Assembly: GCA_965222125.1 (NCBI GenBank) | Contig: CBDCTC010000001.1 | Span: 16,731 to 80,730 of the forward strand | Length of the DNA: 64,000 nucleotides | Direction: 5' to 3' | Source of the DNA: Dehalococcoidia bacterium | GTDB lineage: Bacteria; Chloroflexota; Dehalococcoidia; Lucifugimonadales; CAZENU01 | In this document: piece after piece, positions 1 to 64,000 of the stretch | Position numbering within the stretch: position 1 is the first letter of the stretch | How the letters are laid out: each line of letters begins with the position of its first letter | Position numbers and translations under genes: made by a program | Notes under the pieces: generated by a model | Seen by the model: only the letters and a program-made list of their open reading frames with translations | Told to the model about the DNA's origin: nothing | Database searches by the model: none

Positions 1-1101
1 GATCCGCGTGAGGAGCTCGCGCCGCGAGTCGCCGTCGGCGTGCCAGTTGAACACGTAAACGCCGTCGGCGCCCGTCTCGTGGTACCGAGCGGCGGCGGCC
101 CTGATCCGCCCGTAGTCCTTCGTCTTCCGGTCCTCTGGACCGACGAACGCCTCCCTGCCGTGCTCGCCGGAGCTGAACACGTCGATGCCGACGTCCAGGC
201 CGGGATATATAGCCGTGTAATTGCGTTCGCACAACGCCAGATATGCCGCGGCGTCGATGGAAGGGTCCATGCCGTAGCCGCCGGACGGCACGAGCAGGTC
301 GACCAGGCCCTCGTCCACCCACGCGGGCACGTCGTAGCCGACGCCGCGCGAGACCTCCGGCGTTGGGGCGACGCGCGCCGCCACGTAGAACGGCCTGCCC
401 CGCCGCCCGCCGATCCGGCGGGCCGTTTCGCTCACGGCGCGCTGTACGTCGGTCAGGACGTACCTGAGACGGTACGCCTCGTCCCGCGGAAGGTGGAACG
501 CGTGCCGCTGCCAGTCGAGCTCCACGCCGTCCCAGTCGTAACGCTCGCACAGCTCCTTGACGTGGCCCACCATGTGCTCTCGGACCTCCGGTACGGCGAA
601 GTTCCGCGACAGGGCGAACCACTCCGATGTCCGCTCGCCGAGGAGCCATTCGGGATGCTCGACGCGCATCCGGGTCAGCTCCCCGTGATCGGACGACGCC
701 ATCTCGTCTGGCCTCATGCCGTCGAAATGGTTGTCGTTCATCCGCACCGACGCGTAGACGTGCAGGCCCAGCTCGTGGCCGCGTTCGACGATCGCCTGGA
801 TCGGGTCCTCGCCACGCTCCAGCATCGACCGCAGGTTCTCCGCGGCGGTGTACTCCCCGGCTGTGCCGTATCTGCGGCCGTGGAAGTCGCCGACGAGCTC
901 GAGGACGTCGCTCCGCCAGGTCGCGGCGTGAGTGCCCGTACACCAGAACAGGGCGCCAACCTGCGTGTCCCGAAGCGGCGCGTATACCTTCTCCAGGAGT
1001 TGGTCTATCGACTGCGGCACTTCGGAGTAGCCGTAGGGCGAGCCGTCCCAGTTGTAGATGATCCCGTAGCCGGGCGGTCTGGTCATCGCCTTCGCCTCCA
1101 T
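1..1101 (-). CDS. Family-10 glycoside-hydrolase-like (GHL10/DUF187-type) TIM-barrel protein, runs off the window edge
   Basis: Not in the ORF track (no stop in window). Manual translation from ATG 1101: MEAKAMTRPPGYGIIYNWDG...RGEDPIQAIVERGHELGLHVYASVRMND...YDWDGVELDWQRH...GADGVYVFNW. Same motif layout as the divergent neighbour. Confidence 0.75.
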   Translation of the reverse strand, partial: MEAKAMTRPPGYGIIYNWDGSPYGYSEVPQSIDQLLEKVYAPLRDTQVGALFWCTGTHAATWRSDVLELVGDFHGRRYGTAGEYTAAENLRSMLERGEDPIQAIVERGHELGLHVYASVRMNDNHFDGMRPDEMASSDHGELTRMRVEHPEWLLGERTSEWFALSRNFAVPEVREHMVGHVKELCERYDWDGVELDWQRHAFHLPRDEAYRLRYVLTDVQRAVSETARRIGGRRGRPFYVAARVAPTPEVSRGVGYDVPAWVDEGLVDLLVPSGGYGMDPSIDAAAYLALCERNYTAIYPGLDVGIDVFSSGEHGREAFVGPEDRKTKDYGRIRAAAARYHETGADGVYVFNWHADGDSRRELLTRI

Positions 1102-1157
1102 GTAGTCTGGGCCGGCAGTCAATCGCCCCGGATCATATCAGAGGAGCGCGTCGACCT

Positions 1158-2741
1158 ATGGGCAAGCCGAGGATGATGTTCTACCACGATGGGCGACATA
1201 GCCACATCTACCGCTATGAGCCGCCGATGGCCCCGGAAGAGTACACGGCGATGGTCGACGAGCTGGCGGGCACGCCGGTCGACGCCATCATGCTATGCCT
1301 GGGCGAGGGCAGAACGATGCTTCACGACACCCGCGCCGGCGAGCTGTGGGGTCACAACGTCGACAAGTGGGACCCGAAGGACATCGGCAACCTCGTGTTC
1401 CAGCGCGCGCATCGCAACGCGCGGGGCCTGATCGACCGCGGGCACGACCCGCTGCGCATCTTGTGCGACCGCGCCCATGACCTCGGCATGGCCCTGTACG
1501 CCACCTTGATTCTACAGCGAGGCGGAGTGAATCACGCCGGGACGCGCTGCTCGGACTTCCGCCGGGACAACCCGCATCTCGAGATAGGCGCCTGCGGCCG
1601 CCTCGGCCCCGACCACCCGGCGGTCGATCTCCTCGACTTCGCACACGAGGAGAGCCGCGAAGAGCGATTCGCGATTGTCGACGAGGTAATGGGCGACTAC
1701 CCGGTCGACGGCTTCGAGTTGCACTTCAACGCAATGCCGTACTACTTTCACCCAGACGACGTCGAGGCGGGCCGTCGGATCATGACCGATTGGGTGGGCC
1801 GTGTCCACGAGACGGTCAAACGCCGCGGCGTCGACAAAGAGCTGGTGGTGCGCGTCCCCGACCGGCTCGAGGATTGCGTTGCCCGCGGTCTCGATCCCGA
1901 AGAGTGGGTCAGGCGAGGAATAGTTGACGTCATAGTTCCCGAGGCAATCGGCGAGAACTACCAGGTCAAGCCGATGGCCGACTACGGCGAGTTTCTGTGC
2001 CTCGTCAAGGGAAGGAGTTGCCGCGTCCACGGGACGATCAACAGCGAGGTGTCGTCCGATCGATTGGCAGACGCGCCGGTGTCGATGATGCGGGCGATCG
2101 CGTGCAATCACTGGGCGCAGGGCGTCCACGGGCTGTACCTGTCGGAGTGGTTCAACCTGTGGCCGTACGAGGCGAGCGTATACGAGAAGCTGCGCGAGCT
2201 CCCGTATCCGGAGATAATGGCCGCCAAGGACAAGTTCTACCTGGTGCCGACGGAGGGCGCGGTTCCCCGAAGGTCTGGCACGCGACTGCCGAGGCGCTTG
2301 AAGACCGGCGAGCCGGTCGACGTCGCGTTGCGCATTGCGGACGATCTGCCCCGGTGGCACGCGAAGGGCCGGGTACATGAGGTGCTGCTGAGAGCCAGAG
2401 TAGTCGAGAGCACCGAGCTGGACCGGCTGGAGTTCCGGCTAAACGGCCGCCTGTTGCCGGACCACATGCTTCGGAAGATCAGCGAGGTCTACAAGATCAG
2501 CGGGCCGAGATACCGGGTGATGGGGGCCTACTGGTACGTGTTCAGGCTCGATCCCGGCCACTGGCCGGCCAACGGGGAAAACCTCCTCCGCGTCACGCTG
2601 AGCGAGCGCGACCCGGACGTTCTCGGCGACTCATGCGTGCTGCGGGACATCGAGTTGGAGGTCAAGTACCTGATGGGGCGGAGCTCCCCCAGGGGCTTCG
2701 TGGACCCCGATCTGGGCCCCTACGACCACTCCAATTCGTGA
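1158..2741 (+). CDS. GHL10-like TIM-barrel protein with C-terminal beta domain
   Basis: MMFYHDGRH start, GHDPLRILCDRAHDLGM, YPVDGFELHF, GVHGLYLSEWF. Divergent paralog of 1-1101. Confidence 0.7.
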   Translation: MGKPRMMFYHDGRHSHIYRYEPPMAPEEYTAMVDELAGTPVDAIMLCLGEGRTMLHDTRAGELWGHNVDKWDPKDIGNLVFQRAHRNARGLIDRGHDPLRILCDRAHDLGMALYATLILQRGGVNHAGTRCSDFRRDNPHLEIGACGRLGPDHPAVDLLDFAHEESREERFAIVDEVMGDYPVDGFELHFNAMPYYFHPDDVEAGRRIMTDWVGRVHETVKRRGVDKELVVRVPDRLEDCVARGLDPEEWVRRGIVDVIVPEAIGENYQVKPMADYGEFLCLVKGRSCRVHGTINSEVSSDRLADAPVSMMRAIACNHWAQGVHGLYLSEWFNLWPYEASVYEKLRELPYPEIMAAKDKFYLVPTEGAVPRRSGTRLPRRLKTGEPVDVALRIADDLPRWHAKGRVHEVLLRARVVESTELDRLEFRLNGRLLPDHMLRKISEVYKISGPRYRVMGAYWYVFRLDPGHWPANGENLLRVTLSERDPDVLGDSCVLRDIELEVKYLMGRSSPRGFVDPDLGPYDHSNS

Positions 2742-2820
2742 CGCGCGCGGAGGCGGGCAGGTTCGCAAGACTGAGTTGTGCGGGCCCTTCGGATACACCC
2801 CGCCCAAAGCGGCCGGGCAC

Positions 2821-2992
2821 TCAGCAACTGTCTCGGAAGTCAAGCGATTTGGGAGGCGTGGTGCTGGGTCGGGTCCCACCGAGCCTGGTCGCGCATCATG
2901 ACATTGATGATCGTCAGCAGCTTCCTCATCGCTGCGGTTAGCGCTACCTTCTTCGCCTTGCCCGCCGCGCACAGCCGGTCGATCCAGCTGAG
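2821..2992 (-). mobile_element. IS110-family transposase 3' remnant with element end
   Basis: Minus strand reads ...IDRLCAAGKAKKVALTAAMRKLLTIINVMMRDQARWDPTQHHASQIA* (stop 2840-2842), a typical IS110 C-terminus, followed by TTGACTTCCGAGACAGTTGCT. Confidence 0.75.
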
Positions 2993-3200
2993 TGTCGGTC
3001 TTCAATGACCTGGGCGACATCGATCTGTCACGCCCCTGTACCCTAATTCACCCTACCCGATTTCAAGATACAAGGGCGAACGGGCCGTGTGGGGACGGCC
3101 CCACCCCTACCAGGATTTCGATAACCACAGCACCGTCATGCCGAGAGCGGGAATCCACATAGAGCGGGCGGTGTTCCTCTCGGCAAGTCCGAACAGCCGT

Positions 3201-3902
3201 TTATCCCAGTGTGATCTTGACGACCCAGCCTGTCGTCGCGTCGCAGTAGAGCAGATCGTCGCCGAAGATCGACAGGCCGTGGGGCTCGGGCATTGCGTCG
3301 GGTATCTGGATTACGTCGAGCTCCCTGCCGGTGTCGATGTCCAGCTTGAGGATGCGCTTGGTCGAGCGGTGGGCCACCCACATTCCGTCGTCCACCCGGA
3401 CGATGCCGTGAGTGCCGCCGCCCAGCGTGATCGGGAACGACCGTACGACCGACCAGTCGTCGGCTGCCACCTGGCTGATCGTGTCGCTGTGTATCGTCGT
3501 CAGCCACAGCATGCCGTCCTCGAACCGGTCGTACTCGATGCCATGAGTGCCGCCGCCGCCCGGCAGCGGGAATCGGCCCAGCGTCGCGCCGGTGGCCGGG
3601 TCGGCCTTCACTATTTCGCCAGAGGCGGCGTCGGTCGGCCGCGGGGTTCTCCACCGCTCCCCCGGCCCGTTCGCGGCCAGCCACAGCGCGCCGCCGCCGT
3701 AGGTTATCCCGCTGGTCGTCGACGACTCCGTGGGCATGTGCCGCAGGATCCTGGTCGCGCCGTAGTCGTGCGGGTTGGCAGTCTCCACGAGAGCGACGCG
3801 GTCGGTTAGCTGGTCGACTATCCACAGGCCCTCGTTGGTAAGCTGCAGGCCGTTGGGGGCCGCGTATGGCGAGCGGAAGACTTTTTCGATGGTGGGGGAC
3901 AT
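3201..3902 (-). CDS. Beta-propeller protein (Vgb/SMP-30/glutaminyl-cyclase-like repeats)
   Basis: Repeated blades PNGLQLTNEGLWIVD, SGITYGGGALWLA, THGIEYD..MLWLT, THGIVRVDDGMWVA, PHGLSIFGDDLLYCD. RBS AAGGAG before ATG 3902. Confidence 0.65.
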   Translation of the reverse strand: MSPTIEKVFRSPYAAPNGLQLTNEGLWIVDQLTDRVALVETANPHDYGATRILRHMPTESSTTSGITYGGGALWLAANGPGERWRTPRPTDAASGEIVKADPATGATLGRFPLPGGGGTHGIEYDRFEDGMLWLTTIHSDTISQVAADDWSVVRSFPITLGGGTHGIVRVDDGMWVAHRSTKRILKLDIDTGRELDVIQIPDAMPEPHGLSIFGDDLLYCDATTGWVVKITLG

Positions 3903-3987
3903 TACTTCTCCTTCGGGAGCCGTCCAATCTGGGGGGCGACGCCGAGTCTATACCGCACACCCGAGGCCGTCAACGCGCTGCCGGCAG

Positions 3988-4040
3988 CTTGACACGTACG
4001 TGCGGGGAAACTTGACACGTAGGTGCGGGGAAATAAGAAT
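3988..4040 (+). promoter_or_regulatory. sigma70-like promoter with tandemly duplicated -35 region
   Basis: CTTGACACGTACGTGCGGGGAAA (3988-4010) and CTTGACACGTAGGTGCGGGGAAA (4011-4033). The second TTGACA is 17 bp from AAGAAT (4035-4040). Confidence 0.6.
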
Positions 4041-4079
4041 ATGCCGGCAACGCCACATATTCGACGTCTGGAGAAGCGC

Positions 4080-5162
4080 ATGATCAACCGCGACCGAATG
4101 GTGCAGACCTTCTGCGAGCTGGTTACGATCGACAGTCCGTCGGGGGAAGAGGCCGCCGTCGCGGAGTACCTTGTTGCCCGGCTCGGCTCGCTCGGACTGC
4201 AGGTCATGCGGGACGACTACGGCAACGTGATTGCGAGCGAGGGACGCGACAATCCCTTCATGCTGTCCGCCCATATGGACACGGTGGAGCCCGGCCGCGG
4301 GATCAAGCCGATTGTCGCGGACGACCGCATCTCCTCGGACGGCACCACAATACTGGGCGGGGACTGCAAGGCCGGCCTGACCGCGATCCTGGAGGCGCTG
4401 GACTCGATACATGAGGACGGCGCGGGACACATCCCCATTGAGGTCGTGTGCACGCGTGAGGAGGAGACCGGGCTGGTCGGCGCCCGGAACCTCGACTTCC
4501 CCGCGATCCGGTCGAAGGAGGCTATAGTCTTCGACGGCGAGGGCCCGGCGAACCAGATAACCTGGTCGAGCCCGACCTACATCGGATTCGACGTGCATAT
4601 CACGGGCCGGGCCGCCCACGCGGGCATAGACCCCGAGAGAGGGCTGTCAGCCATCCGGGTGGCGGCCGATCTGATCTCCCGTCTGCCGCAGGGAAGGCTC
4701 GACTCGGACACGACCTTCAACATAGGGACGATCGAGGGCGGCAACGTGAGGAACTCCGTCCCGGAGAACGCGTCGCTGAGGGGCGAGTTTCGCAGCACGA
4801 ACCTGGAGACCCTCGACGAGGTGAGCGTGAGGCTCTCGGAAGCGCTCGACGAGGTCAGGAACGGGTTCCCCGAGGCCGACGTGCAGGCGCACATCGAGAC
4901 CAGCTTCGAGACGTATACCCTGGACGAGGACGACCCGGCGACCAGAAGGATCAAGGCGGCGTTGGTCGACCTCGGCATGGAGCCGACCGCGAAGGCGTCG
5001 GGCGGCGGCACCGACGGAAACGTCTTCCGCACCAAGGGCATCAGCGCCGTCGCGGTGGGGATGGCGGACTACAATTTCCACACCGTGCGCGAATACGTGA
5101 GCATCCCGGAGCTGATGGACGCGGCCCACCTGTGCGAGAAGCTCGTCAGGGTGTCGGGCTAG
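4080..5162 (+). CDS. M20/M25/M40-family metallopeptidase (peptidase T-like)
   Basis: Metal ligands in SAHMDTV, GGDCKAG, TREEETG, VFDGEG and YNFHT; GRAAHAG. Start placed at ATG 4080 (RBS GGAG). Confidence 0.9.
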   Translation: MINRDRMVQTFCELVTIDSPSGEEAAVAEYLVARLGSLGLQVMRDDYGNVIASEGRDNPFMLSAHMDTVEPGRGIKPIVADDRISSDGTTILGGDCKAGLTAILEALDSIHEDGAGHIPIEVVCTREEETGLVGARNLDFPAIRSKEAIVFDGEGPANQITWSSPTYIGFDVHITGRAAHAGIDPERGLSAIRVAADLISRLPQGRLDSDTTFNIGTIEGGNVRNSVPENASLRGEFRSTNLETLDEVSVRLSEALDEVRNGFPEADVQAHIETSFETYTLDEDDPATRRIKAALVDLGMEPTAKASGGGTDGNVFRTKGISAVAVGMADYNFHTVREYVSIPELMDAAHLCEKLVRVSG

Positions 5163-5166
5163 CCGG

Positions 5167-6432
5167 ATGCGGGTCGAACTCGCCTACGGCAAGACCGGGC
5201 TCACGGTAGACCTGCCGGACGACCGGACGACGGTCATCGAGCCGACGTACCTTCCGTCGCTGGCCGATCCGAGGGGCGCGCTGATCGCCGCCCTGCGGAA
5301 CCCGATCGACACGCCGCCTCTGCGCCGCCTGGTAAAACGAGACCAGTCGGTCGCCGTCTCGGTCTGCGACATCACCCGCCCGATGCCGTCCGCCACCGTG
5401 CTGCCGGTGGTGCTCGGCGAGCTCGCTCACGTGCCGAGGGACCAGGTGACCGTACTGGTCGCGACGGGGACGCACCGGGGCAACTCCAAAGAGGAGCTCG
5501 AGGCGATGCTGGGCCGCGACGTCGTTCGCGACTACCGGGTCATAAACCACGACGCGTTCGACCGGGCCGGTCTGGCCGACGTGGGCCACACGTCGAACGG
5601 TATACCGGTCGCCCTGAACCGAATCTGGACCGACAGCGACGTGAGGATCACGACCGGGTTTGTCGAGCCGCACTTCTTCGCGGGATTCAGCGGCGGGCCC
5701 AAGATGATCGCCCCAGGGCTCGCGGGCATCGACACCGTGATGGAGCTGCACAACGCGGAGATGGTCGGCCACCCGAGGGCCGTCTGGGGCGTAACCGAGG
5801 GGAACCCGGTGCACGACGCGATCCGCGAGTGCGCCCGGATGGCCAAGGCCGATTTCAGCGTGGACGTGACGATCAACCGCAACCACGGCATCACCACGGC
5901 GTACGCGGGCGAGCTGTTCGTCGTCCATCGCGCCGCGTGCCAGGCCGCGAAACGGACCGCGATGCGGCGGGTCGACAGGCGGTTCGACGTGGTGCTGACT
6001 ACGAACAGCGGGTACCCGCTCGATCTGAACCTCTACCAGTCGGTCAAGGGGATGGCGGCCGGCGCCCAGGTGGTCAGGGACGGCGGCGCGATAATCTGCG
6101 CGGCAGAGTGCAGCGACGGCGTTCCGGAGCACGGGGAGTACAAGCGGCTGCTGACGATGCGCGAAAGCCCGCGGGAGCTGCTGGAGATGGTCAACGAGCC
6201 CGGATTCAGCCGCCACGACCAGTGGCAGATACAGCTCCAGGCGCAGATACAGCTTCGGGCGCGCGTGCTGCTGAAGTCCGGCTACCTGACGGACGATCAG
6301 GTCCGGGCCGCGCACCTGGAGCCGGTCGACGACGTGGAGAAGGCGACCGCGGACTGCCTCGCGAGCTACGGCGCAGACGCGGAGGTCTGCGTGTTCCCCG
6401 AGGGGCCTCAGACTATCCCATACGTCGAGTGA
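5167..6432 (+). CDS. larA: LarA-family nickel-pincer-dependent racemase/epimerase
   Basis: DITRP, ATGTHR, INHD, EPHFFAGFSGGPK (NPN-linking Lys), LHNAEM, YPLDLNLYQSVKG. Confidence 0.88.
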   Translation: MRVELAYGKTGLTVDLPDDRTTVIEPTYLPSLADPRGALIAALRNPIDTPPLRRLVKRDQSVAVSVCDITRPMPSATVLPVVLGELAHVPRDQVTVLVATGTHRGNSKEELEAMLGRDVVRDYRVINHDAFDRAGLADVGHTSNGIPVALNRIWTDSDVRITTGFVEPHFFAGFSGGPKMIAPGLAGIDTVMELHNAEMVGHPRAVWGVTEGNPVHDAIRECARMAKADFSVDVTINRNHGITTAYAGELFVVHRAACQAAKRTAMRRVDRRFDVVLTTNSGYPLDLNLYQSVKGMAAGAQVVRDGGAIICAAECSDGVPEHGEYKRLLTMRESPRELLEMVNEPGFSRHDQWQIQLQAQIQLRARVLLKSGYLTDDQVRAAHLEPVDDVEKATADCLASYGADAEVCVFPEGPQTIPYVE

Positions 6433-6460
6433 CCGGCCGACGCCGAGTCGTGGGCCGAGG

Positions 6461-7083
6461 TTACTCTGGTACCGGACGATTCGAGAAGTCCAAAGGTTTC
6501 TCGAATCGCGGTGAAGCGATTGGCTGTCCTGGCGCCGGGGGCTCTAGGAACGTGACGCTGTCGTAAAAGTCGTCGAGCGCAATGAAGACGCCCTCTTCCT
6601 CTGCCCATTCGCGCATCCGACGATTGCAACTATGGCGCCACGATATCACCTCGACTCGCCATCCCCTGCTGCGCATGCGCTGCATGTCGGCGTGAAAACC
6701 GACGCCATCGGCAAAGCCGCTGCCGTCACCGGTGAGCAGCACGACAATACCGGGTTTCCCTTTGTAGTCGAACGCATCCCGCAACATCGCCGTCTGTAGC
6801 CACTGATCTACGCCCTGTTCCCGGCCTTGAAGCGCCCCACGCTCCAGCAAATGGACCGTGCCCCTTCGTTCTCTAGACGGTTCCACACGTGCCGCAACTC
6901 AGGAGGAATGGAGCCGACGGCGATGGCGTGCTCGATCTCCCGCCCGGCCCGCGCCAACTCCAGGAGCTGCCGGAATTGCAGCCGGACACGGTACCGGGCT
7001 GAATCACCTTCTCGCTCGGCGGCAACTTGCTGGGCGCTGATGAAGATGTTGGAATTGTCCCAATAGACGAAGACGTTATTCAT
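6461..7083 (-). pseudogene. NYN-domain (PIN-like) protein with one frameshift
   Basis: VYWDNSNIF...WNRLENEG in one frame continues as TVHLLERGALQGREQGVDQ...VLLTGDGSG in another. Shift at the GGGG run near 6861-6866. Confidence 0.75.
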
Positions 7084-7283
7084 GGTGTACTACTTCCACA
7101 ATGTGTGCTGTTCCATTCGCGTTGTAAGCAGTCCCGCTGTCACGAAACTACCGATAGACATGCGTTTGGAACATTCCTAGCAAATATACACCGGAGATTC
7201 GACGGGACTGTCACAGGACATGCCTCTTGCGCGTAGTTGGGAACCCGATGCCGACGTCGACCGTCGCTCTCAGCGTGAGAGAT

Positions 7284-8321
7284 CTAGGGCCAGCGGAGCT
7301 GGGCGTTGTCGTAGACCTCCCGAAGGAACCGGTCGGTGAACCCCGTCCTGAAGTCGTAGGGGGCCGGCAGAGCTTCGAACTCGAGCAGATGGTCGTACAG
7401 CGCCTGCCACTGCTCATCGGTCATCCAGCCGACGCCGTTACGCACCGTCGCAGGGCCCACGGCGTCCTGCAGCTCTACTCCGAGCATGAAGCGCTGGTGC
7501 TCCCGGTCTTCCTCGGGCGCGAACTTCAGCACGATGTCGAGCGTCTCCTCGAGGTTGGCGCCGTCCAGCGCGAACGCGACGCCCTTGAGCGTGGCCTTGA
7601 GGAACTTTTCCACGACCTCGGGCCGCGCGTCGGCGGTCTTCTGCTGGGTGATGTAGGTCAGGCCCAGGCTTGGTACCCCGTGGTCCTCCGGGTTCCACAT
7701 CGTGACTTCGAAGCCGCCACCCGGAAGGTTGCGGATGATGTTCGGCTCGTTGGCCCTGAATACCGCGAGGACGTCCACCTTGCCCTCGGTCAGGACCCGC
7801 GGATCGAATCCCGCGTTGACCTCGGTGATATTGGACCTGTCGACGCCGTTGGCCTTCAGCATCGCCAGATAGTCGGGAGGTACTGCGATCTTGTATCCGA
7901 AGGTCTTGCCCTCCCAGTCCTGGAGCGTGTCGATCCCGGAGTCCTTCAGGGCTATGTACGACTGCTGGCCGCGCTGACCGAAGAGTGCGAAGGCGACGAT
8001 CGGGACGTCCGGCTCGGCCCGCCGCTTGAGCACGGACGCGGCGGCTGCGGTCGTGAAGTCGACGTCGCCGCTCAGCAGCAGCTGCAGGTGCCCGCCGCGC
8101 GGCGCGTGCCTGATCTCGACGTCCAGTCCCTGCTCCGCGAAGTATCCCTTCTCCTGCGCCACGTAGGCGGCCACGAAGGGCAGGTTCGCCTGGGGCTTGA
8201 ATCCTGCCATGAAGACGACCTTGTCCGGCTCGTCTCGGCAGGCGGCCGCGGACAGCAGCGCCACGGCGCAGATCACGCCCGCGGCCAGCGCGGCGAGGCC
8301 GAAGCGTCCAACGGGTCTCAT
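7284..8321 (-). CDS. ABC transporter substrate-binding lipoprotein, NMT1/THI5-like
   Basis: Lipobox SAAAC, FVAAYVAQEKGYFAEQGLDVEI, DWEGKTFG. ATG 8321 overlaps the permease stop (ATGA). Confidence 0.85.
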   Translation of the reverse strand: MRPVGRFGLAALAAGVICAVALLSAAACRDEPDKVVFMAGFKPQANLPFVAAYVAQEKGYFAEQGLDVEIRHAPRGGHLQLLLSGDVDFTTAAAASVLKRRAEPDVPIVAFALFGQRGQQSYIALKDSGIDTLQDWEGKTFGYKIAVPPDYLAMLKANGVDRSNITEVNAGFDPRVLTEGKVDVLAVFRANEPNIIRNLPGGGFEVTMWNPEDHGVPSLGLTYITQQKTADARPEVVEKFLKATLKGVAFALDGANLEETLDIVLKFAPEEDREHQRFMLGVELQDAVGPATVRNGVGWMTDEQWQALYDHLLEFEALPAPYDFRTGFTDRFLREVYDNAQLRWP

Positions 8322-9178
8322 GTCGCTACATATGACTCGTGCCAAAAGAGCACACGTCTTTCCAGTAGATTTGTGAGTACCATCAGGGTGATACCGATCA
8401 GGGCGAGCACCAGGATCGCCGAGAAGGTCGTCGGCATGTCCAGGTTGCTATGGGCGACGGCGATCACGTTCCCCAAGCCCCGGCTCCCCAGGAACAGCTC
8501 GCCCACGAAGGCGCCGATGACGGACAGCGGCACCGCGGTGCGGAACGCCGCGAACAGGTAGGGCAACGAACCGGGCAGCCTCAGTTTGAGCAGGATGTCG
8601 GTCCTGGACGCCCTCACGGACCGAAAGAAGTCGAGCGCGCCGGGGTTCACCGATCGGAGCCCGGTCAGCGCGTTGACCATGATGGGGAAGAAGGTTATCA
8701 GCACGACGATCAGCACCTTGGGCATCAGGCCGAATCCGAACCACACCACGAACATCAGGGCCCATACGATGAGCGGGATGACCCGGGCGAAGATCGCGAT
8801 CGGCAGGATGGCTCGCTCCATCAGGCGGGAGTGGGCCATCAGGGTCGCGATCGCGATGGCGACCGTCGCTCCCAGCGCGAAGCCGACGGCGGCTGTCTGA
8901 AGCGTGGTCGCCGCGTGCCCCAGGAAGAATCCGGGGTCTCCGAAGAGCCTCTCGATCACTTGCGTCGGAGCGGGAACTACGTATGAGGGGACGTCCGCGA
9001 GACGGGTCCAAGCCTCCCACACGGCCGCCAGTACCGCCAGCGCGAGGGCGGGCGGCCAGAGGTAGACGGGCCACTCCCCAAGTCGGGAGACGGTCGGGGA
9101 GCGGGGCCCCCGGGCAGCGTCGAGCGGGCCCGGCTGCTCAGGCCGTCGCCAGAAGAGGTGTAGGGCCACGTGCAGCAC
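8318..9178 (-). CDS. ABC transporter permease (NitT/TauT/SsuC type); start uncertain
   Basis: TM helices, FFPIMVNALTGLRSV, LRLPGSLPYLFAAFR (EAA-loop region), FLGSRGLG. Confidence 0.88.
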   Translation of the reverse strand: MLHVALHLFWRRPEQPGPLDAARGPRSPTVSRLGEWPVYLWPPALALAVLAAVWEAWTRLADVPSYVVPAPTQVIERLFGDPGFFLGHAATTLQTAAVGFALGATVAIAIATLMAHSRLMERAILPIAIFARVIPLIVWALMFVVWFGFGLMPKVLIVVLITFFPIMVNALTGLRSVNPGALDFFRSVRASRTDILLKLRLPGSLPYLFAAFRTAVPLSVIGAFVGELFLGSRGLGNVIAVAHSNLDMPTTFSAILVLALIGITLMVLTNLLERRVLFWHESYVAT

Positions 9179-9965
9179 CCGCCGAGAGGGCGTCTCTGAG
9201 GTCGCCGACGTATCGCAAAAATCGGTTGGAGCGCTCCAGCATCGCGTCGCGTGGACGGGGCAGGTCTATCGTGATCCACTCGACGATGCGGCCCGGCGCC
9301 GGAGACATGACCGCCACCACGTCCGAGGTCATCACCGCCTCGGGTATGCTGTGCGTTACGAGCACGGCGGTCTTGTTGGAGCCCTCCCATAGGCGGAGGA
9401 TCTCGTAGCGCATCTCGGTCCGCGTCATCTCGTCCAAGGAGCCGAGCGGCTCGTCCAGGAGCAGGACGTCCGGGTCCATGACGATGGCCCGCGCGAGCGC
9501 GACGCGCTGACGCATGCCGCCCGAGAGCTGATGAGGGTAGTAGCCTCCGAAATCGGCCAGGCCGACGGCTTCGACGGTCCTGTCGACCAGCTCGGCCACG
9601 CGCTGACCGGCGGCCCGATTGAGCTGCAGCGGCAGCGACACGTTCTGAGCGACGGTCCTCCAGGGAAGCAACGACGGGTCCTGGAAGACGTAGCCGAAGG
9701 TCTTGGACTTCTGGGCGGCCGCCGGACTCATCCGGTCCACCTGGACGCTGCCTTCTGTCGGGTCGATGAGCCCTCCGATGATCTTGAGGAGGGTGGTCTT
9801 GCCCGCCCCGCTCGGTCCGATGATCGATACGAAAGAGCCGCGTTCAATCCGCAGGTCCAGGTCGGCCAGCGCCGTCAGCCGCTGGGAGCCCGCGGAATAG
9901 ACGTGACCGAGCCCGGCGACTACGATGTGGGGGTGCTGCGCGATGGCCAAAATGTATCCCCGCAA
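9138..9965 (-). CDS. ABC transporter ATP-binding protein (TauB/SsuB type)
   Basis: Walker A GPSGAGKTT, LSGGMRQR, Walker B LLLDEP, H-loop VTHS. Confidence 0.93.
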   Translation of the reverse strand: MRGYILAIAQHPHIVVAGLGHVYSAGSQRLTALADLDLRIERGSFVSIIGPSGAGKTTLLKIIGGLIDPTEGSVQVDRMSPAAAQKSKTFGYVFQDPSLLPWRTVAQNVSLPLQLNRAAGQRVAELVDRTVEAVGLADFGGYYPHQLSGGMRQRVALARAIVMDPDVLLLDEPLGSLDEMTRTEMRYEILRLWEGSNKTAVLVTHSIPEAVMTSDVVAVMSPAPGRIVEWITIDLPRPRDAMLERSNRFLRYVGDLRDALSAGAARGPTPLLATA

Positions 9966-10106
9966 AAGCGGCTATATCATAGCACAGCAATTCCTGGTGC
10001 CATCCCGCGCGATGACCTCGGCGACGCGGTCGCAACGACCGCGGGGTGCTGAGAAGTGTAGAGCGAAGGGCAGGCGTAGCCGGGCGGCCCGCCAGGCCGT
10101 AGGAGA

Positions 10107-10502
10107 CTACTGAGTGTTCTCCCTCGCTTCCTTGGCTACCTGCGGAGGGACCGCGCGCACGGCGATGAATATGAGGGTCGGGACGATTATCAGGTCGTCT
10201 ACGTAGCCTATGACCGGGATGAAGTCTGGAACCAGGCCCAGCGGCCAGACGACGTATCCGACGGCGGCCCAGAGGAAGACTTTGGAGCGAGTTGGCGTGC
10301 GCGCGTCCTTTGAGATCGTCCAGTAGACGCGAAGCTCCCGAGTGACCCAGGCGACGAGGAGGGCGATCCGGCCGGCGACGCGGCTGCCAGGCTGCGAGAA
10401 GGTCGTCTGTCCCGGCTTGACGGGTTGAAGGTGGGTGGTCAGATGGGCGAGGCGCGACCCCCGTCCTTTCCGCACCGTCGCGCGCTCCTTGGAAATCGCC
10501 AT
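10107..10502 (-). CDS. YkvA/DUF1232-family membrane protein
   Basis: AAVGYVVWPLGLVPDFIPVIGYVDDLIIVP signature. Confidence 0.85.
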   Translation of the reverse strand: MAISKERATVRKGRGSRLAHLTTHLQPVKPGQTTFSQPGSRVAGRIALLVAWVTRELRVYWTISKDARTPTRSKVFLWAAVGYVVWPLGLVPDFIPVIGYVDDLIIVPTLIFIAVRAVPPQVAKEARENTQ

Positions 10503-10756
10503 CTACTGCCCTCCAACAGCGTCTCATGGCCTGCCGGCTAGCGGTTGCCTGAGACAGCCATTACATTAGCGCCTCGCGGCGGAATCCCGGAAGGTGTTCT
10601 AAGGTGCTTTTCGGACAGTTACTAAACAAAGCCTAAACATTGGCCAATTGCCGGTCGCGCCGACGAGTGCGCCGCTCGCCAAGGGCCTGTTGAAGATGGC
10701 ATGTGCCCGTGAGAGAATAGCGCCGCTTCGAAACCCTCATAGGGGAGTGTCCGGAT

Positions 10757-13700
10757 ATGACGAACACCTCGGAATTGGCCGGCCGGTTGTCCTCAGTCAC
10801 GTGGAGATGTATCGGGCCGTACCGCGGCGGGAGGTCCATCGCGGTCGCGGGACACCCGACGGAGCGGGCGGTCTTCTATTTCGGGGCGTGCGTCGGAGGC
10901 GTGTGGAAGACGGACGACGGCGGCACGTACTGGGAGAACGTGTCGGACGGCTTCTTCAACACCGCGTCGGTGGGCGCTGTCGCGATAGCCGACTCCGACC
11001 CCAACGTTCTCTACGTCGGCACGGGCGAGGTCTGCATCCGCGGCAACCTGTCGCACGGAGACGGCGTGTACCGCTCGACCGACGGCGGCAAGACCTGGAG
11101 TCACCGCGGGCTCGCGGACACTCGCCACATCGGGCGCGTCCGGGTGCACCCGGACGACCCGGACCTGGTCTACGTGGCGGCTTTGGGCCACGCATTCGGT
11201 CCCAACGAGGAGCGCGGCGTCTTCAGGTCCAGGGACGGCGGCGGCTCCTGGGAGCGAGTGCTCTTCAAGAGCGAAAACGCAGGCGCCGTCGATCTGTCGA
11301 TGGACCCAAAGAACCCCCGCGTGCTGTTTGCCAGTATCTGGCAGGCGCGGCGCGAGCCGTGGGCGTTCACCAGCGGCGGTCCCGACAGCGGACTGCACCG
11401 GTCGACCGACGGCGGCGACACCTGGACCGACATCACGGAGAACGAGGGCCTGCCGGGCGGCCTGAAGGGGCGCATAGGCGTGGCCGTCTCGCCCGCGAAG
11501 GACGGCCGCGTCTGGGCCGTCGTGGAGGCCGACGACGCCGGCCTGTACCGGTCCGACGACGGCGGCGACACCTGGGAGCGCATCAGCGACGACCGAAACG
11601 TGGTCCAGCGGCCGTGGTACTACGGCCACGTCTTCGCGGACCCTCAGGATGCCGAGACCGTATGGGTGCTCAATCTGAGCGTCTGGAAGTCGGTCGACGG
11701 GGGCCGCAACTTCGAGCAGATCGGCTTCCCCCACGGCGACCATCACGACCTGTGGATCGACCCGAACGACCCGACGCGCATGATAGAGGGCAACGACGGC
11801 GGCGCCTGCGTGTCCTTCAACGCCGGGGGGTCGTGGACGACGATATACAACCAGCCGACCTCTCAGTTCTACCACCTCACGACGGACGACGAGTGGCCGT
11901 ACCGCGTGTACGGCACCCAGCAGGACAACAGCGCGATCAGCGTTCCGAGCCGGCAGCCCGACAAGGTGGGCATCCCGTGGGTCGACTGCTACACGGTCGG
12001 CTTCTCCGAGAGCGGGCACGTCGCCGTCAGGCCGGACGACCCGAACATAGTCTACTCCGGGGCAATCGGCAGCTCGCCCGGCGGCGGCGACTCGCTGATG
12101 CGCTACGACCACGGGCTGCGCCAGTCCCGGATCGTCTCCGTATGGCCCGAGCTGGTCAGCGGCCTCGGCCCCAAGGACCACCGGTACCGGTTCCAGTGGA
12201 CCTATCCCATAGTGATATCGCCGCACGACCCGGACGTCCTCTACGTCGCGGCCAACGTGCTGTTCAAGTCGACCAACGACGGCGAGAGCTGGGAGGAGAT
12301 CAGCCCGGACCTGACCCGCAACGATGAGACGAAGCTCGGACCTTCGGGCGGGCCGATCACCCTGGACACGACCTACGTCGAGCACTACGCGACCATCTTC
12401 GCCTTCACCGAGTCGCCCCACGAGCAGGGCGTGTTCTGGGCCGGATCGGACGACGGCCTGGTGCACATATCGCGGGACGGCGGGGCGAGCTGGGACGACG
12501 TTACGCCGCCCGGCCTGCCCGAGTGGACGCGGATCGACGTGATCGAGGCGTCCCCCCACGATCCCGCGACCGCGTACCTGGCGGCGACACGGTACAAGCT
12601 GGACGACAACCGCCCGTTCCTCTACAGGACGAACGACTACGGGGCCAGCTGGACCGAGATCACGGACGGCTTGCCGGACGACGACTTCACCCGCGTGATT
12701 CGCGAGGACGTAGTGCGGCGCGGCCTGCTGTACGCGGGCACCGAGCTCGGGATCTACGTTTCCCTGGACGACGGCGCGTCGTGGACGTCGCTGCGGGCCA
12801 ACATGCCAGTTGTCCCGGTGACCGACCTGGCCGTCAAGGAAGAGGAGCTTGTGGCCGCGACCAACGGCCGGTCGTTCTGGATCACCGGCGACCTGTCCCT
12901 GCTCCGAGAGCTGGCGGACGACCCCGGCGCCGGCGGCGCCCGCCTGTTCGGCCCCTCGCCGACCGTTCGTACTAACACCGCGACGGGCGACCCGAAGCCC
13001 GGCAAGAACTTCCTCGCGGGATTGACGTACTACGAGACCAAGCTCCCCAGCGGCGAGCGCGAGCGCAGGATGCTGGACGCCGGGGCCAACCCCGCCGACG
13101 GCGTGGTGGTCCACTACTGGATCGACGGCGATACCGAAGAAGAGGTCACGCTCACCTTCCTGGACTCGGCCGGAGAGGCGATTCGCAGCTTCTCCAGCAG
13201 CACCGAGGAGGGGAGCAAGGAGCCGGTGGCGCCGAAGGCAGCCGGGATGAACCGGTTCGTATGGGACACACGGTATCCGGGAGCGACGTCCGTGGAGGGC
13301 GAGGGGGCGCCGAAAGAGCCGAGCGCCGGGCCGGTCGCGCCGCCGGGCCGATATCAGGTCGCGCTCTCCGTCGGCGGCAGCTCCCAGACCCAGGCATTCG
13401 ATCTGCTGGCCGACCCTCGGACTCCGGCGACCCAGGAGGAGCTGCAGGCGCAGTTCGACCTGCTCATTCGCATTCGCGACAAGGTGTCCGCGACGCACGA
13501 GGCCGTGAATCGCTGCCGCCGCATCCTGAGCCAGGTGGACGAGTGGGTCTCGCGGGCCGCCGCGAAGCCCGGGGCCGAGGCCGTGCTGGAGCCGTCGGCC
13601 GACAAGGTCCGAGACAAGCTGGCCGCGGTCGAGGATGCGCTGTTCGATCCTTCGACGGCGGAGGGGCTGAATCGTCTGAGCAAGCCGGTCCGACTCGGCG

Positions 13701-13903
13701 TCAAGACGTCGGCAGTCGGGGACATCGCTTCGTTCGCCGACTACGGTCCTACGAAGCAGACCTACGAGGTCTTCGACATGGTGGCCGCCGGGGTCGACGA
13801 GCAGATCGAAGCCCTCGCGGCGATCGAGGACAGCGAAGTGGCGGAGTTCGCCGGTCTGGTCCAGGAGCTCGAGATACCGGCTATCCATGTCGAGACTCCC
13901 TGA
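10757..13903 (+). CDS. VPS10/BNR (Asp-box)-repeat glycosyl-hydrolase-like beta-propeller protein, no signal peptide
   Basis: WRCIGPYRGGRSIAV start and many Asp boxes (TDDGGTYW, STDGGKTW, SRDGGGSW, SDDGGDTW, SVDGGRNF, SRDGGASW, SLDDGASW). Confidence 0.85.
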   Translation: MTNTSELAGRLSSVTWRCIGPYRGGRSIAVAGHPTERAVFYFGACVGGVWKTDDGGTYWENVSDGFFNTASVGAVAIADSDPNVLYVGTGEVCIRGNLSHGDGVYRSTDGGKTWSHRGLADTRHIGRVRVHPDDPDLVYVAALGHAFGPNEERGVFRSRDGGGSWERVLFKSENAGAVDLSMDPKNPRVLFASIWQARREPWAFTSGGPDSGLHRSTDGGDTWTDITENEGLPGGLKGRIGVAVSPAKDGRVWAVVEADDAGLYRSDDGGDTWERISDDRNVVQRPWYYGHVFADPQDAETVWVLNLSVWKSVDGGRNFEQIGFPHGDHHDLWIDPNDPTRMIEGNDGGACVSFNAGGSWTTIYNQPTSQFYHLTTDDEWPYRVYGTQQDNSAISVPSRQPDKVGIPWVDCYTVGFSESGHVAVRPDDPNIVYSGAIGSSPGGGDSLMRYDHGLRQSRIVSVWPELVSGLGPKDHRYRFQWTYPIVISPHDPDVLYVAANVLFKSTNDGESWEEISPDLTRNDETKLGPSGGPITLDTTYVEHYATIFAFTESPHEQGVFWAGSDDGLVHISRDGGASWDDVTPPGLPEWTRIDVIEASPHDPATAYLAATRYKLDDNRPFLYRTNDYGASWTEITDGLPDDDFTRVIREDVVRRGLLYAGTELGIYVSLDDGASWTSLRANMPVVPVTDLAVKEEELVAATNGRSFWITGDLSLLRELADDPGAGGARLFGPSPTVRTNTATGDPKPGKNFLAGLTYYETKLPSGERERRMLDAGANPADGVVVHYWIDGDTEEEVTLTFLDSAGEAIRSFSSSTEEGSKEPVAPKAAGMNRFVWDTRYPGATSVEGEGAPKEPSAGPVAPPGRYQVALSVGGSSQTQAFDLLADPRTPATQEELQAQFDLLIRIRDKVSATHEAVNRCRRILSQVDEWVSRAAAKPGAEAVLEPSADKVRDKLAAVEDALFDPSTAEGLNRLSKPVRLGVKTSAVGDIASFADYGPTKQTYEVFDMVAAGVDEQIEALAAIEDSEVAEFAGLVQELEIPAIHVETP

Positions 13904-15108
13904 TGTTCCGCGGCCGCCAGCTCGGGCTGATCACCGGCGCCGACTTCGTGGTGCGCTGCGCGTACCAGGTCGGCAAGGCGCCCGTGCTGCCCCTGTTCGC
14001 CGCGGCCCTTGGCGCGGGCGAGGTCTTTCTGGGGCTGATCGTCTCGGTGTCGACCTTGACCGGAATGCTGCTGAAGCCGCTCTTCGGCGTCCTGTCAGAC
14101 CGGTGGGGCCGCCGCGTATGGCTGCTGGCGGGCACCGGGCTGTTCACCGGGATGCCTTTCGCCTACCACCTTGTCGAGTCGCCGGAGCATCTGCTGACCG
14201 TGCGCCTGCTGCACGGGACGGCGACTGCGATCTATGGCCCGGTGACGATCGCCTACGTCGCGGAGATGACGGCCGGCGGCAGGGCCGAGCGCATCGGCTG
14301 GTTCTCGCTGGCCCGCAACGCCGGGTACATCGTCGGACCGCTTGCCGGCGGCGCAATGCTGGTGTTCATGGACCCGGTGACGATCTTCACCGTGGTCGGC
14401 TTCGTCAGCGCGCTCGCCTTCCTGCCGGTGCTCATGTTGCCCGAGGGCGCGCGAGTGCCCGCAGCGAGGCGTACGCGGGTGCTTGCCCAAGCCCGCCTGG
14501 CGGTCGCCTCGGCGCTAAGGACGCCCTCCGTCTGGCTCGCCGGCAGCCTCGATGCACAGTTCCTGGTCGCCAAGTACGCGGTGAAGACCTTCCTGCCGCT
14601 GCAGGCGCTGTCGCTCGGCGTCAGCCCGGCCATGGTCGGCGTGGTGCTCGCCGCCCAGGAGGCCGCGAGCATGGCCTTGAGCCCGCTGGGAGGCCGTATC
14701 GGCGACCGCGTCGGGTACATGAAGTCGGTGCCCGCCGGCATGCTGGGCATGGCGGCCGCTCTGGTCCTGATGGCGCTGGCCGCGAGCGGTCCGGCCATGC
14801 TCGTCCCGGCCGTGCTCATGGGAGTCGCGCAGGCGCTTGTGTTCCCGTCGACGATGGCGCTCGTGTCCACGGAGGCCGACGGACGCCACCTCGGCGCGGG
14901 TATGGGAATGATCGGCACGTTCAAGAACGCCGCGAAGATAACCGGGCCCGTCGCCGCGGGCGTGCTGGTGCACTACATCGGCTTTGAGGGCGCGCTGCTG
15001 GCGATGGCAGGCTTCGTGCTGCTGGCGACGGCCGCGATGTGGACTCGGTTCCGCGCCAGGACCGACGGCCGGTCGCGCGGCCGCGCCCTGCCGGCGACGC
15101 CGGCGTAG
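13903..15108 (+). CDS. MFS transporter
   Basis: True start ATG 13903 overlaps the upstream TGA. Motif A GVLSDRWGRR and second copy GGRIGDRVG; about 12 TM helices. Confidence 0.88.
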   Translation: MFRGRQLGLITGADFVVRCAYQVGKAPVLPLFAAALGAGEVFLGLIVSVSTLTGMLLKPLFGVLSDRWGRRVWLLAGTGLFTGMPFAYHLVESPEHLLTVRLLHGTATAIYGPVTIAYVAEMTAGGRAERIGWFSLARNAGYIVGPLAGGAMLVFMDPVTIFTVVGFVSALAFLPVLMLPEGARVPAARRTRVLAQARLAVASALRTPSVWLAGSLDAQFLVAKYAVKTFLPLQALSLGVSPAMVGVVLAAQEAASMALSPLGGRIGDRVGYMKSVPAGMLGMAAALVLMALAASGPAMLVPAVLMGVAQALVFPSTMALVSTEADGRHLGAGMGMIGTFKNAAKITGPVAAGVLVHYIGFEGALLAMAGFVLLATAAMWTRFRARTDGRSRGRALPATPA

Positions 15109-15137
15109 GGCAAGAGGGCGGGGAGGTAATAGCCTTC

Positions 15138-15899
15138 ATGTCGGTACTGAGCAGCGAGCAGATCGAGGCGGCCGAGCGTGACGGCTACGTGCTGGTGCGC
15201 GGGATACAGACGCCTGAGCAGTGCGAGGCGTACATCCAGCGCATCCAGATGTACGCCGAAGGCGCGGTCGCGCCGCCGCCGGACATGCAGGTCCAGAGGG
15301 AGCCGAGAGTCGCCAGAGGAGAGCTGACCACCATCGGCGCCGACCTGAGGAAGATCACGCGAATCTGCCACCACGACGCGTTGTTTCGCGGGCTGGCGAC
15401 CGATCCGACCATCGTCGGCGCGATGCAGCAGCTCATGGGCCCCGACCTGAAGCTCTTCAGGGGCGACGTGTTGATGAAGCCGCCGCTGGTTGGATCGGCC
15501 AAGGGGATGCACCAGGACTCGCCCTATTGGCCCATTGAGCCGATGGCGCTGTGGTCGTGCTGGATGCCCTTCGAGACGGCCACCGAGGAGAACGGGTGCA
15601 TGACAGCCATCCCGGCCAGCCACAAGCTCGGGCCGCTTCCCCACGTCTCGGTCACCGACGACTACGTGGTGCCGCGGGAGAACTACGACGCATGCGCGGT
15701 CGTGTCGGTCCCGATGGAGCCCGGCGACGGGCTGCTGTTCCACAGTCTCCTGCTGCACGAGACCTCGGAGAACCGGTCCGAGTCGTCACGGCGGGCGATT
15801 ACGATGTCGTACATGTCGGCCGGCTACACCCACACGGGACCGGCGCCCAAGCCCGACTACCTGAGAATATCGGGCGGCGATGTCCCCGGCGGCGTGTAG
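15138..15899 (+). CDS. Phytanoyl-CoA dioxygenase (PhyH)-family Fe(II)/2-oxoglutarate oxygenase
   Basis: GMHQDSPYW (HxD), ENGCMTAIPASH, LLHETSENRSESSRR. RBS GGAGG upstream of ATG 15138. Confidence 0.88.
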   Translation: MSVLSSEQIEAAERDGYVLVRGIQTPEQCEAYIQRIQMYAEGAVAPPPDMQVQREPRVARGELTTIGADLRKITRICHHDALFRGLATDPTIVGAMQQLMGPDLKLFRGDVLMKPPLVGSAKGMHQDSPYWPIEPMALWSCWMPFETATEENGCMTAIPASHKLGPLPHVSVTDDYVVPRENYDACAVVSVPMEPGDGLLFHSLLLHETSENRSESSRRAITMSYMSAGYTHTGPAPKPDYLRISGGDVPGGV

Positions 15900-15952
15900 G
15901 CGGGCCGCACCGGAGGCCGGATGAAACCGTACGCCGCGTCAGAGGCCCGAAA

Positions 15953-17377
15953 GTGAGCGCGCAGCCGCAGGCGCCGGGAGACGGCGTCGTCTTCGCCGGT
16001 ATCAGGGAGCTTGGGGAGATGGTGCGCGGCCGGCAGCTCTCGGCCGTGGAGCTCGCTGAGACCTTCCTCGACCGCCTGGAGACGATAGGCCCCCGGTACA
16101 ACGCCGTCGTCACGGTGACCCGCGACCGCGCTCTGGAGCAGGCCCGCCGCGCCGACGCGGAGATCGCGGCCGGGAGCTACCGGGGCCCGCTGCACGGCAT
16201 ACCCTACGGGGCGAAGGACCTGCTGGCCACCTCGGGCGGCATCCCCACGACGTGGGGCGCGGAGCCGTTCCGCGATCAGCTCTTCGACTACGATGCGACC
16301 GTCGTCCGACGTCTGGAGGAGGCGGGCGCCGTGCTGGCGGCGAAGCTGTCGCTGGTGGAGCTTGCGGGCGGCATGGGCTACGAGGCGGCCGAGTCGGCCT
16401 TCAACGGCCCCGGAATCAATCCGTGGAGTTCGGACCGGTGGGCAGGCGGCTCGTCAAGCGGCTCCGGCTCGGCGGTGTGCGCGGGCCTCGTCCCGTTCGC
16501 CATCGGGTCGGAGACTTGGGGGTCCATAGTGGGCCCGGCGTCCTACTGCGGCGTCGCGGGGCTGCGCCCGACATACGGCCGCGTCAGCCGGTACGGGGCG
16601 ATGGCGCTGTCGTGGACGTTCGACAAGCTGGGCCCGCTGTGCCTGAACGCGGACGACTGCGGCCTGGTGCTGGACGCCATCGCCGGACCGGACCCGAACG
16701 ACCCGTCCACCTCCGAGCGCGAATACGGGTACGATCCGGGCCCTGTCGGTCGGCGGCTCAGGCTTGGCCTGATAGCGGATCAGGCCGGCGCGGACGACGA
16801 CGTGGAGGCCAATTTCCGTCGCGCGCTGACCAATCTGAGCGACGTGGCCGACATCGAGGAGGTCGTGCTTCCCGATCTCCCGTACGAGGCCGTGGCCTGG
16901 ACGATTTCGGACGCCGAGATGGGCAGCGCGTTCGACGAGCTTATCGAGAGCGGCGGGCTCTCCGGGCTGACCGCGCCGCAGGGCCGATACAAGCCGTATG
17001 CGCGGACCGCGATACTGGCCGTGGACTACCTCCGCGCTCTGCGGCTGCGCGCGGAGGTCGGCCGCCGAGTCGACGCGCTGCTGGCGGGCTATGACGCCAT
17101 CGCAGCACCCGCGTCACGGTCGGTGGCGGCGACGATCGCGCGGGACCCCGAGTTCGACCCGGACGAACACCAGCCGCCGGACATCGTGGGTGCCATCGGG
17201 AACGCCTGCGGACTGCCGGCCGTCGTCGTCCCCAGCGGCTTCTCGCGAGAGGGACTGCCGACCGGCATCCAGTTCGTCGGCAGGGCATACGAAGACAACA
17301 GGGTGATAGCGGTCGCACGGGCCTATCAGGAGTTCACCGACTGGCACCTGCGGCGCCCGCCGGACATCGCCCCTTAG
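15953..17377 (+). CDS. Amidase-signature-family enzyme
   Basis: GPLHGIPYGAKDL (Lys), GGSSSGSG, IGSETWGSI (Ser-cisSer-Lys triad), GLRPTYGRVS. Confidence 0.9.
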   Translation: MSAQPQAPGDGVVFAGIRELGEMVRGRQLSAVELAETFLDRLETIGPRYNAVVTVTRDRALEQARRADAEIAAGSYRGPLHGIPYGAKDLLATSGGIPTTWGAEPFRDQLFDYDATVVRRLEEAGAVLAAKLSLVELAGGMGYEAAESAFNGPGINPWSSDRWAGGSSSGSGSAVCAGLVPFAIGSETWGSIVGPASYCGVAGLRPTYGRVSRYGAMALSWTFDKLGPLCLNADDCGLVLDAIAGPDPNDPSTSEREYGYDPGPVGRRLRLGLIADQAGADDDVEANFRRALTNLSDVADIEEVVLPDLPYEAVAWTISDAEMGSAFDELIESGGLSGLTAPQGRYKPYARTAILAVDYLRALRLRAEVGRRVDALLAGYDAIAAPASRSVAATIARDPEFDPDEHQPPDIVGAIGNACGLPAVVVPSGFSREGLPTGIQFVGRAYEDNRVIAVARAYQEFTDWHLRRPPDIAP

Positions 17378-17385
17378 GGCCGCGG

Positions 17386-18102
17386 CTACCACATCTTGCT
17401 GGGCGAGGCGATCTGCTCGCCGACCAGCTCGCCGCCGGCCAGGATGTGGCCGTCTATGGCCCTCAGGAACGCCTCTTTGGTGGCGCCCGAGTCGAGCTGC
17501 AGATCGATGTCCAACGCGTACAGCCTGAAGAAGTACTGGCTGACCGAGTGGTCGTTGACCGCCGACGGAAGATAGGCTGACCGTCCCTTCATCACCCCGG
17601 CGTCGACGACGACCGGGGGCGGGCACGGGCCCGACCAGCCGATCTCGTTGTCGCTGTTGGTGCCCTGGACGGCGTTCGGCCCGACGTCCGCCGCGTCCGG
17701 CCCGTTGGGCACGGCTTCGGGCAGGGCCCTGACGTCGGGGGGAATACCCCACAGCAGCCAGTGGACCCACAACGCGCCCGGCGCCTGGTTGCTCTCGACC
17801 AGCAGCGCCAGGCTGACCGTTCCGTCTGGCAGGTCGCCCCAGGTTATCGGGACAGACACGCCCTCGTGTGTGCAGCTGTACTTTCGAGGAATGCGCCGCG
17901 TCTCGTCGAACTGCGTGCTCGTCACGGCGATGGTCAGGTCGACCTGATGCGTCAGCGCGTACTCCCCGATGGTCGGGTCCGAGCCACCGCCAGTCTCCGC
18001 CGCCGGTGCGGCGCCTCCGTCGTCGCTGGAGCATGCGGCGGTCAGCAGAACCGCGGCCACGGATGCGGCAACGAACGATCTGAGACGCGTCATCTCTGTC
18101 AT
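17386..18102 (-). CDS. YbhB/YbcL (PEBP/RKIP-like) lipoprotein, paralog 1
   Basis: Lipobox LTAAC, RIPRKYSC, SLALLV...HWLLWGIP, GWSGPCPP, YFFRLYALD. Confidence 0.85.
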   Translation of the reverse strand: MTEMTRLRSFVAASVAAVLLTAACSSDDGGAAPAAETGGGSDPTIGEYALTHQVDLTIAVTSTQFDETRRIPRKYSCTHEGVSVPITWGDLPDGTVSLALLVESNQAPGALWVHWLLWGIPPDVRALPEAVPNGPDAADVGPNAVQGTNSDNEIGWSGPCPPPVVVDAGVMKGRSAYLPSAVNDHSVSQYFFRLYALDIDLQLDSGATKEAFLRAIDGHILAGGELVGEQIASPSKMW

Positions 18103-18245
18103 GACCCCATGCAACTGGCTCAGCCGACGCTGCGGTACTCGCCAGACGGATATAGGACGCCGCGAAGGTGCGGCCGCCTCGCCGGCTTGGCGAATCGTCC
18201 AAAGATGCGGCAAAGCGGCACCAGCCTTCCGCTTCGCTGGGACCC

Positions 18246-18512
18246 TTAGCGTGACGCCCGCTCGAACAACGCCTCGCGTAGCCCGTCGAGCAGCCCTTCG
18301 AGCCGGGCTTGGCCCTTCTCCAATGACGCGATGCGAGTTTCCATCCCCTCGAGGCGGCCATCGATGCGGCCATCGAGTGCGTCGATGCGCTTTTCGATGC
18401 GCGTCTCCAATGCGCCGATGCGCCTATCAGTGCGTTGCATGGCCGTGAAGACCACGGCTGCGAGCGCAACGCCGACGGCCAAGATGCTGATGAGCTCAGG
18501 CGACATGCTCAT
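18246..18512 (-). CDS. Small membrane-anchored coiled-coil hypothetical protein
   Basis: N-terminal hydrophobic helix, then heptad-like RIGALETRIEKRIDALDGRIDGRLEGMETRIASLE. RBS AGGA. Confidence 0.65.
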   Translation of the reverse strand: MSMSPELISILAVGVALAAVVFTAMQRTDRRIGALETRIEKRIDALDGRIDGRLEGMETRIASLEKGQARLEGLLDGLREALFERASR

Positions 18513-18539
18513 ATCCTACCACGTCCCAACGCCGCCGAA

Positions 18540-19478
18540 TCAGGGGAACCGGACCTTGAACTGCGCCGGGTCCTGGCCTACATGCTGAATTGTGAATTGA
18601 GTGGCCTTGACGATCTGTCCGACGTTGCCACGAGCCTCGACGTATAGCGACCCGACCTGAGCGACAGGATGGAATTGTTTCCCGCTGGGATGAACAGGGC
18701 TGACAGCTACCCTATAGGCTCTGCTGTTGGGAGGCCGTACAGGGCAGTGGGCTGCATTGAGGTGGTTGTTTTCGACAAGCCATCGGCTAACCTCAATCAA
18801 TATCGATCTCCATGCCGAAGCCGGGACGACCGAATTGTCGGGAAGCCTGATTTCTCTCGGCGGAGCATCTCCTGATTGCGGGTCCAACTCCGATATTGGC
18901 TGCCACTCGTGTTCGTCCACACCTGGACCATTTGTCGTTCCGTTCTCAGGAAAGGATTGACCGTTCGATGGTATCGCTGGAGGTTGTCCGGCGACGACGT
19001 GGCCTGCCTCTACGGCGGGCCGCCACAGTGCCAACGCCTGCAGACACGCCTCAGCCGGCGGCTGGTCCTTCAGGTCGAACGAGACGATCCGCTTTTCGTC
19101 TATGGGCACGGGCCTGTGCGTCTCGTAGACCTCCCAGAGCTGGCCGTCGGTCACCGAGAAGTGCTTTGTGCCCTCCATCAGGCAGTAGTTGATCCCCTGG
19201 GCGAGAACCGCGTCCCGCAGTGGTGTGCCCAACTTCTTGGCCTCCACCATCATTGCTGGGCTCCCGTTGTCGAGAAGGGCGTAGTCGGCAGACACGCCGC
19301 CGGACCGGTACTCCGGGACCACCAACTCCGGATCGGTGGTATCCCAGCCCAGCTCTCGCAGCAAGGGATCGATCAAGGCGTAGCGGGTCAACGCCTCGCT
19401 CTGTCTGAGCTTGTCGCCGTGCGTGTCGATGCGCTCGCGGAGCTTATGGACGAGGGCCAGCAGGCTTTCGAGCGGCAT
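18540..19478 (-). CDS. Solitary restriction-endonuclease-like protein (HsdR N-terminal PD-(D/E)xK domain plus C-terminal domain)
   Basis: EALTRYALIDPLLRELGWD...VPEY...ADYALL...MMVEAKK...TDGQLW. No helicase or methylase adjacent. Confidence 0.75.
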   Translation of the reverse strand: MPLESLLALVHKLRERIDTHGDKLRQSEALTRYALIDPLLRELGWDTTDPELVVPEYRSGGVSADYALLDNGSPAMMVEAKKLGTPLRDAVLAQGINYCLMEGTKHFSVTDGQLWEVYETHRPVPIDEKRIVSFDLKDQPPAEACLQALALWRPAVEAGHVVAGQPPAIPSNGQSFPENGTTNGPGVDEHEWQPISELDPQSGDAPPREIRLPDNSVVPASAWRSILIEVSRWLVENNHLNAAHCPVRPPNSRAYRVAVSPVHPSGKQFHPVAQVGSLYVEARGNVGQIVKATQFTIQHVGQDPAQFKVRFP

Positions 19479-19668
19479 ACGATGCGTTCCCTCCTCAGAT
19501 CGGCCGATTGTATCAGATGCCGACGCCCGCCCATTCCGATTCCTGTCGAATGGCGGTTCAAGACCGCGTATCCGCGCATTCCCCGGTGGGGGCGCTCGCG
19601 GGATAAATCGTGGTAGAGTGTGTCGTCCGCATGGGCCAGCGGAGCAATCGACCCTGGGAGGCCATTTC

Positions 19669-21417
19669 TTGGCGTCGGCACCAGCTTCTCAGAACCCCCG
19701 ATACGAGGCGCACGAAAGACCACCCCTCCGGGTCACCCTCGGCCTGGGCCTGCAGTTCAGCTTCATCGCCTCCGCGACTCTGCTGATAACGCCGGTCATC
19801 GTGGCCACGGCGTCCGGAGAGGGCGACCCGTACCTGGTGTGGATGGTCTTCGCCTCGCTGCTCGTCGTCGGGGTGGCAACGCTGGTGCAGGTCCGACGGG
19901 TGGGGCCCGTCGGCGCCGGGTCCGTCCTTCCGATGGCCACGGCCCCGTTCGCGATCCCGTTCTGCATCACGGCGGTGACGGACGGCGGGCCGTCGACGCT
20001 GATGGCGCTGACCCTCGTCACGGCGGCAATCCAGCTAGCGATCTCGAAGTGGCTGTTCATCCTGAGGCGGGTCGTCACGCCGACCGTGGGCGGCACGGTG
20101 ATGATGATACTCTCGGTCACGCTGTCCTCCGTCGTCTTCGGACTGCTGGACGACGCGGCGGAGCTCGAGCCCGTCGCCGCGCCCTTGACCGCATTCGTGA
20201 CGCTGGTCGTGGTCGCGGTGCTGCTGCTTCGGGGCTCGGCCGTGGTGCGTCTCTGGGCGCCCGTGATCGGCATAGTCGTCGGCTGCGTCACGGCGGCGGC
20301 GTTGGGCATCTACGAGCCGGACGCACTGTTGCAGGCCCGCTGGGTGGGGCCACCAACTGAACTGCCGGATCTCGGACTCGACTTCGGCGTCGCGTTCTGG
20401 ACGCTCATCCCAGCGTTCCTCTTCCTGGGCGTGATCATCTCCATCCAGGTGAACGGGGAGTCGATCACCAAGCAGCGCGTCTCATGGCGTGACGACAGGG
20501 CCGTCGACTTCAGGGAGGTGCAGGGATCGCTCTCCGGCGGCGGGGTGTCCAATCTGCTCGCCGGCATGACGGGCGCGGTGCCGAACATCATCAACGCGGG
20601 CATCATCTCGTTCACGCAGATCACCGGCGTCGCCTCCCGAACGGTCGGCTACTGCATCGGCGCGACGTTCATCGTGGTCGCTTTCCTGCCCAAGGTGTCG
20701 GGGCTGCTCAGCACCATACCGGGGCCCGTCATGACGGGCTACCTCATCATGGTGACCGGGACCCTGTTCGTCGAAGGCGCGCGGACCGTCATCCAGACCG
20801 AGCAGGACAGGCAGAAGCTCACCGCGGCGGGAGTCGCCTTCTGGCTTGGCGCCGCCTTCCAGTTCGACCTGTTCACGTTGCCGAACGCTGGCCCCGTACT
20901 GGACGCGCTGCTGTCGAGCGGCGTGACGACCGGGGGACTCGCCATCGTGGCGATGGTAGTGTTCCTGGAGCTCACGGGCCAGCGCCGCATGCGCTTTCGC
21001 TCGCAGCTCGACATCGACGCCCTGCCGGATCTGAACGCGTTCATCGCGAAGTTCGCGGCCCGCAGCGGATGGGACGCCGCCATGGTGGACCGGCTGAACG
21101 CGGTCGCGGAGGAGACACTCCTGACTCTGTCGCCGCTGGACTTGGACCTGGAAGCGGAGGAGAACGGCCAGAGCGAGCGGGGACTGGTCGTTCTCGCGTC
21201 CAAAGACGGTCTGGAGGCGGAGCTGGAGTTCATCGGCGGCGGGAACGAAGAGAACCTGGAGGACCGGATCAGGCAGCTCCAGCAACATGACTCGGAGACT
21301 CCGGCGGAGCGTGAGATCTCGCTCCAGCTTCTAGGGCACTACGCCTCTTCCGTACAGCATCAGCAGTACCACGACACCGAGGTCATAACGGTACGCGTCG
21401 TGCCGCCCGAGGCGTGA
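19669..21417 (+). CDS. NCS2 (xanthine/uracil permease)-family transporter with C-terminal degenerate HATPase_c/RsbW-like domain
   Basis: YEAHERPP, LGLGLQF, NCS2 signature region NAGIISFTQITGVASR, FLPKVSGLLSTIPGPV, then a ~140-aa soluble tail. TTG start after GGAGG. Confidence 0.8.
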   Translation: MASAPASQNPRYEAHERPPLRVTLGLGLQFSFIASATLLITPVIVATASGEGDPYLVWMVFASLLVVGVATLVQVRRVGPVGAGSVLPMATAPFAIPFCITAVTDGGPSTLMALTLVTAAIQLAISKWLFILRRVVTPTVGGTVMMILSVTLSSVVFGLLDDAAELEPVAAPLTAFVTLVVVAVLLLRGSAVVRLWAPVIGIVVGCVTAAALGIYEPDALLQARWVGPPTELPDLGLDFGVAFWTLIPAFLFLGVIISIQVNGESITKQRVSWRDDRAVDFREVQGSLSGGGVSNLLAGMTGAVPNIINAGIISFTQITGVASRTVGYCIGATFIVVAFLPKVSGLLSTIPGPVMTGYLIMVTGTLFVEGARTVIQTEQDRQKLTAAGVAFWLGAAFQFDLFTLPNAGPVLDALLSSGVTTGGLAIVAMVVFLELTGQRRMRFRSQLDIDALPDLNAFIAKFAARSGWDAAMVDRLNAVAEETLLTLSPLDLDLEAEENGQSERGLVVLASKDGLEAELEFIGGGNEENLEDRIRQLQQHDSETPAEREISLQLLGHYASSVQHQQYHDTEVITVRVVPPEA

Positions 21418-22416
21418 CGCGCGACGTCGATTGCAGGCAGCCTGGAATGGCGCGGAGACCGCCTGTCGCTCCGCCGCGCGAGCCTCGGCGATGTTCCGGG
21501 CGTCGCGTTCCACCGCGACGGGATGGACGCGGCCGGGCCTACAGGTCGCGACTCTCCCGTCGGCTGGTTCTCCCTGGGCGGGCCGTGGATGCACGACCAC
21601 TTCTGCTCACGGCACGTTCGCGTTTACCTCGATCTGGGGTGGGACTGCTGGGTCGGCGAGCGCGGCGACGGGACGGTCGCGGGCAGCGTCGAGATATGCT
21701 ATGCCGTCGAGCCCCCGCCGTTCGGACGATACGCCCACCTGGATCTCCTGGAGCTAGCCGACGACCTCCTGTGCGGAGAGGTCGAGGAGTGGATACTCGA
21801 CCGCTGCGAGTCCCGCGCCCTCGCCCGCGGCTTCGACAGGTTCTGGTGCCGGCCCGTGGGCTCGGGCGGGAGCCTGGACGTTCTGACCAGATGCGGGTAC
21901 GTGGAGCGCTGGCGGAACGGTTGGGTGACGGTCCTCGACCTGGGCCGCGTCGAGGCGCCCCCGCACGACGAACGTCAACTGCTGGGCGACTAGGACGGGG
22001 AGGCGTCGGACCTGCTGGCGCTCAATCGCCGTGAGTCGGCCTCGTACCGCTGGCGGTACCTGTGGCGGCCGGTCCTGGCGCCCGAGGCGTCGGACTTTCC
22101 GACCGACGTGTCGCTTTCGGGCCGGAGCGTCACGCTGCGCGGCCGCCGACCCGCGAACGTCCTGGTGAACGTCTGGAGGTGGCGCGACCCTCGGTCTGCC
22201 TGGGTCGATCTGTGGGTCGATCCTGACCTCGCCACCGATGCCGGATACGTCTCAGACATGGTCGCCGTCGCGTGTCGGCGGGCGTCGTCGATGGGCGCGA
22301 GCTCCGCGGAGGTGGTCGTCTCGGAGTCGATTCGCGGGGAGATCGAACAGCGATTCGACGCGGTGGCCGTCGATCTCAAGATGGGCGACCCGTGGCTGAT
22401 GAAGGAGCTGGGCTAA
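21414..22416 (+). pseudogene. Possible GNAT-like protein with in-frame amber stop (21991-21993) and likely 5' frameshift
   Basis: ORFs 21523-21993 and 22108-22416 are one frame separated by GAC TAG GAC. The frame opens at 21418 without a start (..LSLRRASLGDV..); GTG 21414 is in another frame. Confidence 0.5.
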
Positions 22417-22562
22417 CGAATAAACCTTGCAATTCTGGCACAGTAGGACAGATTTGCAAGGATGAGAGTAGTCCGACGCTCGAAGGTGCGGCTTCAGAGC
22501 CTGCTTGTCGAGTACCCCGCTGCCGCACTCCTCAGCCCGCGCTGGGTCGGCAGATCGTGTTG

Positions 22563-22637
22563 TGGAGCGGGAGACCGGATTCGAACCGGCGACACCCTGC
22601 TTGGAAGGCAGGAACTCTACCGCTGAGTTACTCCCGC
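22563..22637 (-). tRNA. tRNA-Gly (anticodon TCC), CCA encoded
   Basis: GCGGGAG acceptor stem, D arm ACTC/GAGT, anticodon arm CCTGC-CTTCCAA-GCAGG, T arm GGTTCGAATCC, ends CTCCCGCTCCA. Confidence 0.97.
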
Positions 22638-22645
22638 TCACTTCA

Positions 22646-22676
22646 AGACTAGGTCTCCGGGCCCGTCCAAGTCAAG
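22646..22676 (-). promoter_or_regulatory. Putative sigma70 promoter of tRNA-Gly
   Basis: Minus strand TTGACT-N18-TAGTCT about 8 nt before the tRNA 5' end. Confidence 0.5.
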
Positions 22677-22690
22677 CCCGTCCGGGTAAC

Positions 22691-22881
22691 CGATCAGCCC
22701 TGATGAGAACGACCGGGTCCGGGCACCCCGGGGCCCGTTCCGCGCACTGATAAACGTGATCGGCCTGCGTGGACTCCGGCCTTGACAAGTCGGCGGCATC
22801 TACTGTTGTCTATCGTTTAGAAGGCGTCGTCAGGCATACTTGGACGGATGGCCGCTGCAGGCCATCATGTCTGGGCTGTCG
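22691..22881. ncRNA. ssrS: Candidate 6S-like RNA (~190-nt rod with central bubble); strand unresolved, + slightly favoured
   Basis: Concentric pairings found by hand: CAGCCC/GGGCTG, TGATG/CATCA, GTCC/GGAC, bubble 22723-22750 vs 22820-22839, TAAACG/CGTTTA, GTGGA/TCTAC, apical CCGGC/GTCGG. Confidence 0.5.
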
Positions 22882-22935
22882 ACCGGTTCGACAACGAGAG
22901 GCCGGCCAAGGAGTTCGGCCGATGGAGGAGTGGGA

Positions 22936-23817
22936 GTGTTCAAGAACGCGCTGGTCCCCTTGGACGGGTCCGACGAGTCGGCGAGAATCTTGCCGTACGT
23001 CGCTCAGATCGCCCAACGCCTGGGCGCGAAGCTTCTGCTCCTCAACGTACTGGACCCGAACGAGTCGGGCATCCCGCAGACCGACTTTTCGAAGTATGTG
23101 GTCGACGCGGACGGCCGCGCCCGCCAGTATCTGCGGCATCACATCGCTCGATTGGCGGAGCAGGGCGTGACGGCCAAGGCATGGATCTGCACCGGCGAGC
23201 CGTCGGAGCAGATAGTCGGCGTTGCCGCGCACCAGGGATGCGACCTGATCGCGATGACCACCCACGGGCGTACGGCGCTCGGGCGAGGCATTCTGGGTCC
23301 CACCGCGGACAGGGTAGTGCACTCGTCGCCGCTGCCCGTGTTGACCATCAGCCCCGGTGCCGAGGGGCAGGGCCGGGATCCCGTCTCCCGGGTCCTTGTT
23401 CCCCTGGACGGCTCCGAGCTGGCGGAGCGGGCGCTGCCCCACGCCGAGCTTCTCGCGCGCGGCATGTCCGCGAAGGTGCTGCTGGTCCGTGTCGTGAGCG
23501 CCATGCAGATACAGTGGCTCGATCAGCTTCCCTCGGCCGCGGCCGAGGTCCAGGCGGCGGCGGCCGTAGAGTACTTGGACCGCGTGGCAGGCACATTACG
23601 CCGCGCCGGGATCGAGGTCGACGCGGCAACGCCGGTAGGGCACGTCGCGGGCTCGATCATGGACATCGCCAGCGAGAACCCGGGAACCATGGTGGTGATG
23701 GCTTCGCACGGCCGGTCCGGAGTGCTGCGATGGGCTATCGGCAGCGTCGCGGAGTCGACCGTGCGAGGCAGCGGGGTCCCCGTGCTGATACTGCCCGCCC
23801 AAAGGGAAGGCGCCTGA
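22936..23817 (+). CDS. Universal stress protein with two USP domains
   Basis: LVPLDGS twice, IAMTTHGRTALGRGILG, VMASHGRSGVLRWAIGSVAE. GTG start after GGAGGAG. Confidence 0.92.
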   Translation: MFKNALVPLDGSDESARILPYVAQIAQRLGAKLLLLNVLDPNESGIPQTDFSKYVVDADGRARQYLRHHIARLAEQGVTAKAWICTGEPSEQIVGVAAHQGCDLIAMTTHGRTALGRGILGPTADRVVHSSPLPVLTISPGAEGQGRDPVSRVLVPLDGSELAERALPHAELLARGMSAKVLLVRVVSAMQIQWLDQLPSAAAEVQAAAAVEYLDRVAGTLRRAGIEVDAATPVGHVAGSIMDIASENPGTMVVMASHGRSGVLRWAIGSVAESTVRGSGVPVLILPAQREGA

Positions 23818-23857
23818 TCGGGCGGCCGTTCCGTAGCGGCGGGGCGCGCCAATGCGG

Positions 23858-23887
23858 TTGAATCGGCGGGAACGGGGACGGTATTAT
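23858..23887 (+). promoter_or_regulatory. sigma70-like promoter of the GTPase gene
   Basis: TTGAAT-N18-TATTAT. Confidence 0.55.
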
Positions 23888-23904
23888 CCAGGCAGGTATC
23901 CGTC

Positions 23905-24906
23905 ATGCCCACCAACGTAACTCCCCAGTACCGCGAGGCTGAAGAGCGTTTCCGCGCAGCGGAGACCATCCAGGCCAAGATCGCCGCGCTTCAAGAGATG
24001 CTGTCGATCATGCCCAAGCACAAGGGCACCGACCACCTCAAGGCGCGGCTCCGCTCTCGGCTGTCACAGCTCACGGCCGAGCTGGAAGGGCCCTCCAAGG
24101 GGCCGTCAGGAGGCCGAACGGAGCCGTTCTCGCTGCCCAAGGAGGGCGGCGGCCGGGCGACGCTCGTAGGGCCCACGAACGTCGGGAAGTCGCTGTTGCT
24201 GGCAAAGGCCACCGGGGCGCAGACGCGTGTCGGCGCGTACGCGCTCAGCACGCAGGAGCCGGTGCGCGGGATGCTTCCTCACAAGGACATCCAAATCCAG
24301 CTCGTCGACACGCCTCCGATCTCCAATCCTGGAACGCAGAGCCGCCTGTACGGGTTGCTGCGCAACAGCGAGGTCTTCGTGATCGTTGTCGACCTGACGA
24401 TGGACCCCGTCGCCCAGACGGCTGAGGTGTTCGAGGCACTCGGCGAATGGGGCTTTCGACTGCTGACGCGCGGGCAGACGCTGAACGCGCACGACCAGTC
24501 GCTCGACAAGCCGACTATCGTGGTCGGCAACAAGGCGGATATTCCCGACGCGCTGGACGCGCTGCAAGAGCTCGAGCAGGCGTACGGCGAGGACTACCCG
24601 GTCGTGCTCACCAGCGCAGACGAGGTCGTCGGCCTGGACGATCTGGGCGAGGAGATATTCACAGCGCTCAACGTAATCCGCGTCTACACGAAGCCCCGCC
24701 GCGAGAAGATGGAGGAGTTCGAGCGGACAGACCCGCTCGTGCTTCCCGTGGGATGCACCGTCGCGGAGGCCGCGGAGCAGGTCCACCGTGATCTGGCCCG
24801 CACTCTGAAGTTCGCCGTGCTGTGGGGCAGGTCCGGGAAGTTCGAAGGGCAGCGCGTCGGCAGAGGGCACGAGCTCGCCGACGGCGACGTCATCGAGCTC
24901 CACTAG
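23905..24906 (+). CDS. DRG-like (OBG superfamily) GTPase with C-terminal TGS domain
   Basis: N-terminal PKHKGTDHLKARLR helix, G1 GPTNVGKS, G3 DTPP, G4 NKAD, TGS IRVYTK...FAVLWG...GQRVGRGHELADGDVIELH. Confidence 0.85.
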   Translation: MPTNVTPQYREAEERFRAAETIQAKIAALQEMLSIMPKHKGTDHLKARLRSRLSQLTAELEGPSKGPSGGRTEPFSLPKEGGGRATLVGPTNVGKSLLLAKATGAQTRVGAYALSTQEPVRGMLPHKDIQIQLVDTPPISNPGTQSRLYGLLRNSEVFVIVVDLTMDPVAQTAEVFEALGEWGFRLLTRGQTLNAHDQSLDKPTIVVGNKADIPDALDALQELEQAYGEDYPVVLTSADEVVGLDDLGEEIFTALNVIRVYTKPRREKMEEFERTDPLVLPVGCTVAEAAEQVHRDLARTLKFAVLWGRSGKFEGQRVGRGHELADGDVIELH

Positions 24907-24969
24907 GCCGCCGTTGCGCGCGGCAGTATCGCCGGAGGGCGACCAGGGTCACGATTCGGAGGCAGCCCA

Positions 24970-25857
24970 ATGTTCGACGGATTCACGAGAGCCGAGGTCG
25001 CGACGTCCGGCACGACGATCAACCTGGTCCACGGCGGCGACGGGCCGCCGGTGCTGCTGCTCCACGGCTACCCGCAGACGCACGTGATGTGGCACAAGGT
25101 GGCGCCCCGGCTGGCCGAGCGGTACACGGTCGTCGCGCCTGACCTTCGCGGCTACGGTGACAGCGGCAAGCCGGCCAGCGACGACCTGCAGGACTACTGC
25201 AAGCGGACGACGGCCCGGGACCAGGTGGAGGTGATGGCCGAGCTCGGCTTCGACTCGTACCACGTCGTCGGCCACGACCGCGGCGCGCGCGTGGGCCATC
25301 GGATGGCGCTCGATCATCCGGGCCGGGTTCGCACGTTCACGTCGCTCGACGTGGTGGCCTCGCAGGCGGCCTTCGACAACATGGACCGCGACCTTGCGTT
25401 TTCGTGGTTCCACTGGCACCTGATGAGGCAGCCGTCGCCGTTTCCCGAGACGGTGATCGGCAACAGCGTGAAGTTCTTCCTGGACTTCCTGCTCGAGCAG
25501 TGGACCGCGGTCGACGACGCGATCACGGAGGAGGCCTACGCCGAGTACCTGCGGTGCTACAGCGACCCAGAAACGATCCGCGGCTCGTGTATGGACTACC
25601 GGGCCATAGAGGTTGACCTGGTTCACGACGAAGCGGACCGCGGCCGCAAGATAGAGTGTCCGATGCTGTTGCTGTGGGCCGGGAACATGCCCAGGCGCCC
25701 CGGATGGCAGACCGGCGCGAAGCTCAACATGCTCGACACCTGGCGCGCGCGCGCCGTCGACGTCCGAGGCCGCGAAATCGACTGCGGCCACTTCCTGCCC
25801 GAGGAGGCGCCGGAGGAGACGACGCGCGAGGTCCTCAAATTCCTGTCGGGCGGGTGA
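24970..25857 (+). CDS. Alpha/beta hydrolase, fluoroacetate/haloacetate dehalogenase-like
   Basis: LLHGYPQ, DLRGYG, GHDRGAR (Asp nucleophile plus two Arg), WFHW, DYRA, CGHFLPEEAP. Confidence 0.8.
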   Translation: MFDGFTRAEVATSGTTINLVHGGDGPPVLLLHGYPQTHVMWHKVAPRLAERYTVVAPDLRGYGDSGKPASDDLQDYCKRTTARDQVEVMAELGFDSYHVVGHDRGARVGHRMALDHPGRVRTFTSLDVVASQAAFDNMDRDLAFSWFHWHLMRQPSPFPETVIGNSVKFFLDFLLEQWTAVDDAITEEAYAEYLRCYSDPETIRGSCMDYRAIEVDLVHDEADRGRKIECPMLLLWAGNMPRRPGWQTGAKLNMLDTWRARAVDVRGREIDCGHFLPEEAPEETTREVLKFLSGG

Positions 25858-25872
25858 GCCTTCCAGTCCGGG

Positions 25873-27507
25873 CTACAGCCCTCGGATCGGCTTCACGTGG
25901 CCGAGGTACCTGTCGGGGTCTACCCGCACGTCGATGACGCTCATCCTGTCCGACTCGAGCGCGGTCTTGAACGCGGACTCGAACTGGTCGAGTCCCTGCA
26001 CCTCGTAGCCGACGGCCCCGAAGCTCTCGGCGAGGCGTACGAAGTCGGTCTGCGTCATGTCCACACCCTCTCGCGCGTAACCCTTGGAGCGCTGCTTGAC
26101 GCGGATCATGCCCAGCGTGCCGTCGTCGAAGATTACGATGATCGGCGATAGCCCGAGGCGGGCGGCGGTCTCCAGATCGCCGGCCCGCATCAGGAAGCCG
26201 CCGTCGCCGACCAGAGACACCGCCTTCTGCCGGGGCCTGACCAACGAGGCCGCCATCGCCGCCGGGATGGAGAAGCCCATCGTGTTCGCCCCGCTGGAGT
26301 CGAAGTACGTTCCGGGCCTGTGGACCTGCCACGCGTACAGGTTGACCCTGCCATAGACGCCGGCCTCGCTGGAGACGATGGTGTCTCTCGGCGCCAGCTT
26401 GCGGGCGCGGACGAGGGCCGAGGCCGCGTTGAGGTCGGAGTCGTAGGCCCCGAGGGCTCCCAGGGCGCCGTGCCAGTAGGCCCGCAGCTCCTCCGTGTCC
26501 CAGGCCGTGCGCGGGGAGACGAGCTCCGTCAGCCGGCCCAGAAGGTCGGGCAGCGGGCCCGAGGCGGCCGCCGTCGGACTGCCCACGCGCTCGTCCTCGG
26601 GGACTGGCATCGCGTCGACGGCGACGATCTCGTGCGCGTAGCGCCAGGGCGAGAGCAGCTCCGCACGGTCGAGGCCGACGGCCAGCACCAGGTCGCCGCG
26701 CGACATCAGGTCGCCCTCCAGCGTGTCCTCGCGGTACACGCCGGACATGACGCCGGCGTACAGGGGGTGCTCCTCCGGAATGACGCCGCGTGCCTTTGAC
26801 GTGGCCATCACGGCGACCTGCAGCTTCTCGGCCAGCTCCAACAGCCTGTCCTGGGCGCCTTGGCGCAGGACCACCGGGCCGGCGATGAGGATCGGCTTTG
26901 CGGCGCGGACGACGGCGTCGGCCACGGCCTCCAGGTCCCCTGAGACGGCGCCGGAGCCATCGGACTGCTCGTCGACGGCCGGCGTCGACGAGACCTCCAG
27001 GGGGAAGTCGACGTGTACCGGTCCTGGCCGCTCGGTAGAGGCTATTCGGATAGCGGCGGCTATCTGCGAGCGGGCGTCGTTCGAGCCGACGGTGACGGAC
27101 GCCTTGCAGGTGGAGGCGAACGTCGAGGGGTGGTCGATCTTCTGCATGCCCATCTGCGGGGCCGTATCGGCGCCGTAGCACTCGGTGATGCATAGGAGGG
27201 GGTGCCGCTCGAGGAAGGCGTACGCGGCGCCGGCGGTGAGATTGGCCGCGCCGGGCGCCATGATCGAGATGCTGGCGCCGCACGAGCCGGTTAGCTCGCC
27301 GCACACGACGGCCATCAGCGCCGCGGTGGCCTCGTGCTGCGTCAGCACGAACGGGATGCCCTCGTCCCGGCACGCCTCTATCAGGTCGATGGAGCTGCCG
27401 CCTCCGGGGATGCCGAACAGGTACGGTATCCCGGCGTCCTTAAAGGCCGCGGCGACCTCACGGGCGACTCGCAGCTCCGTGGTCTGCTCAGCGACGGTTC
27501 GGACCAT
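25873..27507 (-). CDS. Thiamine-diphosphate-dependent enzyme (acetolactate-synthase-like superfamily)
   Basis: FGIPGG, TQHEATAA (catalytic Glu), MGFSIPAAMAA, GDGGF...IFDD variant of GDG-X24-NN. Confidence 0.88.
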   Translation of the reverse strand: MVRTVAEQTTELRVAREVAAAFKDAGIPYLFGIPGGGSSIDLIEACRDEGIPFVLTQHEATAALMAVVCGELTGSCGASISIMAPGAANLTAGAAYAFLERHPLLCITECYGADTAPQMGMQKIDHPSTFASTCKASVTVGSNDARSQIAAAIRIASTERPGPVHVDFPLEVSSTPAVDEQSDGSGAVSGDLEAVADAVVRAAKPILIAGPVVLRQGAQDRLLELAEKLQVAVMATSKARGVIPEEHPLYAGVMSGVYREDTLEGDLMSRGDLVLAVGLDRAELLSPWRYAHEIVAVDAMPVPEDERVGSPTAAASGPLPDLLGRLTELVSPRTAWDTEELRAYWHGALGALGAYDSDLNAASALVRARKLAPRDTIVSSEAGVYGRVNLYAWQVHRPGTYFDSSGANTMGFSIPAAMAASLVRPRQKAVSLVGDGGFLMRAGDLETAARLGLSPIIVIFDDGTLGMIRVKQRSKGYAREGVDMTQTDFVRLAESFGAVGYEVQGLDQFESAFKTALESDRMSVIDVRVDPDRYLGHVKPIRGL

Positions 27508-27677
27508 GGCTCTTGCACCTCTCGTTTGGTTCTCGATACCGCTTTACCGCCCTGGCAGAGGAGGTAGGAACATCTGGGGATCAGTAGTATACGTGCATTC
27601 TGCTCAATCCACAGGCCACATATGATAACGTGGCTGTTAGGGGCGTTGGACGTGGCGCAAGCAGGAGGAGGCGTAAG

Positions 27678-27996
27678 ATAGGCGCTCACCCGTGACTTCA
27701 GGGAGACGGTACAGGCCCGCGCTCACCGCGACCCGGCGTTTCGGGAGGGTTTGCTGAAAGAAGGGGTCGAGTGCCTGCTTGCCGGGGACATCGATACAGG
27801 TAAAATTGTACTGCGCGACTACATCAACGCCACGATCGGATTCGACGAGCTGGGCTCCCGCACCAACAAGCTGCCCAAGAGTCTAATGCGTATGTTCGGA
27901 CCGTCGGGCAACCCTCACGCCCGCAACCTGTTCGAAGTCATCAGCCATATGCAGCGGCACGAGGGCGTCCAACTCGAGGTGAGGGCGGTTCGATAA
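27678..27996 (+). pseudogene. Orphan HTH addiction-module antitoxin with damaged start codon
   Basis: After AGGAGGAGG the sequence reads ATAG GCG CTC ACC CGT GAC TTC (ATG with an extra A), giving (M)ALTRDFRETV...SLMRMFGPSGNPHARNLFEVI. No toxin gene upstream. Confidence 0.65.
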
Positions 27997-28020
27997 ACCG
28001 AAACGAGGAGAGGAAATCAT

Positions 28021-28890
28021 ATGACCGACGGAATGACGACGAATGTACTTGGACGCACCGGACTGGACGTGACGAGGCTGGGCTACGGCGCTATGGCGCT
28101 GCGGGAGTCGTCGGGCGACGTCTCCGAGCGCGTGCTCAACGCTGTGCTGGACGCCGGCATCACCTTCATAGACACGTCGAACGACTACGGGCACAGCGAG
28201 GAGATGATCGGCAAGTACGTGGCGGGACGCCGGTCCGAGTACTACCTCGCCACCAAGTGCGGCTGCCCTCCGGCCGGCGGCGATCACGTGTGGACGCGGG
28301 AGAACCTGTTCCGCGGGCTGCACGAGAGCCTGGAACGCCTGAAGACGGACTACGTGGACATAATGCAGCTCCACAACGCGAATGTGGACGACGTCGATCG
28401 CGGCGGCCTGGTCGACGCGCTGGAGGAGATGCGTGAGCAGGGCAAGGTGCGGTGGATAGGCGCGTCGGCCGTGCTGCCCTCGATCTCGACGTTCGTCGAG
28501 CGCGGGGCGTTCGCCGAGTACCAGATACCGTACTCGGCGCTGGACCGCGCTCACGAGGAAGTCATCGGCGACGCCGCGCGGTCAGGCGCGGGGACGGTGA
28601 TTCGCGGCGGTGTGCAGCAGGGCGAGCCCGGTTTCAGCAGCCAGGGACGTCCCGAGCGGTGGACGTCGTTCGAGGCGGCCGGACTGGACGAGCTCAGAGG
28701 GTCGGGCGAGAGCCGCACGGCGTTCATGCTGCGCTACACGCTGGCACATCCCGACCTGCACACGACGATCGTCGGAACGCAGAACGTGGACCACCTGCGG
28801 GAGAACGTGGAGGCCGCCGAACACGGCCCGCTGCCTCCGGACACGTACGCGGAGGCCAAGCGCCGGCTGCAGGCCGCCGAAGGGGGCTAG
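28021..28890 (+). CDS. Aldo/keto reductase
   Basis: LGYGAM, FIDTSNDYGHSEE, YLATKCG, SLERLKTDYVDIMQLH, GKVRWIG. Confidence 0.92.
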   Translation: MTDGMTTNVLGRTGLDVTRLGYGAMALRESSGDVSERVLNAVLDAGITFIDTSNDYGHSEEMIGKYVAGRRSEYYLATKCGCPPAGGDHVWTRENLFRGLHESLERLKTDYVDIMQLHNANVDDVDRGGLVDALEEMREQGKVRWIGASAVLPSISTFVERGAFAEYQIPYSALDRAHEEVIGDAARSGAGTVIRGGVQQGEPGFSSQGRPERWTSFEAAGLDELRGSGESRTAFMLRYTLAHPDLHTTIVGTQNVDHLRENVEAAEHGPLPPDTYAEAKRRLQAAEGG

Positions 28891-29062
28891 AAACTCGGAC
28901 GGAAACCCCGATTCTTCCCAAGGCCGTCGTTGGCTTACCGTCGACTATCGATGTAATAGTGGGTTTGTGAAACGCAATTCATAAATTTTCATGTCGTATA
29001 AGACCGTAATACGTCTGCTTTGGGTAGTGCGAAACCCAGCCAATGACTTTCCGGCCATACTT

Positions 29063-30151
29063 CTAGGGCCGCTTTGCGACTGCGCCGTCGGGGGCGATGC
29101 TCTCGACGCCCCGGTGGGCGTCGGTGAACGCGATCACCTTGACGGTGGCGTCGATGCGCTGCCCGGGCTCGACGTTCAGCGCGGTGCCGTTCTCGATAGC
29201 GCTGCCCAGCCCTTCGTTGGCGAAGCTGGTGAAGGGCTCCAGGCCCACGTTGTACGTCCGCCCGTACCACGGGTAGCCGTACCCGCCGCCGAGCGACTGC
29301 CAGTACCAGAGAAACTTGAACACGTCCTTCGGGAAGACGACCCCGAGACCGACTCCGGTGCTCAGGTTGGTCAGACCGTACCAGCCCTCCGGCATGTCGG
29401 TGATGTAGGACATGTCGTAGGCCTCTATGCTGGGCGGCGGTACCTTGCTCAGGTCGATACGGTTGCCGTCCTTGTCCTCGGTCCACGGCCAGCGGCCACG
29501 GAAGTCCGGCTTCAGGCGCGCGTTGGTGTCCCCAATATCCGGGTGGTTGAGCAGCGTGCCGCCGGGCAGGTCGATGATGCTGTCGCCGCTGAGAGTCGGG
29601 GCGCCGATGGCGATGTGCTCGCCCCAGACGCACGGGACGGTCTCGCGGCCCTCGTTCACGAGAAATTCGTCCACCTCTAACATCGGCGAGCCGGACTTCA
29701 GAGTCAGCGTCTTCTCGAAGTAGAAGGGAAGACGGACGGTGCGGATCGAGCAGCGGATGCTCACCTTGTCCGGAGCGTCGTCGACGATCCGGCAGTCCCA
29801 CGGCGCCATGCTGGCCTCGGCGTGCAGGCCAAGGTCGGCGCCCCCGTAGGCGGACGGAAAGCCGCCGGCGGGGAATACCGTCTGCCACCCGCCCTCGTAG
29901 AAGTCCATCCACAGGCCCAGCGGCGACCCGGTCGTGGGGACGAACTTCGATGGGTCGCGCACCCCCCAGGGCGAGCGCCAGAGAAAGTCGACGTCGGTCG
30001 GCTTGTGGACCAGCTCGAGGATGTCGGCGCCCTTGTCGGCGAGCACTACGACGCGCAGCAGCTCGTTCTCCATCACCACGGTCTTCAGCCCGCGGTAGGT
30101 CCACGCGTCGGAGACGCGGCACCCGTGGTTGCGTTCGTTCTGATAGTGCAT
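29063..30151 (-). CDS. Aldose-1-epimerase/DUF4432-like (galactose mutarotase fold) protein
   Basis: MENELLRVVVLADKGADI, YEGGWQTVFP, GLHAE, WGEHIA, VGLEPFTS. Confidence 0.75.
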   Translation of the reverse strand: MHYQNERNHGCRVSDAWTYRGLKTVVMENELLRVVVLADKGADILELVHKPTDVDFLWRSPWGVRDPSKFVPTTGSPLGLWMDFYEGGWQTVFPAGGFPSAYGGADLGLHAEASMAPWDCRIVDDAPDKVSIRCSIRTVRLPFYFEKTLTLKSGSPMLEVDEFLVNEGRETVPCVWGEHIAIGAPTLSGDSIIDLPGGTLLNHPDIGDTNARLKPDFRGRWPWTEDKDGNRIDLSKVPPPSIEAYDMSYITDMPEGWYGLTNLSTGVGLGVVFPKDVFKFLWYWQSLGGGYGYPWYGRTYNVGLEPFTSFANEGLGSAIENGTALNVEPGQRIDATVKVIAFTDAHRGVESIAPDGAVAKRP

Positions 30152-30174
30152 CGGCGGCCCTCCCCGCGCTTGCG

Positions 30175-30984
30175 TCAGTGCTCGGCGCCGGCCCCGCCTG
30201 CCCATGCGCCGACGGCCATGTAGCCGCCGTCGACGCAGATGTACTCGCCTGTCATGAACGAGGCCTTTTCGCTGGCGAGGAACAGCACGACGTTGGCGAT
30301 GTCCTGGCCGGTGCCGACCCGCCCGATGGGATGCGATCGACCCCACTCCTGAACAGTCGCATCGATGTCCCCACCCTCCACGGCGGCGGCGGTGCGCACC
30401 ATGTTGGTGTCTATGGTGCCGGGGCATACCGCGAGCACGCGGATGTTCTCCTCCGCGTAGTCCAGGGCCATCTGCCTGGTCAGAGACAGGATGCCGCCCT
30501 TGCTGGCGGCGTAGGCGGGCACCAGCTTCATCGACTGCAGGCCCTGGACGCTGGCGGTGTTGACGATCACGCCGCCGCCCTTCTTTCTGATCTCAGGAAT
30601 CGCGTACTTGGACATCAGAAACGCGCTCTTGAGGTTGACGTCCAGGATGCGGTCCCACAGCTCCTCGGACGTGTTCTCGATGTTGTGGTACGAGTCCGGG
30701 CTCTGGATGCCGACGTTGTTGAACAGGATGTCAACGCCGCCGTAGGCCGCCACCGTCTCCGCGACGACGCGCTTGCACTCGGTCGCGCGGCCGACGTCCG
30801 CCTCGACCAGGATGCACTCGCCGCCGTCGGCCTCAATCCGCGATACGGCCGCCTGGCCGGCCTCCTCGTTGACGTCGGCTATGACGACCCGGGCGCCCTC
30901 GAGGGCGAACTCGGCGGCCGTGGCCGAGCCGATGCCGAGCGCGCCGCCGGTAATGATCACTGTCTTGCCGTCGAAGGTGCCCAT
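30175..30984 (-). CDS. Short-chain dehydrogenase/reductase
   Basis: TGGALGIG, DILFNNVG, NTASVQG, YAASK, AVCPGTIDT. Confidence 0.92.
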   Translation of the reverse strand: MGTFDGKTVIITGGALGIGSATAAEFALEGARVVIADVNEEAGQAAVSRIEADGGECILVEADVGRATECKRVVAETVAAYGGVDILFNNVGIQSPDSYHNIENTSEELWDRILDVNLKSAFLMSKYAIPEIRKKGGGVIVNTASVQGLQSMKLVPAYAASKGGILSLTRQMALDYAEENIRVLAVCPGTIDTNMVRTAAAVEGGDIDATVQEWGRSHPIGRVGTGQDIANVVLFLASEKASFMTGEYICVDGGYMAVGAWAGGAGAEH

Positions 30985-31133
30985 CGGTCTTCTCCCCTCA
31001 GCGTCGAAGGTAGGAGGTGTGTCGAAGTGGGGCCAGTATATTTGCGGCCCCATGGAGCGTCAACCGGCGGAGGCGATGCGATCACGGCGTGGCGAAGGGC
31101 TGAGGACAGCTAAGTTGGTACACTGCGGGCGCT

Positions 31134-31387
31134 GTGCTGAAAGCAGTCATCTTTGACTTGTACGAGACGCTGATAACCCAGTTCGACCCCAACTGGAAGC
31201 CGCCGAAGATGTCCCTGGCGGACCGGCTGGGCATCGAGGAGGAGGCCTTCCGGCGCCACTGGGGACCGCTGGCCACCAATTGGCGTAAGGGCCCGCCCCT
31301 ACCGGTACGAGGAGGTGCTCGAGGCGGTATGCAAGTCCGCCGGCCGTGCGCCGGACCGACGGGCGATCGCCGAGCTTGCCGCGCGCT
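31134..31387 (+). pseudogene. HAD-family hydrolase, N-terminal part (frameshift near 31295; cut by insertion)
   Basis: MLKAVIFDLYETL (motif I), then +1 frame YEEVLEAVCK...IAELAAR ending at CGCT 31384-31387. Confidence 0.8.
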
Positions 31388-31469
31388 TCCCCTCGATCCG
31401 GCCCGCCTCGTAGGCCTCGCAGGTCGCGCAGATCGGCCGCGGGCAGCCCGCCGGGTCGTGCTCCGTCAT
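31388..31469 (-). pseudogene. Small Cys-containing element gene truncated at the left junction
   Basis: MTEHDPAGCPRPICATCEAYEAGRIEGK; ATG overlaps the TGA of the upstream ORF (ATGA). Confidence 0.45.
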
Positions 31470-31618
31470 CGGCCCGCCGCGGCCAAGGCTCGGGCCTTGC
31501 GGTCACGCCTCGACGCACGCACGCGGCAGCGGCTCGAGCACGTCCGACGCGACCGGCGAACGTGCGTCATGTAATGGCCGCAGTATGCGCAGCGCAGCTG
31601 TGGTTTCGCTGTGTCCAT
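31466..31618 (-). CDS. Small Cys-rich (zinc-binding-like) basic protein
   Basis: MDTAKPQLRCAYCGHYMTHVRRSRRTCSSRCRVRASR (CxxC...CSxxC). Confidence 0.55.
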   Translation of the reverse strand: MDTAKPQLRCAYCGHYMTHVRRSRRTCSSRCRVRASRRDRKARALAAAGR

Positions 31619-31929
31619 GCGTCTTAGTGTATCACAGTCGGCGCGTTTAGACCGGGGGGTAGGGTGATTTGTGAACGGGGGATTGTTGTCGACCATGTGG
31701 CCTTGTGCACGCGCATTTTCCGGCCAGAAAACTTGGGGCGGTCGCCTTCGACGTAGGCGTCTCGCAGTGGCTTGCGCTTACAGCGGTCGGTCTGTACGCT
31801 CCCCAATGTCACAGCAACCCAATTGCCGGTTTCGGATGGGAGCGTCATGTTCCCTCGTTGATGGTTGCCGGGCTGGGTTGCTGTGACAAGCTGACCATCC
31901 CAAATCTGTCAACGAGGGAACACCAACCA

Positions 31930-33171
31930 ATGGCACGTATCACGCTCATACTCGGATTGCTTGTCGGGCTTGCTATCCTGGCACTGGCTGGTTGCGCTGG
32001 CCCGCAAGGCGACGCCGGGCCGCAGGGTCAACCGGGTCCGCAGGGCGAACTAGGGCCGCAGGGCGACGCAGGGCCGCAGGGTCAACCAGGGCCGCAGGGC
32101 GACGCAGGGCCGCAGGGTCAACCAGGGCCGCAGGGCGACGCAGGCCCGCAGGGCCAACCAGGGCCGCAGGGCGACGCAGGCCCGCAGGGCCAACCAGGGC
32201 CGCAGGGCGACGCAGGGCCACAGGGCCAACCAGGGCCGCAGGGCGACGCAGGGCCACAGGGCGACGCCGGGCCGCAGGGTCAACCAGGGCCGCGGGGCGA
32301 AGTAGGCCCGCAAGGCGACGCCGGGCCGCAGGGCGAACCAGGCCCTACACCCACGCCGTACCCGACACCTGCGCCGCTGCCCACGGCGACACCTGCGCCG
32401 CTGCCCACGGCAACACCTGCGCCGCTGCCCACGGCAACACCTGCGCCGCTGCCCAGTTCGTGGAACGACCTTCACGACAGGCTACGGTTGGCCGGAACTG
32501 TAGTGGAAGTTTGCGCTAGCGGGAGCCTCTTTGCGGGATGCGGCACAGGATGGGTTTATGAAGAGGGATGGGTAATCACCGCCGCGCACGTGCTGGCCGG
32601 AGCACCATCTGCTCAAGTCGAAGTCCACATTAGCAGTCCTTCAGGGGGTCAGTGTAGCGGCAGCAGTTGCGAACGCGGTAGCCTCAACTGGTACAAGAGC
32701 TATGCCGCTCAATACATGGGCTCGGACAAGTACCGCGACATAGCAGCGGTCAAGTTGTTTGATACCGGCGGCTTACACCCTGCGCCGCTGCCCAGGCGGG
32801 ATATCGACTCTTTGGGAGCGGACGAAAAGCTTGTGCTCATAGGTCAGAGCGGAGGGCTGCCAGCTGAAGCGAAGGTCGGCGTGCTCTCTATTGTGCGGAC
32901 GATTGCCCACGCTGAAGAAGAGGTGCACGGAGCAATAACGGTCATTGAGCTTGCCATTAACACCGTTGCGGGTGACTCAGGCGGGGCCTACGTTGACAAG
33001 TACGGGAGTGTCGTGGGAATCGTACAGGGCCGTTTGCCAGGCGTTAGGAACCCCGGTAGGTCCGTAGGGTTGCCGATATCGGAGATAGAAAAGGTCTGGG
33101 AACGGCTGAAGGCCGGGGAGCAGCTGAACGACGACCTAAAGCACTGGATGCACTATGAGTTTGACCAATGA
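31930..33171 (+). CDS. Lipoprotein: collagen-like stalk, Pro/Thr linker and trypsin-like (S1) serine protease
   Basis: Lipobox LAGC; 39 uninterrupted Gly-X-Y triplets; (TPAPLPTA)n; catalytic triad ITAAHV / YRDIAAV / GDSGG. Confidence 0.88.
31999..32457 (+). repeat. Coding tandem repeats: 36-bp collagen unit (31999-32349) and 24-bp PAPLPTAT unit (~32366-32457)
   Basis: GGGCCGCAGGGCGACGCAGGGCCGCAGGGTCAACCA and variants; CACCTGCGCCGCTGCCCACGGC(G/A)A repeats. Confidence 0.92.
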
Positions 33172-33424
33172 CTACGACCGCCTTAGCTAAGGAGCGAGCT
33201 AAGTAACTTTCTTCGGGGGTAGCCATTCGGTCTAGGCCGGATTCGGAGCGATCCCAAATTCAGCCAGGCCCAGGTCGTCGTCGTCGATCTTGAGGCCGTT
33301 GAGGTAGTCCAGGCCGACCAGGGCGGCTGGGCCAGCCATGTTGTTCTTGCCTGGGCCGTCTGGCGGCCAGCGGAGGGTCTTGCGGGGGAAGCTGGCGGGC
33401 CGCCCCACGCGGCCCCGCCCGCTT

Positions 33425-33457
33425 CCCCCCCCCTACCTTGTAGGGTAGGGGTAGGGG
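33425..33457. other. C-run/hairpin and TAGGG repeats downstream of the Rep-like gene (candidate origin element)
   Basis: CCCCTACC-TTGTAG-GGTAGGGG inverted repeat and three TAGGG units. Confidence 0.35.
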
Positions 33458-33496
33458 AGCCCGATTCCGTATCTACAGACGGCCGAAACGGCGCAG

Positions 33497-34883
33497 CTAA
33501 TCTAGTCCTGGGGGGAGAATCCGGTAACCGTCCGGCGTGTGGTCGATCACCACGTCGCCCGCGTCGGCCAGCGCTCCGAGATGGCCCGGCGCGCGTTCGC
33601 GCGCATCCTTCCGCGCCGGGCCGCCTGAGAGCGGATAGAACAGGTCGGCCAGCGCGTCGGGGTCGTACACGCGGTACCGCGCCGGATCGGGGTTGCGCAG
33701 CCAAACGCGACCACGCTTCACGGGGAAGCTGGTTTGACCTGGGTTGTACCAGTCGTAGGCAAGGCCGATCAGCGCGTTGTAGGCCGCCCCAGACTGCGCG
33801 CCCCACTGCTGAAGTGAGTCCGGGATGATCGGCCCCGCGTTGCTCGCGCCGGGGGGGAGCCGTACGGAGATGGTCAAGTCCGCGTCCAGGTCGTGCGGTA
33901 TGCCCAGCACGGAGACCACGCGCCACATGACGCGCCCGTGACCCTCGTCGACGGGGAAACGCGCGTCCATGCCGTCCAGCGCTACGGCGGCGTCCTCCAC
34001 GTCACGGGCGATCCGGGGCGTGGAGATGGTCTTGTAGCTGGCGGGGTACAGCCGCCGCCGAATCTCGCGCAGCGACACGCGCATATCAACGCCGCCTGGG
34101 CCGCCGCGTTCCAGCTGCGGGGCCAGTAGGACGGCCTCGACGAACAGTCGCAAGGCCAACGGCGCGCCATGTCCTTGCCTGCGCGCATCGATGCCGCGTC
34201 CCAGGCCGTACAGCGCCAGCGGGAACGCGGGGCCTGTCCGGGGCCGTTCGAAGCCGGGTAGCCACAGCTGCCCGCCCGCGTCTTGGCCCTGCCGCAGACG
34301 CCGGCATGAAGAACCGGCGCGTGCGCGGATCGCCGCGGCCCGCCATCCCAAGACCGGCCGGTAGGATGCGGCCGTCCCGCTGATTCGGCGCGGCCCTAAG
34401 CTGCACACGCTGCCACGCTCGAATCAGTGGCGGAACCGGGTTCAGCGGGTAGTCGGCGGGCTGAGGGTCGGGCCTGAATTCCCGCCACAGCTGCGCAATG
34501 TCAATCAGGTTGTCGGCCACTGTCGGCCGCCGCGGCCAGCGGCAATAGGCGGCGCGCGTTGCGGTAGCGTCGACAGTGGCCGGGCTGTCCGACATTCTGT
34601 ATTTGGCCAGTACCGGCCCGACCGATGGGTTGATAGGCATCCCAAGGCCAACGAAGCCGGAAGCGGCCGATTCGGAGTAGGTGTAGCGGCCCTGTATCCA
34701 GTCAAGCAACCCCTCGAACCGCTGCCACGCTTCGGCCAGTCCGTCGGCCATCCCGTCCGCGTACAGGTCGGCGGCCAGTGTCTCCCACGTGAGAACGGCG
34801 AAATCAGGGCCGGACGCCCCGTCGTTGTCGTCCGCCCACAGCCAGCGCGACCAGGCGTCCAGGTACTCGTCCGTCAATCTCAT
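33497..34883 (-). pseudogene. Large hypothetical, putative replication-initiator-like protein with frameshift (~34285-34300)
   Basis: MRLTDEYLDAW...RILPAGLGM...FFMPASA continues in the +1 frame as GQLWLPGF...PLALY...GAPLALRLFVEAVL...AYNALIGLAYDW...GYRILPPGLD. Start coupled (ATGA) to the upstream helicase-like fragment. Function inferred from position only. Confidence 0.45.
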
Positions 34884-35143
34884 CGTGGAAATGGCCCCTG
34901 CGGCGCGTCGGCGGCCCACGTGGGCGCGGGGGTGACTGACAACACGCCGCCGTTGTCCTGGGCCAGCCATACCTTCGCGGGCTGCTGCCCGTAGTTCGTT
35001 TTCTCGCACGTCAAGACCAGGGCGTCCCGCTGATTCGGCGCGGCCTTGCCGTTCGGCGTCGGGCCTTTCTCGGTTTCGTGAGCCAGCGTCCAAACGGCGC
35101 GATGGGCCGCCAGCCAGTCCGTCGAGCCGCTGAAAGGAACGCT
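34880..35143 (-). pseudogene. 3' fragment of an AAA_25/RepA-like replicative helicase, cut at the right junction
   Basis: PFSGSTDWLAAHRAVWTL...LVLTCEKTNYG resembles the RepA-type helicase C-terminal motifs (GSxAWxxxxR; KxNYG). Confidence 0.5.
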
Positions 35144-35622
35144 GCGAGAGCAGGCTGCCCCCGTTCGAGAACGTCGAGTCTCCGATCGTCGAGCTGGTCG
35201 ACGCCCTTCGATCACGCGGGTTGAGGCTCGGCGTCGTGACGAACGCCGCGAGCGGCGACGTGGAGCCATGGTCCCGGTGCCGGCTGGCGCCGCGATTCGG
35301 TGCGTTCATCGCCTCCTACCGTGTCGGGATGCTCAAGCCCGACACGCGAATCTACGAGTGCTGCTTGGAGGCGTTGGGGGTGACTGCCGCGGAGGCGTCT
35401 TTGTTGGAGACTCCGGATACGAGGCGATGAACGAGCTGGACGGCGCCATGCGCGTCGGCCTGAGGCCGTTCTGGGCCACGTGGTTCCTGGACCGGTGGCG
35501 GCCCGGCACGCGGCGGATGCCCGGGCGAGAGCCTCCATTTCCCGCCTGCGCGCCCCACGGACCTGCTGGACGTGGTCCTCTGCGAACTGGACAACCAGTT
35601 AACCCTGGGGGTGTTTTCGTGA
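35144..35622 (+). pseudogene. HAD-family hydrolase, C-terminal part (further frameshifts near 35400 and ~35545)
   Basis: LGVVTNA (motif II), VGMLKPDTRIY (motif III), FVGDS (motif IV) in a shifted frame. Confidence 0.8.
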
Positions 35623-35903
35623 ACGGGCAAAATCGCGAATAGCGACCTGAGTTGTTATCGGCTCCGCGAATAAGGCCTGTTGCGGGCCGTGGTTGTTTGC
35701 GATAACAGGCAAAACCGATAATAGCGGCCTGGGCTATTATCGCCTCCGCGAACAAGGATTGCTACGGGCTACGCTTGTTTGCGATAATGGGCTGAAACGA
35801 TAATAACGGTCTGGGCTATTATCACCTCCGCGAACAAGGGCTGCTACGGGCTGCGCTTGTTTTCGTGAAGGGGCTTCAACGATAATAACGGTCTGGGCTA
35901 TTC
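35610..35903. repeat. Non-coding tandem array, ~3.5 copies of an 82-bp double-hairpin unit
   Basis: CTCCGCGAA at 35662, 35744, 35826 (period 82). Per unit: CGATAATAGC-N7-GCTATTATCG and GCGAACAAG-N17-CTTGTTTGC. Confidence 0.88.
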
Positions 35904-35915
35904 TCATCGCCGCTA

Positions 35916-37088
35916 ATGAGAGACAACATGGTTTCCGCGTCTGAACGAGCACGCCAGCCTCACGGTCGTATCGTGGACTGCCTCGGCGGCTACCGGGCCT
36001 ATGTTCCGGCGCCGCTCCCGCCGCCGATGACGTGGAACGCCAGCCTCACCTTCGAGTTGTCATCCGCCGACCGTGCCATCGGGAGGCTCGCGGGCGAAGG
36101 ACGGCGTTTGCCCAATCCCCACCTGCTTATCCGGCCCTTCGTGCGCAAGGAGGCGGTGCAGTCCAGCCGGATCGAGGGAACACAGGCGACCCTCGGGGAG
36201 CTGCTCGCCGACGAAGCCGGGGCCGCCGTCGAGCGAAGCCCCTCCGACCTGAGGGAGGTGGGCAACTACGTCGTCGCACTGGAGTACGGCCTGGGACGCC
36301 TGGAGTCGCTGCCCGCGTCGCTGCGCCTGGTGCGCGAAATGCACGACCTCCTGATGCGGGACGTTCGGGGCGACGCGGCCGCCCCCGGGGAGTTTCGGCG
36401 CAGCCAGAACTGGATCGGGTTTCCCGGGTCGACGCTGAGCCAGGCCACTTACGTCCCGCCGCCGCCGGCGGAGCTCATGGGCTGTCTGGACGCTTGGGAG
36501 CGGTTCCTGCATGACGAGACCCTGCCGCCGCTGGTGCACGCCGCGGTCACCCATTCCCAGTTCGAGGCGATTCATCCGTTCCTCGACGGCAATGGGAGGA
36601 TTGGACGCTTGCTCATCACGCTTCTGCTGGTCCAGCGGGACATCATCCCCTCGCCGCTGCTCTATCTCAGCTCCTACTTCGAGGCCACGCGTCAGGAGTA
36701 CTACGCGCGCCTTCTCGGCGTCACGGAGCGAGGGGAATGGGAGGAGTGGCTGGCCTACTTCCTGAGAGGCGTCGCCCTGCAGGCCCGGGACGCCGTGGAC
36801 AGGATACAGCGCATGGACGATCTGCTCTCTGACTGGAGACTGCGGCTGTCCACAGGTTCGTCTAGCGCGTCCGAAAGGGTGCTCGATCTGCTTGCCGAGA
36901 ACCCCTTCTGCACGGTGCGCGGCCTGGCGGACCGGCTGGGTGTGGCGTTCACGACGGCCCAGCGCGCCATCGGCCGCCTGGAGGAGGAGGGCTTCGTCGC
37001 ACTCGTTGGGGAAGCGCGGCGCAATCGGGTATATTGCGCGCGAGCCATTCTCGACGTGCTGGAACAGCCTCTCCCCCGCGCGGGCTAG
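35916..37088 (+). CDS. Fic-family protein (Fic_N + Fic + C-terminal wHTH)
   Basis: HPFLDGNGRIGR active-site motif; N-terminal inhibitory motif SSRIEG. Confidence 0.93.
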   Translation: MRDNMVSASERARQPHGRIVDCLGGYRAYVPAPLPPPMTWNASLTFELSSADRAIGRLAGEGRRLPNPHLLIRPFVRKEAVQSSRIEGTQATLGELLADEAGAAVERSPSDLREVGNYVVALEYGLGRLESLPASLRLVREMHDLLMRDVRGDAAAPGEFRRSQNWIGFPGSTLSQATYVPPPPAELMGCLDAWERFLHDETLPPLVHAAVTHSQFEAIHPFLDGNGRIGRLLITLLLVQRDIIPSPLLYLSSYFEATRQEYYARLLGVTERGEWEEWLAYFLRGVALQARDAVDRIQRMDDLLSDWRLRLSTGSSSASERVLDLLAENPFCTVRGLADRLGVAFTTAQRAIGRLEEEGFVALVGEARRNRVYCARAILDVLEQPLPRAG

Positions 37089-37102
37089 AGCTTCGGTGAG
37101 CT

Positions 37103-38194
37103 ATGACTGAATCAGACAGAGTAGAGCCGTTCTCCACGTTCGTGGTGGGGAGCCTGCCCAGGCCGGTCTGGGTGCGGGAGCTGATCCTGGACCGCAAAGC
37201 CGGCCGCATCGGCGAGGCGTCCGCCGACCGGTTGCTCGACGCGGCAATTCCGACGGCCGTCCGCCTGCAGGAGCGCGCCGGCCTCGACTACCTGTCGGAC
37301 GGCGAGTGGCGGCGCGAGAGCTACACGAGGGTGATGTCTGAGGCGGTCGATGGCTTCCGGAACGACCTGATCCCGGTTGGCGACCCCGCGCCGCCGGACA
37401 TGGCGTACCCGGCCGTCGTTTCCGAGCTGCGGCGCAGGCGCTCGCTTGCCGCGGGCGAGGTGTCGTTTTTGCGCGGGCAGACCGACTCGAAGATAATAGT
37501 CGCGCTGCCCTCCCCGTACATCATCGGATGGCGCATGTGGAGCGCGGAGCACTCGCCCCCGGCCTACCCGACGCGGGAGGAGTTCATGGCGGCCTGCACC
37601 GAGATCATCCGCGAAGAGGTGCGGGAGCTGTCCGAGATGGGCGTCGACGCGGTCCAGATCGACGACCCCGACATGGCGATGCTGGTCGACCCGTCGTACC
37701 GGGAGCGGATGGGCATCACCGACGTCGACCGCGAGATCGAGCTGTCGATTCGGTGCGTCAACGGGGCGGCGGCCGACGCGGGCGATACCCTGGTCAGCGT
37801 CCACTTCTGTCACTCGCACTTCGACCGGCGCCACACGACCACCGGCCCCTACGACCTGATAATGGAGGCCCTGGGCGAGATGGACGTCGACCGGCTCGCG
37901 ATGGAGTTCGCCACTCCCGACGCGGGCGGCATCGACTCGCTGCGGCGGTTCCCGTCGGACAAGACGCTGGGGCTGGGTGTCGTCGACCACACCGACCGCC
38001 ACGTGGAGACGCCGGAGGAGATCGTCGAGCAGGCCTCGCGGGCGATGGAGCACGTGCCGGCCGAGCGGCTGACGCTCAACCCGGACTGCGGGTTCTCGCC
38101 CTCCAGCCTGAACCCGACCGATATCGACGAGGCCTATCTGAAGCTGAAGGCGCTGTGCGCCGGAGCGCGCATGCTGCGCGAGCGACACGGGTAA
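37103..38194 (+). CDS. Cobalamin-independent methionine synthase II-family (core MetE-like) protein
   Basis: VVGSLPRP, SDGEWRRESY, VQIDDP, Zn ligands HFC / E (MEFA) / C (NPDCGF). Confidence 0.88.
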   Translation: MTESDRVEPFSTFVVGSLPRPVWVRELILDRKAGRIGEASADRLLDAAIPTAVRLQERAGLDYLSDGEWRRESYTRVMSEAVDGFRNDLIPVGDPAPPDMAYPAVVSELRRRRSLAAGEVSFLRGQTDSKIIVALPSPYIIGWRMWSAEHSPPAYPTREEFMAACTEIIREEVRELSEMGVDAVQIDDPDMAMLVDPSYRERMGITDVDREIELSIRCVNGAAADAGDTLVSVHFCHSHFDRRHTTTGPYDLIMEALGEMDVDRLAMEFATPDAGGIDSLRRFPSDKTLGLGVVDHTDRHVETPEEIVEQASRAMEHVPAERLTLNPDCGFSPSSLNPTDIDEAYLKLKALCAGARMLRERHG

Positions 38195-38272
38195 CGGGCG
38201 CGTAGAGAATTCCGTTAAACTCAGAGTAGGATCTATGACGTTGGTGGGCAATAGGGCAAGAACCTAAGCTTA

Positions 38273-38626
38273 TTGGGAGGTTACAATCTGGTTGTGGGAG
38301 ACGTGTCGTTTCGTCTGGTCGCCCAATGCCGAAAGTGTCGAGTCAACGTAGCCGCCAAGGTGACGGATGAACGGGTCGAGGAAGTATGGTGCCCTTCCTG
38401 TGACGTTAAAGTCAGTGGGGATCGGTATCGGCAGCTACGGAAAGCGTATGGGCAGTATCTTGCCCTACGGGTTGCTGATGAGATGGTAGATGAGGCAGTA
38501 CGTAAGCCGTTCCGCGAAATGGCTAGAGCGTCGCCCATGATGACATATCACGAGGGTGATCGAGAACACAGGCTCGAACCCCAAGGGGACCTTATCTTCG
38601 TCGAGGAAGAAGTGGACGGCAATTAA
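38273..38626 (+). CDS. Hypothetical zinc-ribbon protein (visibly lower GC)
   Basis: CRKC and CPSC; stop codon abuts the IS end at 38628. Confidence 0.55.
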   Translation: MGGYNLVVGDVSFRLVAQCRKCRVNVAAKVTDERVEEVWCPSCDVKVSGDRYRQLRKAYGQYLALRVADEMVDEAVRKPFREMARASPMMTYHEGDREHRLEPQGDLIFVEEEVDGN

Positions 38627-38627
38627 G

Positions 38628-40351
38628 CCCGAATCCACCGATGGACATGGATGGACGGCGTGAGGACAGTGGAAGAGGAGTGAGGGAGTTACAGGGGCGA
38701 TGATCCGGGCTCGAATTCGGGTAGACGGGAGGTTGGCGGGGGGTCTGCAGGCGCTTTTGGGGGCGCCAATGGCGGTCTGCGATGGGCGCTGTGGGACAAG
38801 ATGAGGACAGAGGACGCGGCAAGAGGCGCTCGCGGACCAGGGTGGCGCGAGTTGGCGGGGACGTTCAGTTGGCCTGATGGCGGGTCAGTGGCAAACGGGC
38901 GCCGTCAGGTCGGGAGTGGAATGGCTCGCAATCGAGCCAGGGCGCGAGTGAACTGGGTTTCCCAGGGCCAGCCCTGTGGCAGATGCAAAGTGAGGCGGCG
39001 GGCCGAGCGGGTGAGCCGTCCGGCCAGGGAGAAGAAGCGCCGCCGGAGGGTCCTGGTGGTCACCACCCCCTCGCCCAGACCGATGCGGGCTGTCCAGCGG
39101 GCCAGGTTGTGGGCCATCACCTGGACCGCCAGCCAGGCGGCGTTGGCGGCGAAGCGGCCCGAGGGGAGATGGTTGAGTCCGACGCCGTACTTCAGGTCTC
39201 GGATGGCATTCTCGATCTCGGCGTGGCGGCGGTGGTCGGCCTCCAGTTCCAGGGTCTCCCCGTCCCGGTCGGTGATGAAGCCGTGATAGCTGTAGGTGGC
39301 GAAGAGGGCCAGTTGGGAACCGGGCGTGGGCTTCACCCGCCGCACGATGAGCCGTACCGGCGCGGCGTCGGGCTCACCCTGGAAGGGGGTGTAGGTGATC
39401 TCGGCCACATCGGCGGCGCCGTCCATCCAGTATGGGATGGGCGTCCAGTCCGCCTCGGGTATGGCCTCGATCAGGTTCCGCAGGCTTTTGTGCTGCCGGA
39501 TGGTGATGGAGAAGCGCACGTCCAGCTTGCGGCAGACGACGACCAGGGCGTGGGTGTAGAAGCCGCTGTCGGCCCGCACCGTGAGTTGTCCCCTGGCCCC
39601 GCCGTAGCGCACCCGCCCCACCGTTTCCCGCAGGAAGTGGGCGGCGCCGCGGGCGGTGTTGGCGCGGCCCTCACGCAGCCGGGCCATCAGCACGTCGCCG
39701 GTTCCGGCGGCAATGGCCAGCAGCGGGTGATAGCCCCGCTTGCCGGTATAGCCGTGGTGGCGGGCGCCCTCCTTGGCCAGTCCGTAGGTCTCGCAGATCG
39801 TCGAATCAAGGTCGATGGTGAACGGTGCGTCGCTGGGTCCGGCCCCAGCCGCCCAGGCCTGGGCCAGCAGCTCCCGGCTCACCCGGTCCAGTTGGCGGAC
39901 ATGGCCCCACCGGAAACTGCGCAGGAAGGTGCCCAGGGTGGAGGGCGCCTTGACCGTGCCGCCCAGGGTGCGGGCTGTCCCCCCGGTGCGCAACACATCG
40001 GCGTCGTCAATACAGTCGCCGCCAGCCAGCGCAGACGCAACCAGGGTCATCATCTTGTCGCCCGTGTTGGCCCGGCCCGGCGCATTGCCCAGGTCGAGGC
40101 ACTGCTGGACGAGTTGGGGCAGGCCGAGGCGCAGGGCGAGGGTGGCCGGAAGGAGCAGCCCGGCATTGGCCACCAGGCGGTGGTCGTCGAAGGCGATACG
40201 GATGCGGTCGGGGTGGTGGCGTGGTAGCATCTATTGGGTGCTCCTTTTCTGGGGTGGGTTTCGTGTTTCAAAACCATTATCCCAGATTCATGGGGGCACC
40301 CTCTCGCTTCTTCAAGGGCTGTCCCCAAGGCCCTCCTTCGGTGGATTCGGG
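38628..40351 (-). mobile_element. IS1380-family element type A, complete copy (1,724 bp)
   Basis: TIRs CCCGAATCCACCGA / TCGGTGGATTCGGG. No clean TSD (flanks TAAG / CTAA). Confidence 0.88.
38905..40230 (-). CDS. IS1380-family DDE transposase (type A)
   Basis: IDLDST, YHPLLA, LREGRANTA, VRADSGFY, HAEIENAIRDLK, LPSGRFAANAAW. Confidence 0.92.
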   Translation of the reverse strand: MLPRHHPDRIRIAFDDHRLVANAGLLLPATLALRLGLPQLVQQCLDLGNAPGRANTGDKMMTLVASALAGGDCIDDADVLRTGGTARTLGGTVKAPSTLGTFLRSFRWGHVRQLDRVSRELLAQAWAAGAGPSDAPFTIDLDSTICETYGLAKEGARHHGYTGKRGYHPLLAIAAGTGDVLMARLREGRANTARGAAHFLRETVGRVRYGGARGQLTVRADSGFYTHALVVVCRKLDVRFSITIRQHKSLRNLIEAIPEADWTPIPYWMDGAADVAEITYTPFQGEPDAAPVRLIVRRVKPTPGSQLALFATYSYHGFITDRDGETLELEADHRRHAEIENAIRDLKYGVGLNHLPSGRFAANAAWLAVQVMAHNLARWTARIGLGEGVVTTRTLRRRFFSLAGRLTRSARRLTLHLPQGWPWETQFTRALARLRAIPLPT

Positions 40352-40432
40352 CTAACGTGGCCATGTCCAAATGCCTTGACGCCCTATCTCCCTTTGGTGA
40401 TACGGTAAGGCTATTCCAATAAGGAGGCAGTC

Positions 40433-40966
40433 ATGCAAGCGACAAAAGTCATCGGCCTACTAACTGCGGTATTCATGGCGACGTTCCTCTTTGGAGGGTT
40501 GGTGTACGCCGAGCCCCCTGTCGGTGGGGAACCGCAGGGAGATGACCAGGGCGAGATCGCGCCGGTCGTACCGGAGGGTAATGACGACGTGGCCGCGGAC
40601 GAGTCGTCATGGTCGTGTTATGCGAAGATCGATAATCCTCACTACTCGGGACACGCTGCGAACCGTGGTGAGGACAAGGTCAACGTGGTCGGCCGGGTCA
40701 ATTGCACGGAGATAATGTCTCTCATTCAGATGAGGGTGACGCTCCACACAAAGACGTGTGTCCTCAAGATTTTCTGCACGACGGAGCAGGTCGCGGATTC
40801 CACTTGGATTCGTCACTTTGCGACGAACCGGATGACGATGAACGCGGATACTCTGTGTGTGGAGAACAGGTACTTTGGCCGGATGAGCGTCTACGTGGCC
40901 GGCTACGATGGGGCTGTCGGCGAGAAAGCATTTATCTCGAATACAGTCCAAGTGACCTGTGGCTAG
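40433..40966 (+). CDS. Secreted hypothetical protein
   Basis: Signal peptide ending LVYA-EPP, acidic linker, six Cys. RBS AGGAGG. Confidence 0.7.
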   Translation: MQATKVIGLLTAVFMATFLFGGLVYAEPPVGGEPQGDDQGEIAPVVPEGNDDVAADESSWSCYAKIDNPHYSGHAANRGEDKVNVVGRVNCTEIMSLIQMRVTLHTKTCVLKIFCTTEQVADSTWIRHFATNRMTMNADTLCVENRYFGRMSVYVAGYDGAVGEKAFISNTVQVTCG

Positions 40967-41157
40967 GGACGAAATCTGTCCTCGGTGCGGGGTGGTGGTG
41001 ACCGGTCGAGGCGGGACGATCTCACCAGGTATGCGTCAGCGTGACTTTGTTGAGTGCGGAAGTTGTGGTTGGCGCAGGTACACGGAGTGGTGGTGGGAGC
41101 GTTTGTTCAGGCGGTTAGGTTTTTAGTATAAGCCTCGACGAAACCCCCGCTCACATG

Positions 41158-43058
41158 GCCAAAACCCCCACCTGACATTGTTGGGAGCTGCTTGGTGTGC
41201 TTTCAGGGGGTGTCCGGATGTCGACTTGGGGTGACGCATGACATGATCGGCATCGGACAGGGTCTCGGGTGCCGTCTTTGAGGGTATCGGCAGCGGTTCG
41301 CTGCCAATTGTGGCTGTTGTCAGGCCGAAGAAGGCATGGCCCAGCCTGGCAACTCGGCAGAGTCGCCTACAAACCGATGCTCCAGGCAGGGTCGCCTATG
41401 CCCGATACGGCTCGGCAGCCAGCGCCAATATCCTCTGCCGCGCCCTGAGCAGCAACTCGTATGAGGGATGGCCACGGGCAAGACGGATGATCAACCTCCT
41501 GGCGTGACGCACCACACGGCCCGGTAGGGCGATCAGGGCGAAACGCACCGCCTTGAGACGCTTGCCCACCCACTGTCCGCCCAACACCAGCCGCTTCATG
41601 GCAGAGTTCAAAGCCTGCCCCGTAGCCCCATACGGGGTTGAAGGCCAACACTGCTATCGCCCACCATGCTGCGTTGGCTCCGAACAGCCCCGACGGAAGC
41701 CTGCCCCCGGCAAGGTCACTCTTGAGGACGCCGTGGACCTCCTCGCCCTTGCCACATCTCTGCCTCGACCACCAGATCAACTCATCTCCCGCAATGCTCC
41801 GGTTGGTCACCACTCCGAAGACCTTGTACCAGCCTCTGTTGGACAACTCCATCGCGGGGAACGGAAGCTCCATCTGCCCCTCCATTCCCGGCAGAGGCTG
41901 TTCGATCAACCGCTCCCTGGTAGCTATGAACCGATACTCAGGGCTGTTCTTGGAGTGCCCTATCCAGTTGGGCACGAAGTTCACATCAGCCCACTGCTGA
42001 CCCGTGTCCACACGATGCTCCCCAACCTTGCGGTACAGCGTCTGCCAGTCTTGCTCGGCGACCTCGGACACCGCACGGCGGAACTCCGTCGTCACGTCGA
42101 CCCCAACCGCGAACTCAATCACCCCGAACCGCTCGTCTCTGCCCTCCGCGCAGTACCGCAGCAACTCCCGCTGGTACCCCGCCGTATCCGACCTCAGCAT
42201 CACCTTCTCCACCCCCGCAGGCAGACGGCCCAGCCCTTCAATCAACACTCGTAACTGCTGATGGCCCGCCGGTACATTGCCGTCCCGAAACTCCGAATGC
42301 ACAATCTGGTCGGCCTCTGCCCAGTAGGTGGTCAGCGGCTGGTAGGCCCTGTACTTGTTGTAGCTGTGGAGCGCCTCCTGCTTGTGTGTCTCCACCAGAC
42401 AGGCGTCCATGTCCAGTGTGGCCTCTCTCTGAGGCGAACGGCTCTGCACGAAGCCCACCAGGTCGGCGTTCACCTTCCCCAGACCCTCCATAGCTCCGTT
42501 GGGAGCAGGTATGAATGCTCTGTGAGCTTGCCGCATCGCCTCCTCGCCCGCGTCATGGAACCTCTCCAGATACCGGAACACCGCAGACTCCGACGGCACG
42601 CTCCGACGACGCTCGACTCGCCATCTCGCCTTCAGCGCCCTGCGCTCCCTACTACCCATCCCCCAGGTCTCGGCATGGCGAAGTACCCTGCACAAACCTG
42701 CGTCCTTCTCAAGGAGATCAAGGTCGGACACCGACTCGCCGCCTGCCAAGTTCAGCAGTATCAGCGACGTGATTATCTGGCTGTCCGTCCAGCCCTGACC
42801 ACACTCCCGCAGTCTCACGTGGCGTTCCACCGACGACCTCAAACCCGCTGCTTGCATCAACTCCAGGTACGTCATCAGCCCGGACAGTCCCGTCATACCT
42901 GTCGAGCCCTTCTCCTGCTCGTACTGGAATGCCAGTAAGCCTTGCTTCATAATAGATGCACCTCGTTGGTGATCGGTTCGTTTGCTCAACAACCATCTTA
43001 GCCCGCATCGCGTCGGGCTCCAACGAGGTCTTCCTCTTATCTAGGTGGGGAATCTGGG
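41158..43058 (-). mobile_element. IS1380-family element type B, copy 1 (1,901 bp), transposase frameshifted by a 25-bp insertion
   Basis: Ends GCCAAAACCCCCACCT / AGGTGGGGAATCTGGG; 1,876+25 bp. CDS from ~42950 shifts frame at 41612-41636. No TSD (CATG / TCAC). Confidence 0.9.
41612..41636. repeat. 25-bp REP-like palindromic insertion
   Basis: AGCCTGCCCCGTAGCCCCATACGGG present in B1, absent from B2 and B3 at GAGTTCAA^GTTGAAGG. Confidence 0.9.
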
Positions 43059-43532
43059 TCACCCGGTCCAGTTGACGGACGTGGCCCCAGCGAAAACTGC
43101 GCAGGAAGGTGCCCAGGGTGGATGGCGCCTTGATCGTGCCGCCCAGGATGCGGGCCGTCCCCCCGGCGCGCAGCGCATCGGCGTCGTCGATGCAGTCGCC
43201 GCCCGCCAGCGCGGAAGCGACCAGCGTCAGTATCTTGTCCCCCGTGTTGGCCCGCCCCGGCGCGACGCCCAGGTTGAGGTGATGGTCGACGAGTTCCCGC
43301 AGGCCCAGGTGCTGGGCGAGGGTGGCCGGAAGGAGCAGCCCGGCATTGGCCACCAGGCGGTGGTCGTCGAAAGAGACACGGATGCGGTCGGGGTGGTGGC
43401 GTGGTAGCATCTATTGGGTGCTCCTTGTTCTGGGGTCGGTTTGCTGTTACAAAACCATTATCCCAGATTCATGGGGGCACCCTCTCGCTTCTTCAAGGGC
43501 TGTCCCCAAGGCCCTCCTTCGGTGGATTCGGG
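43059..43532 (-). mobile_element. IS1380 type A, 5' fragment (truncated by type B copy 1)
   Basis: TIR TCGGTGGATTCGGG ends 43532. Transposase start 43410 reads MLPRHHPDRIRVSFDD...QLDRV, then type-B sequence. Confidence 0.88.
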
Positions 43533-44191
43533 GTAAACAAGCGCGACGGTCTGCCTGACGTCTGGTCCCGCTGTTGACGCTGCGGGAAAGAGGTCACGAG
43601 ATACAGACTTTGGACGCAGTCGGGCGTGAGAATAGGCTTTCGGGCCAGCCCAGGCCGAGTAAATCGGGTCCGGCTGGTCGGCAGCATATCCCATCACAAC
43701 GAAGGACTTACCGTTCTACGTTGGCCGTGCCGACCTGCTCACCGTTCAGTCGTCATGGCTGATGCGGTCGTTGTTGCGCAACCCCATGGTCGGATTCAAC
43801 AGCGTCGTGGCGATCTTGGTCCTCACCAGGCGGCTGTCGCGGTCTACCGATAGCGCGACGCCCACAAGCTCAACGTGAGTTGGAGCGAACCTAGCCAGGA
43901 AGACGGAATTCGTCTATGTAGAGGCCGTCTCAGAAGTCAATCGCCGCCCAAAACCGTCCTCTGGGGATTCCTGCTGTCGTGGGACTGATGAGACTTTAGG
44001 CCGTATTACGCACCAATACATCGTATCAACGTCTGCAATCGTCATACCGGTCTTGGCGTAAATCAAGGATGGTGATTTATGAGACAGGCTCTGTACCGAA
44101 CATTTCAGTTGACGGCCATGGGGCCCTTCGCTACCATCGCGGCGGATGACATACCATAGAGATGACATACCATAGAGAGGAGTTGAAGGCG

Positions 44192-44767
44192 ATGAAATAC
44201 AGCTTCGACGTAGGGCCGGAGGGATGGTGCTCCTACGATTACCACGGCTGCGTACGTGCGGGCCGAAACATCTTCATTCTCGCTGTATGGCAGCGTAGCG
44301 GCGGAGTCGACGACGGCGGATACATATGGAGCGACGAGCACGGCTGGAGCGCCGACACGCCCGAGAACCCTATATCGGTGTTCCCATTCACCCTCAAGAG
44401 AAACTGGATCGGCGGCGGCCCCATAGACCTTCGAAACGCGGAGGTATCCGTCTACCTGCGCGGCGATGGCCTGCAGTTGCACGGCGGACAGTGCTACTTC
44501 CATATACTGAGCAACGGAACGAGCTGGCACTACAACAGCCATCCTCTGGAGATCGGCGACGGCAGATGGCCATCGCGGCCCAACAGGTTCATTCTCAAAG
44601 ACGACGAGTCCCTCTGGCATCGGGCCTGGGCCTCGGACCCGTCAAAGGCCCGCGGCGTAGGCGAGGTGCTCGCGGAGTGCACCAGCTTCGCCGTTAAGCT
44701 CGCGGGATTCACGTCCGTGCCCTCCGGCAAGATCGCGATGGACGAGCTTGAGATCAAGCTGGCGTAG
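44192..44767 (+). CDS. Hypothetical protein, aromatic-rich beta fold (carbohydrate-binding-like, tentative)
   Basis: Open frame with RBS GAGGAG before ATG 44192; FDVGPEGW start, IDLRNAEVSVYLRG, MDELEI end. Confidence 0.6.
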   Translation: MKYSFDVGPEGWCSYDYHGCVRAGRNIFILAVWQRSGGVDDGGYIWSDEHGWSADTPENPISVFPFTLKRNWIGGGPIDLRNAEVSVYLRGDGLQLHGGQCYFHILSNGTSWHYNSHPLEIGDGRWPSRPNRFILKDDESLWHRAWASDPSKARGVGEVLAECTSFAVKLAGFTSVPSGKIAMDELEIKLA

Positions 44768-45038
44768 CTTCTCCTCTGCGAACCGCGGAGCGACGAGGTT
44801 GCCTGCAGGTCATTCAGCCACCCCATAGGCATTGCAGGCTGCGACCTTCGTCGGTGCCGTGTTGTTCGGACGGCCCGTAGGATGGCCACGGCCGATCAGG
44901 AAGGTGTCACCGGCGTGGCCCGGTTTGGACAGAGAAGCGGGAGCAGGCGATTCTGTCATCACCGCCCCTTACGAGTTGGAAGTTGGCGACGCCCGCACCG
45001 GTGCGCGATGTCCGCGCGGGAGGATGGGAAATAAGCAG

Positions 45039-45795
45039 ATGTCTTATCGCGAGTCCGTGAAGACGGCGTTCGTCGCGGTGGCGCCGCTGGCCAGCGCAGT
45101 GGTGGCGTGCTCGAGCCGCGACGATAAAGTGGATGCGCAGGCTGCGACCGAATTGCAGGCACCGGCGTCCGGCCCTACAGCATTCGTCTCAGGCACTTCG
45201 GCAGCCGCTGACGATGGGGCCGCCGGCCAGTAAGGTAGAACACGATCTTGCCCAGCAGTTCGATCTGAGTATTGAGATGACCAGCTCGGAATTCAGTGAG
45301 ATAAAGCGTATACCCAAGAAGTATGGCTGCGAACAGGAGGACGTGTCGCCGCCCATAGCATGGACGGACGTTCCTGAGGGCACCGTCTCCCTCGCCCTGT
45401 TGGTCGACAGCGATCAGATCCCCGGACCCCGCTTGGTACATTCGCTGTTGTGGGGCATTTCACCGAATGCCACGGAGTTGCCGGAGGCCGTACCCAACGG
45501 GCCGGAGGCGCCGACGATCGGCCCAACGGCAAGGATGGGGATCAACAGCGACGAAAAGGTCGGATGGTCGGGCCCCTGCCCGGAGCCTGTGATTTTCAGG
45601 ACTACCAGCGATCCCTACCCGAAAGGCGAGACCCTTGTGAAACGCTACTCCTTCAGCCTTTTCGCGCTCGACACTAATATCGATTTGGGTCCGGAGGCTA
45701 CGAAAGAAGTCCTGCTTCGGGCCATAGACGGCCGCATTTTGGCTGGCGGCCAGCTGACGGGCGAGCAGGTGGGCAAGATCTTGCGTCAACGGTGA
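45039..45795 (+). pseudogene. YbhB/YbcL lipoprotein paralog 2, frameshifted after the signal/linker
   Basis: Lipobox AVVAC frame stops at TAA 45231-45233. PEBP domain (RIPKKYGC, GWSGPCP, FSLFALD) is in the other frame. Confidence 0.75.
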
Positions 45796-45921
45796 TCGCC
45801 GCTAGGCGGCGTGTGGTCTCCCGATCTGTCCGACACTATCAGGATTGAAAGCGTCTCTCTCATAGCTTTGCCGGTCCTTCCCCACCGAGCGATGACGCTT
45901 GTTCCAGAAAGTGAGGAACGT

Positions 45922-47300
45922 ATGACCTCTCCAAAGTTTCGAGAACGGCGTGTCGCGGCCACGGGCCGCAGGACCACGTCGCATCTGGATGCAACGCCGA
46001 TACGAGAAGCCAAAGACGAGGACCCGAGCAACCTCGGTCTCGCCGGATACGCCAAGGTACTCTGCTCTGCCATTTTCATCACAGGCCATGCAGAGGAATT
46101 CGCACGGGACCATGCCCGTCGCGTAGCAACGAGCTTGATGCATCTTCCTGAGAAGGACGTCGATGATCTGACCTACGAGATCGACTACAAGGACAAGCTC
46201 GTCCAAGCGTCGCTGGGCGAGCATCTCACGCGGAAAGCTGGGTACTACGGAGATCAGGGATCTATTGCTCACCCCGAAGACCACGACGGCATCTTCTTCC
46301 AGCCCGTGCCTGTCGAAACGAGTCTGCCAGATAAAAAGACTGTGCCCTGGCCCATGGGAGACTTACTGCCGGAGGAGCCTCTGCCCCGGGAGGTCGATGC
46401 CGTCAAGCTGCAAGCCGCCATCGACCTCGCCTTCGTTGGGCCGTCACGAGTGTCCGCAGTCGTCGTTCTGTACCAAGGAAGACTGGTAGCCGAATGATAC
46501 GCGTCGTGGGCGTCGGACGACACGCTTCTCGAGAACTGGTCTATGGGCAAGAGCCTTACGGCCACGCTCGTTGGACGGCTGATGCAGGATGGCCACTTCG
46601 CGGTCGACGACCCCGCACCCGTTCCCGAGTGGCAAACCGAGGGGAAGGTGGTCCGTGACGACTATCCCGACCACTATTACGTCTACTCAGGTGCCATGGA
46701 CGTGTTTCGCTACGTAGTGAGCCGGCCACTCCTTTACGAACCAAACACTGTGGGCCGGTACCGCAACGTGGACCCCCTGACGCTCGGCTACATCGTCCGG
46801 CGTACGGTCGAGGGCCGGGGCGAGGCTTATATATCCTACCCACAGCGAGCCCTGTTCGACGAGATCGGAATCCGAAAGCTGGTCCTCGAGACCGATCCGT
46901 ACGGCAATTCCATCTCTTCTGGTTATGAACTCGGTACGGCGCGCGACTGGGCTCGCATCGGGCTGCTGTACCTCCAGAACGGCGTCTGGCAGGGAAGTCG
47001 TCTGCTACCCGAGGGGTTCGTCGATTTCGTACGAACCCCGGCCCCTGCCTGGGCGAACGAGGAAGGCAGCAAGAGCGTTCCGAGATACGGTGGGATGTGG
47101 TGGTTGAAGACGACCGGAAACTGGGACGCGCCCTACGACGCGTACTATGCCGCCGGCGCCGGGGGCCAGACCACCCTTGTCATTCCGTCTCGCGACATCG
47201 TGATTGTGCGGCTCACCGACTACGATTCGGGCGTTCCGGGAGTAAGCAAGAACAAGACCAACGAGGCTATCAAAGCCATCCTCGCGTCCATTGACGCCCC
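45922..47300 (+). pseudogene. Serine hydrolase (beta-lactamase class C-like) with nonsense codon; 3' end approximate
   Basis: GRLVAE*YA (TGA 46495-46497, in frame), then WSMGKS (SxxK), YRNVD, ARDWARIGLLYLQNGVW, AAGAGGQ. Confidence 0.8.
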
Positions 47301-47470
47301 TTGGGACACGGCAGTCCCACAAGGTGAAGTTGGCCGCGCGGACCGGTCGTTTCGACGTGATATTCCCGGCCCGGCTCGACGCAGCTCTTTTGCACCCCTG
47401 TCACTCCGGAAGAGGGGGCTGGCCTGCGTCGTCATAGGACGGCGGCCTAGATGTCAAGGGGGGAGCGATC

Positions 47471-49346
47471 CCCAGATTCCCCACCTAGATAAGAGGAAGA
47501 CCTCGTTGGAGCCCGACGCGATGCGGGCTAAGATGGTTGTTGAGCAAACGAACCGATCACCAACGAGGTGCAGCTATTATGAAGCAAGGCTTACTGGCAT
47601 TCCAGTACGAGCAGGAGAAGGGCTCGACAGGTATGACGGGACTGTCCGGGCTGATGACGTACCTGGAGTTGATGCAAGCAGCGGGTTTGAGGTCGTCGGT
47701 GGAACGCCACGTGAGACTGCGGGAGTGTGGTCAGGGCTGGACGGACAGCCAGATAATCACGTCGCTGATACTGCTGAACTTGGCAGGCGGCGAGTCGGTG
47801 ATGGACCTGGAGGTTCTGGAGAAGGACGCAGGTTTGTGCAGGGTACTTCGCCATGCCGAGACCTGGGGGATGGGTAGTAGGGAGCGCAGGGCGCTGAAGG
47901 CGAGATGGCGAGTCGAGCGTCTTCGGAGCGTGCCGTCGGAGTCTGCGGTATTCCGGTATCTGGAGAGGTTCCATGACGCGGGCGAGGAGGCGATGCGGCA
48001 AGCTCACAGAGCATTCATACCTGCTCCCAACGGAGCTATGGAGGGTCTGGGGAAGGTGAACGCCGACCTGGTGGGCTTCGTGCAGAGCCGTTCGCCTCAG
48101 AGAGAGGCCACTCTGGACATGGACGCCTGTCTGGTGGAGACACACAAGCAGGAGGCGCTCCCCAGCTACAAGAAGTACAGGGCCTACCAGCCGCTGACCA
48201 CCTACTGGGCAGAGGCCGACCAGATTGTGCATTCTGAGTTTCGGGACGGCAATGTACCGGCGGGCCATCAGCAGTTGCGAGTGTTGATTGAAGGGCTGGG
48301 CCGTCTGCCTGCGGGGGTGGAGAAGGTGATGCTGAGGTCTGACACGGCGGGGTACCAGCGGGAGTTGCTGCGGTACTGCGCGGAGGGTAGAGACGAGCGG
48401 TTCGGGGTGATTGAGTTCGCGGTTGGGGTCGACGTGACGACGGAGTTCCGCCGTGCGGTGTCCGAGGTCGCCGAGCAAGACTGGCAGACGCTGTACCGCA
48501 AGGTTGGGGAGCATCGTGTGGACACGGGTCAGCAGTGGGCTGATGTGAACTTCGTGCCCAACTGGATAGGGCACTCCAAAAACAGCCCTGAGTATCGGTT
48601 CATAGCTACCAGGGAGCGGTTGATCGAACAGCCTCTGCCGGGGATGGAGGGGCAGATGGAGCTTCCGTTCCCCGCGATGGAGCTGTCCAACAGAGGCTGG
48701 TACAAGGTCTTCGGAGTGGTGACCAACCGGAGCATTGCGGGAGATGAGTTGATCTGGTGGTCGAGGCAGAGATGTGGCAAGGGCGAGGAGGTCCACGGCG
48801 TCCTCAAGAGTGACCTTGCCGGGGGCAGGCTTCCGTCGGGGCTGTTCGGAGCCAACGCAGCATGGTGGGCGATAGCAGTGTTGGCCTTCAACTTGAACTC
48901 TGCCATGAAGCGGCTGGTGTTGGGCGGACAGTGGGTGGGCAAGCGTCTCAAGGCGGTGCGCTTCGCCCTGATCGCCCTACCGGGCCGTGTGGTGCGTCAC
49001 GCCAGGAGGTTGATCATCCGTCTTGCCCGTGGCCATCCCTCATACGAGTTGCTGCTCAGGGCGCGGCAGAGGATATTGGCGCTGGCTGCCGAGCCGTATC
49101 GGGCATAGGCGACCCTGCCTGGAGCATCGGTTTGTAGGCGACTCTGCCGAGTTGCCAGGCCGGGCCATGCCTTCTTCGGCCTGACAACAGCCACAATTGG
49201 CAGCGAACCGCTGCCGATACCCTCAAAGACGGCACCCGAGACCCTGTCCGATGCCGATCATGTCATGCGTCACCCCAAGTCGACACCCGGACACCCCCTG
49301 AAAGCACACGAAACAACTCCCAACCATGTCAGGTGGGGGATTTGGG
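47471..49346 (+). mobile_element. IS1380-family element type B, copy 2 (1,876 bp, intact)
   Basis: TIRs CCCAGATTCCCCACCT / AGGTGGGGGATTTGGG; 4-bp TSD GATC. Confidence 0.93.
47579..49108 (+). CDS. IS1380-family DDE transposase (type B)
   Basis: TLDMDA, YQPL, EFRDGNVPA, LRSDTAGY, EEVHGVLKSDL, LPSGLFGANAAW. RBS GAGGTG. Confidence 0.92.
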   Translation: MKQGLLAFQYEQEKGSTGMTGLSGLMTYLELMQAAGLRSSVERHVRLRECGQGWTDSQIITSLILLNLAGGESVMDLEVLEKDAGLCRVLRHAETWGMGSRERRALKARWRVERLRSVPSESAVFRYLERFHDAGEEAMRQAHRAFIPAPNGAMEGLGKVNADLVGFVQSRSPQREATLDMDACLVETHKQEALPSYKKYRAYQPLTTYWAEADQIVHSEFRDGNVPAGHQQLRVLIEGLGRLPAGVEKVMLRSDTAGYQRELLRYCAEGRDERFGVIEFAVGVDVTTEFRRAVSEVAEQDWQTLYRKVGEHRVDTGQQWADVNFVPNWIGHSKNSPEYRFIATRERLIEQPLPGMEGQMELPFPAMELSNRGWYKVFGVVTNRSIAGDELIWWSRQRCGKGEEVHGVLKSDLAGGRLPSGLFGANAAWWAIAVLAFNLNSAMKRLVLGGQWVGKRLKAVRFALIALPGRVVRHARRLIIRLARGHPSYELLLRARQRILALAAEPYRA

Positions 49347-49375
49347 GATCTTAGGCCACGCGGCGGAGCAAAAGT

Positions 49376-50470
49376 GTGTCTGTCTCAGAAGGCGGTCAGG
49401 CAGTAGTGGATACTGGCAGCCCAAGTCATGCGGTTCCGCTGGAGAGACGTGGCGTGGTTAGGGACTTGTCGAAGCCTGGCTGGGGGGCCTCTTCGCGGAT
49501 GCTAGCAGGTGGTTTTGGTTGGCCATCATGCGGGGTTCCAGCGGATGCCAGCGCCGGTTCTCCACACCCGCCAAAGAGTCCTCAGATTGAAAGCCGTGAC
49601 AAGCATGTTCCATTCAGCCCTCACATTGGCCATGCCTCGCAGCGTGAATCGTTGCGCTCCAAGTTGGTTCTTGATGATCGCGAAGAGAGGCTCGACTAGA
49701 GGCAGTCGACGCAGATAGGCTTCCTGGGCCTCGTCAGTCGCCATCCAGTCCCTGTGACGGCGTAGGGCTACGTCGTATGGGCCGATCTGCAGGGTACGTC
49801 CGGCTGTTGCGTTCTTCGTGCAGACTCCGAAAGCCGGACACTCCCGACAGATTGAGCCGGAAGCCATTCTATACAAGCGGCTCTTCTTTCGGTCGCTCTT
49901 CATTCCTGCGGAGGCAAGGAACTGTCCATGAGGACAGGTGTAGGTGTCAGTCTCATCATCGTATTTGAACTGGTCCTTGTGGTACGGATGGCTCGTCGGC
50001 CGGGCCATGTCCGGCATCACCACCTGTTGACTTCTACGGTGCAGTTCCGCGACGTGTCTGCCAGCGAAATAGCCGGCGTCGGCCAGGGTCATCGGCACCC
50101 TCGCTCCGGCAACCTCCTCGGCATGTTCCACCATCGAGGTCAGACGAGCGGTATCATTGGCTCGTCCACCACTTCGGAGGCGGTGACCAGCAAGCCGGTA
50201 ACGCCCTCACCGTTGGTAACAGGTGAGACCATGGCTTGGGCATTGTAGCTCGGGCACAATCCCCTGACGGGTCCTCATCAACCTGGCGTCTCCGTCTGTC
50301 AGATTGATGCGTGCTGGTCGCTTGTATCGGTTCGGACGCTCCTTGCTCGGCAGTTCCTCCATTGCCTGTCTCACGCGCTGTCGCAACGCTTTCTGCTCTG
50401 CAAGCTTCTGCGGAAGACGTGCCACATCTCCGTCTTCTCCACCTTCGTTCTGGGCCCCCAGGACCTCGGC
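49376..50470 (-). mobile_element. IS1182-family element, truncated and frameshifted
   Basis: NLTDGDARLM, LADAGYF, YTCPHGQ, CRECPAFGVCT, VEPLFAIIK, RFTLRG...EWNMLVTAFNL; end-like TTCTGAGACAGACAC on minus. Confidence 0.8.
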
Positions 50471-50776
50471 CAGATCAAGCAGGGCCGGGGATTCCGGCAG
50501 TTCCTGCTGCGGGGACTGGAGAAGGTGAAGGGCGAATGGTCGCTGATCTGCACCGGCCACAACCTGCTCAAACTGTTCCGCTTTGGGGTCAATCTGCACA
50601 GGAAAGCACGGGGCGATGGGCCAGCCCAACGCATCAGGAACTTTGCCGAGGTAGTGAGCACGGCGCTATTCGCAAAGCTATCTGCGGGCCGGCCGGGGCA
50701 ACCGGCACAATTAGTTGTCGCGATCCATTGTCGCTGACCCACAAGCACCGTTAGATAATCCTCGGACGATCTGCTA
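50471..50776 (+). mobile_element. Second IS1182-family 3' fragment, opposite orientation
   Basis: QIKQGRGFRQFLLRGLEKVKGEWSLICTGHNLLKLFR; ends near GGACGATCTGCTAG. Confidence 0.75.
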
Positions 50777-50883
50777 GACATCCAGTCGGTTGTGCGTAAG
50801 GTGTTCGCGGTCGCTTGAGTCCTGGTGGTAAAAGCGGTGGTAAAACCCTCCGAAGCTAGCTATATTTGTAATTAATTGCGACG

Positions 50884-50899
50884 CCCTTCCTGGGCACCA
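50884..50899 (+). other. tRNA 3'-end fragment (Leu-like), candidate att site
   Basis: CCCTT CCTGGGC A CCA = T-stem strand + acceptor strand + discriminator + CCA, preceded by an AT-rich tract and GGTGGTAAAA twice. Confidence 0.55.
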
Positions 50900-51009
50900 G
50901 CAATATGGATGGCGCGCGTCAGGCCTTCGGAGTCCACAGCCCCAACTCCGGGCTTCGGGTCGACTTGTACGCGACCGTGACATACGGGGAGAGCCGACGG
51001 AGTTCCCGA

Positions 51010-51195
51010 ATGGCGAGAGAAGACGACATACAACTGGTGCTAGACCACGTTACCAGCGTCGAGGCGTGCGGCGCCTGCGGTATGACGATCCGGTTCGGAG
51101 TCTACGAGTGCCCGCACTGCGGCGGCGATCTGGACGACGTGCTCAGAGACTGGGCCAAGCGGCTGCTGTCCGCACTCGCCGGCAAGGGCGACTGA
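51010..51195 (+). CDS. Small zinc-ribbon protein
   Basis: CGAC...CPHC, 61 aa, ends 11 bp before the ligase gene. Confidence 0.65.
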   Translation: MAREDDIQLVLDHVTSVEACGACGMTIRFGVYECPHCGGDLDDVLRDWAKRLLSALAGKGD

Positions 51196-51206
51196 GCGGC
51201 GTAGGC

Positions 51207-53207
51207 ATGAACGACCGTGCCGCCCCGGCGAATTCCGCTGTAGAGGAGGGCGCCCTTCTCTGGGAGCCCTCACCGGAGACCGTGGCGGGCGCGAACCTGA
51301 CGCGGTTCATGGGGTGGCTCGCTGCCGAGAAGGGCCTGCGCTTTGACGACTATCACGCGCTGTGGCGGTGGTCGACCGACGACCTGGAGGGTTTCTGGGG
51401 CGCGGTCTGGGACTTCTTCGGCATCCGGTCCGAGACGGGATATGGCCGGGTGCTTGCCGATGACCGGATGCCGGGCGCGAAATGGTTTCCGGGCGCGGCG
51501 GTCAACTACGCGGAAAACGCCCTCGCGCACCAGGACGACCTCCCGGCGGTGATATCATGGTCCGAGCTGCGGCCGCTGGAGGTACTGACCTACGGCCGGC
51601 TGCGCGAGCGGGTCGCGGCAGCGGCGGCCGGACTCAGGGGCCTCGGCGTCGGGCCTGGCGACAGGGTAGCGGCGTACATGCCCAACATTCCCGAAACCCT
51701 GGTCGCCTTTCTGGCGACGTCCAGCATCGGGGCCGTGTGGTCGGTCTGCTCTCCGGAGTTCGGGACGCGCACCGTCGTGGACCGATTCGGACAGATTGAG
51801 CCCAAGGTGCTGATCGCGGTGGACGGCTACGTGTACGGCGGCCGCCGCTTCGACCGCGTCTCCGCCGTCACTACTATAAGGAATAGCCTGCCATCGGTCG
51901 AACGTACCGTTATCGTGCCGTATCTGGAAGCCTCGCCCGAGATTGAAGCTGCGGGATCGGTGTTGTCGTGGAACGATCTCGCGGTCGAGGGCCAGCCGCT
52001 TGTCTTCGAGCAGGTCGTCTTCGACCACCCGCTGTGGGTGCTGTACTCGTCGGGCACGACAGGGCTGCCCAAGCCCATAGTGCAGGGCCACGGCGGCATT
52101 TTGCTGGAGCACTTCAAGGTACTGTCCCTACACATGGACCTGGGGCCGGACGACAGGTTCTTCTGGTTCACGACGACGGGCTGGATGATGTGGAACCTGC
52201 TGATCGGCGGCCTGCTCGTCGGTTCAGCGGTCGCCCTTTTCGACGGCGACCCGGCCCTCCCGGACATGGGAACGCTTTGGGAGTACGCGCGCGACGCCCG
52301 GGTTACGTACTTCGGCGCCAGCGCCCCCTACATCCAGGCGTGCATGAACGCCGAGATGCGTCCGGCCGCCGAGTATGGCCTCGAGCTGCTCAAGGGTATC
52401 GGCTCGACGGGTGCGCCGCTGAGTCCGGAGGGCTTTCGCTGGGTCTACGACAACGTGAGCTCGACGGCGGTGCTCGGATCGTTCAGCGGCGGTACCGACC
52501 TCTGCACCGGCTTCATAGGCCCGTGTCCGCTTCTGCCGGTGAGGGCGGGCGAGCTGCAATGCGCGTGCCTGGGAGCGCGCGTGGAGGCCTACGACGAGTC
52601 GGGGAATGGGCTGGTCGGCGAGGTCGGAGAGCTCGTGCTTACCCGCCCGATGCCGTCGATGCCGTTGTACCTGTGGAACGATCCTGAGGGCGTCCGGTAC
52701 CGGGAGAGCTACTTCGACATGTTTCCGGGCGTCTGGCGCCACGGCGACTGGATCAAAGTCACCGACCGCGGCTCCTGCGTGATCTACGGCCGGTCGGACT
52801 CCACGCTCAACCGGGGCGGCGTCCGGATGGGCACGAGCGAGTTCTACAGGGTGGTCGAAGAGATGGACGAGGTGGTGGACAGCCTCGTCGTCGACACCGG
52901 CGTGGTGGGGAGTGAGGGTCGGCTTCTGCTGTTCCTCGTATTGGGCGACGGGATCGTGCTGGAGGACTCGCTGAAGGTGAGCGTGGTGCGGCGTCTGCGG
53001 GCGCAGCTATCGCCGCGGCACACGCCGGACGAGATACTGTCGATACCGGGGGTGCCCAGGACCCTGAACGGCAAGAAGGTCGAGGTGCCGGTTCGGAGGA
53101 TCCTGGCCGGCACCCCGGTGGCCGAGGCGATCAGCCTCGACGCGATGAGCAACCCCCGGGCTCTCGACGTGTTCGTAAAGCTGGCCGAGACTCGGGTAGC
53201 GTCGTAG
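51207..53207 (+). CDS. Acetoacetate--CoA ligase
   Basis: YSSGTTGLPKPIVQGHGG, WFTTTGWMMWN, SGGTDLC, WRHGDW, GRSDSTLNRGGVRMG, TLNGKKVEVPV. Confidence 0.92.
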   Translation: MNDRAAPANSAVEEGALLWEPSPETVAGANLTRFMGWLAAEKGLRFDDYHALWRWSTDDLEGFWGAVWDFFGIRSETGYGRVLADDRMPGAKWFPGAAVNYAENALAHQDDLPAVISWSELRPLEVLTYGRLRERVAAAAAGLRGLGVGPGDRVAAYMPNIPETLVAFLATSSIGAVWSVCSPEFGTRTVVDRFGQIEPKVLIAVDGYVYGGRRFDRVSAVTTIRNSLPSVERTVIVPYLEASPEIEAAGSVLSWNDLAVEGQPLVFEQVVFDHPLWVLYSSGTTGLPKPIVQGHGGILLEHFKVLSLHMDLGPDDRFFWFTTTGWMMWNLLIGGLLVGSAVALFDGDPALPDMGTLWEYARDARVTYFGASAPYIQACMNAEMRPAAEYGLELLKGIGSTGAPLSPEGFRWVYDNVSSTAVLGSFSGGTDLCTGFIGPCPLLPVRAGELQCACLGARVEAYDESGNGLVGEVGELVLTRPMPSMPLYLWNDPEGVRYRESYFDMFPGVWRHGDWIKVTDRGSCVIYGRSDSTLNRGGVRMGTSEFYRVVEEMDEVVDSLVVDTGVVGSEGRLLLFLVLGDGIVLEDSLKVSVVRRLRAQLSPRHTPDEILSIPGVPRTLNGKKVEVPVRRILAGTPVAEAISLDAMSNPRALDVFVKLAETRVAS

Positions 53208-53212
53208 GTAGA

Positions 53213-54442
53213 CTACCCGTATAGGTTGGCCTCAGGCATCACGAGCAGGCCGGCGTCGCGGCGGCGCGCGCCGTTCACCCAGTAGTCGTAGTTGAAGGTC
53301 ACCACGACGTTTCCCTGGACGAAAGACAGCCGCGGATAGTGGGACCGCGTGAAGTTGTCCGGCAGCGTTCCCAGACCTCCCTTGGCTCGGACGTGGGCTA
53401 CCGGCGGCAGCGCGACCTGGTCGACGTCGTCCAGGCCGTCGCTGAGCTCCAACGTGATCGGCGTGCTCCAGGTGGCGGCCTCGTCGGTCGATACCGCGAT
53501 CGACAACCGGCCCCTCGAGTATCCCCGTTCTATCTCCTCCTTGGAGGACTGGTTCCAGACGACGACGAGGTCGCCGGTGGTACTGAGCCTGCCGAGCCAG
53601 CACGGTACGTCGCCCGACGCCAGCTCCGTGGCCTCGGGCAGGGTCCAGTTCTCGCCGCCGTCGGCCGAGAAGCTCTGGTAGAGACGCCCGACGTTGGTCC
53701 TTTGGAACATCAGCACTCGGCCGTCTTTCAGCTCCGCGAGGACCGGCTCCCAGCAGACGCCGAACCCGCCGATACCGCCTTCGGACGGCAAGGGCCAGAC
53801 CATCATGGAGCCGGTGCAGATGCTCCAAGTGGCGCCGCCGTCGTCCGAGTAGTAGTTGTAGCATCCGCCCATCGCCGCCTCGTACAGGTGGCCGTCCGCG
53901 ACTCTCGTCTGGCGGACGCCCTGAATCGTCGCGGTCACCGGGTCGTCGCCCGCCGGGGGCATCCCCGGGTGCCGTCCGGCGATCTCCCAGTAGGCCGGCA
54001 CGATAATGCGGCCGGTGGTGAGCTGAAGCAGGTTGCCCCAGATGAACGTCACGAAGAAGCCCTTGTCGAGGTCGTACATCGTGGGGATGTCGATCTGATT
54101 GCCCTTGGACCAGCTCATGCCCTCGTCTTCCGAGGTGGTGAAGTACCATGTCCTGGTCTGGTAGCCGGCGGTCGGGTGGTCCTCCTCTCTGCTGTATACG
54201 GTCGCCAGCCGGCCGTCCTTGAGGCGCAGCACGTGGCCCTTATTGATCGACGGCTCCATCGGCGCACCGTCCTGCGTCATCCGAAACGGCGACCCCCACG
54301 TCCGTCCGCAGTCGGTCGACACGTGTCCGGTCATGTCCTCGGCGATCACGAACAGGCGCTCGTCGTCGAGCTCCGACACCAGGCTGCTCGGCGCGACTCC
54401 TCGATGTTCGGCCAGCTCCGTCGTCTTGCCCAGAGGCTCCAT
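53213..54442 (-). CDS. Sialidase-like BNR/Asp-box beta-propeller protein
   Basis: Asp boxes STDCGRTW, SEDEGMSW, SDDGGATW, SADGGENW, STDEAATW; EPVLAELKDGRVLMFQR; SHYP near the C-terminus; no FRIP motif. Confidence 0.75.
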   Translation of the reverse strand: MEPLGKTTELAEHRGVAPSSLVSELDDERLFVIAEDMTGHVSTDCGRTWGSPFRMTQDGAPMEPSINKGHVLRLKDGRLATVYSREEDHPTAGYQTRTWYFTTSEDEGMSWSKGNQIDIPTMYDLDKGFFVTFIWGNLLQLTTGRIIVPAYWEIAGRHPGMPPAGDDPVTATIQGVRQTRVADGHLYEAAMGGCYNYYSDDGGATWSICTGSMMVWPLPSEGGIGGFGVCWEPVLAELKDGRVLMFQRTNVGRLYQSFSADGGENWTLPEATELASGDVPCWLGRLSTTGDLVVVWNQSSKEEIERGYSRGRLSIAVSTDEAATWSTPITLELSDGLDDVDQVALPPVAHVRAKGGLGTLPDNFTRSHYPRLSFVQGNVVVTFNYDYWVNGARRRDAGLLVMPEANLYG

Positions 54443-54537
54443 TTGGCTCTCTCCTTTTCCTTTGTACAGATTGTACAGATATCGGTGACAGGTATCAGGC
54501 GTGCCGCGCGGCGGGTCTGCTCGCGCGGTGCTGTTGA

Positions 54538-54577
54538 GATGTACTGCCACTCGGCCGGAATGTCAAGCGCGTTGACA
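54538..54577. promoter_or_regulatory. Back-to-back TTGACA boxes of divergent promoters
   Basis: TGTCAA-GCGCG-TTGACA. Minus: TTGACA-N17-TACATC toward the sialidase-like gene. The plus-strand -35 is separated from its -10 by the IS. Confidence 0.55.
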
Positions 54578-54579
54578 CC

Positions 54580-56455
54580 CCCAAATCCCCCACCTGACAT
54601 GGTTGGGAGTTGTTTCGTGTGCTTTCAGGGGGTGTCCGGGTGTCGACTTGGGGTGACGCATGACATGATCGGCATCGGACAGGGTCTAGGGTGCCGTCTT
54701 TGAGTGTATCGGCAGCGGTTCGCTGCCAATTGTGGCTGTTGTCAGGCCGAAGAAGGCATGGCCCGGCCTGGCAACTCGGCAGAGTCGCCTACAAACCGAT
54801 GCTCCAGGCAGGGTCGCCTATGCCCGATACGGCTCGGCAGCCAGCGCCAATATCCTCTGCCGCGCCGTGAGCAGCAACTCGTATGAGGGATGGCCACGGG
54901 CAAGACGGATGATCAACCTCCTGGCGTGACGCACCACACGGCCCGGTAGGGCGATCAGGGCGAAGCGCACCGCCTTGAGACGCTTGCCCACCCACTGTCC
55001 GCCCAACACCAGCCGCTTCATGGCAGAGTTCAAGTTGAAGGCCAACACTGCTATCGCCCACCATGCTGCGTTGGCTCCGAACAGCCCCGACGGAAGCCTG
55101 CCCCCGGCAAGGTCACTCTTGAGGACGCCGTGGACCTCCTCGCCCTTGCCGCATCTCTGCCTCGACCACCAGATCAACTCATCTGCCGCAATGCTCCGGT
55201 TGGTCACCACTCCGAAGACCTTGTACCAGCCTCTGTTGGACAGCTCCATCGCGGGGAACGGAAGCTCCATCTGCCCCTCCATTCCCGGCAGAGGCTGTTC
55301 GACCAACCGCTCCCTGGTAGCTATGAACCGATACTCAGGGCTGTTCTTGGAGTGCCCTATCCAGTTGGGTACGAAGTTCACATCAGCCCACTGCTGACCC
55401 GTGTCCACACGATGCTCCCCAACCTTGCGGTACAGCGTCTGCCAGTCTTGCTCGGCGACCTCGGACACCGCACGGCGGAACTCCGTCGTCACGTCGACCC
55501 CAACCGCGAACTCGATCACCCCGAACCGCTCGTCTCTACCCTCCGCGCAGTACCGCAGCAACTCCCGCTGGTACCCCGCCGTATCCGACCTCAGCATCAC
55601 CTTCTCCACCCCCGCAGGCAGACGGCCCAGCCCTTCAATCAACACTTGCAACTGCTGATGGCCCGCCGGTACATTGCCGTCCCGAAACTCCGAATGCACA
55701 ATCTGGTCGGCCTCTGCCCAGTAGGTGGTCAGCGGCTGGTAGGCCCTGTACTTCTTGTAGCTGTGGAGCGCCTCCTGCTTGTGTGTCTCCACCAGACAGG
55801 CGTCCATGTCCAGTGTGGCCTCTCTCTGAGGCGAACGGCTCTGCACGAAGCCCACCAGGTCGGCGTTCACCTTCCCCAGACCCTCCATAGCTCCGTTGGG
55901 AGCAGGTATGAATGCTCTGTGAGCTTCCCGCTTCGCCTCCTCGCCCGCGTCATGGAACCTCTCCAGATACCGGAACACCGCAGACTCCGACGGCACGCTC
56001 CGACGACGCTCGACTCGCCATCTCGCCTTCAGCGCCCTGCGCTCCCTACTACCCATCCCCCAGGTCTCGGCATGGCGAAGTACCCTGCACAAACCTGCGT
56101 CCTTCTCCAGAACCTCCAGGTCCATCACCGACTCACCGCCTGCCAAGTTCAGCAGTATCAGCGACGTGATTATCTGGCTGTCCGTCCAGCCCTGACCACA
56201 CTCCCGCAGTCTCACGTGGCGTTCCACCGACGACCTCAAACCCGCTGCTTGCATCAACTCCAGGTACGTCATCAGCCCGGACAGTCCCGTCATACCTGTC
56301 GAGCCCTTCTCCTGCTCGTACTGGAATGCCAGTAAGCCTTGCTTCATAATAGATGCACCTCGTTGGTGATCGGTTCGTTTGCGCAACAACCATCTTAGCC
56401 CGCATCGCGTCGGGCTCCAACGAGGTCTTCCTCTTATCTAGGTGGGGAATCTGGG
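54580..56455 (-). mobile_element. IS1380-family element type B, copy 3 (1,876 bp, intact; transposase 54818-56347)
   Basis: Same TIRs as copy 2; 4-bp TSD CACC (54576-54579 and 56456-56459). Confidence 0.93.
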
Positions 56456-56541
56456 CACCCGGAAACGGGGGCGACTAGACTCCGCTTCGACTCTTCCCCA
56501 GAGATGGAGCTACGCGGATGGCCGGACCGGGGTCCGGGTGG

Positions 56542-57291
56542 ATGTTCGAGCCGGGGAGCCTAGACTTCCCGCTCGTCATCGCGCACCGCGGTGCGCACTC
56601 GGCGCATCCCCAGAACACAATCGCCGCCTTTCAAGCCGCTCTCGCCCTGGGCGTCGACGGCGTCGAGCTGGACGTAAGGCTGACGGGCGACGGGCTGGTG
56701 GCCGTCGTCCACGACCGCGCTATCGAAGTCGGGGTCGGGCGCAGGGCGGTCGTTGGCCGCATTGAATTGGCCGAAGTCAACGAGATGCGCACCGGCGCCG
56801 GTCTGCCCACCCTGCTCACCCTGGAGGCGGTCTTCGCCGCGCTGCCTTCGTCCTTCCTGGTCGACGTCGAGCTGAAGGTGAGGAGCCCGAAGGTCGGTGC
56901 GCTGACGACGGGAGTGGTCGAGGCCATTCGAGCGACCGATAGGCTGGAGACGACGTTGGTGAAGAGCCACAATCCGCTGGCGGTGCGCCGTCTCCGTACG
57001 AAGTATCCCGACGTGACGCGCGGCTACATCTGGGGCCGGAGTCATCCGTGGCCCCTGCGGACGCGCCGGTTCAGGACCGTGCCGGACGCTCATTGGATAG
57101 CGCCATCGGAGGATAGCTACGACCGCGGTCTGCTGGAAGGCTTTCACGCCCTGGGCAGGCGGGTGCTCGCGTGGGACGTAGACGTGGCCGACCCTGCGGC
57201 CCTGACCGGAATCGACGCGGTGATGACGGACGACCCCGGCCGGCTCGTCCGGCTCAAGGCGGACGTCGCCGTGGCCGGCGTTTCGGGATAG
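56542..57291 (+). CDS. Glycerophosphodiester phosphodiesterase family protein
   Basis: [46 protein letters not shown]. Confidence 0.88.
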
Positions 57292-57354
57292 CCGTTCGAT
57301 AGACCGTGACGCTCCGTCGGGGCGACTCAGTGCGAAGGAGCGCATGTCTGCGCG

Positions 57355-57363
57355 TGGTATAAT
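57355..57363 (+). promoter_or_regulatory. Extended -10 promoter
   Basis: TGGTATAAT 75 bp before the di-heme gene start. Confidence 0.55.
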
Positions 57364-57437
57364 CCAGCCTTGGACAGACAGCATCAGACCTACCGGGCCG
57401 GGCGCCCTGGGCTCTTCGGATGAACGTTCGCGCGACG

Positions 57438-59036
57438 ATGCGGATACCAAAGCCGATTCTGACGGCGACAGCAGTGCTGACGACGCTGGGAGTCTTCGGA
57501 TGCGGCGGGGGCGCCGAGGCCGCTGAGCAGGTCGCGATTGGGGACGCGCCGGCGCTGTCGCTGCACACGAACCAGGACGACATCGAGAGCGGCAGGCTGG
57601 AGCTCGACGAGATCATCGACCGTGGCAGGGAGCTCTTCCTCGCCTCCTTCAACACGCTGGACGGCGCCGGCCGGCCAGGGACGACCGATGTGGGCGATAG
57701 CAACACGAGATCCCCGCGGATGTTCCCGGACAACTTCAACCGCATCTCCGGCCCCGACGCGAACACCTGCGCCGTGTGCCACCATCTCCCTCGCATGGGC
57801 GGCGGCGGGGACAACGCCGTCAACGTCTTCACCGACGCCGAGAGACTCCCCTTCGTGAACTTCGATGGCGGGGAGGGTGACGGCTTCCAGGAACAGACCC
57901 TGCGGAGCGTGGGGAACGAGAGAAACACGGCCGGCATATTCGGTATCGGGTTCGTGGAGCTGCTGGCCCGCGAGATGACTGTCGAGCTTCAGGGCATCGT
58001 CGACGCGGCGACGGAGGAGTCGAATTCCGCCGGCGTCCCGGTGACCAGGGACCTCGTCGCGAAGGGCGTGAGCTTCGGCAGGGTGACGGCGCGGCCGAAC
58101 GGGACCGTCGACACGAGCGAGGTCGAGGGCGTCGACGACGACTTCATCATCAAGCCGATTCAGTCGAAGGGCCACATAGTGTCGCTGCGGGAGTTCGTCG
58201 TCAAGGCGATGAACTCGCACTTCGGCATCCAGGCCGTCGAGCGGTTCGGCGCCGACGCCGACGGGGACGGGGTTCTCAACGAGCTGACTCCGGGGGACGT
58301 AACGGCTCTGGTCGTCTTCATGGCTACGCTGCCGCCGCCGGGCAGGATGATGCCGTCTCATCCCAAGGCCATCGCGGCGGTCGAGAGGGGAGAAACGCTC
58401 TTCAGCGAGATTGGATGCGCGGTATGCCATATTTCGGAGCTGCCGCTGGCGACCCCGATCTTCACCGAGCCCAGCCCGTTCAACCCGACGGGCAAGCTTC
58501 AGCTTTCCGATGTTGCGCAGCCTTTCGCAGTTGACCTGGCGACCGAGGGCCCCGGGCCGAGGCTGAGGCGGCTGGAGGACGGCACGATAATGGTGCCGGT
58601 CTTCACCGATCTGAAACGGCACGACATGGGCGACGTGTTGGACAACGAGACGCTGGTGATATCGGGCGTCCCCACCGACTTGTGGCTGACGCGGAAGTTG
58701 TGGAGCGTGGCCAGTGAGCCGCCGTTCCTACATCACGGCCGTGCGACGTTGATGTCGGAGGCGATTCTCGCGCACGGCGGGGAGGGCCAGTCGGCCCGCG
58801 ACGCATTTGCGGAGCTGCTCACAGACGACCAGGCCGCCGTCGTGGAGTTCCTGAAGACGCTCCAGGTCCTTCCCGAAGGCAGCACGGACCTCGTGGTAAC
58901 CGAAGGCGAGGCCGGCGGTGGCGGCGACCGGACGATTTGGATACTTGCTGGGGTCGGGGCCGCCGAGGTCGTTGCGGTGGTAGTCCTGGTTGGCGCGGCG
59001 ATCAGGCGGCGTGCCCGCAAGGCCGCGGAATACTGA
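57438..59036 (+). CDS. Di-heme oxidoreductase (DHOR-type) c-cytochrome lipoprotein with C-terminal membrane anchor
   Basis: Lipobox GVFGC; CAVCH twice; FTDLKRHDMG, WLTRKLW, FLHHGRA...AILAHGGE; C-terminal TM helix and RRRARK. Confidence 0.8.
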   Translation: MRIPKPILTATAVLTTLGVFGCGGGAEAAEQVAIGDAPALSLHTNQDDIESGRLELDEIIDRGRELFLASFNTLDGAGRPGTTDVGDSNTRSPRMFPDNFNRISGPDANTCAVCHHLPRMGGGGDNAVNVFTDAERLPFVNFDGGEGDGFQEQTLRSVGNERNTAGIFGIGFVELLAREMTVELQGIVDAATEESNSAGVPVTRDLVAKGVSFGRVTARPNGTVDTSEVEGVDDDFIIKPIQSKGHIVSLREFVVKAMNSHFGIQAVERFGADADGDGVLNELTPGDVTALVVFMATLPPPGRMMPSHPKAIAAVERGETLFSEIGCAVCHISELPLATPIFTEPSPFNPTGKLQLSDVAQPFAVDLATEGPGPRLRRLEDGTIMVPVFTDLKRHDMGDVLDNETLVISGVPTDLWLTRKLWSVASEPPFLHHGRATLMSEAILAHGGEGQSARDAFAELLTDDQAAVVEFLKTLQVLPEGSTDLVVTEGEAGGGGDRTIWILAGVGAAEVVAVVVLVGAAIRRRARKAAEY

Positions 59037-59321
59037 CCCGGGCGCGCTGCCGCGCGGCCCTGGTAGGCGCCGGCTCCGATGGCTGATAGGCCTGGGGCCG
59101 GACTCCCGCTCATTCGCATCGGTCCCTCACGGCGCTACGGCGATTGGGCGGGGGCGGCGGTGCGCAAAGGCCAGCGGGCCGATGAGGTACGTCGAACGCG
59201 GCGCCGGCGCTCCAACTCCTCATCGACCCAGCGTGCGAGTAGATGACGAACGGCGGCGACAGAACGGTCGGCGCGTGCGCGAATCGCTGCGTGGCATAGC
59301 GGCATATCGGAGGCCGATGCG

Positions 59322-59350
59322 TTGACAGCCCACCGAGGTAGGTCTATGAT
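59322..59350 (+). promoter_or_regulatory. Near-consensus sigma70 promoter
   Basis: TTGACA-N17-TATGAT. Confidence 0.8.
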
Positions 59351-59403
59351 TCGAAATGTTCGACATGAGGACGCCCGAAAGCGCTTGTGACAGGGAGGTT
59401 GTG

Positions 59404-61167
59404 ATGCTGTATCCAATCGTAAGGTCGAACATCCTGCTGCTGCTGGCGGTGTCGATTGCGCTTGTCGCTGCTATGGCCTGCACGTCGGATGAGCTGGAGA
59501 ATACTCCGGTTCCGACAACGGCCGCGGTGCAGCCGACCAGCCCGCCAGCCCCGACCGCCGTGCCGGACACGCCGACGCCCGTGGCGGCTGTGCTGCCGCC
59601 GGTTTACCCGGTGGACCCAACCAACGTCGTGCCCCCCGGCACGCAGTTGCACGACGAACAGGTCATCCGGATACCCAACAGGATGTACGATGGTGGCAAG
59701 CCCCCGTGGCAGGATGGGGGCAGGCAGCGTCCGTTCTCGGTATGGGTGTACGGGACACTCTTCCAGATCAACGAAAACGTAGAGCTTCGGCCCTACATAG
59801 CCGTAAGCGCCGAGCCCAACGACGACTTCACGGTCTGGACGTTCAAGCTGCGGGACGACGCCATCTACCAGGACGGGACGCCCATTACGGCCGCGGATTT
59901 CAAGGCCTATTGGGAGTACGGCGCGTTGCCGGAAAACGTTGCGTCGTGGGGAGGCGCCAGCCTAACGATCGGGGTGATAAAGGGCTGGGAGGACTTGAGG
60001 GCAGGTGATACCAGCCAGGCAGAGGGACTTCGCGCCATAGACGAGCAGACGCTGGAGGTCACCTTGAGCGAGCCGATCCCGGGGTTCGTGACCTACGTGG
60101 CAGCCTGGCACACCGGTATTTCGAAGCTCGAACAGGCCCTGGAGGACCCCAGGGCGTGGGACAAGCCCATAGGGGCGGGACCTTACCAGGTCACCATACA
60201 CCCCGACACGGCGACCGCAGAAGCCGTGGCGTGGGACGATGCCGGAGTCCAGTTCTGGGGGCCGTCGCCCTCCATCAGGAAGCTGGAGGTGCTGGGTATT
60301 CAGGACGCCCAGGTCTCGATCATTATGTTCGAGAACGCTGAGCTGGACGCGATGACAGTGGACGCGGCGACTCTCGAGGCGGCGCAGGACCCGTCGCATT
60401 ACATGTACGGGCTGCACTACCACGCCAACTACCCCGGCGTCCAGTACATCAAGAACAAGCTCGACATCGCGCCCATGGAGGACCTGCTGGTCCGCCAGGC
60501 CCTGGGCCACGGGATGGACATGGCCTCCATCGTCAAGGCGGTCTGGGGCAACCTGTCGCTCCCCGCCACGGGCATCATGGGAAAGGGGTTGCCGTGCCAT
60601 AACCCGGACGCGAGGGGCATCTACTACGACCCCGATTTTGCTCGCCAATCGCTGGAGGGCTCGACCTACGGGTCCGGCGATGCCCTTCCGTCGATGTTCC
60701 TCGACGTGGCCAAGGGGGATCTGTCGAACATGGCCGTTTCGATCAAGGAGTACTGGAAGGACAACCTGGACGTAGAGCTGGACGTTATCGCGCGTGAGAG
60801 CGGCCAGGAGCGCCGCGAGGGCTCGCAGTTCTACCGGATCAGCATAGGATCGTGGATACTAGACCCGGCCCAGGTAATCGGCAGCCTGACGCGCACGGAC
60901 TCCATATCGTCGTTGACGCCTCGACCCGGCGGATACCCTGTGCTGGATGCCCTGACCGCGCACGCCAAGCAGCTGCCTCTGGCCCATCCGGACCGCTGCG
61001 CGGCCTTCCAGGCAGTGGAGGAAGAGTACCTGGACAAGGGGTACATGTACCCGATCCAATTCGGCGGAGGAGTGAACTGGATGGTGCAGCCGTGGGTCGT
61101 GGGGTTTGCCGGCACCGCCAACGTGGATATCAATACCCTGCCTTGGATCTACCTGACGAAGCACTAG
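59404..61167 (+). CDS. Family-5 (peptide/nickel) ABC substrate-binding lipoprotein, orphan
   Basis: Lipobox AAMAC, Pro/Thr linker, WTFKLRDDAIYQDGTPITAADF, GAGPY, LVRQAL. No permease in the vicinity. Confidence 0.88.
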   Translation: MLYPIVRSNILLLLAVSIALVAAMACTSDELENTPVPTTAAVQPTSPPAPTAVPDTPTPVAAVLPPVYPVDPTNVVPPGTQLHDEQVIRIPNRMYDGGKPPWQDGGRQRPFSVWVYGTLFQINENVELRPYIAVSAEPNDDFTVWTFKLRDDAIYQDGTPITAADFKAYWEYGALPENVASWGGASLTIGVIKGWEDLRAGDTSQAEGLRAIDEQTLEVTLSEPIPGFVTYVAAWHTGISKLEQALEDPRAWDKPIGAGPYQVTIHPDTATAEAVAWDDAGVQFWGPSPSIRKLEVLGIQDAQVSIIMFENAELDAMTVDAATLEAAQDPSHYMYGLHYHANYPGVQYIKNKLDIAPMEDLLVRQALGHGMDMASIVKAVWGNLSLPATGIMGKGLPCHNPDARGIYYDPDFARQSLEGSTYGSGDALPSMFLDVAKGDLSNMAVSIKEYWKDNLDVELDVIARESGQERREGSQFYRISIGSWILDPAQVIGSLTRTDSISSLTPRPGGYPVLDALTAHAKQLPLAHPDRCAAFQAVEEEYLDKGYMYPIQFGGGVNWMVQPWVVGFAGTANVDINTLPWIYLTKH

Positions 61168-61250
61168 GCCGAGTGTAGGTACGACAAAGGAGAGGAACCG
61201 CCGCCGTAACACAGCGGACGATGGCAACGCGCGGTCTGAGAGTGGCACTA

Positions 61251-61294
61251 GAGGGCCGGGGCTCCAGCAGATTCTGCCTGGAGGTTCGGCCCTC
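61251..61294. other. Long intergenic hairpin
   Basis: GAGGGCCG/CGGCCCTC enclosing CTCCAG/CTGGAG and CAG/CTG. Confidence 0.5.
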
Positions 61295-61346
61295 GTGCAC
61301 TGGCGCTGACCGGTGTCTGCGGGGAAAGCGGCAAGGAGCTAGGGCA

Positions 61347-62126
61347 ATGGCGAGACTCGATACGATCTGGCTACGGCTGGCAATGGCGGTCTCTCTTGCG
61401 CTGATCGTCGCGGCGTGCTCCAGTAGCACGGAGGACGGCGAGGCAGGGACCGGCATCGCCCCCGCCGCGGCGTCCGACACCAGTGGAAGCGACGAGGCGG
61501 GAGCGGGCGAGAGCGCGCTCACCCAGACCTTCGAAATGAGCATGGGGGTCACAAGCCCGGTCTTCAACGACATCAGGCGCATCCCCAAGGCGCATAGCTG
61601 CGGGGGCAAGCTTCCTGACTCTGGGACGTTCTACGAGCAGGGCTACACGGGGGTCCAGACGTACCCGAACACGTCGCCGCAGCTTGATTGGACCGGGGTG
61701 CCCGAGGGCGCCAAGAGCCTGGCGCTGATAATGGACAGCGACGAGTCCTTGGCGAAGGTGACAACGCACTGGATGATCTGGAACGTTCCCGCGGACGCGA
61801 CGGGCCTTCCGGAGGCTGTGGCGACGACGACGGAGGTGCTGTCCATCGGGCCGCGGACCATGCAGGGCGCCAACGGCGAGGGTACGGTGGGGTACGCGGG
61901 GCCATGTCCGGCGCCCGTGACGATGGTCTACCACCGTTTTGGCGACAAGGCAAAGCCCAAGGTGACCTTCACCTACGTGTTCCACGTCTACGCGCTGGAC
62001 ACGGAGCTCGACCTGGGCCCTGACGCGACCAAGGAGACCCTGCTGCAGGCGATGGAAGGCCACGTTATCGGAGGCGGCGAGATCACGGGCCAGTTCGCGG
62101 CCAAGACGAAGAAGCTGGAGCACTGA
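61347..62126 (+). CDS. YbhB/YbcL lipoprotein, paralog 3
   Basis: Lipobox IVAAC, RRIPKAHSC, THWMIWNVP, GYAGPCP, VFHVYALD. Confidence 0.87.
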   Translation: MARLDTIWLRLAMAVSLALIVAACSSSTEDGEAGTGIAPAAASDTSGSDEAGAGESALTQTFEMSMGVTSPVFNDIRRIPKAHSCGGKLPDSGTFYEQGYTGVQTYPNTSPQLDWTGVPEGAKSLALIMDSDESLAKVTTHWMIWNVPADATGLPEAVATTTEVLSIGPRTMQGANGEGTVGYAGPCPAPVTMVYHRFGDKAKPKVTFTYVFHVYALDTELDLGPDATKETLLQAMEGHVIGGGEITGQFAAKTKKLEH

Positions 62127-62224
62127 TCCCCCGTGCCCGGAGATCGGTAGAGAGCCGCGTATCGGCCGCCCGCACACTGTTGAAGCGGCCCTATGCGTGG
62201 CCCTCGTAGGGAGGAGGTAGGGCG

Positions 62225-63004
62225 ATGGTGGGGCTCGGCACCCTTCGATTGCACCTGGCGGCGGCGCTGTCCGTGGCGCTGATCGCCGCGGCGTGCTCCA
62301 GTAGCACGGAGGACGGCGAGGCAGGGACCGGCAGCGCCCCCGCCGCGGCGTCCGACACCAGTGGAAGCGACGAGGCGGGAGCGGGCGAGAGCGCGCTCAC
62401 CCAGACCTTCGTAATGAACATGGAGGTCACAAGCCCGGTCTTCAACGACATCAGGCGCATTCCCAGGGAGCACAGCTGCGGGGGGAAGTTTCCCGACGCG
62501 GGGACGTTCTATGAGCAGGGCTACACGGGCACCGAGACGTACCCGAACACGTCGCCGCCGCTGGAATGGTCGGGCGCGCCCGAGGGGGCGAAGAGCCTGG
62601 CGCTGATAGTGGACAGCGACCAGTCGCTGGCGAAGGTGACGACGCACTGGATGATCTGGAACATCCCCGCGGACGCGGCGGGCCTTTCGGAGGCCGTCGC
62701 GACGACGACGGAGGTGCTGTCCATCGGGCCGCGGACGATGCAGGGCGTCAACGACGAGGGTATGGTGGGGTACGCGGGGCCGTGCCCGGCGCCCGTGACG
62801 ATGGTCTACCACCGTTTTGGCGACAAGGCAAAGCCCAAGGTGACCTTCAACTACGTGTTCCACGTCTACGCGCTGGATACCGAGCTCAATCTGGGACCCG
62901 AGACGACGAAGGAGGACCTCCTGAAGGCGATGGAGGGTCACATAATCGGCGGCGGAGAGATCACGGGCCAGTTCGCGGCCAGGACGAAGAAGATGACGCC
63001 GTAG
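62225..63004 (+). CDS. YbhB/YbcL lipoprotein, paralog 4 (tandem duplicate of 3)
   Basis: Lipobox IAAAC; near-identical to 61347-62126. Confidence 0.87.
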   Translation: MVGLGTLRLHLAAALSVALIAAACSSSTEDGEAGTGSAPAAASDTSGSDEAGAGESALTQTFVMNMEVTSPVFNDIRRIPREHSCGGKFPDAGTFYEQGYTGTETYPNTSPPLEWSGAPEGAKSLALIVDSDQSLAKVTTHWMIWNIPADAAGLSEAVATTTEVLSIGPRTMQGVNDEGMVGYAGPCPAPVTMVYHRFGDKAKPKVTFNYVFHVYALDTELNLGPETTKEDLLKAMEGHIIGGGEITGQFAARTKKMTP

Positions 63005-63095
63005 GTCGGTCTGTTCAGTAAGGCCGGCGAGCGGTCTTGGACCCGTCGGCCGTTCACAGACAGTCTCCACCTGCCGGTGGAGCAGCCGCCCAGAG

Positions 63096-63587
63096 TTACT
63101 CCTCCAGGAAGTCTATCTTCCGCCAGTCGTCCATGAGTACCGCGGCCTTGTCTCGATACTTCCTGATTCGGCCGGAAACGCAAATCTTCTTGCCGTCGAA
63201 CCACCCGCCGGCCAGGTCGATGGACGGGTCCGCAATGTCCGGCCAAGCCGGCCCGTAGCCGGCTTCGCGCTTGGTCTTCCCCCAGAAGAAGACGAGGAAG
63301 TCGGGGTCCTCCGTCTCGAAATCGAGGAACGTAACCTGGGTTCTGTCGAAACTAAGGAACGAGACTGTGGCGGAGGTGGGGTTAACGGAGTTTGGGAGTT
63401 CGAGTTCGGTCTCCGTTGCGACCACGGTGCCACAGACCTTGGCATCTCGCCCCACGTAGTTGATGGGCTTCGCGTCGACAGGGACCTGCGGCTCGACGAC
63501 ATCGGGCTCGCCCCCACCCCCGCAGGCTATCGCGATTGTGGCCACGGCCGTGATCGCGATGATCCAGCCGCGTTTCAGCACCCGCAT
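63096..63587 (-). CDS. Lipoprotein with OB-fold-like domain
   Basis: Lipobox IAIAC; YVGRDAKVCGTV...TFLDF...GKKICVSGRIRKY pattern. Confidence 0.6.
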   Translation of the reverse strand: MRVLKRGWIIAITAVATIAIACGGGGEPDVVEPQVPVDAKPINYVGRDAKVCGTVVATETELELPNSVNPTSATVSFLSFDRTQVTFLDFETEDPDFLVFFWGKTKREAGYGPAWPDIADPSIDLAGGWFDGKKICVSGRIRKYRDKAAVLMDDWRKIDFLEE

Positions 63588-63652
63588 AGAATCTCCAAGT
63601 CTCTCCCGCCGCATCGCTGCTCCTCCTCCTCGATCACTTCGGTCCTACGGGG

Positions 63653-64000
63653 TTACCGCGCCTTTTTGATGTCTTCTATGTCCCGCTCGAGTTGGGCGAC
63701 GTCGTGTCCGCGAGTCGCGGCCTCGCTGACATCTTGCTCCGCTTCGGAGTCCATGCTCAGGCGAGCGCGCGCTAGAGCTCGATTCGCGTAGGCGGGCGCG
63801 TAGCCGGAATCGATGCGGATCGCGGCGTCGAGTGCGGTTAGGGCTAGCTGATGCTGACCCAGCTTCGTGCGCGCCGTGCTGATCTGCACAAGCGCGTCGG
63901 CATGCATGGCCGTGATCTCTTTGGCCCGCTCGAAGTCCCCACTGCGTCGCCGATATCCGGCGTTGGTGAGGAGCCCGCTGGTCGCCGCCTCGAACTCGAC
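63653..64000 (-). CDS. TPR-repeat protein, C-terminal part (starts beyond the window)
   Basis: ALTALDAAIRIDSGYAPAYANRALARARL TPR pattern. Confidence 0.7.
   Translation of the reverse strand, partial: VEFEAATSGLLTNAGYRRRSGDFERAKEITAMHADALVQISTARTKLGQHQLALTALDAAIRIDSGYAPAYANRALARARLSMDSEAEQDVSEAATRGHDVAQLERDIEDIKKAR

Follow-up and report, generated by a model that had tools for sequence, protein, structure and literature searches.

Bacteria that are only distantly related have been proposed to exchange genes by homology-independent capture of foreign DNA at chromosomal breaks, a proposal that rests mainly on laboratory constructs. In Sinorhizobium meliloti, non-homologous end-joining (NHEJ) captures heterologous DNA at a break, and genetic evidence showed that this depends on ku and ligD, with an I-SceI break and a supplied resistance cassette (Dupuy, Sauviac and Bruand 2019, PMC6379672). 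The scars left after repair of I-SceI breaks in Streptomyces ambofaciens contain insertions of 30 bp to 18.8 kb, with microhomologies marked, and the inserts come from the chromosome of the same organism (Hoff et al. 2018, PMC5869714). Breaks in eukaryotes likewise capture DNA from organelles, retroelements or extrachromosomal sources (NUMTs; Ty1 cDNA), as far as this is summarised in PMC6379672 from its references 21-26. There Ku70/80 and Lig4 act and many cases have been described, whereas base-resolved natural examples from bacteria, with both the donor and the empty site, are few.

Here we describe an uncultured bacterium whose HAD hydrolase gene, compared with the uninterrupted genes of its congeners, was found to be interrupted by about 3.76 kb of foreign DNA. 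The locus lies in a stretch of 64,000 nucleotides from Dehalococcoidia bacterium (GCA_965222125.1), hereafter the window. It is best read as end-joining capture at a chromosomal break, that is, as a well-resolved natural example of a mechanism demonstrated in the laboratory and not as a new mechanism. As in S. meliloti, non-homologous and non-mobile DNA would have been joined into one break, with small losses at the ends and the Ku and LigD of the host, and the outcome is gene transfer without homology; here, in contrast, the event occurred in nature, we infer both the break and the pathway, and a small native replicon served as donor. The scars of S. ambofaciens are similar in having insertions at the points of repair in a high-GC bacterium with NHEJ genes, but in the present case the donor is of an extrachromosomal type and brought a foreign, apparently functional gene. 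The eukaryotic cases, to the extent covered by the source cited above, resemble this one, as we read it, in that a break is filled with DNA of a co-resident replicon and microhomology is short or lacking.

Uninterrupted HAD genes, which represent the empty site, were found in three genomes of the same genus (G002, G003 and G004). The base-level reference was locus L009 of the closest congener, G003, where the site reads GAGCTTGCC-CG-GGAACGCTACGAGAGC. Compared with it, the HAD flanks in the window stop at 31380 (..GCTTGCC) and restart at 35136 (GGAACGCTGCGAG), which sets the insert at 31381-35135 (3,755 bp). Two nucleotides of the target were lost and the flanks otherwise abut, with no target duplication. 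The insert was present in a single copy in the genome and was absent from four congeners. Two further contigs, both from one metagenome, were used in the comparisons: L007, which carries the same insertion, and L008, a head-to-tail replicon with a period of 5,949 bp that is related to the insert. The features of the locus are as follows.

31134-31380, plus strand: HAD hydrolase pseudogene, 5' half; aligns to the intact G003 orthologue up to ..GAGCTTGCC
31378-31380, no strand: left junction; GCC common to the HAD flank and the element (putative 3-nt overlap), from base-level comparison with G003 and L008
31381-35135, no strand: captured insert, 3,755 bp; apparently one contiguous arc of a primase/AAA_25/Rep-like replicon
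31388-31469, minus strand: small Cys-rich gene, first 27 codons, cut by the left junction; homologous to a 123-aa gene of L008
31466-31696, minus strand: zinc-ribbon-like Cys-rich ORF, 76 aa, from the ORF list; its stop and the start of the Cys-rich gene overlap (ATGA)
31930-33171, plus strand: trypsin-like protease, lipoprotein-type, intact, 413 aa; Pfam Collagen, Trypsin_2 and Trypsin
33384-33429, no strand: GC-rich hairpin with 16-nt arms, 94% complementary, downstream of the Rep-like gene; sequence shared with L008
33497-34883, minus strand: Rep-like gene broken by +1 C at 34295; intact in L007 (461 aa, P0001)
34880-35137, minus strand: AAA_25 helicase gene, last 85 codons, truncated at the right junction; residues 287-364 of the L008 helicase match at 82% aa identity
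35136-35137, no strand: right junction; GG common to the element and the HAD flank (putative 2-nt overlap), with the CG of G003 absent
35136-35622, plus strand: HAD pseudogene, 3' half; from a three-way alignment with G003 and L007

The first-pass annotation had delimited the insert as 31388-35143 and had explained its joining by a 4-bp CGCT microhomology. The two copies of CGCT are indeed at 31384-31387 and 35140-35143, and excision of 31388-35143 again gave the in-frame peptide ...AIAELAARCESRLPPFENVE...VVTNA. However, against the G003 empty site each of these boundaries is 7-8 nt off, and CGCT was ruled out both as microhomology and as target duplication. Since the flanks end at 31380 and 35136, the right CGCT is native to HAD; the left one is insert coding sequence, located in codons K-R-A-A where the L008 homologue has K-N-A-A. 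The repeat alone was weak evidence, because the 4.6 kb around the HAD/insert locus contains 29 copies of CGCT. That the join across it is in frame is coincidental: the result, ELAAR-CESR, has one residue less than the ELARERYESR of the orthologues, and the orthologue-guided HAD join is 2 nt short. The overlaps that replace it would be of about 3 nt (GCC) on the left and 2 nt (GG) on the right, and both are provisional because the donor side of each junction was deduced from L008, which is 88.6% identical, and from protein conservation; the search for the parent element retrieved this relative and not the direct parent.

Neither a transposase nor an integrase domain was detected in the insert with Pfam and PHROGs, and the search for terminal inverted repeats at its ends was negative. 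Both ends are inside genes of the element and have no defined termini, corroborating the earlier description of a mid-element fragment without means of self-insertion. The gene cut on the left also has a homologue upstream of the primase in L029, and its L008 version shows the motif C..C..YE.GRI.GK. The helicase cut on the right has 364 aa in L008 and 364-405 aa in every intact relative. For the zinc-ribbon-like ORF, we found no homologue and no exact record, only a weak PHROG match. The protease, with a collagen-repeat and Pro/Thr stalk, a lipobox (LAGC) and H/D/S motifs read from the translation, looks like a working secreted or surface enzyme. Its nearest paralogue in the genome has 32% identity, in agreement with the proposal that an intact surface protease was delivered, and its closest homologues are on L021 (88%) and L022.

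The Rep-like gene, which encodes about 450 aa in this replicon family, is directly downstream of the AAA_25 gene, as in the relatives, and the protein from the window matched P0001 at E=1e-155 and the L008 protein at 79-93% aa identity. No Pfam or PHROG family, no PDB sequence match and no relative in IMG/VR, PLSDB or INPHARED was found for it. A fold model (pLDDT 77) had a non-significant resemblance to winged-helix domains, with no match at E<=0.001; an HUH fold was not predicted, and TraI-type matches appeared in the fold search at a probability of 0.05 or less. Among the relatives, the carriers of the Rep-like gene were mostly Dehalococcoidia or SAR202 MAGs.

In addition to the primase, AAA_25 helicase and Rep-like genes, L008 has one gene for a capsid-like and one for a Cys-rich protein. 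Positions 33374-35137 of the window matched L008 3195-1456 at 88.6% identity (the shared 1.8 kb) and positions 31386-31414 matched L008 5266-5238; read in this way, the insert appears to be one arc of a circle like L008. The complementary arc of about 2.1 kb, with the primase, the larger part of AAA_25 and what remains of the Cys-rich gene, was nowhere in the genome. Nothing in the genome encodes the primase or helicase residues 1-286, and the Rep-like gene is frameshifted at 34295, so that no complete replication module was found. The checked loci carrying these genes keep the order primase, AAA_25 and Rep-like, with a full-length helicase. The replication trio of the relatives and the 5.95-kb replicon corroborated the plasmid- or satellite-like origin put forward by the first-pass annotation. 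The protease cargo occupies the place of the RHH and capsid genes of L008, and, since the middle 1.8 kb of the insert (zinc-ribbon ORF and protease) has no counterpart there, a second, nested event is possible for that part.

We consider it probable that the HAD gene suffered a double-strand break and that its homology-independent repair captured the 3,755-bp piece of a small circle between the chromosome ends. The break would have occurred inside GCTTGCC/CG/GGAACGCT, and a resident or incoming small circular replicon, a variant with the collagen-stalk protease, would have supplied the piece, which would then have been joined to both chromosome ends with loss of 2 nt of target and an overlap of 2-3 nt per junction. 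The machinery was most likely the NHEJ of the genome itself. The search for its genes found both: a Ku with an open frame (PF02735, 132 bits) and a LigD of 899 aa with the three domains PE, LIG and POL (Prim-Pol). A restriction cut was also considered as the origin of the break, because a CCCGGG is centred on it in the G003 empty site and the lost CG corresponds to a C^CGG overhang. This was set aside as speculation: the donor ends lack CCGG, and CCCGGG has an observed/expected ratio of 0.72 in the genome, a mild avoidance.

Instead of a free fragment being ligated, the resected left end could have annealed to an intact circle, copied about 3.75 kb and joined the right end at GG. Such a templated insertion resembles microhomology-mediated break-induced replication or synthesis-dependent MMEJ, and needs no fragment of the element. 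The HAD left flank and the uncaptured continuation of the element are alike, in register, at 15 of 26 positions, when a mean of 7.2 is expected (shuffle test, P about 0.002, chosen after the data had been seen), and this patchy similarity would fit copying primed by annealing no less well than blunt ligation. Copying is also favoured by the collinearity of the insert with a single arc of the circle and by the polymerase domain of LigD. However, similarity at the right junction does not extend beyond 2 nt, and bacterial end-joining polymerases are not known to copy 3.7 kb processively. Ligation by Ku/LigD and copying from the circle primed by the broken end would leave the same product, which the sequence fits in both cases and cannot separate; on balance we regard copying as rather unlikely. 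A further 14-nt similarity, between the left junction and positions 33415-33428 of the hairpin, was discarded, given that, by a rough estimate, chance alone would give about 13 such pairs per 4 kb of the same composition.

The whole element could instead have been integrated, by an integrase or a single crossover, and then have lost about 2.1 kb, namely the 3' part of the Cys-rich gene, the primase and the 5' part of the helicase. In the circle the missing arc forms one uninterrupted piece, and distant relatives with the replication trio do sit in islands with a tyrosine integrase and AlpA (L023 and L026). Such integrative islands, e.g. L026, share with the insert's replicon family the trio of primase, AAA_25 and Rep-like genes in the same order, but they are complete and have their own integrase and AlpA, whereas the piece in the window has no integrase or primase and its helicase is truncated. 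We found no recombinase in the insert, no integrase in L008, its nearest relative, and no att-like repeat in HAD, and the element is truncated at both ends. Moreover, the deletion would need an endpoint precisely at the chromosome junction, sparing the HAD flanks to within 2 nt, and a single crossover puts the insert ends adjacent in the donor, where they are here 2.1 kb apart. Integration followed by deletion is accordingly very improbable.

Even less plausible is a defined mobile element of 3.76 kb with CGCT as a 4-bp target duplication. It drew on the CGCT copies flanking the earlier version of the insert, but the empty site showed a left flank without the ...GGGAACGCT which such a duplication would require. 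The four features of insertion sequences and transposons (transposase, inverted repeats, target-site duplication and multiple copies) are all missing and the ends fall within genes; nor does the Rep-like protein, with no Pfam, PDB sequence or significant fold match, provide the HUH domain of a rolling-circle (IS91/Helitron-like) Rep or relaxase.

The HAD gene was killed by the insertion and has decayed since. Its 5' half, with 93% aa identity to the G003 orthologue (Pfam PF00702), has a +1 frameshift near 31298 that is common to the window and L007; its 3' half has a private -1 at about 35396, more indels at about 35543-35552, and a TTA in place of the stop TGA. Extra frameshifts are thus present in both halves, as had been reported. 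L007 was assembled separately and belongs to a different record; both of its junctions are base-identical to those of the window, and elsewhere the two differ by an IS insertion, by private indels and by substitutions that occur in patches. The frameshift near 31298 and the 2-nt loss at the junction are shared by the two, and the other HAD indels are private to each. The identical junctions, together with the shared and private frameshifts, indicated a real event that predates the split of the strains; the first-pass annotation had already taken the frameshifts as a sign of a real and old event. An assembly chimera, with a plasmid contig mis-joined into the chromosome, is scarcely credible, even though the genome is a metagenome assembly and a related free replicon is present in a related sample, because another record carries both junctions base for base and differs elsewhere, decay mutations in HAD are expected only in a long-dead gene, and a mis-join would not set both insert ends in one gene only 2 nt apart.

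The window and L007 are nearly identical in the flanks and at both insert ends, and interior tracts differ by 5-35%. In the tract at about 33240-34010, L007 is L008-like, with 99-100% identity over 300 nt. Besides recombination with L008-like circles, polishing artefacts at the 3x coverage could account for the interior tracts of L007. The Rep-like gene is intact in L007 and the protease is split into two called genes there, the reverse of the window. It is conceivable, and we propose it only tentatively, that the captured fragment keeps exchanging sequence with free 5.9-kb capsid-encoding circles and is not an inert scar. If so, the scar would be a chromosomal homology anchor for an undescribed mini-replicon, which would be pinned to this bacterial lineage as its host.

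Capture between the ends of a broken chromosome, as we read this locus, is documented here by a natural case at base resolution, with the empty site in sister species, a relative of the donor, the truncation points and the repair genes of the host. A host lineage is thereby provided for a family of small capsid-encoding replicons that had no match in our PLSDB, INPHARED and IMG/VR searches. For the bacterium, the event destroyed one gene and delivered one intact gene for a secreted or surface protease.

We searched 60 related genomes with the read-through protein of the HAD hydrolase gene (window 31134-35622), and uninterrupted orthologues were found in three genomes of the same genus, at amino acid identities of 93% (G003, the closest, whose product is a Pfam PF00702 HAD hydrolase), 83% (G004) and 77% (G002). 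At the DNA level, the empty-site locus of G003 was collinear with window 29639-31380 and 35136-36996, with an SDR gene on one side and a Fic gene on the other. The empty site reads GAGCTTGCC-CG-GGAACGCTACGAGAGC; in the window, GAGCTTGCC is joined to GCGCGCTTCCCC... at the left edge and ...GCTGAAA to GGAACGCTGCGAGAGC at the right. The last base of HAD before the insert is therefore 31380 and the first one after it 35136, so that the insert comprises 31381-35135 (3,755 bp), 2 nt of the target were lost and the CGCT on the right is native HAD sequence.

These boundaries overturned the 31388-35143 insert of the first-pass annotation, which had been proposed to be joined through a 4-bp CGCT microhomology. 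Both copies are indeed there (31384-31387 and 35140-35143), and excising 31388-35143 gives the in-frame join ...AIAELAARCESRLPPFENVE..., a product that proved to be a coincidence (ELAAR-CESR versus ELARERYESR in G003). The left copy lies within GCGCGCT of the element's coding sequence, and little weight can be placed on the repeat by itself because the 4.6 kb around the site contain 29 copies of CGCT. In G003 the break falls in the middle of a CCCGGG site, and the lost CG is what C^CGG cleavage would leave as its 5' overhang. A restriction-cut origin of the break at 31380/35136 stays speculative, since the genome shows only mild avoidance of CCCGGG (observed/expected 0.72). A tandem array of ~82-bp units (35610-35903) separates the HAD stop from the Fic gene, and BLAST located diverged counterparts at the corresponding position in G003, G004 and G002.

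The contents of the insert are, from left to right:

Left end, minus strand: fragment of a Cys-rich gene, 27 codons
After this fragment, minus strand: zinc-ribbon-like ORF, 76 aa
Plus strand: intact protease, 413 aa, with lipoprotein signal, collagen repeats, Pro/Thr linker and trypsin-like domain
Between the protease and the Rep-like gene: GC hairpin
Minus strand: Rep-like gene, frameshifted by an extra C at 34295
Right end, minus strand: last 85 codons of an AAA_25 helicase

As had been noted from the sequence, domain searches detected no transposase or integrase and a repeat search no terminal inverted repeats in the insert. The 3.75-Mb genome contains the unit once, with none at other sites as a defined mobile element might have, and the unit was absent from all four other species of the genus in which it was sought; a defined transposon is thus unlikely. 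The genome has no close paralogue of the protease domain, the nearest homologues (88% and 63%) being in unrelated chromosomal contexts of the metagenome that yielded L007, a separately assembled contig with the same split locus. The divergent promoter region that precedes the protease contains a perfect 15-nt inverted repeat (31807-31821/31874-31888), and 31827-31926 has an 82% conserved counterpart in front of a protease homologue on another locus (L022). A 26-nt direct repeat (25/26 identical), in the Rep-like gene (34370-34395) and the AAA_25 C-terminus (35020-35045), encodes AAPNQRD in both copies; a small patch of conversion may account for it.

An intact 461-aa homologue of the Rep-like protein is encoded on L007 (P0001, 92% identity), and about 40 others are more distant. 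The search for a parent element, proposed in the first-pass annotation, yielded a relative, L008 (ENA ERZ25072854 ctg45672_3x_c), the true parent itself being absent from the matches. L008 is 10,016 bp long. Its two terminal stretches of 4,067 bp share 99.95% identity, which makes it a head-to-tail repeat of a 5,949-bp unit, and the suffix of its name appears to denote a circular contig. Its unit encodes:

RHH-like protein, 126 aa
HK97-type capsid protein
Cys-rich protein, 123 aa
Primase-like protein, 358 aa, with a PHROG DNA-primase match (Toprim domains were called only in its counterparts on the related loci L025 and L026)
AAA_25 helicase, 364 aa
Rep-like protein, 452 aa

Window 33374-35137 matches L008 3195-1456 with 88.6% identity and 31386-31414 aligns to 5266-5238, indicating that the insert represents a single arc of a circle of this kind, which starts within the helicase gene, takes in the Rep-like gene and stops partway through the Cys-rich gene. 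The zinc-ribbon ORF and protease occupy the position of the RHH and capsid genes, and L008 has the 26-nt repeat at the Rep-like position only. The remaining 2.1 kb of the circle (rest of the Cys-rich gene, primase and helicase residues 1-286) was found nowhere in the genome. The order primase, full-length AAA_25, Rep-like was seen in the checked loci with these genes, some alongside tyrosine integrases and some alongside ParA; the piece in the window is therefore truncated at either end, as previously proposed. L008 carries no recognisable integrase, terminase or portal (two of its six ORFs are without family match), and integration of a whole element into HAD followed by deletion is unlikely. 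Among the named genomes with this family, Dehalococcoidia or SAR202 MAGs predominate, and in the order to which the window belongs only 3 of 61 genomes have it; the Rep-like family had no match in IMG/VR, PLSDB or INPHARED. The Rep-like fold model (pLDDT 77) had no PDB match at E<=0.001, showing winged-helix-like pieces only, and did not support an HUH nuclease fold. L008 is an undescribed capsid-bearing mini-replicon, possibly satellite-like.

Even when joined, HAD needs three reading frames and is thus a pseudogene. Both junctions of L007, from a different record, are identical to the base with those of the window, and the mutations were distributed as follows.

Changes in the window and in L007
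+1 frameshift near 31298: window, present; L007, present
2-nt junction loss: window, present; L007, present
HAD stop codon to TTA: window, present; L007, present
-1 at about 35396: window, present; L007, absent
Indels near 35543-35552: window, own set; L007, own set
Extra C at 34295 in the Rep-like gene: window, present; L007, absent
IS just upstream of the protease start: window, absent; L007, present

The L007 IS (12954-14827; window 31925/31926) encodes a 509-aa DDE_Tnp_1_4 transposase, lies 4 nt upstream of the protease ATG and is flanked by ACCA on both sides; the window there reads ACCAACCA, without the IS. Further DDE_Tnp_1_4 transposase genes were seen on L007, one likewise of 509 aa. 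This pattern of shared and private mutations does not fit a mis-assembly, and an assembly chimera is unlikely given the independent, identical L007 junctions. It implies that the insertion postdates the split from the G003-like species and predates that of the window strain and L007. The earlier statements that both HAD halves carry extra frameshifts (window versus G003 and L007), and that the event is real and old, were thereby borne out.

The flanks and both insert ends differ between the window and L007 by 0-2 per 200 nt, except for the decaying HAD 3' half (3-5 per 200 nt) and patches outside the insert. Strongly divergent interior tracts were found at 32600-32799, 33200-34199 and 34400-34599. 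At about 100 sites within 33240-34010, L007 agrees with L008 against the window (L007 and L008 being 99-100% identical over 300 nt), and at 32600-32800 the window sides with the protease allele of another locus (L021) against L007. The pattern suggests later recombination between the scar and related free elements and alleles, although L007 and L008 come from one 3x assembly, in which a polishing artefact is possible. A second caution is that, outside the insert, 28400-28599 and 39400-39999 diverge by 7-14% in otherwise near-identical sequence, so patchy recombination is general in the population.

On the left, the element can be aligned over GCCGC (31378-31382) and again from CTTCCCC onward; the three bases between them encode Arg (Asn in L008) in a conserved GK-x-A-A context, so GCGCGCT is element coding sequence, not filler. 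The overlap with HAD there would be GCC. On the right, the last element homology is AAAGG (35137) and HAD starts with GG (35136), giving an overlap of 2 nt with no similarity beyond it; both overlaps are read off the 88.6%-identical L008, not the true parent.

The anatomy fits the NHEJ-type break-capture class. In S. meliloti a heterologous fragment was captured at a chromosomal I-SceI break in an NHEJ-dependent way (PMC6379672), and in S. ambofaciens insertions of 30 bp to 18.8 kb were found at break scars (PMC5869714). The likeness lies in the single break point, the 2-nt target loss, the provisional overlaps of 2-3 nt, the arbitrary donor ends and the absence of mobility functions. Ku and LigD, which the first-pass annotation had suggested looking for, are both encoded in the genome (Ku, 132 bits; LigD, 899 aa, with phosphoesterase, ligase and polymerase domains). 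Microhomology-primed copying off an intact circle would leave the same sequence as ligation of a free fragment, and is mildly favoured by homeology at the left junction, where the HAD flank matches the uncaptured element continuation in register at 15/26 positions (random-register mean 7.2, P ~0.002, in a test chosen post hoc). The initial observation was thus partly confirmed, since insert, truncations and decay hold and the boundaries and CGCT microhomology fail, and its interpretation was largely right. The split HAD gene is a well-resolved natural instance of an already known kind of event.

Follow-up and report, generated by a model that had tools for sequence, protein, structure and literature searches.

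A predicted lipid-anchored, PDZ-less HtrA-like protease with a collagen-like stalk in a Dehalococcoidia bacterium

Introduction

Proteases of the HtrA/DegP/DegS/DegQ family (MEROPS S1C) are located in the cell envelope, have a trimeric build, and carry one or two C-terminal PDZ domains; they are anchored by a transmembrane (TM) helix or are soluble in the periplasm. Collagen-like proteins form a separate group of bacterial surface structures. Scl1 and Scl2 of Streptococcus, BclA of Bacillus, and Lcl of Legionella present a globular domain on an uninterrupted, hydroxyproline-free Gly-X-Y tract whose repeat number varies between strains. To our knowledge, every bacterial collagen-like protein characterised to date is an adhesin, a spore filament or a phage fibre, and we know of no description, including in the literature that we searched, of an enzyme-bearing collagen rod that starts directly at a lipid anchor. 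That literature also describes no bacterial fusion of collagen to a protease, and no collagen-like proteins in Dehalococcoidia, SAR202 or Chloroflexi symbionts. In eukaryotes, class A scavenger receptors and MARCO, the collectins and C1q, and acetylcholinesterase with its collagen tail (ColQ) hold globular or enzymatic heads at a distance on an anchored triple helix, which serves as a stiff spacer and joins three chains.

Here we describe a gene within a 64,000-nucleotide stretch of contig CBDCTC010000001.1 (the window) from an environmental Dehalococcoidia bacterium. We consider it fairly probable that its product is a lipid-anchored, PDZ-less HtrA-like protease raised on a collagen triple-helix stalk, which would carry out proteolysis away from the membrane.

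Gene Layout and Genome Setting

The layout of the gene and of the insert that carries it is given in Table 1. The original prediction had read from the DNA a lipobox, 39 Gly-X-Y triplets, a Pro/Thr hinge and an S1 head with an intact catalytic triad, and the translated ORF, Pfam matches, triplet count and alignments confirm every one of these elements. The assigned start codon is supported by a second assembled allele (L045), in which an IS lies 5 bp before the same ATG and the ORF that begins there is intact. Independent short-read assemblies of two studies contain fragments of the gene at 100% identity, so the gene is not an assembly artefact. The hairpin listed downstream is one of two terminator-like hairpins, against 1.4 expected by chance.

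Table 1. Features of the stalked protease gene and its surroundings, in window positions.
Feature	Position	Strand	Description or basis
Foreign insert, 3,755 bp, carrying the protease gene	31381..35135		Interrupts a HAD-hydrolase gene
Shine-Dalgarno-like GAGGGA	31914..31919	+	10 nt 5' of the ATG; read from sequence
Stalked protease ORF	31930-33171	+	413 codons, no internal stops, intact (translation)
Predicted lipoprotein signal peptide, residues 1-22	31930..31995	+	Lipobox L-A-G-C; Cys22 codon 31993-31995
Collagen-like tract, residues 24-140	31999..32349	+	39 uninterrupted Gly-X-Y triplets; Pfam Collagen, count, 36-bp repeat
Pro/Thr-rich linker, 36 residues (141-176)	32350..32457	+	24-bp tandem repeat encoding PAPLPTAT
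S1 HtrA/DegP-like protease head, residues 177-413, without PDZ	32458..33168	+	Pfam, PDB sequences, AF2, Foldseek
Catalytic His220, codon CAC	32587..32589	+	Invariant column; aligned to HtrA His
Variable Cys-containing His-Asp loop, residues 233-267, C242-x5-C248	32626..32730	+	Subclade-specific insertion
Catalytic Asp270, codon GAC	32737..32739	+	Invariant column; aligned to HtrA DIAVIK
Catalytic Ser350, codon TCA, in GDSGG	32977..32979	+	Invariant column; aligned to HtrA GNSGG
C-terminal family signature (17 residues, then a later W)	33076..33168	+	Helical tail replaces PDZ domain
Weak terminator-like hairpin	33182..33203	+	11 nt past the stop codon; suggestive only

The 22-residue N-terminus contains Arg3, a hydrophobic core and the lipobox with its Cys22. 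By inspection it fits the PROSITE PS51257 rule, and it passes a lipoprotein test that takes a lipobox [LVI][ASTVI][GAS]C, a Cys at residues 15-35 and a basic n-region (MAR...LALAGC). Lipoboxes are retained in the collagen-bearing relatives described below (LAGC in L009, LAAC in L011 and L014, LSAC in P0128), and the same genome encodes both Lgt (PF01790, 136.7 bits) and LspA (PF01252, 127.1 bits). Searches of this 95.9%-complete genome for the PBP transpeptidase, SEDS, the MurG N-domain and Omp85 returned no match, and the controls matched. The host is apparently wall-less, and since these peptidoglycan and outer-membrane markers are absent, its cytoplasmic membrane would be the cell surface. 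Five other ORFs in the genome have a lipobox Cys followed, 0-20 residues later, by 20-87 Gly-X-Y triplets and then by a different C-terminal head; as judged from these sequences, the lipobox-collagen module serves other heads here too.

An HtrA-Like Head

The head matches the Pfam families Trypsin_2 (E 2.9e-15) and Trypsin (E 1.1e-9), and its triad residues lie in the contexts ITAAHV (His220), YRDIAAVKL (Asp270) and GDSGG (Ser350). The triad aligns with that of HtrA (1l1j), HtrA and DegS are both matched among PDB sequences, and the three residues are invariant in alignments of 13 (A1) and 27 (A2) family members. A head-only AF2 model built from the 27-sequence alignment reached a pLDDT of 83.7 and a pTM of 0.85, with the His-Asp loop (residues 233-267) as its sole low-confidence segment; the same loop holds 10 of the 13 head substitutions that separate the window allele from L045. 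Foldseek searches with this model returned DegS, DegQ and DegP as the top PDB folds (TM 0.65-0.68), together with Deg1, at a probability of 1.0. The model and alignments indicate that the head is an HtrA/DegP-like chymotrypsin fold with a His-Asp-Ser triad. The earlier label of a trypsin-like protease needs a change of wording, in that the head has the S1C-like fold of HtrA and DegP and is not a trypsin proper.

No PDZ domain was matched in the protein by Pfam at E up to 1, and the chain ends only about 30 residues beyond the protease domain. The C-terminal portion contains seven family-invariant residues (E385, V389, W390, K394, G396, N400, and W406), and the tail is helical in the model.

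Relatives of the head were sought with residues 172-413, a whole-protein query being swamped by collagen-only matches. The resulting family is tiny (16 clusters out of 1.84 billion representatives), and Dehalococcoidia are the only group in which it was found. Since four congeners lack it, as do 391 of 401 genomes of the class, the family is accessory and not a housekeeping one. Conserved neighbouring genes that might hint at a substrate were not found among the relatives, and the loci L009, L013, L026, and L027 are flanked by unrelated housekeeping genes. No support was found for the role in processing host matrix or biofilm that had been proposed for the protein. An SDR gene lies directly downstream at five loci of one genus, which we judge to be coincidental because those genomes hold dozens of SDR paralogues.

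These observations bear on a different view of the enzyme, as a surface protease for quality control or maturation that would act as an HtrA-like housekeeper of exported, stalked proteins rather than as a nutrient or matrix enzyme. The nearest folds and sequence matches are all quality-control proteases (HtrA, DegS, DegQ, DegP), and the other collagen-stalked lipoproteins of the genome, at least five and of comparable heights, would be possible clients. We nevertheless regard this role as doubtful, though worth keeping in mind: the PDZ domain, which is the substrate sensor and gate in HtrA proteases, is missing, and the patchy distribution of the family argues against housekeeping. One relative adjoins a peptide ABC transporter and an M24 peptidase, a single case that would fit nutrition.

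Collagen-Like Stalk and Spacer Swapping

Pfam Collagen (PF01391) matches the protein with an E of 5.4e-19 and 68.2 bits, against a gathering cut-off of 27.2. The count of 39 triplets becomes 40 if G21-C22-A23 is included. Most triplets are GPQ, GDA or GQP, with X and Y rich in Pro and Gln. At the DNA level the tract is a 36-bp tandem repeat of 9.1 copies (32017-32342) in which pairs of units are identical, and the Pro/Thr linker contains a 24-bp tandem repeat of 3.8 copies (32365-32455). A triple helix formed by these 117 residues, at a rise of about 0.29 nm each, would be predicted by arithmetic to be about 34 nm long. In host-guest peptides, Pro, Gln, Asp, Glu and Ala all strongly favour the triple helix, and bacterial collagens made recombinantly fold into stable helices although they lack hydroxyproline. 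Inspection of the stalk showed no integrin-type motif (GxxGER). Neither a known V-domain nor a coiled coil that could serve as an adjacent trimerisation or registration domain was found in the protein; by analogy, the candidate registration elements are the three N-terminal lipid anchors and the HtrA-like head, whose homologues are trimeric.

In all complete members of the head family, an extended spacer joins the head to an N-terminal anchor, either a lipobox or a TM helix. This spacer is Pro/Thr-rich as a rule, and collagen-like spacers occur in five members (P0001, L009, L011, L014, and P0128) that are scattered over the head tree, where they require five changes; well-supported branches make at least four of these unavoidable. 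The nearest relative (P0002, gene L026) has a head 88% identical to that of the stalked protease, with a TM helix and a Pro/Thr linker in place of collagen, and DNA homology between the two genes starts inside the Pro/Thr linker, at 32416. L011 and L014, which lie in one genome, share a 5' region, signal and collagen cassette at 82.7% DNA identity and carry unrelated heads. At the level of sequence, these comparisons establish the collagen tract as one of several interchangeable spacers in the family and show modular stalk swapping.

Repeat variation was read from the assembled allele L045, as Logan short-read contigs break inside the 36-bp array; apparent repeat skips in such contigs were rejected as unreliable, their sides being only 21-30 nt. 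Compared with the window allele, L045 has three in-frame repeat indels, a loss and a gain of 18 bp in the collagen array and a loss of 24 bp, one linker unit, in the Pro/Thr array. The expectation that the 36-bp repeats would let stalk length vary is met in part. In-frame indels do occur and orthologous or paralogous stalks range from 20 to 47 triplets, but the net length is 39 triplets in both alleles, and variation of length within the population is not borne out.

The interchangeability of spacers raises the question of whether the Gly-X-Y tract is simply an extended, low-complexity and possibly monomeric spacer, equivalent in function to the Pro/Thr linkers, with no triple helix and no trimerising role. 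In 22 of 27 family members the corresponding position is Pro/Thr-rich or globular, and the replacement of collagen in the nearest relative is in keeping with such an equivalence. The stalk is also net acidic, with 12 Asp or Glu against one Arg per chain, and lacks the stabilising charge pairs of Scl2, while a single-sequence AF2 model of the full protein (pLDDT 42.6) gave a low-confidence extended chain over the tract. We nonetheless think this explanation unlikely. A disordered chain would not require Gly at every third residue, the X and Y positions are rich in Pro and Gln, and the tract is unbroken by Gly loss in two alleles despite the 18-bp indels in its array. Strict Gly periodicity is likewise kept in four other independent stalks, across their whole range of lengths.

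A Foreign Insert Carrying an Intact Gene

The insert site is empty in three collinear genomes of the same genus, and GC3 is 0.64-0.69 in the protease gene against 0.84-0.92 in flanking genes, a foreign codon usage. Synteny and composition together establish that the stalked protease gene was recently acquired and is of foreign origin. As the original prediction stated, it is the only large intact gene of the insert; an adjoining gene of about 461 codons is frameshifted in this genome. The insert is recent, the next gene is frameshifted and the interrupted gene is a pseudogene, so the stalked protease gene could be unexpressed cargo of a dead mobile fragment, intact only because it arrived recently. 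The lack of a homologue in congeners would suit such an origin, as would the second family copy in the genome, which is split by an IS. None of the public RNA runs was found to contain the gene, and no sigma-70-like promoter was found, in a scan that says little for Chloroflexota. Several features make this account improbable. Two diverged alleles, which differ by 13 amino acids in the head, both keep an intact ORF, and there is no frameshift in about 350 bp of slippage-prone repeats. Moreover, all catalytic and family-invariant residues are kept, and dN/dS against the head of P0002 is 0.23. This ratio and the two intact alleles lend modest support to purifying selection on the stalked protease, at which the original prediction had hinted.

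That the product is a collagen-like tail fibre of a phage or mobile element, ending in a protease or chaperone, is very improbable: the position of the gene in a foreign insert and the collagen-like tracts that, according to PMC3368898, prophage fibre proteins commonly carry are outweighed by the N-terminal lipoprotein signal peptide, a head that is HtrA-like and not an S74 intramolecular chaperone, the lack of any relative in 2.9 million viral contigs, insert ORFs without significant PHROG matches, and relatives that sit in ordinary chromosomal contexts.

Discussion

In the design that we favour, the lipid-anchored protease on a collagen stalk, Sec export followed by the action of Lgt and LspA would leave a diacylglyceryl-modified Cys22 as an anchor in the cytoplasmic membrane, here the presumed cell surface. 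With Gly-X-Y triplets beginning two residues past the lipidated Cys, three chains would wind into the triple helix, kept in register by their three lipid anchors, and three PDZ-less HtrA/DegP-like heads would sit beyond a Pro/Thr linker that spans at most about 10 nm. The likely job of such an assembly would be proteolysis at a distance from the membrane; we favour a role in breaking down external proteins or those of the surface, either to supply peptides or to maintain the surface. Within this design, the triple helix, the trimer, the height above the surface, the activity and the substrate are elements that we infer. Trimerisation of the protease is plausible by analogy, because DegS, DegQ and DegP, its closest folds, are built from trimers. 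Trimerisation through the stalk cannot be a general need of the head, since most family members use a Pro/Thr spacer, and a flexible linker between rod and head would weaken the coupling of rod register to head assembly.

A broader scheme is possible, and we put it forward tentatively. In wall-less Dehalococcoidia, a portable cassette made of the 5' region, signal, lipobox Cys and Gly-X-Y tract may encode a general-purpose pillar of variable length, in which a triple helix nucleated by three acyl anchors would hold enzymes or binding domains at set heights over a bare membrane, among them an HtrA-like head that requires a trimer. Recombination in the linker would move the cassette from head to head. 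Such pillars would have evolved independently in bacteria and, with no hydroxyproline, would correspond to the collectins, scavenger receptors and ColQ; the stalked protease would be the first natural fusion of a catalytic domain to a prokaryotic collagen.

If the rod forms, the nucleation of a hydroxyproline-free triple helix by a membrane anchor could be studied in a simple natural model. The rod would also show how a wall-less monoderm arranges its surface by height, and how an outside stalk that brings three chains together can build an HtrA-type trimer in place of PDZ-mediated oligomers. The swaps between collagen and Pro/Thr spacers within one small protease family are a clean natural experiment on what the spacer is for. 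A practical interest lies in recombinant bacterial collagen scaffolds that bear enzymes.

Comparison With Known Systems

The best sequence and fold matches of the stalked protease are to the HtrA family, with which it has in common the chymotrypsin fold, the His-Asp-Ser triad and the GDSGG motif. Like them it is predicted to lie in the envelope, and the trimeric build of HtrA proteases would match a three-chain stalk. The stalked protease differs in having a family-specific helical tail instead of PDZ domains, and a predicted lipid and collagen rod instead of a TM helix or periplasmic solubility. It also falls far short of the NCBIfam cut-offs for the family (TIGR02037, 36.2 vs 416 bits; NF041521, 35.4 vs 450 bits). 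MarP (Rv3671c) of Mycobacterium is likewise a protease with a chymotrypsin fold and no PDZ domain; it faces outward from its tether in the cytoplasmic membrane and appears among both the fold matches (3lt3) and the NCBIfam matches (33.8 bits against a cut-off of 250). Unlike the stalked protease, MarP has four TM helices and no stalk.

The likeness to the stalked collagens of eukaryotes is one of analogy, with Gly-X-Y periodicity as the sole homology. Those proteins need hydroxyproline and are held by TM helices or non-covalent tails, and the enzyme displayed by ColQ is a separate polypeptide.

Scl1/Scl2, BclA and Lcl are closer in their uninterrupted, hydroxyproline-free tracts, and the best NCBIfam matches over the stalk are Scl/Lcl-type families that cover Gly-X-Y only and stay below their cut-offs (NF038329, 82.7 vs 325 bits; NF038330, 74.1 vs 400 bits; NF046116, 64.8 vs 500 bits). 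Their hosts are pathogens, whereas the present host is environmental, and their polarity is opposite, with attachment through a C-terminal LPXTG or a basal layer rather than an N-terminal lipid. Finally, where these proteins display an adhesin or a trimerisation domain, the head of the stalked protease has the sequence of an enzyme.

Architecture of the collagen-stalked protease

The gene at window positions 31930-33171 (+) has an uninterrupted reading frame of 413 codons, with GAGGGA lying 10 nt upstream of its ATG. The original prediction described a lipobox, (Gly-X-Y)39, a Pro/Thr hinge and an S1 protease head, and translation of the frame, triplet counting, Pfam and repeat analysis bear out every countable detail. 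The protein scores above the Pfam membership thresholds for Collagen (E 5.4e-19) and Trypsin_2 (2.9e-15), and also matches Trypsin (1.1e-9). The commonest stalk triplets are GPQ (18), GDA (9) and GQP (7), and each chain is net acidic, with 12 acidic and 1 basic residues. Neighbouring 36-bp units of the collagen array are pairwise identical, which indicates recent duplication. Independent short-read assemblies from two studies contain pieces of the gene at 100% identity.

Features of the protease, its relatives and their surroundings (window coordinates unless a contig, locus or residue is named)
Feature	Location	Description
Signal peptide	N-terminus	basic n-region, hydrophobic core, lipobox L-A-G-C with Cys22
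Collagen-like tract	residues 24-140, after Ala23	39 Gly-X-Y triplets, zero interruptions
Pro/Thr linker	behind collagen tract	36 residues, built on unit PAPLPTAT
Protease head	C-terminal 237 residues	
36-bp tandem array	32017-32342	9.1 copies (Tandem Repeats Finder)
24-bp tandem array	32365-32455	3.8 copies (Tandem Repeats Finder)
L009		orthologue of window protein, 62% identical; 35 triplets after Cys-Ala
L011		collagen stalk of 11+26+4 triplets; same genome as L014
L014		collagen stalk of 47 triplets; same genome as L011
P0128		collagen stalk of 20 triplets
Five further lipobox-collagen ORFs	C2:30731, C3:81557, C3:186413, C5:615277, C6:998634	20-87 triplets, different heads
Partial protease copy, third in its MAG	L011 7346-7753	directly behind L011; 66% identical to window head
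Degraded tyrosine-integrase-like ORF	L002 2370-3386	just downstream of the C6 family copy
Two further DDE_Tnp_1_4 transposase ORFs	38905-40230, 41367-42992	downstream of the locus
Inverted pair of 523-aa ORF	47537-49108 (+), 54818-56389 (-)	identical composition statistics, IS-transposase-like
Low-GC stretch	~38 to 50 kb	GC below rest of window

The protease head and its family

The only PDB sequence matches of the head (HMMER) are HtrA, DegS, DegQ, DegP and Deg1/HhoA proteases, whose motifs TNYHV, DIAVIK and GNSGG align with ITAAHV, DIAAVK and GDSGG in the window head. Neither an alignment of 13 homologues nor one of 27 shows any substitution at His220, Asp270 or Ser350. An AF2 model from a single sequence reached a pLDDT of only 42.6, so the 27-sequence alignment was used instead (pLDDT 83.7, pTM 0.85); Foldseek places this model with the protease domains of DegS, DegQ and DegP (probability 1.0, TM 0.65-0.68). 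Typical HtrA proteins are defined by a PDZ domain, whereas the Pfam scan detects none in the window protein. Because, in addition, the curated NCBIfam HtrA and MarP models all score about tenfold under their cut-offs and the alignment shows a strongly conserved C-terminal tail ending in W that is peculiar to this head family, the protein is not a canonical HtrA. The curated Scl and Lcl family models are likewise not reached.

The family is small. Residues 172-413 used as a query against 5.8 billion proteins gave 12 matches, and exhaustive phmmer over 1.84 billion representatives gave 16 clusters at E 1e-10 or lower. All family loci in GTDB species genomes (15 of 15) belong to a 'MAG: Dehalococcoidia bacterium', and an even sample of the class contains the family in 10 of 401 genomes and 3 of 223 genera, eight of the ten genomes representing one genus. 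Every complete member follows one plan, in which an N-terminal anchor (a lipobox, or a TM helix with a short heptad-like segment behind it) leads through an extended spacer to the head. Most members have a Pro/Thr-rich spacer, some have additional globular domains within the spacer, and five have a collagen-like spacer: the window gene, L009, L011, L014 and P0128.

Exchange of stalks between heads

Three observations indicate that the collagen stalk is a swappable module and the linker its recombination joint. First, the collagen label changes five times on the maximum-likelihood head tree, and at least four of these changes are forced by well-supported branches. Second, in P0002, the nearest relative, a TM helix and a long Pro/Thr linker precede a head that is 88% identical, and DNA homology between the P0002 gene and the window gene begins at 32416, within the linker. 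Third, L011 (5675-6374) and L014 (5688-6395), which lie about 188 kb apart in one MAG, share a 723-nt cassette with 82.7% DNA identity that spans the upstream region, signal peptide and collagen tract; their heads come from different subclades and are alignable as DNA solely across a 70-nt conserved tail.

A foreign insert with two alleles

Collinearity of three same-genus genomes with the window stops at 31380 and resumes at 35136. In the closest of these congeners (G003) only 2 nt separate the flanks, and the site reads GAGCTTGCC-CG-GGAACGCT. These empty sites indicate that window 31381-35135 (3,755 bp) was inserted into a HAD-hydrolase gene; the insert showed neither terminal repeats nor a recombinase. 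The HAD reading frame shifts at ~31290 and again in the C-terminal piece (35221-35640), pointing to additional lesions in that gene. The protease family is absent from four congeners at E 1e-10 or lower, by a method that did recover the family's two copies in the genome to which the window belongs, and GC3 is 0.64-0.69 in the protease gene versus 0.84-0.92 in flanking genes. The protease gene is a recent import with foreign codon usage.

The same insert occurs in a second allele (L045), from another metagenome assembly, at a locus 96-99% identical to the window. There, a gap of 5 bp separates the protease ATG from an upstream 1.87-kb DDE_Tnp_1_4 IS (L045 12955-14826, corresponding to window 31925/31926), and the IS end, GGTGGGGGA, takes the place of the native Shine-Dalgarno region. 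The IS may drive or silence the protease gene, whose ORF (405 aa) is intact despite it. Between the alleles, the collagen array shows one 18-bp deletion and, at a separate place, one 18-bp insertion, leaving 39 triplets in both; the Pro/Thr array differs by a 24-bp deletion. Ten of the 13 head substitutions fall in residues 233-267 (window 32626-32730), and elsewhere the two heads hardly differ. Residues 233-267 form a Cys-x5-Cys loop at the surface, located between the catalytic His and Asp, and are the one stretch modelled with low confidence. These loop differences could reflect a recombination patch or diversifying selection.

The prediction that the insert contains no large intact gene besides the protease proved right, because the neighbour at 33500-34883 (-), of ~461 codons, is frameshifted near 34285, its two parts lying in different frames. 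This neighbour belongs to a family that has no name, with 43 relatives at E ≤ 0.001 and no Pfam domain recorded for any of them; at the same locus in L045 the gene is intact (P0273), about 90-92% identical over the two aligned pieces. A variant contig from run X2 lacks one base at 34295. The suggestion that intactness of the protease hints at selection gains modest support from the dN/dS of its head against that of P0002 (0.23), from the ORF being intact in both alleles and from all three repeat indels being in frame. The original interpretation thus holds in part, firmly for the architecture, the foreign insert and the sole large intact gene, and modestly for selection.

Host cell and display scaffold

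The window is C1:16731-80730 of a 3.75-Mb genome that is 95.9% complete. Searches of this genome for PBP transpeptidase, SEDS (FtsW/RodA), the MurG N-domain and Omp85 gave no match; control genomes match. Allowing for the limits of a MAG, a monoderm lacking peptidoglycan would be expected to give this pattern, and a lipoprotein of such a cell would be exposed directly at the surface.

Scanned in six frames, the genome has eight ORFs with uninterrupted runs of 10 or more Gly-X-Y triplets. Six of them, including the window gene, place 20-87 triplets 0-20 residues behind a lipobox Cys and continue into differing, unnamed C-terminal heads. Pfam scans of C2:30731, C3:81557 and C6:998634 found no family besides Collagen; C2:30731 and C3:186413 are paralogues with similar heads. 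A metagenomic protein, P0054, joins a lipobox, collagen tract and Pro/Thr linker to a PQQ beta-propeller. Together, the five other lipobox-collagen ORFs and P0054 indicate that the protease is one head on a display scaffold in general use by the lineage. The second family member of the genome (C6:1511493-1514977) has a lipobox (LIGC), a short collagen tract and a Pro/Thr linker fragment, separated by a 484-aa transposase gene from the helical-domain and protease remainder (P0129), which indicates a gene split by an IS.

Proposed mechanism and comparison with known systems

We infer a mechanism that combines predicted lipidation with a predicted triple helix and a predicted trimer. The precursor would be exported by Sec and processed to diacylglyceryl-Cys22 by Lgt and LspA, both of which the genome encodes. 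Three anchors would then put three chains in register at the membrane, allowing the Gly-X-Y tract to zip into a rod ~34 nm long (117 residues, ~0.29 nm rise), and the Pro/Thr hinge would add up to ~10 nm of flexible reach. Finally, three HtrA-like heads would assemble as in the DegS and DegP trimers. The stalk composition is favourable for a triple helix, for which Pro, Gln, Asp, Glu and Ala have a high propensity; hydroxyproline is dispensable for folding in recombinant bacterial collagens. We favor extracellular or surface proteolysis as the likely role. The host-matrix role put forward in the original prediction is purely conjectural. In a single case (L027 1057-4690), the P0128 gene immediately follows genes for an oligopeptide-type ABC transporter (SBP_bac_5, BPD_transp_1) and an M24 peptidase; the other neighborhoods inspected gave no clue to substrate or role. 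A second, weak Trypsin_2 gene is found 2.5 kb downstream of P0128.

Our literature searches found nothing on collagen-like proteins in Dehalococcoidia, SAR202 or Chloroflexi symbionts, and no description of a bacterial collagen-protease fusion. Modular stalk swapping in an apparently wall-less host offers a clear, testable hypothesis, and this is the main reason for attention to the system. The window protein combines two known kinds of protein, the bacterial collagen-like surface proteins and the HtrA-like proteases. By analogy, its design would be akin to that of a lipid-anchored collectin, scavenger receptor or ColQ-type stalk, with an HtrA-type protease as the catalytic part.

Follow-up and report, generated by a model that had tools for sequence, protein, structure and literature searches.

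The DNA analysed here is a stretch of 64,000 nucleotides (hereafter the window) from a metagenome-assembled Dehalococcoidia (Chloroflexota) genome of 3.75 Mb in six contigs. The entire intergenic space between the remnant of a HAD-like gene and a gene for a Fic protein is occupied by a tandem array:

35611..35921, plus strand: the whole array, delimited by TRF, by HMM and covariance-model matches to four units, and by alignment of the units.
35928..37088, plus strand: SoFic/CccR-type Fic-wHTH protein of class II, with 386 aa counted from the ATG at 35928 (the reading frame is open from 35916 too), assigned by Pfam, PADLOC and PDB matches, by motifs and by the association between its helix and the boxes described below.

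TRF reports a single array at 35622-35902 with a period of 82, 3.4 copies, 82% matches and no indels; the unit model finds four 82-bp units that begin at about 35611, at 35692, at 35774 and at 35856 (in the register of the R1 box, below), the fourth of them extending to about 35921 in the Shine-Dalgarno region. Slices of 82 bp are identical between units at 58-68 of the 82 positions; at 52%, the GC content of the array is below that of the window (65%) and of the flanks (68%); and CGATAA/TTATCG occurs seven times in the array and 20 times in the whole window. The original prediction, made from the letters alone, of about 3.5 units with an exact 82-bp period, richer in AT than the flanks and with CGATAA recurring at least seven times, is thus borne out, as is its statement that the array is not CRISPR: instead of conserved repeats and unique spacers, entire units are homologous and their variation is diffuse. 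It had the array end 12 bp before the Fic start, which needs correction. Two in-frame ATGs are present at the start of the gene (35916 and 35928, the latter four codons short of the longest ORF); GAGAGA at 35918-35923 would serve as the ribosome-binding site of the second, and orthologues align from 35928, so that the functional start is more likely 35928 than 35916. Because the start is placed there, unit homology reaches the ribosome-binding site. An independent contig from run X1, whose sample may be the same, covers 35300-37300 with zero differences. BLAST and a genome search place the 82-bp unit at one site only in the genome, and the array is the sole genomic cluster of at least three boxes.

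The downstream gene does encode a Fic protein with a wHTH and an inhibitory SSRIEG motif, as had been proposed. Pfam assigns it PF13784 Fic_N (3.5e-27), PF02661 Fic (1e-20) and, at residues 321-365, HTH_24/MarR; and the translation contains both SSRIEG and an intact catalytic HPFLDGNGRIGR, which fit (S/T)xxxE(G/N) and HxFx(D/E)GNGRxxR, respectively. The order Fic_N, Fic, C-terminal winged helix together with both motifs is that of SoFic/CccR-type class II proteins. SoFic of Shewanella oneidensis, a single-gene anti-phage system in PADLOC, AMPylates EF-Tu; the array's Fic protein, likened to it by sequence, is a full-length match to the PADLOC SoFic model (E = 6.3e-119, 355 of 361 model positions) and also matches the PDB entries of SoFic and related proteins. 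The recognition helix of its wHTH reads VAFTTAQRAI. A MetE-like gene (Meth_synt_2, the catalytic domain of cobalamin-independent synthase) lies at 37103-38194 on the same strand, 15 nt past the Fic stop; its position is conserved in the genus, and it may share a transcript with the Fic gene.

Each unit contains four conserved boxes of 8-10 bp, of the CGATAATA type and its inverse, namely R1 (CTTGTTTGCG), L2 (CGATAATAAC), R2 (GCTATTATCA) and L1 (CGCGAACAAG). In an alignment of 17 units from four species they stand out as four conserved blocks with variable sequence between them (consensus CTTGTTTGCG for R1, CG(A/C)TAATAA for L2, GCTATTnTC for R2 and C(C)GCGAAnAAG for L1). Their order, measured start to start, is R1-22-L2-19-R2-12-L1-29-R1, and 22 + 19 + 12 + 29 = 82. 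The boxes pair into two imperfect palindromes per unit, O2 (L2 with R2) and O1 (L1 with the next R1), and the box next to the ribosome-binding site of one cassette is also the first box of the next:

35774..35783, plus strand: R1 box CTTGTTTGCG, right half of operator O1, from conserved columns in alignments of 15-17 units and the R-to-L distance of 22 also found in single-copy orthologues.
35692-35701 and 35856-35865, plus strand: further copies of R1, with a degenerate copy at about 35611-35619.
35798..35824, plus strand: putative operator O2 of unit 3, L2 CGATAATAAC, 7-bp spacer, R2 GCTATTATCA, from the inverted repeats, an L-to-R distance of 19 as in 23 of 28 orthologue palindromes, and columns that lack RNA-stem covariation.
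35716-35742 (a perfect palindrome) and 35880-35906, plus strand: further copies of O2, with a degenerate copy at 35634-35660.
35829..35865, plus strand: putative operator O1, L1 CGCGAACAAG, 17-bp spacer, R1 CTTGTTTTCG, 29 from start to start as against the canonical 19.
35747-35783 and 35665-35701, plus strand: further copies of O1.
35911..35923, plus strand: terminal L box CGCTAATGAG, the counterpart of the L box that single-copy orthologues have 12 bp after R2; it overlaps the Shine-Dalgarno-like GAGAGA.
35759..35788, plus strand: best sigma-70-like candidate promoter, TTGCTA-18 nt-GATAAT, from a promoter scan (one match vs. 0.3 expected) and the same layout in orthologues.

The same palindromes had been described from the sequence as hairpins, O2 as stem 1 and O1 as stem 2 (or hairpin 2). 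Inverted repeats are indeed present in each unit, but the proposed 10-bp stem CGATAATAGC/GCTATTATCG is perfect in unit 2 only, and across the 17 units from four species stem 1 averages 6.7 of 10 Watson-Crick pairs.

An 82-bp array sits at the same position, between the HAD-like gene and the Fic orthologue, in three other species of the genus, whose flanks share 94%, 89% and 82% identity with the window. It comprises four to six units in the genus, with at least four kept in all four species although the flanks differ by 6-18%. Interspecies identity is 76% in box columns and 48% in spacer columns, a contrast that gene conversion among units could inflate on the side of the boxes; the boxes are conserved in internal and distal units alike, and the distal unit 1 is the most degenerate in the array.

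Searching 401 genomes of the order with a unit model built from sequence only returned 34 with matches, and in 25 of the 30 unit-bearing loci that were fetched a Fic gene follows immediately on the same strand; most of these genes are intact, and five are frameshifted or truncated. No Fic gene was detectable at the remaining five loci. Most loci carry one cassette and some two or three, and the window's genus carries four to six. The repeat period is 82 in three families, about 126 in another family and 153-162 elsewhere, and from these differing periods it follows that the Fic 5' region has been tandemly duplicated repeatedly. The repeats of about 126 bp (2684-3010 in locus L042, genome G250; also L100, L103, L104 and L106) span the ribosome-binding site, the GTG start and about 15 Fic codons; therefore it is the Fic 5' region itself that is duplicated. 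Every upstream copy might thus, in principle, be translated into a short N-terminal peptide.

Cassettes without an intact Fic gene occur at 3860-4100 of locus L013 (genome G024) and in L109, L113, L116, L122 and L105. In G024 two cassettes lie between convergent abhydrolase and NHL-repeat genes; L113 and L116 keep 5' coding remnants, the first codons of the gene; and L105 retains only Fic residues 1-46. The Fic-less cassettes resemble the remains of Fic loci that have lost the gene to decay but kept the operators, and the idea that such "orphan" units are independent elements was rejected on the same resemblance in the loci examined. In sister genomes, additional single unit-like matches away from the main array were seen at G003:C2:291071-291134, at G004:C3:1270571-1270643 and in G301 (four, dispersed).

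The boxes are not a peculiarity of the order. We inspected the 130 nt upstream of each start codon at 80 loci with relatives of the Fic protein from many phyla, and found the box in both orientations upstream of nearly all orthologues with at least 55% identity, among them those of Alphaproteobacteria, Planctomycetota, Elusimicrobia, Acidobacteriota, Omnitrophica, Nitrospirota and others. In the 44 orthologues of at least 55% identity, CGNWAAYA or its inverse occurs 8.4 times per kb in the 200 nt upstream, compared with 0.31 per kb in the rest of the loci. The spacing is also restricted: of 28 L-to-R distances 23 measure 19, and of 42 R-to-L distances 28 measure 22, with 12 as the value immediately ahead of the start codon. 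These fixed spacings define a canonical single-copy layout, L-19-R-22-L-19-R-12-L-start. The array unit uses 22, 19 and 12 exactly, and its fourth spacing of 29 is 19 + 10, the arms of O1 being 10 bp, or one helical turn, wider apart than in the canonical orthologues.

The boxes follow the protein. Without correction for phylogeny, a helix of the form (V/I)A(F/Y)TTAQRA tracks CGNWAAYA boxes (38/6 vs. 1/34, Fisher p = 5e-15), and orthologues with other helices have other, locus-specific palindromes, for example CTTTGAAAG, TGCAATAAG, GTGAATAAG and ATGATACTTTC; within a locus all boxes are one sequence, which changes with the recognition helix. No neighbouring gene is common to the 47 closest orthologous loci, nearly all of them box-bearing, and the Fic-wHTH protein is the only constant partner of the boxes in this set. 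The search for the unit throughout the genome and upstream of Fic homologues, which had been suggested as a check, thus returned one genomic site and boxes ahead of orthologues in many phyla; a unit scattered irrespective of Fic genes, which was to count against a functional link, is not what it found.

The candidate promoter is placed within this layout. Its TTGCTA (35759) falls within the O1 spacer, and GATAAT, preceded by a TG (TG-n-GATAAT), follows directly after R1 and ends at 35788; the call is a consensus match in a Chloroflexota genome, and the proximal cassette has no recognisable −10. In orthologues, a TTGACx-like −35 lies in the spacer of the first palindrome (O1) in five of ten and in the second palindrome in one of ten, and TATAAT-like −10 hexamers lie between O1 and O2. 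The layouts of array and orthologues, both read from consensus matches, therefore agree in setting inverted-repeat boxes at the gene's own −35/−10. As the first palindrome straddles the −35 in orthologues, it lies upstream of the transcript. For the window, transcription is predicted to start near 35795, with a 5' UTR of about 130 nt that would hold two further operators. An alternative promoter was considered, TTGTTT in R1 and, 18 nt on, GATAAT in L2, but it fits the orthologue layout less well and is hard to square with a metatranscriptome contig that begins at 35856.

That contig is one of two, covering 35934-36177 and 35856-36044 (runs X23 and X24), which are short and of low depth and match the Fic gene at about 90-93% identity, one of them coming from a sponge metagenome. 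They suggest that relatives of the organism are transcriptionally active in such samples; the beginning at 35856, in a relative of about 91% identity, is weakly compatible with a start upstream of the last cassette.

Taken together, our results make it likely that the array repeats, four times head to tail, the promoter-operator cassette by which a Fic-wHTH gene of the SoFic/CccR type is autoregulated, the repeats probably being DNA sites for protein binding rather than structured RNAs. Among the readings first offered, an operator array for the wHTH of the Fic protein is the one that our data favour: the boxes stand on a fixed lattice across phyla, they co-vary with the recognition helix, and the family offers precedents in CccR and SoFic. 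The lattice, its conservation, the link to Fic and the helix-box co-variation are direct observations; physical binding, the transcription start and a benefit of multiple copies we infer. The Fic protein is presumed to be the repressor that binds the boxes. Its dimers would bind the O1 and O2 palindromes through the C-terminal winged helix, and this binding would repress the promoter in an internal cassette, with the −35 in the O1 spacer and the −10 immediately behind R1; beyond the start site, further cassettes could serve as an additional roadblock or as cooperative sites. The usual arrangement offers two palindromes and a fifth box, whereas the whole array would offer about eight dimer sites, which might shut off a toxic AMPylating enzyme more tightly or more cooperatively, or else act as a buffer for the free protein.

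CccR, a Fic-wHTH toxin of Yersinia pseudotuberculosis, protects AGATAATCAT-N26-ATGATAATCT at its own −35/−10 and represses, for which the dimer is required (PMC9755527), and for SoFic, specific binding of the dimer to the 100 bp that precede its own start codon has been shown (bioRxiv 10.64898/2026.07.09.737422). Together these data establish autoregulation through inverted repeats for the family. The array's Fic protein shares with CccR the domain order and the N-terminal inhibitory S/TxxxE(G/N) motif, and the core of the CccR half-site, AGATAAT, resembles the CGATAAT box of the array. However, the CccR operator is one palindrome pair whose spacer measures 26 bp, whereas the array has spacers of 7 and 17 bp and a fourfold cassette, so that the dimer geometry may differ; and CccR is a T6SS effector, while nothing suggests a T6SS role for the array's Fic protein. 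For SoFic, we know of no description of an operator sequence or a tandem array. A further parallel, among other defence or toxin-antitoxin loci with several operators, is AbiEi, a wHTH protein that represses its own toxic operon via several inverted repeats, to which it binds cooperatively (PMC7319586); such systems have two repeats in one promoter and are not known to use a periodic lattice of repeated cassettes. To what is known of CccR and SoFic the present locus adds a candidate operator lattice, L-19-R-22-L-19-R-12-L, common to phyla, and the map of helix-to-box specificity could guide binding work.

Why there are several cassettes is a separate matter. The multiple copies could be a neutral by-product of slippage or unequal crossover in the Fic 5' region, in which the gene-proximal cassette or cassettes matter and distal units drift; we consider this unlikely. 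It would account for the variation by lineage of copy number (1-6) and period (82, about 126, 153-162), for the 91% likeness of units 2 and 3 in the sister genome G003, which points to recent turnover, for the degeneracy of distal unit 1, and for the useless coding sequence that the 126-bp repeats drag along. Drift of the distal units does not readily fit the conservation of boxes in internal and distal units beside nearly randomised spacers, or the retention of at least four units in four species across the flank divergence given above, and the recurrence of expansions in several families suggests that they are tolerated or favoured. The contrast between boxes and spacers in all units thus argues for constraint on the extra copies, and the turnover in copy number for some neutrality. 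Whatever their origin, cassettes repeated two to six times within one order form a natural dosage series in which operator number could be set against repression, cooperativity and the noise of a toxic defence gene.

A more elaborate possibility, which we regard as improbable, is that the array is a selected docking platform: its approximately eight dimer sites would keep the bulk of the cell's SoFic-type enzyme bound to DNA and couple occupancy to AMPylation, and the repeated, independent expansions in Dehalococcoidia would reflect that selection. In Coxiella CbFic2, DNA binding reportedly switches activity. If the array were such a platform, its letting go of the enzyme upon phage infection or under stress would lift repression of the gene and at the same time set the toxin free.

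The reading of the repeats as DNA operators has also to be weighed against one in which they act as RNA. The units had been proposed to be transcribed double hairpins, which could serve as a cis leader whose alternative stems hide the ribosome-binding site or as an antitoxin or decoy of the type III kind; we now find this quite improbable. In its favour, both strands fold better than shuffled sequences (z = −3.2 and −3.7), a terminal TCTCAT/ATGAGA stem overlaps the ribosome-binding site, the relative's contig at 35856-36044 spans the last unit and the Fic start, and a promoter in an internal unit would put about 130 nt of the array into the transcript. However, folding shows no strand asymmetry, and the two strands fold nearly equally well, as expected of palindromic DNA, so that folding does not discriminate RNA from DNA. 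Compensatory base-pair change is absent from stem 1, where 69.1% of cells are paired as against 69.7% after shuffling; two of its ten pairs fail to form in 12-13 of the 15 units; and the mismatch positions are constant over 17 units from four species, being mostly A·C on the plus strand (23, vs. 5 G·U). Such persistent mismatches fit two similar but distinct half-sites, not a selected helix. Moreover, one "loop" of the orthologues holds the −35 and its palindrome lies upstream of the transcript, and the single box sequence per locus changes with the recognition helix. A search of 35300-36200 against Rfam at E up to 10 gave no match in the array, only chance miRNA/sRNA matches outside it. The "double hairpin" is instead a by-product of imperfect palindromic operators, whose stems keep the same mismatches across species.

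The likeness to type III toxin-antitoxin systems goes little beyond tandem direct repeats immediately upstream of a toxin-like gene. In ToxIN, CptIN and TenpIN the units are of about 34-40 nt, are transcribed and are cut by the endoRNase toxin, and a terminator precedes the toxin gene. The array, in contrast, has a period of 82 bp, and its Fic protein is an AMP transferase with its own inhibitory helix, in which only Fic_N, Fic and wHTH domains were found and no endoRNase of the ToxN/AbiQ/CptN/TenpN type. Between array and gene there is no terminator: a scan found none in the last two units before the gene, and its only plus-strand match, at 35674-35688, is in unit 1 and not beside the gene. 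Together with the constant mismatches and the −35 in a "loop", this leads us to set aside the type III-like reading. The locus also holds a caution for genome scans, as tandem "hairpin" repeats next to a toxin gene can be operators and not RNA antitoxins.

That the repeats represent an origin or iterons left by a defunct replicon, or else a miniature mobile repeat tied to a 3.76-kb insertion and an IS-rich island, is barely credible and was rejected on synteny: an AT-rich tandem repeat in a GC-rich genome with IS elements nearby might suggest it, but sister species without the insertion keep the array in place, and the unit occupies one genomic site and, in other genomes, accompanies Fic or decayed Fic loci. 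A dispersed repeat of the MITE/REP kind likewise does not agree with a single locus in 3.75 Mb, and the earlier suggestion of a non-autonomous mobile repeat fails on that single site and on the Fic genes directly downstream at 25 of 30 loci in the order.

Three sister species lack the insertion itself (31380-35136, about 3.76 kb), and in them 31000-31380 abuts 35136 onward; as these relatives bear the array, the array is unrelated to the inserted DNA. The insertion splits the HAD-like gene and carries a gene for a collagen-repeat/trypsin-like protease at 31705-33171. Just downstream of the Fic/MetE pair, a DDE_Tnp_1_4 (IS1380-like) transposase gene at 38905-40230 on the minus strand lies at the edge of an IS-rich stretch.

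Follow-up and report, generated by a model that had tools for sequence, protein, structure and literature searches.

A REP-like hairpin repeat of 24-25 nucleotides, probably a passenger on IS1380 and conjugative elements in a Dehalococcoidia genome

The 25-nt insert that interrupts one of the three IS1380 copies of the window, i.e. the whole 64,000-nucleotide stretch of DNA that was analysed, is a member of a previously undescribed family of 24-25-base hairpin repeats, and a literature search with the hairpin sequence and its translated peptides returned no relevant match. These repeats probably constitute a REP-like family of mini-hairpins which, in this genome, is carried as a passenger on other mobile elements. 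The view expressed in the first-pass annotation, that of an ultra-small, non-autonomous unit residing inside other mobile elements, is thereby sustained, many relatives being present in both IS1380 and a conjugative element.

The insert and its IS1380 hosts

The three IS1380 copies of the window, B1, B2 and B3, are 97-99% identical on each side of the insert. B1 contains AGCCTGCCCCGTAGCCCCATACGGG between GAGTTCAA and GTTGAAGG, whereas B2 and B3 present the exact, uninterrupted empty site (Table 1). The boundaries of the insert are unique, no base is duplicated, and the hairpin folds with approximately -7 kcal/mol (as DNA). These two features, filled versus empty copies and a hairpin without target duplication, had been recognised in the first-pass annotation, as had the palindrome TTCAA-G-TTGAA which flanks the insert, and all are present as described. 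The insert occurs once in the window, for a chance expectation of 0, and corresponds to an "A-variant" in which the family tag GAGCCTG has A as its first base (window 41611). An assembly artefact is excluded, since 14 copies are found on several contigs and the same filled allele is present in G003, a sister species of the same genus.

Table 1. Coordinates of the insert, of the IS1380 copies and of the empty sites in the window
Feature	Position	Strand	Remarks
Inserted unit, 25 nt	41612-41636	+	AGCCTG + CCCCGTA + GCCCCA + TACGGG; based on comparison with the empty sites of B2 and B3
Hairpin, 7-bp stem CCCCGTA/TACGGGG, 6-nt loop GCCCCA	41618-41637	+	stem arms 41618-41624 and 41631-41637; final stem G from target
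IS1380 copy B1 (family 1), insert-bearing	41150-43058 (start approximate)	-	IS-copy comparison, Pfam PF13701
B1 transposase ORF	41367-42992	-	frameshifted past ...AVLAFN, aberrant C-terminal tail
IS1380 copy B2	47471-49347	+	inverted relative to B1 and B3
Empty site of B2, GAGTTCAAGTTGAAGG	48885-48900	-	uninterrupted
IS1380 copy B3	54579-56455	-	transposase intact
Empty site of B3, GAGTTCAAGTTGAAGG	55026-55041	+	uninterrupted
B3 intact transposase, 523 aa	54818-56389	-	

The host elements, of about 1.9 kb, belong to the IS1380 family, as indicated by their DDE_Tnp_1_4 transposase (PF13701 at 3e-32); they have the ends CCCAAATCC... and ...GGAATCTGGG with short terminal inverted repeats, and 4-bp duplications (GAGT/GGCC) are visible at individual copies. 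The transposase frameshift deduced earlier for B1 is borne out: the shifted ORF comprises 541 aa, of which about 78 C-terminal residues are aberrant, and its Pfam match ends at residue 356 compared to residue 516 in the intact transposase. At the scale of the genome, the insert is present in 8 copies of this first IS family and missing from 32 others. A second IS1380 family, 72% identical to the first, bears the identical 25-mer at the homologous codon; additional frameshifts or stops are found downstream in three of its five frameshifted copies, and one copy was brought back into frame by the loss of 1 nt within the tag. An IS1380 transposase with the in-frame 24-nt version is found in copy C2:75702. 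In addition, a third IS1380 family, from G004, carries the same 25-mer at a different codon.

A hairpin family inserted at A^GG

The family unit is a lone hairpin of 24-25 nt whose 3' boundary lies inside the stem, and it is made of the single-stranded tag GAGCCTG, the GC-rich 7-bp stem CCCCGYA/TRCGGGG and a loop of 5 or 6 nt. This loop reads C-N2-3-GA, or GCCCCA in the IS lineage, its length varying at one point. Of the 1568 occurrences of GAGCCTG, 229 have a perfect 7-bp hairpin immediately behind them, compared to 0-4 for seven control tags. The stem pairs covary (GTA/TAC 191, GCA/TGC 22, CGA/TCG 7, CGC/GCG 4, GGA/TCC 2), and rare variants read GAGCCTG-CCCCCGC-GAAG-GCGGGGG. The base preceding the tag is A in about 88% of the 212 copies with distinct flanks.

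Pairs of filled and empty sites place the insertion at A^GG, which answers the earlier suggestion to look for a target consensus in the flanks; no pair shows a duplication, and overlaps of 1-2 bases are seen at both junctions (A/AG on the left, G/GG on the right). Such pairs extend beyond the IS copies: methyltransferase paralogues, with a site at C6:39591, exist in filled and empty forms, as does the repeat GGGAGAGGGCTA^GGGTGAGGG, while paralogous exonuclease-like genes have the insert at two different codons and paralogous 5' leaders have the hairpin at two different sites. A preference for palindrome centres, as the B1 flanks described in the first-pass annotation might suggest, is not supported by the family and was rejected: in 32 independent classes of flanks examined without their insert, the mean length of the best junction-spanning stem was 2.3 bp, compared to 2.6 bp at random positions.

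Far from being a single occurrence, the hairpin has about 25 intact copies in this genome, in addition to about 5 that are decayed, all of them in IS1380 copies or in genes of the conjugative element; 14 of the intact copies belong to the two IS1380 families and 11 to conjugative-element copies, the latter being mostly of the 24-nt form, in frame, and read as P-V-S-x-T-G-Q-A. The exact motif was detected in 13 of the 41 genomes of the order and in 34 of the 401 genomes of the class, with 50 copies in G025, and amounts to more than 120 loci in all when other phyla are included, among them a few Proteobacteria, the range going from Dehalococcoidia to Xanthomonadales; the reversed-sequence control of this search gave 0 matches. 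Regarding orientation, closed genomes display blocks without an obviously clean two-replichore pattern, and the intergenic copies of G025 are distributed approximately 60:40 with respect to the direction of the neighbouring gene. Stem intermediates of the G.T and C.A types, considered as a test of the active strand, number 3 and 3.

The idea that B1 was caught in the act of being invaded does not fit this distribution. Besides the allele shared with G003 and the same 25-mer in an IS family of only 72% identity, the other copies are located in conjugative-element genes at sites of which several are also filled in genomes of other families, and the approximately 100 CGTC-type REPs and 23 GGGAGAGGG modules of this genome, two kinds of repeats that host the hairpin in other genomes, are free of it here.

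Origin and spread of the hairpin

According to the model that we favour, and as the filled/empty pairs show, each new copy enters A^GG in one specific orientation and duplicates no target base, the G's of the target finishing the stem. Within genes, a Leu codon (NNC C^TN) is interrupted by the 24-nt form, which is translated as the eight-residue peptide mentioned above, while the 25-nt form produces a frameshift, as happened in an IS1380 transposase gene. This IS insertion predates the present genome and most likely took place in a family-2 IS, whose site fits A^GG, with short-patch recombination between IS copies as the probable route to family 1; in the window copy, the first element base later changed from G to A. 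As a point against this model, the sharing of one insert at an equivalent codon by two IS families of 72% identity would require a conversion tract of very small length, or else a hot spot. Within this genome, the hairpin appears not to move on its own and to be multiplied only by IS1380 and by the Replic_Relax/T4SS conjugative element, both of which may also ferry it between genomes, as its distribution suggests. Judging solely from this distribution, the hairpin does not appear to be active here. The inserter would best correspond to an HUH-kind nuclease/ligase that recognises single-stranded DNA hairpins and acts in trans in other hosts, since the unit is short and made of a single hairpin, shows no duplication, and uses a short fixed target. 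HUH-type chemistry would be a reasonable guess, and against the explanation stands the fact that a lone hairpin ending within its own stem departs from the known IS200/IS605 and REP/RAYT geometries.

The first-pass annotation had anticipated a RAYT, Y1 or IS91 gene bordered by the same hairpin, and this expectation failed for Y1 (PF01797), which has no match in this genome, G025, G023 or G014; PF01797 is also lacking in 12 of 22 further genomes, and Y1 is missing from most hairpin-rich genomes. Y2 (PF04986) and Rep_1 (PF01446) gave no match either, which is a weak negative result as the positive controls were silent too. With a completeness of about 96%, this genome may also lack a gene. Weak PF01797 matches in G437 and G438 correspond to a genuine RAYT-like family, of which no homologue was found in this genome; a gene of this family is present in 12 of 30 hairpin genomes (this genome being counted apart, with none) compared to 2 of 6 hairpin-free ones. 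In related genomes, these genes adjoin a different REP, GTAGGGGCGGTTCGCGAACCGCCCCTAC, of the GTAG type. The RAYT-like family was therefore rejected as the mover, as it neither tracks with the hairpin nor borders it. An oriT reading, in which the hairpin and 6 nt would approximate a relaxase nick site, was likewise rejected, no position being conserved among the conjugative-element copies. Finally, the loop and 3' stem CTTGATAC presumably resemble the nick site of pC194/phiX174-type Rep proteins, which is an idea only; no Rep of this type was found, and the hairpin loop varies at the nick-like positions.

Could the hairpin nevertheless be transposing actively in this genome, by means of an unrecognised enzyme such as a protein of the conjugative element? 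The candidates would be Replic_Relax (PD-(D/E)XK-like by eye), a YqaJ-like exonuclease with a Rad52-type annealing protein, and a primase, the preferred substrate being the single-stranded transfer intermediate of the element. The 11 copies at many different conjugative-element gene sites, an occupancy that varies among the copies of the element within the genome, and the relaxase found in 12 of the 13 hairpin genomes of the order are consistent with this scenario. However, G025 has its 50 copies without relaxase and four genomes have the relaxase without the hairpin; moreover, the filled sites common to distant genomes predate the arrival of the hairpin here, its orientation tracks that of the genes, whichever strand of the element they occupy, rather than one transferred strand, and the chromosomal REPs of hairpin-hosting kinds are insert-free, all of which makes ongoing transposition unlikely. 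Templated synthesis at the site itself, instead of cut and paste, by a reverse transcriptase or a polymerase involved in repair that would prime on a ...A 3' end and rejoin through GG microhomology, would accord with the 1-2-base junction overlaps and the loop length varying at one point, and a group II intron reverse transcriptase gene does lie next to a family-2 IS (C6:48041-49225). Yet more than 200 copies have exact ends, and the compensatory changes of the stem are passed on as pairs, which denotes lineages of DNA copies and not a single template, so that we hold this mechanism to be very unlikely.

Two further readings concern the filled state itself. If the 25 nt were skipped during expression, as a mini-intron, by translational bypass or by programmed +1 frameshifting, filled transposases would work, and B1, like several family-2 copies and the third IS1380 family of G004, indeed keeps both halves of the ORF open, with filled copies at many loci. 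This is extremely improbable in view of the downstream decay of three of the five frameshifted family-2 copies and of the copy restored by the 1-nt tag deletion, which indicates that the frame matters and which differs from what is expected of a bypass or mini-intron. Besides, B1 has no visible bulge-helix-bulge or matching take-off and landing codons, and an Rfam scan of 14 loci (E<=1) yielded no family match for the hairpin, the sole results being a TPP riboswitch unrelated to it, a tRNA and a snoRNA match that is weak. An IS that was filled from the outset, the "empty" copies being precise deletions, would accord with an insert present in two IS families and two species, but is scarcely credible: the insert is identical at 25 of 25 positions although the flanks of the families are about 72% identical, the empty copies have a full-length Pfam match and a contiguous AFNLNSA motif as in the third IS1380 family, and hundreds of unrelated sites carry this unit as well.

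Relation to other small repeats and significance

REPs and REPINs are reportedly mobilised by RAYT transposases, which are HUH enzymes of the Y1 type (Nunvar 2010; Bertels and Rainey 2011; Ton-Hoang 2012). The hairpin family resembles the REP/REPIN elements described in PMC3733652 in that it consists of many dispersed GC-rich hairpins of 20-40 nt, one end of which forms a short unpaired tag, often located just past stop codons or nested in palindromes, occasionally intragenic, and without target duplication. It differs from them by its tag, GAGCCTG instead of GTAG (GTA precedes the tag in 15 of 212 copies, where it derives from the target), by the lack of a flanking cognate RAYT, the RAYT-like genes bordering another repeat, and by an identical sequence across phyla; no inverted doublets (REPINs) were noticed in passing. 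IS200/IS605 elements (IS608, ISDra2), which require two different subterminal hairpins (LE and RE) and a Y1 TnpA, likewise rely on DNA hairpins and insert beside a fixed target of small size with no duplication, whereas here there is one hairpin, with its 3' boundary within the stem, and no TnpA in the genome. MITEs mobilised by DDE enzymes, which have terminal inverted repeats and a target-site duplication, differ in that no such duplication is found at any filled/empty pair of the hairpin. Mitochondrial GC-cluster or double-hairpin elements are selfish palindromes. As in the case of these elements and of the Rickettsia palindromic elements (RPE, cited in PMC3733652), selfish palindromes are found in frame within protein genes and tolerated as an added peptide. 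Those elements, however, measure 50-150 nt and are lineage-restricted, while the hairpin has 24 nt (8 residues), a single orientation and codon phase, and resides in free-living bacteria.

A further parallel is provided by CGTC-tagged REPs, which include the Neisseria dRS3-type repeats (Di Nocera et al. 2013, PMC3733652). Both families lack a dedicated transposase and have near-identical sequences in distant phyla, the two are physically associated, the loop of CGTCATTCCCGCGAA^GGCGGGAATCC frequently harbouring the hairpin, and rare variants of the latter share the inner CCCGC-GAAG-GCGGG core. Nevertheless, the hairpin has neither the CGTC tag nor a stem of the ATTCCCGC type, and its insertion is demonstrated by filled/empty pairs, including in coding genes and IS. 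To our knowledge, small palindromic repeats are common in bacteria, no movement is known for most families other than GTAG/RAYT, and the near-identical sequence of the "orphan" CGTC REPs across phyla has never been explained. In this context, the hairpin family offers unusually clean evidence of insertion, with exact filled and empty sites in IS, paralogues and repeats, a simple A^GG target and a 24-25-nt unit; since the same sequence extends from Dehalococcoidia to Xanthomonadales, the question of what mobilises transposase-less REPs becomes concrete enough for testing. It is unlikely, though worth stating, that this 24-nt unit, akin to the orphan CGTC REPs, represents the smallest self-defined mobile DNA so far seen in bacteria, moved at A^GG by a non-RAYT enzyme acting on single-stranded DNA hairpins. 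If true, this enzyme would account for transposase-less REPs as a class and would be a tool for writing a defined 8-residue tag into genes.

For the organisms concerned, the family reveals layered parasitism, in which a mini-element disabled an IS1380 lineage of which one copy recovered its frame; many proteins of the conjugative element have also gained a loop of 8 residues from it. In terms of annotation, it accounts for frameshifted IS1380 "pseudogenes" and for odd PVSxTGQA insertions in Dehalococcoidia MAGs.

The window insert and its IS1380 hosts

The plus strand of the window reads AGCCTGCCCCGTAGCCCCATACGGG at positions 41612-41636, between the flanks GAGTTCAA and GTTGAAGG. This 25-mer occurs once within the window, and the empty-site 16-mer GAGTTCAAGTTGAAGG is found uninterrupted at 48885-48900 (minus strand) and 55026-55041 (plus strand). 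The filled and the two empty sites lie in three copies, B1 to B3, of one 1.88-kb element, with 97-99% identity either side of the insert, whose gene product was identified by Pfam as a 523-aa DDE_Tnp_1_4 (IS1380-family) transposase encoded on the minus strand. In B1, zero bases are duplicated at the insert junctions, and the stem CCCCGTA/TACGGGG borrows one flanking G, with a fold of about -7 kcal/mol as DNA. Besides, the B1 transposase is frameshifted after ...AVLAFN, the out-of-frame ORF reaching a total length of 541 aa, with the Pfam match ending at residue 356 versus 516 for the intact protein. The insert, the empty sites, the hairpin, the lack of duplication and the frameshift described in the first-pass annotation are thus all present in the sequence.

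Positions of the IS1380 copies in the window and of the conjugative-element copies on contigs C5 and C6 of the assembly
Feature	Position	Orientation	Insertion site
IS1380 copy B1	about 41150-43058		carries 25-nt insert
IS1380 copy B2	47471-49347	inverted	empty
IS1380 copy B3	54579-56455		empty
Conjugative-element copies	C5:1-7 kb; C6:36-52 (to 53), 470-498 and 695-723 kb

Hairpin family, target and distribution

Across the assembly (3.75 Mb, 65% GC; the window being C1:16731-80730), the 25-mer occurs 14 times: at 8 filled versus 32 empty sites in the IS1380 family of the window (family 1), and six times in a second family of about 72% identity to it (family 2), at the codon homologous to the family-1 site (AFN|LNSA). 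Eleven more copies share the tag GAGCCTG and the stem, one in another stem variant, around a 5-nt loop, as in AGAGCCTG-CCCCGTA-CTTGA-TACGGGG, and about five are decayed. A genome search of the kind proposed in the first-pass annotation returns many related hairpins rather than a single occurrence. Of the 1568 distinct occurrences of GAGCCTG in all collected sequences, 229 have a perfect 7-bp hairpin directly behind them; seven control heptamers gave 0-4 such cases. Stem variation comes in compensatory pairs (GTA/TAC 191, GCA/TGC 22, CGA/TCG 7, CGC/GCG 4, GGA/TCC 2), and the loop, 5 nt long in 167 and 6 nt in 45, mostly takes the form C-N2-3-GA (CTTGA 69, CTCGA 53). An identical 7-bp stem without the tag (CCCCGTA-GAC-TACGGGG) forms a 23S rRNA helix at C3:304621-304637, probably by coincidence. 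In addition, short arrays with identical 'spacers' arise where the hairpin is tandemly duplicated with 20 nt of flank (L086, a Nitrosomonadales MAG locus, 81-152) or with about 80 nt (L029, from genome G025).

Insertion is documented by filled and empty sites outside the IS copies (^ marks the insertion point). Two paralogous exonuclease-like genes carry a 24-nt unit at different codons, each being empty at the other's filled site (RIGPN[PVSGTGQA]LLVTGHPDATGRMP-LDGEE versus RIGPSLLVTGHPDATGRMP[PVSSTGQA]LDGDE), and neither site is filled in a third paralogue. Among three paralogous Rad52-type gene leaders, two hold the unit at CCCGTA^GGGG; the third has this site empty and carries a CGA/TCG stem variant 60 nt further upstream, at ACCCA^GGAGG. 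One methyltransferase copy is filled between motif I and NPPY and two paralogues are empty. Filled examples of the common repeat GGGAGAGGGCTA^GGGTGAGGG come from G025 and many other genomes, empty ones from this genome and also from within G025. These comparisons all define the insertion as GAGCCTG...CGG entering at A^GG or, read one base over, AGCCTG...CGGG at AG^G; the stem is thereby completed by the G's of the target, and no pair has a target duplication. When the flanks were tabulated, as the first-pass annotation had advised, A was found to precede the tag in about 88% of 212 distinct-flank copies. The palindromic flank which it had pointed out is not shared by the family at large: 32 independent flank classes average a best junction-spanning stem of 2.3 bp, versus 2.6 bp at random positions.

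On the coding strand, the A^GG target reads NNC C^TN, so that insertion falls between the first and second bases of a Leu codon. As a result, nearly all coding insertions examined (at least ten) share one phase, P-(V/A)-S-x-(T/A)-G-Q-A followed by the regenerated Leu; one case, lying upstream of the gene for DUF2958, is ambiguous. Every coding insertion runs antisense to the tag strand, even though most sense insertions would be stop-free too; this bias may reflect either the mechanism or peptide tolerance.

With the strict pattern GAGCCTGCCCCGYA-N4-7-TRCGGGG, the hairpin was detected in 13 of the 41 genomes of the order, from ten genera (50 copies in G025), and in 34 of 401 genomes sampled across the class, the reversed control pattern giving zero matches throughout both scans; all but a few of the genomes compared are MAGs. 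With one genome taken per prokaryotic species, the search gave at least 120 loci, and the majority of the matches listed are Dehalococcoidia or Chloroflexota MAGs. An identical 26-mer is also found in isolates (several Pseudoxanthomonas species and Dokdonella sp. MW10) and in MAGs labelled Syntrophaceae, Methylococcales, Nitrosomonadales, Brocadiaceae, Bacteroidia and others. In these genomes, as in hairpin-rich Dehalococcoidia, the hairpin usually lies between genes, inside another small repeat: the loop of CGTC-type REPs (CGTCATTCCCGCGAA^GGCGGGAATCC), a GGGAGAGGG...GGGTGAGGG module, or the head of GTAG REPs at GTA^GGGG. This behaviour matches that of REP/BIME-type repeats, for which REPs nested in palindromes, REPs within genes and a CGTC superfamily without dedicated transposase were reported (Di Nocera et al., PMC3733652). 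Neither the hairpin sequence nor its translated peptides had a match in the literature searched, and no Rfam family matches the hairpin. The hairpin is a new, widely distributed, REP-like insertion unit of 24-25 nt with a clear target rule; the ultra-small unit postulated in the first-pass annotation is real, and there is more to it than was described there.

Another widespread repeat, CCCTCTCCC-loop-GGGAGAGGG-(C/T)TA-GGGTGAGGG (e.g. C2:179349, L052-L058, L065), has four G-runs with 3-nt spacing, which resemble a G-quadruplex motif; the repeat is near-identical in Dehalococcoidia and Xanthomonadales.

Carriers and history within the genome

All non-IS hairpin copies of this genome lie within a single conjugative element that is present in three to four diverged copies. 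Its Pfam matches comprise Replic_Relax, a TrwB-like coupling protein, a Rad52-type annealing protein, DUF3800, DUF2958 and a SNF2-type helicase, while a VirB4-like ATPase, a YqaJ-like exonuclease, an SSB, a primase and a methyltransferase were recognized by reading the sequence only. Several of its filled sites are also filled in copies from other families or orders (L007 and L070; L064; L066 and L067), indicating that those insertions predate arrival in this genome. Relatives of the element occur in 16 of the 41 genomes of the order, and its relaxase in 12 of the 13 hairpin-positive ones; since this relaxase is absent from hairpin-rich G025 and present in four hairpin-free genomes, we read the element as a vehicle of the hairpin and not as its proven engine. 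A gene resembling a group II intron-type reverse transcriptase on inspection (C6:48041-49225) directly adjoins a family-2 IS1380 inside a partial copy of the element.

The CGTC-type REPs (about 100) and GGGAGAGGG modules (23) of this genome, contexts in which the hairpin sits elsewhere, match uninterrupted patterns, without insert, and none of the genome's hairpin copies has such flanks. Besides, the sister species G003 has three family-1 IS copies filled at the identical site, with a 'G-variant' (TTCA-GAGCCTG...), the window copy being an 'A-variant' in which the first base of the tag is mutated. The event is therefore not "caught in the act", nor an HUH-driven one in progress, as had been proposed: in this genome the hairpin most likely travels as a passenger, carried by an IS1380 lineage and by a conjugative element.

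Regarding its route, the family-2 site GAGTTGA^GGTTGAAC fits A^GG, unlike the empty site of family 1, TTCAA^GTTG; the IS copies are also visibly mosaic. From this we infer that the insert would have entered a family-2-like IS first and would then have been copied into family 1 by short-patch recombination, although the family-1 insert may instead be an independent hit at a hot spot. Whether by recombination or hot spot, the filled/empty polymorphism in the window is that of old, co-existing IS sublineages. In G004, the same 25-mer with its GCCCCA loop sits in a third IS1380 family at a different codon (YQPLTT^YWHEAG), the AFNLNSA site being empty there.

The frame is broken in five family-2 copies, of which three have further downstream frameshifts or stops. 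In another, at C2:75702-75726, the tag has lost one base (AGCCTG to AGCTG), leaving a 24-nt insert and a restored full-length transposase ORF with an extra PVWGYGAA. Such downstream decay and frame-restoring deletion argue that the 25-nt insert inactivates the transposase gene, and speak against programmed bypass, splicing or frameshifting. Filled copies occupy many loci, to which they presumably spread by transposase in trans and recombination. Outside the window, full-length family-1 copies form two head-to-tail arrays, one of three copies (C6:1060194-1065835) and one of at least four (C6:1143879-1151545), with only 3-6 bp between copies, which suggests that this IS prefers its own end as target or that tandem amplification occurred.

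The mobilising enzyme

The first-pass annotation had pointed to an HUH enzyme (Y1 or Y2), with a RAYT, Y1 or IS91 gene bordered by this hairpin as the thing to look for. PF01797 (Y1) has no match in this genome, G025, G023 or G014, although the positive controls did match, and PF04986 and PF01446 (Y2 and Rep_1) have none in 12 hairpin genomes, where the positive controls were silent too; these negative searches are limited by profile sensitivity and a genome completeness of about 96%. Weak PF01797 matches in two very hairpin-rich genomes led to a genuine RAYT-like family (YFxTIVT, MPNHxHG, LWQRNYYEHVIR...NP), found by protein search in G025, G003, G004 (split), G010, G024, G122, G176 and five others, and not in this genome, G002, G420, G360, G393, G023 or G014. 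Among 36 genomes, this one being searched separately, it is present in 12 of 30 with the hairpin versus 2 of 6 without. Moreover, the repeat on either side of its genes is not the hairpin but the GTAG REP GTAGGGGCGGTTCGCGAACCGCCCCTAC, which even interrupts them in frame: in G010, G025 and G024 (L199, L201, L202) this REP flanks the gene, and one or two in-frame copies of it separate the HUH motif from the catalytic Tyr region; the homologue at L205 has no internal copy.

The hairpin shares with REP/RAYT and IS200/IS605 systems the hairpin itself, the absence of duplication and a short fixed target, but this genome yielded the defining enzyme of neither, and the unit differs from the former in the tag and from the latter in the two-hairpin architecture. 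An HUH-like single-strand mechanism would be the most likely chemistry, though less likely than not, alongside movement by an enzyme of the conjugative element, templated synthesis of the unit or some other process. If the mobilising enzyme proves new, the hairpin family gains interest.
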